Source of the DNA: an uncultured Alphaproteobacteria bacterium
GTDB taxonomy: Bacteria > Pseudomonadota > Alphaproteobacteria > RF32 > CAG-239
Assembly: GCA_944391355.1 (NCBI GenBank)
Contig: CALXTG010000014.1
Span: 1-29,246 of the forward strand
Length of the DNA stretch: 29,246 nucleotides
Reading direction: 5' to 3'
Shown here: one piece after another, positions 1 to 29,246 of the stretch
Layout of the letters: every line of letters starts with the position of its first letter
How positions within the stretch are numbered: the first letter of the stretch is position 1
Notes under the pieces: model-generated
Told to the model about the DNA's origin: nothing
The model's input: only the letters and a program-made list of their open reading frames with translations
The model's database searches: none
Translations under genes and position numbers: made by a program

Positions 1-1362
1 AAAGAAGGCGGCGGTGAAAGTTGTACCGTTAGAGGCGGCAGCGACGACGGAACGACTTATTATACCTCCTGTGTCTGTCCTTCCTCTTATACTAAATTGA
101 GTGACGGACAAATCTGTACCGGAACGGAATGCTCGTCAGCCGGTGAGAGATATTGCGACAGGTTTGAAAATATTCAATGTACCGGTGCTTATATGCTCTG
201 TAACAATAACCAAACCGGAGAAGGAGGTTTTTGTAATGACAAGGAGGGCAATAAATATACCGGTTGTTACTGCGATGAAGATATTTATCCCGAAACCGAT
301 GAGAGCTGTCGTTACCACTACGGAACCAATGCCGTTGGTTCCGGAACGAGTTGCAACAATGGCGAACGTTGGCGTTCCTGCTCTTGTGATGCAAGCTGCC
401 CATCGTCCCATCCTGATAAATCCTGCGGTTCTCTGGGAATTTCCGATGAAACTGATGATGGCTGCGGCGGTAAATGTTATAAATGTAACAGCTGTTCTCC
501 AACCTGTCAAAACGAAACTAATTGTCCTAACGGAACGAAAATCGTCGATAACGGATGCGGCGGTACCTGCTCCGTTTGCCAGAGCTGCACCCCGACTTGC
601 AAAAATGAAACCGGCTGTAAGAAATATGATACGCCAATCAGCAATGGCTGCGGCGGTACCTGTACCGTTTGCGGGGTTTATGATGACGGAACCGCTATCA
701 GCTTTGTTTTCAGTTTCGATAAAGCTAATACCTACGCATCAATTGAAACTAATGCATATAGCAACAATTCCCCTGCTTTTTACAGTATCAATTGGGGGGA
801 CGGAAGTATTGATACCTATCGTTCTACAGGTTATAAATCACATACATATCAGCAGGCCGGAAATTATACCGTTAAAATTGTCGGAAGCGTTGGTCATATT
901 AACCAAATTAAACCTGTAGATAAAATAACAGCTCTCAAAAAACTTAATTTAAGCACCGTAACATTTTTATATTATACATTTAGCGGAGGAAGTAACATAA
1001 TCGGAAGCATTCCGCCTCTCCCTCCTAAATTGGAGAGAGCTGATTGGGCTTTTCAGGCTTGCACCAAATTAACAGGTTCTGTTCCTAAGTTACCAAGCAG
1101 CTTAAAAAGAGCCCCATTTATGTTTTCCGGCTGCGAGGGACTGACCGGAAATATCCCTACGCTGTCCAGCGGTTTAATTGATGGTTCTTTCATGTTCAAC
1201 AGTTGCAGCGGACTGACAGGCGTTACGCCCGTAAATGGTAAATATCCTTATCAGTATTTATCTGCCATAGAAAGTAAGGCACATATGATAAACCTTTGTT
1301 CCGATGCCGTGCGACAGCATTTTCCAACCTCCTGGGGCGGGAGCTGCACGAGCTGTCAGTAA
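1..1362 (+). CDS. Secreted Cys-rich / PKD / 24-aa LRR protein, paralog 1 (5'-truncated by window edge)
   Basis: Frame is open from base 1 (KEGGGESCTVRGGSDDGTTYYTSCVCPSSY...), so the track's TTG at 97 is not the true start. Contains 6-Cys repeats (CSPTC...NGCGGTCxVC), PKD core (YSINWGDGS...SHTYQQAGNYTVKIVG, ~781-885), LRRs (1030-1230) and ends FPTSWGGSCTSCQ-TAA. Confidence 0.85.
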   Translation, partial: KEGGGESCTVRGGSDDGTTYYTSCVCPSSYTKLSDGQICTGTECSSAGERYCDRFENIQCTGAYMLCNNNQTGEGGFCNDKEGNKYTGCYCDEDIYPETDESCRYHYGTNAVGSGTSCNNGERWRSCSCDASCPSSHPDKSCGSLGISDETDDGCGGKCYKCNSCSPTCQNETNCPNGTKIVDNGCGGTCSVCQSCTPTCKNETGCKKYDTPISNGCGGTCTVCGVYDDGTAISFVFSFDKANTYASIETNAYSNNSPAFYSINWGDGSIDTYRSTGYKSHTYQQAGNYTVKIVGSVGHINQIKPVDKITALKKLNLSTVTFLYYTFSGGSNIIGSIPPLPPKLERADWAFQACTKLTGSVPKLPSSLKRAPFMFSGCEGLTGNIPTLSSGLIDGSFMFNSCSGLTGVTPVNGKYPYQYLSAIESKAHMINLCSDAVRQHFPTSWGGSCTSCQ

Positions 1363-1481
1363 AACCAATTATCTAATGAATTTTGACTGAGGAGGCATAT
1401 ATCTGTATCAGTTGATGAGGAAATTATTGATAAAGGCCTTTATTAATAAGGAATTTTTCAGTCAGTTTCTGATTTGGCTCG

Positions 1482-1513
1482 GAAAAGGGAATTACAATCG
1501 TAATTCCCTTTTC
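1482..1513. terminator. Bidirectional intrinsic terminator
   Basis: Perfect 14-bp stem GAAAAGGGAATTAC-aatc-GTAATTCCCTTTTC between the convergent paralog 1 and cutA. Confidence 0.8.
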
Positions 1514-1520
1514 TTGTTGC

Positions 1521-1826
1521 TTATCTTCTGATCCAGGCCAGATATTCTTCAAGTCCGGCGTCAATATTAAACATTATTACCTCCGGCAGCTCATAAGGGT
1601 GAAGTTCTAAAATGCGGTCTTTTATCCAGGTAAAGTTGGCCGCAACGCTTTTGATTATCAACAGCAGCTCTCCCTCTTCGCAAATTTCACCCTTCCACTC
1701 ATAAACCGAGGTTATCTTATCAACAATATTGACGCAGGCAGCCAGTTTGCACTCAACCAGATTTCGGGCTATTTTTAAAGCCGTTTCCCGATCGGGAACC
1801 ATAGTCAGGACAATAACCTCAGACAT
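1521..1826 (-). CDS. cutA: CutA divalent cation tolerance protein
   Basis: LAACVNI, SVYEWKG, ILELHPYELPE motifs. ATG at 1826 with AGGAG RBS; overlaps the RND stop by 8 nt. Confidence 0.92.
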   Translation of the reverse strand: MSEVIVLTMVPDRETALKIARNLVECKLAACVNIVDKITSVYEWKGEICEEGELLLIIKSVAANFTWIKDRILELHPYELPEVIMFNIDAGLEEYLAWIRR

Positions 1827-4800
1827 TGACTTTCTCTCCTTTCTTATCGGGATTTTTATCAAAAATTTCCCCGATAATCGCAAACATCATCGGTACAAAC
1901 AAGGTAGCGACAAAAGTCGAAAGAATCATACCGCCGATCATACCGGTACCGATCGCATGCCGGCTCCCGGCCCCGGCTCCGGTACTGACAGCCAAAGGAA
2001 GCACGCCGAAAGTAAAGGCCAGAGAGGTCATGACAATCGGACGGAAACGCAGTTTGGCCGCTTCAATCGCCGCGGCGGCGTAAGATTTCCCGGCTTCCAC
2101 TTCCATAACGGCAAATTCGACAATCAAAATGGCATTTTTAGCGGCCAGACCGATTAAGGTTACCAAACCGACCTGGAAATAGAGGTCATTTTGAATGCCG
2201 CGCAGCCAAGTAGCCAACAATGCTCCCAATACGGCAAACGGCACGGATAAAATTACCACAAACGGCAGCGACCAGCGTTCATACTGCGCCGACAAAATCA
2301 GGAAGATCATAATCAGACCGAAGGCAAATGCCTGAGTTGACGCGCCGCCGGTCAATTTTTCCTGATAGGCGGAACCGATCCAGGACAGAGAAAAATCATC
2401 TCCGAGCACCTGATCGGCAACTTCTTCCATAGCGGCAATTGCCTGTCCGGAACTGTAGCCTTGCGCCGGATCGCCGAGAACTTTTGCCGCGGGAAAGATA
2501 TTGAAACGGTTGATCAGTTCCGGCCCGGTGATACGCTCAACGTTGATCAGCGTCGACAAGGGGATTAAAATCCCGTCATTGGATTTGACATAAACATAGC
2601 GCAAATCATCCGGCGAACGGCGGAATTTGCTTTCCGATTGAACCGTTACCCGGAAATTGCGGCCGTAATAAGTGAAGTCATTGACATACAAACTGCCGAA
2701 AGTGCTCTGCATAACCGAATAAATCGCATTAATCGGCACATTCAGAACCCGGGCTTTTTCACGATCCAGATCAATGCGATACTGCGGCGTACTGACCGAA
2801 AAAGTGGTTTTGACATTGTTCAGCGCCGGATGCTTGTTAGCGGCGTCTATCAGCTCCTGCGTTTTGGCCATCAGCTCTTCGCTGCTTTTGCCGCCTTTGT
2901 TCTGAACATAACCTTCAAAACCGCCGGTCATGCTCATCCCCATAATCGGCGGCATACTGAAAGCAAAACCCAATCCTTCGGGACGGCTCATGCCCATCTG
3001 CGTATATTTTGCTGCCAGAGCTTCCGCCGCTTGTCCGGGCTGTTTGCGCTGTTCCCAGTCTTTTAGGACAATAAAGCTGATTCCCGAATAGGTATTCTGC
3101 GTCGAAGACAGCATATTAAAACCGTTAATCGTCAAAATATCTTCAACCTGCGGATCATCTCTGACTTCTGCCGATACTTTGTCGGTGAAGGCCTTGGTTC
3201 GCGATAAAGACGCGGCAGGCGGCATACTATAAGACATCAACAGCGATCCCTGATCTTCATTCGGCACCAAACCGCCGGGAATAATTCGGAATAAAGCGCC
3301 GATAGCGGCCAACACGGCCAAGAAACCGAGAATCGCCGTTTTGCGGTGAGATAAAAAGAATTTAACCCCGGCCAGATACCAGTCGGTTACTTTTTCAAAA
3401 CCGTTGTTAAACCAACGGAAAAATAAAGGAGTCGGCCGGTCGGCATGTCCGGGTTTAATCAACAGCGCGCAAAGCGCCGGGGTTAAAGACAAAGCGACAA
3501 AAGCCGAAATCAGCACCGAAATGGCAATGGTTACCGCAAACTGACGATACATGACGCCGGTCATGCCGCCCAGAAAGGCAATCGGCAGAAACACCGAAGA
3601 CAAAACCAATGCCACGGCAACCACAGGCCCCGAAACTTCTTTCATTGCTTTGACGGCTGCTTCGCGCGGCGATAACTTTTCCTCGCTCATCAGCCGCTCG
3701 ACGTTTTCCAATACGATAATCGCATCGTCAACAACAATACCGATTGCCAGAATCAAGCCGAACAACGTCAGCAGATTGATTGAAAAACCGAGCACATACA
3801 TTCCGGCAAAAGCGCCGATAATCGAAACCGGAACCGCCAAAATCGGAATCAGGGTAGCGCGGAAATTTTGCAAAAACAGATAGACGACCAGAATAACCAG
3901 CAAAACCGCTTCAAAAAAGGTGTGAATCACTTCATTAATCGATACATTTACAAACAAAGTCGTATCATAAGGAATGCTGTAAGTTATCCCCTCGGGAAAA
4001 TTTTTGGAAAGGCGTTCCATGGCTGCCTTAACCTCGCGGGACACTTCCAGAGAATTGGCTCCCGATTGCAGATAGATCGCAAAAGCGACGGCATCTTCCC
4101 CGTTAATCTGAGAGCTGACGCTGTAATCCTGAGCGCCGAGTTCAATACGCGCGACGTCTTTCAAACGCAGCATAGCTCCCGACGAATCGCTTTTCAGGAT
4201 GATATTGCCGAATTCTTTTTCATCAACCAGACGGCCTTTGGTATTTACCGAATAGGTATAAGGCTGATACTCGTCCATCGGTTCCTGACCGAACTGGCCG
4301 GCGGCAAACTGCGAATTCTGCTCCTGAATCGCAGCAATGACATCCGGCGGGGTAAGGTTATAATCCGCCAATTTATCGGGACTGAGCCAGATGCGCATTG
4401 AATAGTCCTGGCTGGCAAACAGCGAAGCATCGCCAACACCTTTGATACGCTTTATCTCATCAATCACATTTAAAAGGGCATAGTTGCTGACATAAACCGA
4501 ATCATATTTTTCGCTGTTTGACTTCATAACAACAACAGAAAGAATATTGTTAGATTTTTCCTGAACCGTAACACCCATTTTGGTTACTTCCGAGGGAAGT
4601 TTGGACATGGCGGCCTGGACTTTATTGTTGACGTCAATCGTCGCCTGTTCGGGATCTGTGCCGATTTCAAAAACCACACCGATTGTCAGATATCCGGAAG
4701 AAGTGGCCGTCGAATACATATAAATCATATTCTTAACGCCGTTAATAGCCTGCTCAAGCGGCGCCGCTACGGTATCGGCCAAGACTTCCGCCGTCGCTCC

Positions 4801-4953
4801 GGGATAAGTCGCGGAAATTTGGATTTCGGGAGAAACAATGTTCGGATATTGCTCCACCGGCAGAATTTTCATTGACACCAAACCGGCGAGAACCACTATC
4901 AGCGAAATAACCGTCGCGAAAATCGGTCTTTTAATAAAAAACTCGGAAAACAT
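1819..4953 (-). CDS. RND (HAE1, AcrB/MexB-like) efflux permease
   Basis: 1044 aa. FFIKRPIFA N-terminus, IVVDDAIIVLENVER, KNAILIVEFA, RFRPIVMTSLAF motifs; AAGGAG RBS. Confidence 0.97.
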   Translation of the reverse strand: MFSEFFIKRPIFATVISLIVVLAGLVSMKILPVEQYPNIVSPEIQISATYPGATAEVLADTVAAPLEQAINGVKNMIYMYSTATSSGYLTIGVVFEIGTDPEQATIDVNNKVQAAMSKLPSEVTKMGVTVQEKSNNILSVVVMKSNSEKYDSVYVSNYALLNVIDEIKRIKGVGDASLFASQDYSMRIWLSPDKLADYNLTPPDVIAAIQEQNSQFAAGQFGQEPMDEYQPYTYSVNTKGRLVDEKEFGNIILKSDSSGAMLRLKDVARIELGAQDYSVSSQINGEDAVAFAIYLQSGANSLEVSREVKAAMERLSKNFPEGITYSIPYDTTLFVNVSINEVIHTFFEAVLLVILVVYLFLQNFRATLIPILAVPVSIIGAFAGMYVLGFSINLLTLFGLILAIGIVVDDAIIVLENVERLMSEEKLSPREAAVKAMKEVSGPVVAVALVLSSVFLPIAFLGGMTGVMYRQFAVTIAISVLISAFVALSLTPALCALLIKPGHADRPTPLFFRWFNNGFEKVTDWYLAGVKFFLSHRKTAILGFLAVLAAIGALFRIIPGGLVPNEDQGSLLMSYSMPPAASLSRTKAFTDKVSAEVRDDPQVEDILTINGFNMLSSTQNTYSGISFIVLKDWEQRKQPGQAAEALAAKYTQMGMSRPEGLGFAFSMPPIMGMSMTGGFEGYVQNKGGKSSEELMAKTQELIDAANKHPALNNVKTTFSVSTPQYRIDLDREKARVLNVPINAIYSVMQSTFGSLYVNDFTYYGRNFRVTVQSESKFRRSPDDLRYVYVKSNDGILIPLSTLINVERITGPELINRFNIFPAAKVLGDPAQGYSSGQAIAAMEEVADQVLGDDFSLSWIGSAYQEKLTGGASTQAFAFGLIMIFLILSAQYERWSLPFVVILSVPFAVLGALLATWLRGIQNDLYFQVGLVTLIGLAAKNAILIVEFAVMEVEAGKSYAAAAIEAAKLRFRPIVMTSLAFTFGVLPLAVSTGAGAGSRHAIGTGMIGGMILSTFVATLFVPMMFAIIGEIFDKNPDKKGEKVNV

Positions 4954-4971
4954 TGTCTTCTCCTTCAGGGA

Positions 4972-6132
4972 CTATTGAGCGGCAGATGCAGTTTCGGTTT
5001 CGTTAAAAACCGGATTAACCTGCTGACCGGGGCGGACTTTCATCAGTCCGCTGACCAAAACGACATCACCGGGGGTTAAGCCGCTGTCAATAATCCAGCC
5101 GCGCGGCGTGGTAAAACCGGTTGACACATTAACAGCTTCAACCTGATTCTGCGCATTCAGGCGGTAAACATACGGGCTTTTGGCGCCTTGCATAACCGCT
5201 TCCTGCGGCAGGACAATCGCATCTTTGCGAATCAGCCCCTCAAGAACAATACGGCCAAACTGACCGGGAAGAATTTTACGTTCGGGGTTGGGGAAAACAG
5301 CCCGCAGTTTAATCGTGCCGGTCTGCTCGTCAATGGAGGGGTTGATAAAATCTATTTTTCCTTCCCGGTCATAAAAACTGTCATTGCCGAATTTAAGGCG
5401 GGCAAAGACATCACTGCGGCGGCTGCCGTTGGAAGTGACGATTTTGCCGCTGTCGACCAGAGAACCTAACTTAAAGGCATCATTGTCGGCTGCCGAGAAA
5501 ATTACATAAATCGGATCAAGCTGGGTAATATGAGTCAACAGGCTGTCATTTGCCGAAGTACCGATCAAACTCCCTTCCGACTGGGTTTCCATGCTGGTGA
5601 TGCCACTGATCGGCGCGGTAACCGTCGTATAGTCAAGATTCAACTGCGCCGCTTGAACTTCGGCTTCGGCCAAGGCTGTCGTCGCTTTTAAAGAATCCAG
5701 ATTGGCGCGGGCTTCATCGCGGGATTTTTCACTGACAATCCGGTCCTTAAACAATTTATCAATGCGCAGCCATTGGGTTTCGGCCGCTTTTAACTGCGCC
5801 TGTTCCTGTGATAATTTGGCTTTTGCCTGAGCCAGCTGAACTTTATAAGGTTCGGGATCAATTTGAAATAAAATATCGCCGGCGTTAACCGGGGAGCCTT
5901 CGACATAGTTTCTTTTAAGAAGAATGCCGCCGACACGAGCCCGGACTTCCGTTTCCTTCGATCCCTGAGCACGCGCGGAAAATTCAAAACTTAAGGGAAT
6001 GTCTTCAGCTGCGGTTCTGACCGCCTCAACCGAGGGAACAGCCGTTTCCGTCCGGGCGGCATCTTCCTTTTTACAGGCAGACAAAGCCAGCATTGCGGCA
6101 GCCGCGATACAGAATTTATTTCTTGACAACAT
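4972..6132 (-). CDS. RND periplasmic adaptor (membrane fusion protein, AcrA/MexA-like), lipoprotein
   Basis: Lipobox LSAC, EVRARVGGILLKRNYVEG, LDYTTVTAPISG, ERKILPGQF motifs; directly upstream of the RND permease. Confidence 0.95.
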   Translation of the reverse strand: MLSRNKFCIAAAAMLALSACKKEDAARTETAVPSVEAVRTAAEDIPLSFEFSARAQGSKETEVRARVGGILLKRNYVEGSPVNAGDILFQIDPEPYKVQLAQAKAKLSQEQAQLKAAETQWLRIDKLFKDRIVSEKSRDEARANLDSLKATTALAEAEVQAAQLNLDYTTVTAPISGITSMETQSEGSLIGTSANDSLLTHITQLDPIYVIFSAADNDAFKLGSLVDSGKIVTSNGSRRSDVFARLKFGNDSFYDREGKIDFINPSIDEQTGTIKLRAVFPNPERKILPGQFGRIVLEGLIRKDAIVLPQEAVMQGAKSPYVYRLNAQNQVEAVNVSTGFTTPRGWIIDSGLTPGDVVLVSGLMKVRPGQQVNPVFNETETASAAQ

Positions 6133-6363
6133 CTTCTCTCCTAACCATGCGATTTATTTAAATAATTTACTTCGTCGAATTTACTAGAGCTGCAATAAAA
6201 AGCAATAAAAATCGGGCTTATTTACACTGTAAATTATCTGCTAAAGCTTGAAAAAGCAAAGTTGCTGATTAGCTATATTGCAGCTGGCTTATTACGAGCA
6301 GGACTTAACAGAGCTACATTCAATATTTTTAATTATATAACCCAATATACAAGGAGATTTACT

Positions 6364-6954
6364 ATGGTAGATGAAGTACAAGGCGTTCGTTATCCGACAT
6401 TTGCATTCCAGACCGGCGGCGTCGGCCAGGCCGATGAGGGCATTCCCCCGCAACCGTTTGAAACTTTCTGTTATGATTCGGCGCTGCTGCAGGCAAAAAT
6501 CGAAAACTTTAACGTTGTTCCCTATACTTCGGTTTTGCCCAAAGAATTATACGGCAATATTAAACCCCTGACTGACGACATTGTTAAACAGTTCAAACAC
6601 GGTGCGGTTTTGGAAGTTATCATGGCCGGCAACGGTGCCAGCCGTGATGACCACAAGGCTATCGCCACCGGTATCGGCGTTTGCTGGGGTAAAGACAAAA
6701 ACGGCGAACTCATCGGCGGCTGGGCTGCTGAATATGTTGAATATTTTGATACTTTCATTGATGATGAAATTGCAAAGACTCATTGCGAAATGTGGCTGAA
6801 CAAATCATTGCAGCATGAACTGGATATCCGCGGCGTTGAAAAACACAGCGACTTCCAGCTGTATCACAATTATCTGAACATTACCCAGCAATTCGGTTAC
6901 AGCCTGACCTGCCTGGGTTTCCTGAACTTCCAGCATGCCGCTCCCGCCAAATAA
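6364..6954 (+). CDS. aaxB: Pyruvoyl-dependent arginine decarboxylase (Chlamydia AaxB-type)
   Basis: ATG at 6364 after [41 protein letters not shown] includes the Thr-Ser self-cleavage site; [19 protein letters not shown]. Both strings match chlamydial AaxB as I recall it. Confidence 0.9.
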
Positions 6955-6967
6955 ACCGGAAGCATTT

Positions 6968-7008
6968 AATCTGCCGCAGAAGGAGCTTTTCCTTCTGCCC
7001 GGCAGGTT
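6968..7008 (+). other. Intercistronic stem-loop between aaxB and aaxC
   Basis: CTGCC-GCAGAAGGA-gcttt-TCCTTCTGC-cc-GGCAG followed by a broken T-tract. Confidence 0.6.
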
Positions 7009-7042
7009 TGATTTTGCAATAAATTAACAAAAGGATAAAACA

Positions 7043-8536
7043 ATGGCTGATAAACAAATAAAAACCGCCGCTGTTCCTGCCGGTTCACCCGAAAAAACCA
7101 ATCCCGGCGGATTGGGCGTTTTCGCGCTGGCCAGTATCGTCGTCAGCTCGATGATCGGCGGCGGTATTTACAGTCTACCTCAAAATATGGCGGCAGGCGC
7201 TTCGGCCGGTGCCGTTCTTCTGGCATGGATTATTACCGGTATCGGTATTTATTTCATTGCCAATACGTTCAGTATTCTTTCGATGGCCAAACCTAATCTG
7301 ACGACCGGTATATACTCTTACAGCCGCGCCGGTTTCGGCCCTTATGTCGGTTTTACGATCGGCTGGTCCTACTGGTTGTGCCAGGTCTGCGGAAACGTCG
7401 GCTATGCCGTTATTACCATGGACGCCCTCAACTATTTCTTTCCGCCTTATTTTGCCGGCGGAAACAATCTGGCCTCAATTATCGGCGGTTCGCTGATTAT
7501 CTGGGGCTTTAACTATCTGGTTCTGAAAGGGATCAAACAAGCCACCGTTGTCAATATGATCGGCACCGTGGTTAAAATCGTTCCGCTGATTTTGTTCATT
7601 ATCATTTTGGCCTTTGCGTTCAGTCCGGCCAAATTCGATTTTGACTTCTGGGGCGAAGCTATTTCAACCAAGGCCAAACTGGGCGGTCTCGGAACCCAGA
7701 TTAAAAGCACCATGCTGGTAACTTTGTGGGCTTTCATAGGTATTGAAGGCGCTGTCGTCATGTCTAACCGCGCCAGAGCGGCCAGCGACGTCGGTAAAGC
7801 CACCCTGCTCGGCTTCCTCGGCTGTCTGGCTATTTATATCCTGCTGTCGCTGCTGCCTTACGGCTATATGTCACAGGCCGAGCTGGCTACTGTCGCCAAT
7901 CCTTCTACCGCCGGCGTATTGGAAAAAGTCGTCGGACCTTGGGGCGCATGGCTGATGAATATCGGCCTGTTGGTTTCGGTTTTAACCAGCTGGCTGGCCT
8001 GGACAATGGTTACGGCCGAAATTCCGCAGGCTGCAGCTCAGAACGGAACTTTCCCCAAAGAATTTGCCAAAGAAAACGAACACGGCTCACCGTCGGTTTC
8101 TCTCTGGGTTACTTCCGGCATGATGCAGCTGTTTATTCTGCTGGTTTATTTTTCAAATAATGCCTGGAATACCATGCTGAGCATTACGGGTGTCATGGTT
8201 TTGCCGGCTTACTTTGCTTCCTGCGCTTATTTATGGAAAATCTGCGAAGACGGCGAATATCCGGCCAATATCGTGGTTAAACGTTCGGCAGCCCTGATTA
8301 CCGGGGTTCTCGGCGCAGTTTATGCCTTATGGCTGATCTATGCCGCCGGATTGAACTACCTGATGATGGCAGTTGTCATTGTGGCACTCGGTATTCCCGT
8401 TTATATCTGGGCCCGCCGCCAGTCCGCTCCGGGCGAAAAAGCCTTTACGCGCGGAGAATGCTGGCTGGCTTCGGTTCTGGTTATTATTGCTTTATGGGCG
8501 ATTTATGCCTTTGCCCGCGGCATTGTAACCATCTGA
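7043..8536 (+). CDS. aaxC: Arginine/agmatine antiporter (APC superfamily, Chlamydia AaxC-like)
   Basis: 497 aa, very hydrophobic. SSMIGGGIYSLPQNMA, GNVGYAVITMDALNYFFPPYF, MLVTLWAFIGIEGAVV motifs; downstream of the decarboxylase. Confidence 0.88.
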   Translation: MADKQIKTAAVPAGSPEKTNPGGLGVFALASIVVSSMIGGGIYSLPQNMAAGASAGAVLLAWIITGIGIYFIANTFSILSMAKPNLTTGIYSYSRAGFGPYVGFTIGWSYWLCQVCGNVGYAVITMDALNYFFPPYFAGGNNLASIIGGSLIIWGFNYLVLKGIKQATVVNMIGTVVKIVPLILFIIILAFAFSPAKFDFDFWGEAISTKAKLGGLGTQIKSTMLVTLWAFIGIEGAVVMSNRARAASDVGKATLLGFLGCLAIYILLSLLPYGYMSQAELATVANPSTAGVLEKVVGPWGAWLMNIGLLVSVLTSWLAWTMVTAEIPQAAAQNGTFPKEFAKENEHGSPSVSLWVTSGMMQLFILLVYFSNNAWNTMLSITGVMVLPAYFASCAYLWKICEDGEYPANIVVKRSAALITGVLGAVYALWLIYAAGLNYLMMAVVIVALGIPVYIWARRQSAPGEKAFTRGECWLASVLVIIALWAIYAFARGIVTI

Positions 8537-8550
8537 TTATTATTTTACTA

Positions 8551-8591
8551 AAAAAATTACCTCGCCGAATTGCACCGGCGGGGTAATTTTT
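8551..8591. terminator. Bidirectional intrinsic terminator
   Basis: A-tract, TTACCTCGCCG-loop-CGGCGGGGTAA, T-tract; between convergent genes. Confidence 0.8.
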
Positions 8592-8603
8592 GCTCTAATT
8601 TAA

Positions 8604-9035
8604 TTAGTTGTATTGACGATATTTGGCAACGGTCTTTTCCAATTCAGCTACCAGATATTGCGCTTCGCCGCAAAACTTCGGAGCTATGGCTATAATTTCC
8701 TTTAAGGTTTCGCCGTCAAGATTACAGCTGATTTTTTTACGCAGCGCCTGATAAAACATCCAATCGGTCAGCGTTCCTTTGATAACATGCCGCTCTTTGC
8801 AATAAATGCATAAATCCTTATAAGAAATTTCATCGGGAGAATTATCCTGCTCAAATGTCGTCAGGCGCAGATAAAGCGCCATATTACGCACCATCTCGTC
8901 AAAACTGACCATATAGGCCAAAACTACGGGATAAGCGGGACCGAGAGAACTGTTCAGCGCTCGCGAACGCTGCAGAATCTCCAGTTGATTAACCGGAATA
9001 ACTTTCTTTCTGGCTGCTGCCGAATTACTTTCCAT
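8604..9035 (-). CDS. Hypothetical protein, HEPN / HI0074 (nucleotidyltransferase substrate-binding)-like
   Basis: 143 aa, GGAG RBS. Helix pattern SFDEMVRNMALYL...SYKDL...DWMFYQALRKKISCNLD...PKFCGEAQYLVAELEK resembles the HI0074 family by eye. Confidence 0.55.
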   Translation of the reverse strand: MESNSAAARKKVIPVNQLEILQRSRALNSSLGPAYPVVLAYMVSFDEMVRNMALYLRLTTFEQDNSPDEISYKDLCIYCKERHVIKGTLTDWMFYQALRKKISCNLDGETLKEIIAIAPKFCGEAQYLVAELEKTVAKYRQYN

Positions 9036-9149
9036 AACCTTTCTCCGCCTGTTTCTGGCTTAAGAGTTTTTTATGTTTGAGTTTATCGTAGCGGCAAATC
9101 TTTTATAAATGATTAACAGACGCAGAAATTTCCGAAATTAATTCTTATA

Positions 9150-9494
9150 TTACCCCAGCAGCTTGCCGGCAATGGCAACATCGGCGGCCGCAAGATCGGT
9201 AAACTCAATATTGATATTATTCAAATCCGCGGGAATTGCCGTATACAAAAATTCGGTCAGCAAACGGGCAAAACCTGCTTTATCCTTAAATCCGACCGAT
9301 TTCATTTCCGCAAGTATGCAGGGAGCCCCCAAATCGCCGCCAATACAGATATCGGGGTTGCTGTCAAGGGTGACAATAATATAATTTTTAGGTTTGTTCA
9401 GCTGAGCGGCAACAAACTCAACCGCATCATGCAAAAACATTTCCTTTTGCAGTTTATCAAGTTTAACATTGGTATGGACGGTTAAAAAAGGCAT
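9150..9494 (-). CDS. MIF / phenylpyruvate tautomerase family protein
   Basis: 114 aa, Met-Pro start (catalytic Pro1), MPFLTVHTN, KPKNYI, KSVG motifs; AGGAG RBS. Confidence 0.85.
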   Translation of the reverse strand: MPFLTVHTNVKLDKLQKEMFLHDAVEFVAAQLNKPKNYIIVTLDSNPDICIGGDLGAPCILAEMKSVGFKDKAGFARLLTEFLYTAIPADLNNINIEFTDLAAADVAIAGKLLG

Positions 9495-9568
9495 TGTCTT
9501 TCTCCTGTAGTTTACCTAAATGTACCAATCTTAATTTAACTTACAACCGGACCTTCTTAATTAACCAC

Positions 9569-9600
9569 AAAAAAACGGCAGGAAAAATCCTGCCGTAAAA
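9569..9600 (-). terminator. Intrinsic terminator
   Basis: ACGGCAGGA-tttt-TCCTGCCGT stem followed by T7 on the minus strand, immediately after the 9601..10311 stop. Confidence 0.75.
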
Positions 9601-10311
9601 TCAACCGAAATCATAAATCAGCTGTTTGTGTTTATAAGCAACTCTGGTTTTACCGATAATCAGAGCTTTCTGATTCGACCCCAGCGGCATTTGGAAATCA
9701 AGATGTTTCCCGTCGCGGAACCACTCCAGGCACAGCTTCTGACCGATCAGGTCATAATACAGCTTTTCAATCCGTCGGTGCCGCCCGCAACCGATTTTAC
9801 GGGTGATATCCCAGGCCGGAAAACCGTGTTCGTAATCAGTTCCCAAAATCCGCGGAACAGCCGTATACAGCGTATCATCGCCGAGTTTTTCCGTCACATG
9901 GCGGATAATTCCCGAACGGATTGTACTCCATTCCGGAACCAGATGCCGCAAGCCGTTCATCGCACAAACCATGCTGTAATCTTCGTCTTTGAGACGCAGC
10001 GTGCTGACGGTTTCATGAAATGTTACATCAGAAAACGTTTCCCGCGGGACAAAATAGGCTCTGTTGCCCTCATCTTTCTCCGCATATCCGGGAACGGCAA
10101 CAAAAACACCAGAGGCTTTGACAATGTCATCGCTGTAATTGGCAACCCACAGCGTATAAAAGTGCTGACTGATAAAAATAAGTTTTCCGTCCTGACTAAA
10201 ATTTTGACGACATTGCAAACGACAAAATTTCAAACCGCTGCTTTCCAGATGCGTATGCCGGAAGGCATTTAAGACCTCCTGCTCCGACATATTAATTAAT
10301 TTTTTCTCCAT
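9601..10311 (-). CDS. Hypothetical cytoplasmic protein
   Basis: 236-aa ORF with ATG and GGAG RBS, followed by its own terminator; no family recognised. Confidence 0.75.
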   Translation of the reverse strand: MEKKLINMSEQEVLNAFRHTHLESSGLKFCRLQCRQNFSQDGKLIFISQHFYTLWVANYSDDIVKASGVFVAVPGYAEKDEGNRAYFVPRETFSDVTFHETVSTLRLKDEDYSMVCAMNGLRHLVPEWSTIRSGIIRHVTEKLGDDTLYTAVPRILGTDYEHGFPAWDITRKIGCGRHRRIEKLYYDLIGQKLCLEWFRDGKHLDFQMPLGSNQKALIIGKTRVAYKHKQLIYDFG

Positions 10312-10378
10312 AATAATTTATTTTAAATTAATAATTTATTTTGTGTTTAACCTAGGACTTTTTGTCAAAACAGTCAAC

Positions 10379-10413
10379 AAAAAACAAACCCCGGAAATCC
10401 TTTCCGGGGTTTG
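10379..10413 (-). terminator. gyrA intrinsic terminator
   Basis: 13-bp stem CAAACCCCGGAAA/TTTCCGGGGTTTG followed by T6 on the minus strand. Confidence 0.8.
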
Positions 10414-10434
10414 CAGTCAGATATAACAGCAAAT

Positions 10435-13260
10435 TTACTCAATATTATTGCTGTCTATTTCGGGCTCCTCGACAATAGCGTTCATATCATCGTCAGCGTC
10501 GGAAACGCTGTCGCCCAAAATTTCGCTGCCGGTTTCCTCCTCCAGCTCATCATCATCGCCGTCATCGGCATCGAGCCAGGTTACGGAAACCACTTTTTCA
10601 TTTTCGGCGGTTCGGAACAGAATAACCCCCTGGGTTTTGCGGCCGGCAATACGGATATCTTCAACCGGCATACGGATCAGCTTGCCGCCGTCGGTAACCA
10701 TCATAATCTGGTTATCGTCTTCAATCGGGAAAGAGCTGACAACTTCTTTGTTGCGGGCTGACATTTCCATATTGGCAATACCCTGTCCGCCACGGCCGGT
10801 TACGCGGTATTCATAAGAAGACGAGCGTTTGCCGTAGCCGGTGGAAGTTACCGAAAGAATAAACTGCTCTTTCTCTTTCATTTCCTGATATTTCTCAGGC
10901 GTCAGCACCTGCATTTCCACGCCGGTATCCTCGGGAGCGACTTCGCAATCGCCGCCGCGTTCGGCCTGAATGCGTTTGGCAGCCGAGGAGATACGGGCAT
11001 ATTCATCACGTTCTTCGGAAGTCGCGTCACTGTGATTCAGGACTGACATCGAAATTACTTCATCGCCTTCGGCCAGTTTAATGCCGCGGACACCGGTCGA
11101 ATTGCGGCCGACGAAAACACGAACCTCGGTAACCGGGAAACGGATACATTTACCGCCGCGGGCCGCCAGCATGATATCATTATCTTCATGACAGATTCTG
11201 ACATTAATCAGCTTATCGCCCTCATCAAGTTTCATCGCAATCTTACCGTTGCTCTGAACATTAACAAAATCCATCAGTGAGTTGCGGCGGACATTGCCCT
11301 GCGAAGTGGCAAACATAATTGACAAATTCTGGCATTCCGCCTCGTTCTCCGGCAACTTCATAACCGTGGTAATGGTTTCGCCTTCATCCAGAGGCAGCAG
11401 GTTAATGAAAGGTTTGCCTTTGGAAGTCGGCGAACCGAGCGGCAGTTTGTAAACCTTCATTTTGTATACCAGTCCCTTGGAAGAGAAGAACAGTACCGGG
11501 GTATGCGTCGAAGCGACAAACAGACGGGATACAAAATCTTCTTCTTTGGTAGCCATGCCGGATTTGCCCTTGCCGCCGCGTTTCTGGGCTTTATAGGCAT
11601 TGAGCGGCACGCGCTTGATATAGCCGGCGTCGGTTACGGTTACAACCATTTCCTCGCGCTGAATCAGCGACTCGACATCCTGGTCAAATTCAATATCTTC
11701 AATCTTGGAACGGCGCGGCGTGGCATATTCATCTTTAATTGCAACCAGTTCATCGCGGATAATGCCGTAAAGTTTTTCACGGCTGCCGAGAATCGACAGA
11801 TATTCTTTAATATCCTCGCCGATACCGGTCAGTTCTTCGTGAATTTTATCTCTTTCCAAACCGGTTAAGCGCTGCAGTTTCAAGTCCAGAATCGCTTTGG
11901 CCTGATTTTCGGATAATTTGTAGAAACCGCCTTCAACCTTGCGATCCGGCTCGTCAATCAGCTCAACCAGCGGGGTTACCGTACCGGCCGGCCAAGCTTT
12001 GGCCAGCAAGGCGTCCTTGGCTTCTTGCGGATTGGGCGCGGAACGAATCAGCTCAATTACCGGGTCAAGGTTTTCTACGGCAATTGCCAGACCGACCAAA
12101 GTATGGGCACGGTCACGGGCTTTGTTAAGCAGGAAAATCGTACGGCGGCGGACAACTTCCTCGCGGAATTCGATAAAGGCGCCGATAATTTCTTTCAAAT
12201 TCATCATCATCGGACGGCCGCCGTTAATCGCCAGCATATTCATGCCGAAACTGGTCTGCAGAGCAGTATATTTATAGAGTTGGTTCAATACGACATCGGC
12301 CTGGAAATCGCGTTTGATTTCAACGACGACACGAACGCCGTGACGGTCGGATTCATCGCGGATGTCGGAAATCCCTTCGATTTTCTTTTCCTTAACCAGT
12401 TCGGCAATGCGGGCAACCAGCATCGCCTTATTAACCTGATAAGGAATTTCATGAACGATAATCGCTTCTTTGTCTTTACGCAGTTCTTCAATCGTGCATT
12501 TGGCACGCATCATTACCGAACCGCGGCCGGTATAATAAGCCGATTTGGCGCCGCTGAACCCCAGAATCAGACCGCCGGTCGGGAAATCCGGCCCGGGGAC
12601 GATCGAAATCAGGTCATCAATCGAAATATACGGATTATCAATATAGGCACAGCAGGCATCAATGACTTCGCCGAGATTATGCGGCGGAATATTGGTGGCC
12701 ATACCGACGGCAATACCGTTGGCGCCGTTAACCAGCAGGTTGGGATAACCGGCCGGCAGAACCGACGGCTCCTGAACGGTTTCATCATAGTTGGGAATGA
12801 AATCGACGGTATCTTTATCCAAATCACCGGTCAGAGTCGAAGTTACCTTTTCGGCGCGGGCTTCGGTATAACGCATGGCAGCTGCGGAATCACCGTCCAT
12901 CGACCCGAAGTTGCCCTGCCCGTCTACCAGCGGCAAGCGCATTGAAAACGGCTGGGCCATACGCACCATCGTGTCATAAATCGCGGCGTCGCCGTGCGGG
13001 TGATATTTACCCATGACATCGCCGACGATACGGGCTGACTTACGATAAGGCTTGTTATAATCGTAGCCGCTTTCGTACATTGAATAAATAATGCGGCGGT
13101 GAACGGGTTTCAGACCGTCACGGACATCGGGAAGCGCTCGCGAAACGATGACGCTCATCGCATAATCCAGATAAGAGCGGCGCATTTCATCGGAAATTTC
13201 GACCGGCATGATATCCTGAGCGGCGCTGACCACCGCTAAATCCTGGTTTTCTTCACTCAC
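10435..13260 (-). CDS. gyrA: DNA gyrase subunit A
   Basis: [24 protein letters not shown], catalytic AAAMRYTE, GyrA-box QKRGGKG, acidic C-terminal tail; GTG start. Confidence 0.99.
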
Positions 13261-13451
13261 TTTAATTACCTTTACTTACTGAGATACACTCTTTTAAAAC
13301 TGGGGTAAATATAGCAAAACCCGCAATTCAATACCAGCGATTTATCTCACTTATACCCAGCCTCAAAAATGCAAAAACTTCTCTGCGGGCAAAAAAACGG
13401 CCTTAAAATCGATTTCGGCGCAAACTGATTTTAAAAGGTTAACGACATGAT

Positions 13452-13484
13452 GAAAAAAAGCCCGGTTTTGCAGCCGGACTTTTT
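13452..13484 (-). terminator. Probable ssb terminator
   Basis: Minus strand AAGTCCGG-ctgcaaaa-CCGGGC-TTTTTTT, ~20 nt after the ssb stop. Confidence 0.55.
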
Positions 13485-13504
13485 CAACTTTTTGGGAAAC
13501 GGAT

Positions 13505-13972
13505 TTAGAACGGAATATCGTCATCCAAATCGGCGGCAGGCGCAGCAGCGGGCGTGTTATCCCAGCCGGAACCGGCCGAACCGGAGAAGACATCATTGCC
13601 GCCGGCGGGAACACCGTCACCGCGGCCGTCAAGCAACACCAGATTGCCGCTGAAATTCTGCAGAACAACTTCGGTGGTGTATTTTTCCTGACCGTTGTTA
13701 TCTTCCCATTTGCGGGTTTGAAGCTGGCCTTCAAGATAAACTTTCGAGCCTTTTTTCAAATAGCGGTCGGCAATGTCGGCCAGCTGCGGGTTAAAGATAA
13801 CTACCCGGTGCCATTCGGTTTTTTCTTTTCTTTCACCGGACAATTTATCTTTCCAGCTGTCGGTGGTGGCGACGCTTAAATTAACGATTTTAGCGCCGTT
13901 TGCCGTGTTGCTGACTTTGGGATCGGCCCCTAAGTTGCCGACTAAAATTACTTTATTGATACTTCCAGCCAT
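13505..13972 (-). CDS. ssb: Single-stranded DNA-binding protein
   Basis: MAGSINKVILVGNLGADP, TEWHRVV, VYLEGQLQTRKW, C-terminal DDDIPF. Confidence 0.99.
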   Translation of the reverse strand: MAGSINKVILVGNLGADPKVSNTANGAKIVNLSVATTDSWKDKLSGERKEKTEWHRVVIFNPQLADIADRYLKKGSKVYLEGQLQTRKWEDNNGQEKYTTEVVLQNFSGNLVLLDGRGDGVPAGGNDVFSGSAGSGWDNTPAAAPAADLDDDIPF

Positions 13973-14050
13973 AGTTAATTATACCTTATCTAAAGTTTAT
14001 TGAAATCTGCGACGACTATAGCTTAAATAAAAAAAGTTGGAAACAAAAAA

Positions 14051-15166
14051 TCAATAGACCTGTGTATATTCTCCGCCATATAAGCGGTAAATTCCGTAGG
14101 GCAACGAATCTTCCGGATTGCCGTCATTATAGGCGGCATCTCCCCAGGCGGCGGGAAATTTGCCGCTTTTTAAGGCTTCGGCCAATTTTTCATAATTAAA
14201 ACTTTCCGACTGTTCAACCAGTTCCTCCCATAATCTGACGGCCGAGTATCCGTAGACGCTCAGCCCCTCGGGTTCGACGCCGAGCAGCCGCAGCCGCACC
14301 AGCGTTTCGGTAAAGGCCGGATTATCTTTTAAGGAAGGCAAAGCCATAAAATAAGACCCTTCCGCCAGATCTCCCAAAATACGATTATAGGTTTCATCAG
14401 ACTGATAACGATTGGTAAACACGACAAAATATTTATGTTCGCGTTTTAAGCTGCGGGCCAGTTGAGAAATTTCTTCCGGCTGCCCCATAATATAGGCGAT
14501 TTTAATTTCGGAATTCAGAATTTCGGCAGACAGGGACGCAATATTGTTATAATTGCGGAAATTAAAAGTCTTAAGATTATAGGCCTGATCATTTTTGCGA
14601 AACTCTTCCTGCAGAGCTGCCGCAACTTCAACTACCGGACGCATATCGCCGTCATAAACCAAAGCAACCTTATGATTAGGAAAAGTTTTTTGATAATAGG
14701 CAAAGAAATCATGAGCCTGGCGTTCTTTGTAGCCGACCATTTTTACCAGGCCTTTATGGCGGTGCTGCGCTTCGCGGCGGCTGACAGTCGTAGGAATAAT
14801 CTGGAAAATCTCGGCCTTTGCATAGATATCGGAAACCTCGCCAAAAGCATTAGGACAGAAAGGCCCGATCACCAGCGACATTTTGTCGCGGCGCGATGAG
14901 CTGACCGCCATCATCTGAGCCGTTGACACGGCAATGCGGTCATCGCACTGGTCGTCCACGGTAATCAGGTTAATTTTTTCCCCGGCCAGTCCGCCTCGGT
15001 CGTTAATTTCATTAACTGCCGTTTCTACCCCGGATATCAGCTCGTCGCCGAATTTTTTATATTCTCCGGCTTTGGGAGCAATCACCGCGATATTCACATC
15101 GGCAAACACCATCTCCGGGGCCAGACAGGCCGCGGCGGCCATTATGTAAAACAGGTATTTTAACAT
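14051..15166 (-). CDS. Branched-chain amino acid ABC substrate-binding protein (LivJ/LivK-like), orphan
   Basis: Signal peptide (VFA|DVNIAVIAP), AVNEINDRGGLAG, DDQCD, VIGPFC, YGYSAV motifs; no permease or ATPase genes nearby. Confidence 0.8.
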   Translation of the reverse strand: MLKYLFYIMAAAACLAPEMVFADVNIAVIAPKAGEYKKFGDELISGVETAVNEINDRGGLAGEKINLITVDDQCDDRIAVSTAQMMAVSSSRRDKMSLVIGPFCPNAFGEVSDIYAKAEIFQIIPTTVSRREAQHRHKGLVKMVGYKERQAHDFFAYYQKTFPNHKVALVYDGDMRPVVEVAAALQEEFRKNDQAYNLKTFNFRNYNNIASLSAEILNSEIKIAYIMGQPEEISQLARSLKREHKYFVVFTNRYQSDETYNRILGDLAEGSYFMALPSLKDNPAFTETLVRLRLLGVEPEGLSVYGYSAVRLWEELVEQSESFNYEKLAEALKSGKFPAAWGDAAYNDGNPEDSLPYGIYRLYGGEYTQVY

Positions 15167-15200
15167 TATTTATATTTTACAGCAATATACATGAGGCGGC

Positions 15201-15228
15201 ACTATAGCAAAACTGTGTAAAAAAGCAA
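15201..15228 (-). promoter_or_regulatory. Putative sigma70 promoter of the LivJ-like gene
   Basis: TTGCTT-16 nt-TATAGT with a TG extension. Confidence 0.4.
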
Positions 15229-15280
15229 GCTTTTTATCCGAAACGGCATTTTTGTCACAAAAGCTTAACATAATCAGCTA

Positions 15281-15309
15281 TTGATTCGAAATTAATAATA
15301 TGTTATATT
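15281..15309 (+). promoter_or_regulatory. Putative sigma70 promoter of the small protein
   Basis: TTGATT-17 nt-TATATT with a TG extension. Confidence 0.55.
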
Positions 15310-15346
15310 TTGTCTATATGTTAACCACCTTAAGAGGAGAAACCTT

Positions 15347-15646
15347 ATGAGTCGAGGATTTGATAGAAACGATTTAGTCAGAGAAAAAGCCGTCCATGAA
15401 CTGAGTAAAGGTTCTCCGCAAAAAGACAAGGCTCACGAACAAAATTCCCGCGAACTGGTTCACGGTTCGGAAGAATGGATAAGAGCCCGTGACGAAGCCC
15501 GCGCCAAAATGAAAGAAAAGGCACAGAAGATGCGCGAAGAAACGCTGGCTCATCAGAAAGAACTCGAACAATACGGCAGCAACGGCGATTATGAATCGGC
15601 CAATGACGGCCGGCCGGAAGCTTCTAATCCGAGCCATACTTATTAA
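15347..15646 (+). CDS. Small highly charged hypothetical protein
   Basis: 99 aa with GAGGAG RBS, promoter and terminator; E/K/R-rich helical core EEWIRARDEARAKMKEKAQKMREE. Confidence 0.8.
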   Translation: MSRGFDRNDLVREKAVHELSKGSPQKDKAHEQNSRELVHGSEEWIRARDEARAKMKEKAQKMREETLAHQKELEQYGSNGDYESANDGRPEASNPSHTY

Positions 15647-15665
15647 TTATTTCAAGCAAGATTGC

Positions 15666-15694
15666 AAATCCCGCTTTTCAGCGGGATTTTTTTT
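15666..15694 (+). terminator. Intrinsic terminator
   Basis: AAATCCCGCT-tttc-AGCGGGATTT followed by a T-run. Confidence 0.8.
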
Positions 15695-15834
15695 GACAGA
15701 AAAAGGGGCCCGCCAAGTAAATATTTCTAAAAGTGAAAACAGCCGGGGTTTTGCGGCTGGTTTCGTTTGAGCTTCACAGCCCGTTTTGTTATCCTTTAAA
15801 CATAGACTTTGGCTCTTTTGTTGAGGGGATTACT

Positions 15835-17484
15835 ATGAAGAAACTTTTTTTAATTCTGTTTTCTTTGTTCTGGAGCTTTTCGGCTTCCTCTGCTCCTCTC
15901 AGCTTTGACATTCACACATCCAATGAGCCAAAGTCTATGCAAGTTGCCAAAGTATATTTTCTTCCCGACTGGAAAGATAAGGGAATGTTTTGGGATGGGG
16001 CAGATGAAAAACCCTGTACCGAAGCCTGTCCGCAAAAGACGGACTATGATTGTAAATACGGGACCGAAAGCTATGTCAACGGCTGCGGGTTAACCTGTTC
16101 GCGCTGCGTTGAATGTTCCGGCTGCGATGAACAAGGCTATACTTTAAGCGAATGTCCAACCGGCGGGGTTTGTCTGAATGACTGTTGTAACAAACTTTAT
16201 AAACTCACAGATTGCAACAGCGGTTATATTTTGGAAAACATGGCTTGTCGGGTGGAAAACTGTACGGAGAATGCCTCTTTATGCGACAGTGCCACCGAGA
16301 AATGCGTCAACGGCCAATGTGTTGAAAAGGACTGCACGGAATATCCGGATAAATGCGGAAGTAATCAAGTTTGTGTTAATGGAGAGTGTATTGCCAAAGA
16401 CTGCAACAATACGCCCTCACTCTGTACCGCTACCGAGAAATGCCAATTGCAGAACGGGGTTTATAAATGTGTCTGCAGCCCGACTTGCAGCGATGAAAGC
16501 GACTGTTCTAACGGTACCGAAACTATTGCCAACGGCTGCGGCGGTACCTGCACCGTTTGCGCCGCATGTAAACCGACTTGCAGAGACGTGTCTGAGCGGG
16601 ATTGTCTGTTTCGGGATCGATATGATAAAATTGATGACGGCTGTTACGGTTCCTGCAATATTTGCGGCAAAAATAATGACGGTTATGATGGGACGGCAAT
16701 TATTTTTACCTTCAGCCCCGATGCCGATAACGTTGAACTGACACTGCCAACTTATTCGTTATCCTGGGAGAGCCCTTCCTATACGGTTGACTGGGGAGAC
16801 GGAACCATTGACAGAGATATAACCGCCGACAAACCTAAGCATACTTATGCGATAGCCGGAAATTACGATGTCAAAATCACCGGAAGAGTGATTTCTCTTG
16901 TGAGTTTTCCTAAAACCTTTGTCCGCTATGATTATAATTTGCAGCAGGTAAATTTGGTTACTTTCATAACCGAAATAAAACGGCTGGATCTCAGTACCGT
17001 AAGGGCTTTATCCCAAACCTTTGACGGCGGAAAAAACATCCGCGGCAGTATTCCGCCCCTGCCGGCAGATTTGCGCGAGGGTTATCGAGCTTTTTGGGAA
17101 TGTTCTCAATTAAGCGGAAATCTTCCTAAACTCCCCGAAGGTTTCCAAAATGCCATGCAGATGTTTGCCGGCTGCAGCGGATTGACAGGAACCATTCCCG
17201 AGATGCCTGAAAGTCTGGCTGACGGGAGCGGAATGTTCCGCGGCTGCAGCGGCTTAACCGGCAATATACCACGGTTACCCAACAGACTAACTGACGTCAG
17301 CTATATGTTTGAAGATTGCCGCGGATTAAGCGGAGTCACTCCGGTTAACGGCCAATATCCTTATCAATATTTGCAAAATTTTGAGGATTACCGCGGCTAT
17401 ATTAATGCGGTAACCGGCTGTTCTGATACGGTGCTCAGCAAGTTTCCCGAATCTTGGGGCGGAAGCTGCAGAAACTGTCAGTAA
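15835..17484 (+). CDS. Secreted Cys-rich / PKD / 24-aa LRR protein, paralog 2 (complete, 549 aa)
   Basis: ATG at 15835 after GAGGGG; signal peptide MKKLFLILFSLFWSFSASS. Cys-rich region 16015-16665, PKD core 16780-16884 (YTVDWGDGT...KHTYAIAGNYDVKITG), four LRRs 17071-17343, ends FPESWGGSCRNCQ. Confidence 0.9.
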   Translation: MKKLFLILFSLFWSFSASSAPLSFDIHTSNEPKSMQVAKVYFLPDWKDKGMFWDGADEKPCTEACPQKTDYDCKYGTESYVNGCGLTCSRCVECSGCDEQGYTLSECPTGGVCLNDCCNKLYKLTDCNSGYILENMACRVENCTENASLCDSATEKCVNGQCVEKDCTEYPDKCGSNQVCVNGECIAKDCNNTPSLCTATEKCQLQNGVYKCVCSPTCSDESDCSNGTETIANGCGGTCTVCAACKPTCRDVSERDCLFRDRYDKIDDGCYGSCNICGKNNDGYDGTAIIFTFSPDADNVELTLPTYSLSWESPSYTVDWGDGTIDRDITADKPKHTYAIAGNYDVKITGRVISLVSFPKTFVRYDYNLQQVNLVTFITEIKRLDLSTVRALSQTFDGGKNIRGSIPPLPADLREGYRAFWECSQLSGNLPKLPEGFQNAMQMFAGCSGLTGTIPEMPESLADGSGMFRGCSGLTGNIPRLPNRLTDVSYMFEDCRGLSGVTPVNGQYPYQYLQNFEDYRGYINAVTGCSDTVLSKFPESWGGSCRNCQ

Positions 17485-17625
17485 TAAACAAATGCAATAT
17501 TAGTGATAAAGTCACAAATAAGTGTGTCCTTACCTTTGAGAATAACCGAAAGATGTTTTTGCATTTTCTGTTTGATATTAAATGCAAATTGTATATATTA
17601 GGTGAGGTTTAAAAGGACAAAGGAC

Positions 17626-20448
17626 ATGGCTGAAAATACATCTATCGAAATTAAAGGCGCTCGCGAACATAACCTTAAAAATGTAGACATTAATATTCCC
17701 AAAAACAAACTGACGGTCATTACCGGCCTGTCGGGTTCGGGAAAATCCTCTCTGGCATTTGATACTATCTACGCCGAGGGGCAGCGCCGCTATGTCGAAA
17801 GCCTGTCTTCTTATGCCCGCCAGTTTTTGGATTTGATGAAAAAACCCGATGTCGACTCGATTGAGGGATTATCGCCGGCGATTTCGATTGAACAAAAAAC
17901 CACTTCGCATAATCCGCGCTCGACAGTCGGTACGGTTACAGAAATTTATGACTATATGCGTTTACTGTGGGCAAGGGCAGGAACCCCCTATTCTCCGGCA
18001 ACCGGGCTGCCAATCGAATCACAGACGGTTTCGCAGATGGTTGATAAAATCGCCGCCCAGCCGGCCGGAAGCAAACTCATGCTGCTGGCGCCGATTGCCC
18101 GCGGGAAAAAAGGCGAATATAAAAAAGAAATTGAAACCCTGCAAAAACAAGGTTACCAACGTGTCAAAATCGACGGAACGGTTTATGATATTGAGGAAGT
18201 GCCGGCTTTAAACAAAAACCAGAAACATGATATTGAAGTCGTTATTGACCGTCTGGTGATTAAGGACGGTATTACCGAGCGTTTGGCCCAGTCGGTGGAA
18301 ACCGCCCTCAAACTCGGCGACGGACTGGTTTATACCGAAAACGCCGAAACCCAGGAGCGAGCTGTTTATTCTTCTAAATTTGCCTGCCCGGTTTCCGGTT
18401 TTACGATTGAAGAAATCGAACCGCGGCTGTTTTCGTTTAACAATCCTTACGGTGCCTGTCCGCATTGCGACGGTATCGGCGCCAAACTTTATATGGATCC
18501 GGATTTAATCGTTCCCAATCATCACTTGTCGCTTAATAAAGGCGCCATTGCGCCGTGGAATACGACTCACTCGTCTTTTTATCATCAGACTTTGGCTTCG
18601 CTGGCCGAATTTTTGAATATTTCGCTGAATACGCCGTGGGGCGAACTGCCGGAAAAAGCCCGCAATATTATTCTTTACGGTTCAGGAAACGTCTGCGTGC
18701 CGATGGTTTATTCGCGGTTTATGACTGACAAGCCGTTTGAAGGGGTTATTCCCAATATGGAACGCCGTTTTCTGGAAACGGATTCCGCCTGGGTCAGAGA
18801 AGAATTTTCCCGCTACCAGTCGGCAGCGCCCTGCGAGTTTTGCGGCGGCAAACGTCTGAAACCCGAGGCCCTGGCGGTTAAAGTCAACGGCTTGGATATT
18901 ATGGAAGCTTCGGAAATGTCGATTAAAAAAGCCCGCGACTGGTTTGCCGGCGTCGAAGCGGCGCTGACGCCGAAAAAACAGGAAATTGCCCATAAAATCG
19001 TCAAGGAAATTGTTGAACGCCTGACTTTTCTTAACAATGTCGGACTGGAATATCTATCCTTAAACCGCCAGTCGGGCACTTTATCGGGCGGCGAAGCTCA
19101 GCGGATTCGCCTGGCCTCGCAGATAGGCTCGGGACTGACCGGAGTTCTCTACGTTTTGGACGAACCCTCAATCGGTTTGCACCAGCGCGACAATGACCGG
19201 CTGCTGGAAACGCTGACCCGGCTGCGCGATATCGGCAATACCGTTATTGTCGTTGAACATGATGAAGACGCAATCCGCGCCGCCGATTATCTGGTCGATA
19301 TGGGCCCCGAAGCCGGACAAAACGGCGGCCATGTCGTTGCCGCCGGCACCGTTGCCGAAGTTTTGCAGAATCCCGACAGCCTGACCGCGCAATATCTCAA
19401 CGGCAGCAGAGAAATAGCCGTTCCGGCGCAAAGGCGCAAAGGCAACGGCAAATTTGTCGGCATCAAAGGCGCCAGAACCAATAATCTGAAAAACGTCGAA
19501 GTTAAAATTCCGCTCGGCACCCTCACCTGCGTTACCGGGGTTTCCGGCGGCGGAAAATCATCGCTGATTATTGAAACGCTCTGTAAAGCCTTAAACAAAG
19601 AATTGAACGACAGCCGCGAAGCCGCCGGAATTTATGACAAGCTTATCGGCGCGGAAAATATTGATAAAATCATTAATATCGACCAATCGCCGATCGGACG
19701 CACCCCGCGTTCCAATCCGGCGACTTATACCGGCTTGTTTACTTATATCCGCGATTGGTTTGCCGGGCTGCCGGAAGCCAAAGCGCGCGGCTATACGGCC
19801 GGCCGTTTCTCATTCAACGTCGCCGGCGGCCGCTGCGAGGCCTGTAAGGGGGACGGCGTTACCAAAATTGAAATGCATTTTCTCCCCGACGTTTATGTCG
19901 AATGCGATGTCTGCAAAGGCAAACGTTTTAACCGCGAAACGCTGGAAGTCAAATATAAGGACAAATCCATCGCCGATGTGCTGGATATGACCGTTGACGA
20001 AGCTTACGGATTTTTTGAGGCGATCCCGTCAATTAAAAACCGTTTGGAACTGCTGCGCAAAGTCGGGTTGGGCTATATTAAGCTCGGCCAGCAGGCCACG
20101 ACCCTTTCCGGCGGCGAAGCCCAACGCGTCAAACTTTCCAAAGAACTGTCCAAACGGGCAACCGGGAAAACCCTGTATATCCTTGACGAGCCGACGACCG
20201 GGCTGCATTTCGAAGATATCAACAAACTGCTGAAAGTTTTGCATACGCTGGTTGATCAGGGAAATTCGATTATTGTTATCGAACATAATCTCGATGTTAT
20301 CAAAACCGCCGATTATATTATCGACCTCGGCCCCGAAGGCGGCGACGGCGGCGGCGAAATTATTGCCAAAGGCACGCCCGAAGCAGTGGTTAAAACACCG
20401 GGAAGCTATACGGCCAAATATCTGAAAGATTACTTGCCCAAGAAATAA
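17626..20448 (+). CDS. uvrA: Excinuclease ABC subunit A
   Basis: Two ABC ATPase domains ([26 protein letters not shown] twice), Zn-finger CxxC pairs; ATG at 17626 after AAGGA. Confidence 0.99.
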
Positions 20449-20451
20449 AAA

Positions 20452-21873
20452 TCAGCGGTCAAACTCAGGAAAACAGCGACTGTTAAGGCTTGGCGCGAAC
20501 GTCGGTTTCCGGATTAAATCAAAGTCTTTCAGAATAGCGTTCACGGCTCCGTAAAAACTGCATTTCCGGCATTTTTTATTGAGATAATTGGCAATAATAT
20601 CGGCTTTATCCTGATTTTCCTGCCGGCGGTTACTGATTGCCTGTTCACGGGCGCGGTTTTTATCCAGCGGCTGTCCGTTTTCGTCTGCAGTTCCGTACAA
20701 GGCGCAGACGTCACGCTTAAGCAGATTTTTTTTGACGGTATATTGATTGTCGAATTTATCGCCTCCGATATCCTGGCCGATAATCAGTTTTTTATAAAGT
20801 TCGGCGGCCTAAACATCTTGAACGGCCTGCCGCTCAAGCGGATCTTCCTTACGGTTATTATAGACCCAAAGATTCAGCGCCTTAATTTCATCAGCTTGTT
20901 TTTTATCAAATACATCAACCAAATCGGCGCCGAGACGGTTGACATGAGCATCGACCGAACGGGACGTCCAAGGCTGGCTCTGCAGTTCTTTGGCCAGATC
21001 TTTGACTTCATCGCGGGTAAAAGAATTTTTGCGAACCACTGCCACCATCATATTATTAAACTTCATCGCGCCGAGACGGCTGATGTTTTTCATATCCCTT
21101 GCCTGATACAGGCGTTTGGCATAGATACGAGCGACATTTCTGACATAATCCTTTTGAATGGTATCAGGTTCGGCGACAACCTGTTCAAATAAATTGCCCT
21201 CCACCGCTTTCGGATGAGTTTGGGCTTTTTTCCGCATAAATTCGTAAAGAGAACTGAAATGTATATATTTGTCATCAAGCGCCGATTTTTCGGCAACGGC
21301 CAACAGAAGATCGACATTTCTGTTAAAAGCCGGAATTTCCATATCGGGATTTTGTTTGAAAAGGCCGGCAATATAGGCAAAAGCCTTAGGAGCATATAAT
21401 GCGGCATCATCTCCTTTCATCTGCTCGCTGATAAGCGCCTGATAGTTTTCGGGCGCATATACGACTTTGCTCTTTTTAACTGCGGGAACCACGTCATTGT
21501 CTGTTTTGCGGGACAAATAGGCTTCCAGTTTTTCGCCGGGATTAACCCCGAACTTTTTCATTTTATTGAGCGCCGTGCATTTCGTGCCGATATCAAGCCG
21601 GAAAAAACGGATATTATTATTGAGCAGATTGCGGCAGAAGCGAGCCCGGGCAGGATTGCGGCCGGTATTGCGGATAAGAGAATTAACCAGACGCCAGAGC
21701 ACCTTTTTGCTGAACTGAGCCGCCGCTTCGACCGGAATATCTTTCTTGAGAATATCAAGCTGTGACTGAAGCAGAGTTTCGACATTGTCTTCATTATATC
21801 CGTAAGGATAATGGCTTATGTCCTGTTCAAAGCGGGAAATCAGCTGGGCAATATTGGTCTGGGGGGCCGCCAT
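20452..21873 (-). pseudogene. Hypothetical helical protein interrupted by one in-frame TAG (20809-20811)
   Basis: The track ORFs 20809..21879 and 20452..20700 are in the same frame, and the 36 codons between them are open (TAG-AAELYKKLIIGQDIGGDKFDNQYTVKKNLLKRDVCA-LYGTAD...). Likely start is ATG 21873, 7 nt after GGAG. Confidence 0.6.
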
Positions 21874-21935
21874 CGGCATTCTCCGGATTTGTGTCTATAT
21901 TTTGTCATCATACACAGAATAAAATTTTATGCAAG

Positions 21936-21960
21936 AAAAAAGGAGCCCGAAAGCTCCCTT
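21936..21960 (-). terminator. fadL intrinsic terminator
   Basis: GGAGC-tttcgg-GCTCC followed by T6 on the minus strand. Confidence 0.65.
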
Positions 21961-21982
21961 CTTCATTTTCTGCGTTTCAAAC

Positions 21983-23221
21983 TCAGAAATTATAGTTAAC
22001 CGAAAAACCGAACAAATGGATATTTCCTTTGTAGCGGGCGTGTAAATCGCCGCGGGCGGGATCGTTTTTCAGCTCAACTTTGGACTTTTCGGCGCGGATA
22101 TACGTATAACCGGCGTTAAATGTCCAGTTGTCATCATATTTGTATTCAACACCGCCGGAATACCAGATACGGTCTGAATCCGGAATACGGGGGGTGCGGG
22201 TATGAATGCTGACCGGGGTCTGGTCGAAAGCAAAACCGACTTTCAATTTCCATTGATCATCAACTTTATAGCTGGCGCCGATTGAATAAAACCAAACGTC
22301 TTTCCAGTTTTCTTCGGTAATATTGCGCAGACCGTGCGCTCCCTGAATATCCAAATCTTCAAAAGAAGACCAGTAAGTTTTCTGAACTTCGGCCATAACC
22401 GCCCATTTTTCATTAATGTCATGGTAAGCACCGAAAGTTAACAAAGCCGGGGTCGTTAATCTGGCGCTGATGTCCTGATCACGCATGGTGGTGGCAATGT
22501 TGCCGGTGGGAATATAGCGGTCAAACTGGATTTTGCCTTTAAGTTTGTGCTTAACTTCACTGCGGTAAGAAACGCCGAAGCGGGTTGCCGGCGAATATTC
22601 GTATAAAGCACCGAGAACATAACCCAGGTCGGTTGTATCGCCTTTGAGTTTGGCATGATTCAAATAAGGCGTGCCGGCAGAATTTTTAAGTTCGGCGGTC
22701 ACATACTGAATGTTAAGACCGGCACCGAAGCTCAAATGCTCATTGGCACGGTAGGCAGCCATCGGCATCAGGTCATAGGTTCTTAAATGAGATAAGGTAC
22801 CATGATTGGCTCCCGACCAATATTTGCTGTAATCGGTCACTAACCCGAAAGGAGAGTTCAAATTCAAACCGACGGTAACCTGATCGTTTAACTGGTGAGA
22901 TACGGCGAATGAAGGCAATACGGCCTTGTCGACAACATTGTCCATTTCCCGGTCAAAACCGAACGGGCTTTTGCCCTCATAGCCTTTGACATTACCGACG
23001 ATGGCGGTGGCGCCCAAAGTAGCTTTGGTTCCGGTCTGTTTGATAATGGCAGCGGGGTTGTAAAAAGAGTAAGAAACGTCTTCAGCTCCGGCGGTTGCAC
23101 CGGCAAAAGCATTGCCCATTGCGGCAACAGACTGTTCTCTCAATAAAAATCCGGAAGCACTGGCATCAGAGCAGCAAAGAATGGTTCCAATGGCAGTTAA
23201 AGTTAAAAGTCTTTTCATCAT
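21983..23221 (-). CDS. fadL: Outer-membrane long-chain fatty acid transporter (FadL/OmpP1/TodX family)
   Basis: Signal peptide (ASA|SGFLLREQS), MGNAFAGATA...FYNPA hatch motif, RTPRIPDSDRIWYS, terminal aromatic YNF. Start trimmed to MMKRLL. Confidence 0.9.
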   Translation of the reverse strand: MMKRLLTLTAIGTILCCSDASASGFLLREQSVAAMGNAFAGATAGAEDVSYSFYNPAAIIKQTGTKATLGATAIVGNVKGYEGKSPFGFDREMDNVVDKAVLPSFAVSHQLNDQVTVGLNLNSPFGLVTDYSKYWSGANHGTLSHLRTYDLMPMAAYRANEHLSFGAGLNIQYVTAELKNSAGTPYLNHAKLKGDTTDLGYVLGALYEYSPATRFGVSYRSEVKHKLKGKIQFDRYIPTGNIATTMRDQDISARLTTPALLTFGAYHDINEKWAVMAEVQKTYWSSFEDLDIQGAHGLRNITEENWKDVWFYSIGASYKVDDQWKLKVGFAFDQTPVSIHTRTPRIPDSDRIWYSGGVEYKYDDNWTFNAGYTYIRAEKSKVELKNDPARGDLHARYKGNIHLFGFSVNYNF

Positions 23222-23246
23222 AAACACTTTTTGTAGTTGATCCAAG

Positions 23247-23317
23247 TTGTAACATATTGTAACAAAGCGCCGGAGATAACTGTAATAATCCGTAACATTC
23301 ATCAGCGGTTTGTAATA
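23247..23317 (-). promoter_or_regulatory. Array of five (G/A)TTAC(A/G) direct repeats with 10-bp phasing upstream of fadL
   Basis: Plus-strand copies TTGTAACA 23247 and 23257, CTGTAATA 23280, CCGTAACA 23290, TTGTAATA 23310. Confidence 0.5.
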
Positions 23318-23324
23318 TTCGGTC

Positions 23325-23353
23325 ATAATATGTTACTGTCAGTGTATAGACAA
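23325..23353 (-). promoter_or_regulatory. Putative sigma70 promoter of fadL
   Basis: TTGTCT-17 nt-TATTAT. Confidence 0.45.
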
Positions 23354-23539
23354 TTTTCACTTAAAAAGCAATCGTTTTATTTATCCACCTCTGGAAAAAC
23401 AAACAAAAATATATTCGATTCAATAGGTTAAGCATACATCCCAAAGCATTACCTGATATACAGCCTTTTTTAACTTTACAAAATATGCGGTTTCGGTTTA
23501 CATAATAAGCTATATTTATGAACTACGCGGAGATATATT

Positions 23540-25723
23540 TTGAGAAATTTCGTCAGATTTTGCTTAAGGACAGTATTTCGTTTTCTGAAAGTCAGATGTA
23601 ATATTGCCGTTAATGAAAATACTCTTCCTCAAAAAGCAGTCTATGTATCGAACCATGTTTCCTACCTGGATCCGATTATTTTATTCGCCTATCTCCCCGG
23701 AAATCCGATTTTTGCCTTAAACGGGCATTTATACCGCCGCAAGTGGATACGCTTTTTAATGCGTACCGCCGACGTAATGTTGTTTAACCCGATTGAACCC
23801 GGCGATATCAAAGAACTGATTGCCAAAGTAGACAGCGGGCGCCGCTGCGTAATTTTTGCCGAAGGGCGGATTACCGAAAGCGGCGGCTTGATGAAAATCT
23901 ATGAAGCTCCCGGCCTGGTTGCCGATAAATCCAAAGCGCCGATTATCCCGGTATGGATTAACGGCCCGCAGTACGGCTATTTCTCCAAGACCAAAGGAAA
24001 ACTGCCACACCGTCCGCTTCCTAAAATCCGCGTCAAAGTCAAAGCGCCGGTCAATTTCAAATTAAAAGACGAACTCCGCCGCCAGCGCGACCACATCAGC
24101 AATGAAGTTTATGTCCTGATGCGGGAAATGTCTTTTGAGGCATCTTATAATGATAACATTTCCCTGTTTGCCCAGCTGATGAAAACCGCCAAAGTGCATT
24201 CCAAAAAGGGCATCTTCCGCCGGCCGACTTTTGTCGAAGACATTCAGCGGGTTCCGAATTCCTACAAAGATATCATCATCAAATCTTATGTTCTGGGAAA
24301 ATATTTTAAGAAAAGAACCCTGCCCGGCGAACATGTCGCTCTGCTGCTGCCCAACTCAATCGCCGCGGTTTGCACTTTCTTCGGGCTCAGCGCCTATGAA
24401 CGCGTGCCGGTAATGCTTAATTTTTCGGTCGGCGCCGCCAACATGGTTTCGATGTGCAAAACCGCCGTGGTTAAAAAAGTTATCACCTCGCGTCTGTTTA
24501 TTAAAAACGCCAAAATGGAAAATGTTACGGAAGCGCTTGAAAAGGCCGGTTTTCAAGTTGTTTATCTTGAAGATCTGCGTAAAGAAATCGGCCTGTGGGA
24601 TAAAATCAACGCTTATCTGCGCTATAAAATCAAGCGCGTCCCGCATAAAAAAGGCGGCAACAAAAAGGCTGTTATTCTGTTTACTTCGGGTTCCGAGGGG
24701 GCTCCCAAAGCCGTGGTTCTGACTCATGCCAATATTTTATCCAATATTAAGCAGATGTCCTCAATTGAAACAATTAATATTTCCGACACTTTGTTTAACG
24801 CCCTGCCGATGTTTCACAGTTTCGGCCTGACGGTCGGCACGCTGTTTCCGCTGCTGGAAGGTGCCAAACTGTTTTTATACCCCTCCCCGCTGCATTACCG
24901 CGTGGTTGCCGAAATTGTTTATGAAATCGGCGCGACAATTATGTTCGGAACTGACACTTTTTTCCGCGGCTACGGAAAAATTGCCCATCCGTTTGACTTT
25001 CACAATATCCGCTTTATGTTCGGCGGCGCCGAAGCGGTTAAACCCGACACCCGCAATATGTGGATGGAACGTCTCGGTATTCGCGTTCTGGAAGGATACG
25101 GGTCTACCGAGTGTTCGCCGGTTATCAGTGCCAATAACCGCATTTTCAACCGTTTCGGTTCAATCGGCAAGCTGTTGCCCAAAATTGAATACAAAATTGA
25201 AAAGGTTGACGGAATCGAAAAAGGCGGCGAACTGGTTATCCGCGGCCCCAATATCATGTCAGGTTATATTATGCCCGACAATCCCGGTGTTTTGGTGCCG
25301 TTGAAAGACGGTTGGTATCATACCGGCGATGTGGTTGAAATTGATGAAATCGGTTTTGTTTATATCAAAGACAGAATCAAGCGCTTTGCCAAAATCGGCG
25401 GCGAAATGGTTTCATTAAACGCCGTTGACGAAATGGTACGCAGAGCCTATGAAAAAGACGGCGAAGAATACAGTTACGGAATTGTGGCCGTACCGCATGA
25501 AAGCAAAGGTGAACAGATTGTTCTGGTTACCAATAACCGCAAGGTTACACAGGAATGCCTGCACAGTTACATAAAAGCCAATGCCATGTCGGAACTTTAT
25601 CTGCCGCGGGTCATTCTGTTCCGCGACCGTCTGCCGGTTTTCGCCACCGGCAAGGCTGATAACGTTACTTTGAAAAAAGATGTTATGGAAGAACTGGGCT
25701 TGACAATGGCCAAAGCCTGTTAA
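23540..25723 (+). CDS. aas: Bifunctional 2-acyl-GPE acyltransferase / acyl-ACP synthetase
   Basis: N-terminal PlsC domain (NHVSYLD, FAEGRIT) plus adenylate-forming domain (LFTSGSEGAPK, EGYGSTE, YHTGD); TTG start after GGAG. Confidence 0.92.
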   Translation: MRNFVRFCLRTVFRFLKVRCNIAVNENTLPQKAVYVSNHVSYLDPIILFAYLPGNPIFALNGHLYRRKWIRFLMRTADVMLFNPIEPGDIKELIAKVDSGRRCVIFAEGRITESGGLMKIYEAPGLVADKSKAPIIPVWINGPQYGYFSKTKGKLPHRPLPKIRVKVKAPVNFKLKDELRRQRDHISNEVYVLMREMSFEASYNDNISLFAQLMKTAKVHSKKGIFRRPTFVEDIQRVPNSYKDIIIKSYVLGKYFKKRTLPGEHVALLLPNSIAAVCTFFGLSAYERVPVMLNFSVGAANMVSMCKTAVVKKVITSRLFIKNAKMENVTEALEKAGFQVVYLEDLRKEIGLWDKINAYLRYKIKRVPHKKGGNKKAVILFTSGSEGAPKAVVLTHANILSNIKQMSSIETINISDTLFNALPMFHSFGLTVGTLFPLLEGAKLFLYPSPLHYRVVAEIVYEIGATIMFGTDTFFRGYGKIAHPFDFHNIRFMFGGAEAVKPDTRNMWMERLGIRVLEGYGSTECSPVISANNRIFNRFGSIGKLLPKIEYKIEKVDGIEKGGELVIRGPNIMSGYIMPDNPGVLVPLKDGWYHTGDVVEIDEIGFVYIKDRIKRFAKIGGEMVSLNAVDEMVRRAYEKDGEEYSYGIVAVPHESKGEQIVLVTNNRKVTQECLHSYIKANAMSELYLPRVILFRDRLPVFATGKADNVTLKKDVMEELGLTMAKAC

Positions 25724-25739
25724 ACTCTGAAGAAAAAGC

Positions 25740-25772
25740 AAATCCTCCCGGACAGTCGGGAGGATTTTTTTT
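25740..25772. terminator. Bidirectional intrinsic terminator
   Basis: AAATCCTCCCG-gacagt-CGGGAGGATTT plus T-run, between the convergent aas and nitroreductase genes. Confidence 0.8.
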
Positions 25773-26286
25773 AATATTTATTATAATGAACCTTTGTTTC
25801 ATTAAAACGGTCTGACGGCTGCCTGGCTTCAAGGCGCGGATAGCCGATAACCACCAAAGCTAAAGGTTTGATATGCGCCGGCAGATCGAACAAGCGGGTA
25901 AATGCCTCAATTCGTTCCTGATTGGGATAAATTCCGCACCAACAGGCTCCCAGCCCCAGGCTGTGGCAGGCCAGCAGCAAATTTTCCGCAGCGGCAGCAC
26001 AATCAACTGTCCAATAGTCTTTGTCATATTGTTCTTCCAAGTTGCCGCAGACGACTACAGCCTGACCGGCATCTTTCAGGAAAGAAGCATAAGGGTGAAC
26101 TCCGCTGATTTCCCGTATTACGTCATCATTATCGACAACAATAAATTCCCAAGGCTGGCAGTTTCGGGCCGAAGGGGCGTACATGGCTGCCCGTAACAGC
26201 TTTTTCATATCTTCTGAGGAAATCTTTTTACCGGGGACAAAAGAACGGACCGACCGGCGGGTTAACAAATCATCATAACTGCTCAT
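25771..26286 (-). CDS. Nitroreductase family protein
   Basis: RRSVRSF, APSARNCQPWEF, SLGLGACW, LVVIGYP motifs; AGGAG RBS. Confidence 0.93.
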   Translation of the reverse strand: MSSYDDLLTRRSVRSFVPGKKISSEDMKKLLRAAMYAPSARNCQPWEFIVVDNDDVIREISGVHPYASFLKDAGQAVVVCGNLEEQYDKDYWTVDCAAAAENLLLACHSLGLGACWCGIYPNQERIEAFTRLFDLPAHIKPLALVVIGYPRLEARQPSDRFNETKVHYNKY

Positions 26287-26342
26287 GAATTTTCTCCTAA
26301 ATTTTATTATTATTTAGGAAGCGGAAAAAGAAAATACAAGAG

Positions 26343-28208
26343 CTAAAAGAGTTTCAGAATACTCTGCGCCGAACGGGAAGCCAGGGACAGCGAGTTAACC
26401 GCCAGCTGCTGAGCAGTTTGCAGAGCCAGCATATTGGCAGATTCCTGATTCATATCGGCAAGCGTCAGTTTATCGGCGCCTTCTTCCAGAACATTTATCA
26501 AATTCTCGGTAAAATCCTGCCTTGTGGTAACAATTGAATAATAGTTTCCGTATTCCGCGGCAAAGCTTCGTAATACCCCTATTGCGTTTTCAAGTTCGGA
26601 GATTGATTTTTCAATCGCATCTTTATTTTCCCATTCACGCGCAGCAATTTTCAAATTATTACTGTCGGCTTTGACGCCTTTAATTTCAATTACTGATGAA
26701 CGGTCTTCATTAAAATTGATTTTCAGGCTCTGGCCGTCAAGAAGATTTATCCCTTTATAAGAAGCATCACCAATCAGAAAATCATACTGCCGCAGGATTT
26801 CATTGAACTGTTTTTCTTGGGCGAGACTCCCGGCATATCCTTTCTCCTGTGAAGGCCGGCGCGATATTTGCTGCATATACGCGGCAAAATCTGCAAATAT
26901 CTGGGCAAAGGCGGCCGAAGTTGATGCCTTTTGCGAAGTGTCTTCCGTAAAACCATGTGCGGCCAGACTGTTGCCATAACCATTGAAATCCGACTTAACT
27001 CCTCCGGCAGGAACCGTATACAAACCGCTCCGGGTATAAATTTTGGCACCGGCAACACCGTCAAATATTGTATCATAGCCCCATCCGTCACCGCCTAAAA
27101 ATGAGAAAGCAAAATTTGCTTTTATATTCAGGTTTATTTCTGCCTGAGACGAAAGAAGATTTACATTTGCCGCTATCAATCCGTGCGCATAATTTTGTTC
27201 CGTCGTGACATTGATTTTTGACGCTCCGGATAAGTTAAAAGTGCCATAGCCCAAAGCATAACTTTCGTATCCTTGGGTATAGACATTGACAACGGCATTG
27301 TCAGAAAGATCCATGGTTGAACCGGTAACGGCAAAACCGCCGAATGAACCTTTGGAGATATTCAGTACCGCTCCCTGTCGCAGGGCAAAGCGGCTGCTGC
27401 TTATTCCGTAAAAACGGTTGGGATGTACATCATCCCGGGTTGTGACAATACCGGTATCTCCGATATTTACCGTCCCCTGCAGTTCAAAACCATATCTCTG
27501 CTCAGAACTAATGCCGCTGACACCGGCTGTTCCGCCGCCGGAACCGTCAATATCAACTTTTATATTGACATCTTTGATGACAACGTTATCACCTTTGATT
27601 TTTACTGCCGCCTGTGAACCGCGGGTGTCACTTTTATAATTTATCTGTAAATCGGCAATTAAGGCATTATCCTTAACGGTCAAACCATCGGCAGGACGAG
27701 CGGTAAAATCAAAAGAAATTGAGGAATATTCCGCTGATTGGTTCAAATATTTTGCCCCCACCAAAGACTGCCCGGCATTTAATATCAGATTCTGATTTCC
27801 GGTTATACGGATATGACCGTCAACAACAATCAACCCTTCCTTGCCGGAATTGATTGCGGCAATCAATTCTTCTTCCGTACGCACCGTGGCAACAACATCT
27901 CCGGAGGTTTCGAGCGCTTGGTTAGCGACCGCCTTGGCCTGTTCAAGGAATTTTGTGCCGGAGTCAATCGCTTCAGAAGCCGCTTTAATCGTCTGTATTC
28001 CCTGCGACATAGCGTCTAACAAAGCGGTCAAATCGGCGGCACGGTTGTTTAACGAAGAAGCGGTATAATAAGAAGAGGGATTATCGATTGCCGAAGAAAC
28101 TTTAAGGCCGGTCGCTAAGCGATTTTGTACAATATCCTGCCGGCTTGCAATATTCTGCAAGCTCAACAAATTACTGCGCATTGACGCTGTTAACGAAATC
28201 CCAGACAT
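26343..28208 (-). CDS. Flagellin-family protein with a large beta-rich insert
   Basis: Flagellin N-terminus (RSNLLSLQ...RLATGLKVSSAIDNP) and C-terminus (DASYKGINLL...LTLADMNQESANMLALQTAQQLAVNSLSLA...ILKLF); non-flagellin insert at ~aa 101-463. Confidence 0.9.
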   Translation of the reverse strand: MSGISLTASMRSNLLSLQNIASRQDIVQNRLATGLKVSSAIDNPSSYYTASSLNNRAADLTALLDAMSQGIQTIKAASEAIDSGTKFLEQAKAVANQALETSGDVVATVRTEEELIAAINSGKEGLIVVDGHIRITGNQNLILNAGQSLVGAKYLNQSAEYSSISFDFTARPADGLTVKDNALIADLQINYKSDTRGSQAAVKIKGDNVVIKDVNIKVDIDGSGGGTAGVSGISSEQRYGFELQGTVNIGDTGIVTTRDDVHPNRFYGISSSRFALRQGAVLNISKGSFGGFAVTGSTMDLSDNAVVNVYTQGYESYALGYGTFNLSGASKINVTTEQNYAHGLIAANVNLLSSQAEINLNIKANFAFSFLGGDGWGYDTIFDGVAGAKIYTRSGLYTVPAGGVKSDFNGYGNSLAAHGFTEDTSQKASTSAAFAQIFADFAAYMQQISRRPSQEKGYAGSLAQEKQFNEILRQYDFLIGDASYKGINLLDGQSLKINFNEDRSSVIEIKGVKADSNNLKIAAREWENKDAIEKSISELENAIGVLRSFAAEYGNYYSIVTTRQDFTENLINVLEEGADKLTLADMNQESANMLALQTAQQLAVNSLSLASRSAQSILKLF

Positions 28209-28243
28209 TCTCTCGGCCTCTTGTTATTCTGGTTTCCCTATAC

Positions 28244-28263
28244 TGTCATTCTCCGGCTTGACC
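28244..28263 (+). repeat. Truncated copy of the REP unit
   Basis: TGTCATTCTCCGGCTTGACC is identical to 28277-28296. Confidence 0.85.
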
Positions 28264-28277
28264 TATTCCCCTTACTT

Positions 28278-28364
28278 GTCATTCTCCGGCTTGACCGGAG
28301 AATCCAGGTCGATAAATTAGCCTTATTATTTAACCTGGATGTTCGGATCAAGTCCGAACATGAC
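28278..28364. repeat. REP doublet (REPIN / Rickettsia-palindromic-element-like)
   Basis: Unit 1 is GTCAT-TCTCCGG-CTTGA-CCGGAGA-ATCCAGG. Unit 2 (reverse strand) is GTCAT-GTTCGGA-CTTGA-TCCGAAC-ATCCAGG. The two are inverted around a 25-nt AT-rich spacer. Confidence 0.85.
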
Positions 28365-28391
28365 GATAAAAATATATTATCATACTTTCCT

Positions 28392-28423
28392 ATTCTAAAC
28401 AACAGGTATTAATAAAGACTTAG
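28392..28423 (-). promoter_or_regulatory. Candidate CtrA-type box plus -10 for the flagellin
   Basis: Minus strand CTAA-GTCTTTA-TTAA, 11 nt, then TAGAAT. The region is AT-rich, so a chance match is possible. Confidence 0.3.
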
Positions 28424-28451
28424 CATAACCTCTTTTTCTGTCTAAACAGAT

Positions 28452-28478
28452 TGAACGGCAAAAAATTTTGTCCCTTTG
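28452..28478 (-). promoter_or_regulatory. Candidate sigma28 (FliA)-like promoter for the flagellin
   Basis: CAAAGGGA-N11-GCCGTTCA versus the consensus TAAAGTTT-N11-GCCGATAA. Confidence 0.35.
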
Positions 28479-28512
28479 ATTATACAAGCTATTATGAAGT
28501 TTTTTATTTTAA

Positions 28513-28541
28513 TTGACTAGATAACTGAAAAAATATATAAT
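28513..28541 (+). promoter_or_regulatory. Near-consensus sigma70 promoter of Cys-rich paralog 3
   Basis: TTGACT-17 nt-TATAAT, 32 nt upstream of the ATG. Confidence 0.7.
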
Positions 28542-28573
28542 GTTATTGTGTGTTATTATAGAAAGTGTGTGCT

Positions 28574-29246
28574 ATGCAGAACAGATTTTATCTATTCTTT
28601 GCTGTTTGTGCTATGTTATTATTAGCCTGCGGCGTTTCAACAGTCGAAGCCCGAAGTCATTTCCTGCCGAATTATCAAACCGGGGGATTCAGCTTTGATA
28701 ATTCCGAAGATATTTCGGTAGCCTGTCCGACTTCTACTTTTGCTTATACGAAAGATAACTGTACTTATCCCAATACCCCGCAATATTCCTGCGGCGGCAG
28801 ATACCGCGTCTGCGGCTGTGACAGAGATTTTGCATATTCCGCTGCTCAATGCGAAGCCATGGGGAAAGTTGGCGGGGATCAATCTTGCACCGTCAGAGGC
28901 GGTTCCGACAGCGGAACGGTTTATTATACAACCTGCAAATGTCCGTCTTCTTATCCCAAGCTCACGACCGGGCAAAAATGCGTCGGCGGTACCGAATGTT
29001 CTTATGCCGGCGAAAAATACTGCGACAGCACCTCTCATATACAATGCGAAAGCAATTATAAAGTCTGCGACCAGAATAAATCGGGACGATCCGGTTCATG
29101 TACGGCCGGCGGTGTAACCAAATATATTGACTGTTACTGCGATGAAAATCTTTACCCGCAGACGAACGAAACCTGCAAGGCCGATTTCGGAGCCAACGCC
29201 GTCGTCAGCGGCGAAATCTGCGGCAATAACGAACGCGGTAAGTCTT
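28574..29246 (+). CDS. Secreted Cys-rich protein, paralog 3 (3'-truncated; missing from the ORF track)
   Basis: Open from ATG 28574 to the window end: MQNRFYLFFAVCAMLLLACGVSTVEARSHFLPNYQ...SCTVRGGSDSGTVYYTTCKCPSSYPKL...CYCDENLYPQTNETC. From 28865 it is homologous to paralog 1. Confidence 0.88.
   Translation, partial: MQNRFYLFFAVCAMLLLACGVSTVEARSHFLPNYQTGGFSFDNSEDISVACPTSTFAYTKDNCTYPNTPQYSCGGRYRVCGCDRDFAYSAAQCEAMGKVGGDQSCTVRGGSDSGTVYYTTCKCPSSYPKLTTGQKCVGGTECSYAGEKYCDSTSHIQCESNYKVCDQNKSGRSGSCTAGGVTKYIDCYCDENLYPQTNETCKADFGANAVVSGEICGNNERGKS

Follow-up and report, generated by a model that had tools for sequence, protein, structure and literature searches.

The genome of an uncultured gut alphaproteobacterium encodes an expanded family of ~15 cysteine-rich proteins built to one plan, in which a signal peptide, a common leader and a cysteine-rich stalk precede one of several kinds of head. 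We consider it fairly probable that these are exported binding proteins, braced by disulfides, which combine a shared sorting handle with swappable heads and form a lineage-restricted, mix-and-match family.

Results

Three family members lie on one contig

The window analyzed here is contig C14 at its full length (29,246 nt), the longest of the 218 contigs of a 1.61-Mb metagenome-assembled genome (MAG), for which completeness and contamination are estimated at 88% and 2.2%. The organism is Gram-negative. Its nearest genome records belong to uncultured Alphaproteobacteria, as do the handful of homologues that carry a name. Gut metagenomes of cattle, chicken, rat and other animals contain the gene. 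Apart from the family, the window encodes AcrB, an HlyD-type fusion protein, FadL, GyrA, UvrA and a flagellin-like gene (there are ~45 such genes in the ~1.6-Mb genome). An Rfam scan of the window returned no known RNA.

A first-pass annotation of this DNA had reported three paralogs on the same strand, and three ORFs are indeed present at the positions it gave, all on the + strand (Table 1). Paralogs 1 and 2 align over 343 aa with 45% identity (E = 5e-85), a span that takes in the 6-Cys modules, the PKD domain, the repeats and the tail. Paralogs 1 and 3 align over 127 aa with 56% identity (E = 6e-43), corresponding to a Cys-rich region that paralog 3 also carries. The alignments thus bear out the earlier description, in which the first pair share a Cys stalk, PKD domain, LRR head and tail, and the second pair a Cys-rich region. 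Signal peptides had been claimed for paralogs 2 and 3 and are plain by eye, each with a basic N-terminus, a hydrophobic core and a small-x-small site. It was further stated that the paralogs stand alone among housekeeping genes. This is generally so, the exception being paralog 1, which has another LRR-type paralog ~5 kb away on contig C65.

The truncation of paralogs 1 and 3 stems from breaks in the assembly and is not biological. An exact overlap of 127 bp links the beginning of C14 to the end of C65. All 453 aa of paralog 1 recur with 100% identity in P0026, a protein of 567 aa that adds a signal peptide and leader. Paralog 3 is 85% identical to P0164 (642 aa) over the first 240 aa of the latter, and the remainder of P0164 is unassembled in the MAG. 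The head of P0164 is not of the PKD-LRR type. The idea that paralog 3 resembles paralog 1 throughout is thus not supported, since the full-length proteins nearest to it end in a head that is not an LRR. In the structural model of P0164, pLDDT is <50 across this head, and the fold matches obtained with it were beta-helix-like and did not rise above noise (Z ≤ 6); searches with the well-modelled Cys region of the same protein gave no match.

The DNA upstream of the family genes is conserved as well. The common stretch spans 110–240 bp and includes a TTGACA hexamer, a hairpin and a GAGGGG ribosome-binding site (RBS), and the region upstream of paralog 2 is 80–96% identical to those of three family genes on C65 and C108. 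From its sequence, this region may act as a promoter. A consensus scan for sigma-70 promoters did not call the conserved TTGACA upstream of paralog 2.

Table 1. Coordinates of the three family genes and their parts (nt positions in the window)
Feature	Position	Strand	Remarks
Paralog 1	1..1362	+	C-terminal 453 aa plus stop of a ~567-aa gene; cut by contig start
Paralog 1, Cys-rich region common with paralog 3	1-378	+	
Paralog 1, 6-Cys modules	about 379-693	+	
Paralog 1, PKD	685-918	+	
Paralog 1, three 24-aa BspA-type repeats and WGG-SCxxCQ tail	937-1359	+	
Upstream region kept among paralogs	15693..15834	+	TTGACA hexamer at 15693-15698, hairpin at 15740-15759
GAGGGG ribosome-binding site	immediately 5' of paralog 2 ATG	+	
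Paralog 2	15835 (ATG) to 17484	+	Intact ORF
Paralog 2, signal peptide	15835..15894	+	20 aa, ends SSA; by eye; AlphaFold2 (AF2) helix at 2-13, then disordered
Paralog 2, leader	15895..16008	+	Motif AKVYFLPDW at 15946-15972
Paralog 2, disulfide-rich stalk (predicted)	16009..16686	+	38 Cys; three 6-Cys units, EGF/EB-like C-x-NG-x-C units
Paralog 2, PKD with WGDG motif	16687..16917	+	PKD_4 22.7 bits; AF2 pLDDT >83
Paralog 2, BspA/TpLRR-class solenoid	16978..17373	+	Cap plus four 24-aa units
Paralog 2, C-terminal cap	17374..17484	+	YPYQYL segment, F-P-x-S-W-G-G, S-C-x-x-C-Q, stop
Paralog 3, N-terminal 224 aa	28574 (ATG)..29246	+	Cut by contig end
Paralog 3, motif ARSHFLPNY	28649-28675	+	Directly after the A-x-A site of the signal peptide

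The head of paralogs 1 and 2 is of the BspA type

The first-pass annotation recognized no named system with this architecture. For the head, a name exists: proteins in which a PKD domain precedes DUF285/LRR_5 repeats and a WGG cap are widespread and are annotated as BspA family LRR surface proteins. The head of paralogs 1 and 2 belongs to this known BspA/DUF285 family, and the stalk and leader are additions to it.

Several lines of evidence support this assignment. In paralog 2, the repeat unit has the form x-M-F-x-x-C-x-x-L-T-G-x-I-P-x-L-P-x-x-L-x4. The period is strictly 24 aa, with M-F, C, L-T-G, I-P, L-P and L near-invariant and about ten positions variable. Over 107 repeats, the residues F, C, L, G, P and L are near-invariant, giving the F-x-x-C-x-x-L core of the BspA/TpLRR class. 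The single Cys of each repeat is a framework residue rather than a disulfide partner. Repeat copy number ranges from 1 to 13 across the family and its relatives and is 3–4 in paralogs 1 and 2.

We also scored the proteins against Pfam profiles (LRR_5, PF13306; DUF285, PF03382; PKD, PF00801 and PF18911). The window copies fall under the cut-offs: for DUF285, paralog 2 (P0002) scores 11.4 versus 25 and paralog 1 (P0001) has no match, because only 3–4 repeats are present, and for PKD the copies score 17–22.7 bits, just under the cut-offs of 23.5–27. A paralog in the same genome, P0005, lies above the cut-offs for both DUF285 (39.3) and PKD (27.9 and 28.3), as do the full-length homologues P0020 (DUF285, 65; LRR_5, 62) and P0009 (LRR_5, 42). 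These above-cut-off homologues align end to end with the window copies.

Structure predictions agree with the profile results. In the AF2 model of paralog 2, the repeats have pLDDT values of 90–96 and those of the PKD domain also exceed 83. The best PDB match of the model is TpLRR (6mlx; E = 6e-5, probability 1.00). AFDB matches, likewise at probability 1.00, are to clusters that bear the name 'BspA family leucine-rich repeat surface protein', and in several of these the alignment begins with the PKD domain; a 'PKD domain-containing protein' cluster matches the model too. TM-scores of the fold matches are low because the query is multi-domain. At the C-terminus, the F-x-x-x-W-G-G cap also terminates distant DUF285 proteins; the terminal S-C-x-x-C-[QE] is confined to the clade and is absent from some of its members. 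Another alphaproteobacterial MAG encodes the same overall design (Cys-rich region, PKD, repeats and WGG) with different Cys modules.

PKD plus repeats is one head among several. Other members are a small form of ~240 aa ending EEKYWNGE, or carry EGF/EB-like arrays followed by a ~400-aa domain of no known type. Lcl_C-like domains (in related strains) and beta-rich uncharacterized domains also serve as heads.

The leader and stalk are specific to the lineage

Every member whose N-terminus is included starts with a signal peptide. The leader beyond it carries the motif A-[KR]-x-[HYQ]-[FW]-L-P-[DNH]-[WYF], which comes directly after the A-x-A site in paralog 3, C133, P0031 and P0061 and 20–30 residues later in the others. 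In paralog 2, the leader is predicted to be disordered (AF2 pLDDT 29–40). A profile of the leader, searched exhaustively against 1.84 billion proteins, retrieved 30 cluster representatives, and the match was always N-terminal, at residues ~15–68.

The stalk of paralog 2 (~230 aa) is modelled by AF2 as beta-hairpin modules with pLDDT ~60–83. Its Cys number is even, and with none in the PKD domain, one in each repeat and three in the tail, the total for the protein is 45. This total is odd, so at least one thiol must be free. The stalk has no match in Pfam, in the Atlas or by fold, and ESM Atlas feature searches with the stalk and with a small family member yielded no usable match. We also compared the window proteins with named Cys-rich modules (EGF, EB, VSP-like) and found no profile match at E ≤ 1; among relatives, matches to the EB module are sub-threshold (16–21 bits versus a cut-off of 24.3). 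The lineage-specific parts of the proteins are the leader, the stalk and the terminal CxxC[QE].

Family size and copy number

To count the family, we applied iterated module HMMs and a motif search to all six-frame ORFs of the genome. These found 18 family ORFs or fragments, 14 of which touch contig ends, with further fragments in the list of Cys-rich ORFs. The leader motif occurs in 14 true family ORFs, compared to 0.4 expected from shuffles. Adding one truncated and one variant copy gives ~16 leader-bearing gene starts. The earlier proposal of an expanded, diversified repertoire with a constant N-terminal part and varied heads is thus sustained, with ~16 gene starts genome-wide. Four genes carry the PKD-plus-repeat head. 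Some fragment pairs are halves of one gene, namely those on C65 and C14 and probably those on C108 and C126. Several paralogs have intact frames preceded by the conserved upstream region and RBS.

Cys density had been called unusual, and so it is. The three window ORFs contain ~8–10% Cys and long family ORFs 6–13.6%, compared to a median of 1.03% among the 984 ORFs of ≥250 aa, and 10 of the 12 most Cys-rich long ORFs are family members.

In four independent gut runs, summed read depth over the leader and stalk of paralog 2 was 4–12 times that over the head, with the leader and stalk on short contigs and the head on long ones. This pattern fits a conserved 5' part present in many copies, although summed depth is not a copy number. 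The family is fragmented in the assembly because it is repetitive, as seen in the exact overlap in the assembly graph and the raised depth over the repeated part. Among the causes of assembly breaks in such MAGs it is a major one, so that short-read bins underestimate its copy number.

Distribution

The family is narrowly distributed. Leader plus stalk was found in this genome and a relative of the same genus, with one weak match among 35 other genomes of the same family and none in 24 further genomes. The Pfam DUF285 model matched no genome, this one and the controls included, and we therefore used the protein itself as query; with it, none of 40 same-family genomes gave a match to the PKD-repeat head. 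Other metagenome assemblies contain ~15 full-length homologues (44–94% identity), each single among housekeeping genes, and such intact genes recur on long bacterial contigs from many samples. Between host animals, the head of paralog 2 is near-invariant (1–25 differences per 0.8–1.2 kb), which does not suggest an arms-race receptor.

Export and localization

An expanded DsbA/DsbC set had been suggested as a check. No such expansion was seen. The genome has two DsbA-like and two DsbD-like genes, and neither DsbB nor VKOR was found in this 88%-complete genome. Searches for known surface-display signals (outer-membrane anchor, autotransporter, lipobox) found none, with the possible exception of a lipobox in paralog 3. 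A search of RNA runs for the gene returned only runs of unknown library type and no clearly RNA library.

How the proteins might leave the periplasm bears on a rival reading, in which they would be soluble factors released through a type IVb pilus, the leader docking on the minor pilin in the manner of TcpF and CofJ, and not cell-bound adhesins. The only secretin of the genome sits in a type IVb pilus cluster on C141, together with TcpQ-like and PilO-like genes. Published type IVb pilus secretion signals are short and flexible, lie at the N-terminus and depend critically on an aromatic residue, and their sequence is not conserved from one system to another (PMC9565799). Our leader, being N-terminal, predicted to be disordered, rich in aromatics (conserved Y/F/W) and located at the mature N-terminus in some members, loosely fits this description, which is a weak and nonspecific criterion. 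However, in most members the motif lies well past the signal-peptide site, and the family genes are scattered among housekeeping genes, with none in the assembled C141 part of the pilus cluster. Moreover, 28 of 40 related genomes have the pilus, whereas the leader is confined to a single genus, and hence co-distribution of pilus and family does not discriminate. On balance, we regard release via the pilus as improbable.

Link to diversity-generating retroelements

The genome contains two diversity-generating retroelements (DGRs), in each of which the reverse transcriptase adjoins an Avd homologue. The template repeat on C118 differs from its cis variable region at 13 positions, 11 of them at adenines, and from a trans variable region on C158 at 15 positions, 14 of them at adenines; more diverged copies lie on C170 and C193. 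For the C185 pair, 16 of 21 differences (mismatches plus gaps) are at template adenines. The targets are proteins of 245–255 aa with a sub-threshold match to Lcl_C (31 bits versus a cut-off of 34.9).

The family is physically tied to this hypermutated lectin system, as small members form cassettes with the DGR-target Lcl_C genes and some have Lcl_C-like heads. On C193, C158 and C142, the Lcl_C target gene begins within ~20 bp of the stop codon of a small family member, and other metagenome contigs show a two-gene cassette of the same kind, there with a 3-bp gap. Behind its leader and stalk, P0056 has a sub-threshold Lcl_C match, and in P0160 Lcl_C-like sequence can be made out by eye. A complex prediction for a small family protein with its Lcl_C cassette partner scored 0.00, which counts neither way.

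One could view the family members as handles that present DGR-diversified Lcl_C lectins, the LRR-headed members being a side branch. The order of the cassettes, in which a small member directly precedes the Lcl_C gene, the adenine-specific differences between the C118 template and the C158 variable region, and the Lcl_C-like sequences in P0056 and P0160 would all make sense on this account. The LRR paralogs of the window, however, have no Lcl_C neighbor and match neither template repeat, and we consider this account improbable. In the same vein, the C118 and C185 template repeats had no match in the LRR-type family genes on C14, C65 and C126. Given this, and the conservation of the head between hosts, we reject DGR mutagenesis of the LRR heads.

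Discussion

We favor the interpretation that the family consists of exported, stalked binding proteins. The Sec pathway would carry them across the inner membrane, and DsbA-type enzymes would oxidize the stalk in the periplasm, making it a rigid spacer. The common leader would provide a shared handle for sorting or tethering, and the head would bind a ligand in the gut, whether carried by the host surface, by mucus, by food particles or by another microbe. An adhesin or receptor function would be in keeping with this scheme. Paralogy, shuffled modules and altered numbers of repeats would account for the diversity, with no contribution from DGR mutagenesis of the LRR.

That the genes are decaying or silent relics, or artefacts of assembly or contamination such as protist DNA in the MAG, is hardly credible: most copies are contig-end fragments, some contamination is estimated for the MAG, and gut protists commonly have Cys-rich proteins of EGF-like and BspA-like types (PMC2843621), but repeats explain the fragmentation, paralog 2 is intact, with normal GC and bacterial signals, and intact full-length homologues occur on long bacterial contigs of many samples. 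Eukaryotic contamination in particular is rejected, as bacterial housekeeping genes flank paralog 2 on the same contig, its neighbors being a periplasmic binding protein gene and uvrA.

A bolder version of the stalked-binder interpretation is that the FLPDW-type leader is an undescribed, genus-specific signal for sorting or tethering. The whole repertoire, comprising LRR, lectin-like and beta-rich heads on disulfide stalks as well as the partner subunits of DGR-diversified Lcl_C lectins, would then be delivered to one site, which could be the surface of the cell or the type IVb pilus tip. We give this only a modest chance. If true, this would be a display system built on a common handle, in which the shuffling of paralogs and hypermutation by retroelements are coupled.

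Small-genome alphaproteobacteria are widespread, uncultured members of animal gut communities. The genome studied here devotes a striking share of its coding capacity to three exported repertoires: the Cys-stalk family, the DGR-diversified lectins and the flagellin-like genes. The stalk-plus-head plan illustrates how a reduced genome may build binding diversity by module shuffling, and in the shared leader there is a compact candidate for a new sorting signal, one that can be put to the test.

Comparison with known systems

The type IVb-pilus-secreted colonization factors TcpF and CofJ (PMC9565799, PMC6048534) are, like the family, exported proteins with a disordered N-terminus containing aromatics. 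Unlike theirs, the family genes lie outside the pilus operon, the sequences are not similar, and the leader is common to ~16 paralogs instead of belonging to one substrate.

DGR variable proteins with C-type-lectin-like domains of the Lcl_C/DUF1566 kind (PMC4159848, PMC5758913) resemble the partners of the small family members, with adenine-specific differences between template and variable repeats. The three paralogs of the window differ in not being DGR targets. In the DGR literature searched, which was not screened for this point, we met no conserved Cys-rich partner gene upstream of a variable protein.

Closer to the head are BspA of Tannerella forsythia, LrrA of Treponema denticola and TpLRR of Treponema pallidum (6mlx), the last being the best solved fold match. 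These are exported proteins of host-associated bacteria, with BspA and LrrA known as surface-exposed binding proteins (PMC2843621), and they share with the family the tandem repeats of ~23–24 residues and the hydrophobic-x-x-C-x-x-L framework. Unlike these proteins as described, the family has 3–4 repeats (up to 13 in relatives), a preceding PKD domain, a Cys stalk, the leader and CxxC[QE].

DUF285 proteins with PKD domains are common in marine Bacteroidota, Firmicutes and Mollicutes, an example being the secreted MbovP0145 of Mycoplasma bovis. Their order of parts, from PKD through DUF285-type repeats to a WGG-type cap, is that of paralogs 1 and 2. They differ in being low in Cys (~2–3%), in being sorted by other means, for example T9SS domains or lipoprotein signals, and in lacking the FLPDW leader and Cys stalk.

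Finally, the TvBspA family of Trichomonas vaginalis, with 911 genes (PMC2843621), is likewise a large repertoire of the TpLRR type in a mucosal organism, and its paralogs differ in repeat number and attached modules. The TvBspA family differs in belonging to a eukaryote, in its far greater size and in consisting for the most part of LRR sequence, whereas the family described here is constant in its leader and stalk and uses the LRR as one of several heads.

Small family genes lie next to DGR target genes

Two diversity-generating retroelements (DGRs) are found in the alphaproteobacterial genome, on contigs C118 and C185, and comparison of their template repeats (TR) with their variable regions (VR) showed adenine-specific differences. 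The C118 TR also matches VRs in trans, on C158, C170 and C193, as seen by sequence comparison across the genome. The exported Cys-rich family meets these elements in a conserved two-gene cassette, in which the gene for a small Cys-rich protein with the FLPDW leader precedes one for a secreted DGR target of the Lcl_C (DUF1566-like) kind. The genes lie within about 20 bp of each other in this genome and 3 bp apart on three other metagenome contigs that carry the cassette (L088, L089 and L090). Cassettes are dispersed amid housekeeping genes.

Locations of DGRs and associated features
Feature	Contig	Position	Strand	Details
DGR	C118	RT about 3823-5082; TR 5110-5226; Avd 5330-5704; VR 5831-5947		RT, reverse transcriptase; Avd, accessory gene
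DGR	C185	VR 25-138; Avd 1588-1956; RT 1943-3250; TR 3290-3401		
DGR target (L082)	C185	21-1442	-	473 aa
Two-gene cassette	C193	8056-9461		
Two-gene cassette	C158	4338-5553		
Two-gene cassette	C142	11106-12520		
Type IVb pilus cluster (L091)	C141	1319-6135		TcpQ/PilL-like, secretin, PilO-like
Flagellin-like ORF	window	26343-28208	-	one of 45 in the genome

Possible leader exchange and upstream region

Paralog 3 was compared with P0164, its closest full-length relative (642 aa), to whose first 240 aa it is 85% identical. Ahead of the leader motif (window 28574-28675 versus P0164 residues 1-50), signal peptide and leader length are wholly unlike, whereas from the motif onward the two proteins align. 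This abrupt change in the aligned sequences suggests recombination at the motif. Another secreted Cys-rich protein is encoded at C187:1849-2985 (- strand; 379 aa, 7.9% Cys); motif search and sequence comparison revealed neither the leader motif nor any sequence relation to the family.

Upstream of paralog 2, the conserved region 15693-15834 contains a GC-rich hairpin (15740-15759) followed by a T-rich run, and a 5' region with this hairpin is common to several paralogs. The hairpin could be an attenuator or regulatory RNA element; an Rfam search of the window matched no family. Elsewhere in the window, an amino-acid permease adjoins a pyruvoyl-dependent arginine decarboxylase (6262-8536), with a MIF/tautomerase-family gene nearby (9150-9494).

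Pilus, flagellins and the C185 target

The sole secretin found in the genome belongs to the type IVb pilus cluster, and PilO-like genes occur in 28 of 40 same-family genomes. Flagellin-like ORFs number 45 in 1.6 Mb, an exceptional expansion. Both flagellin termini are present in 31 of these ORFs, which are 380-744 aa long; six of the 31 stand in tandem on C28. The 5' ends of the flagellin-like ORFs share about 85-90% DNA identity with one another.

In the C185 DGR target, a flagellin N-terminal region is joined to an adhesive segment resembling pectate lyase and to an Lcl_C domain at the C-terminus; this domain holds the VR, and the protein lacks a flagellin C-terminus. The target is a hypermutated lectin carried by an N-terminus of the flagellar export type.
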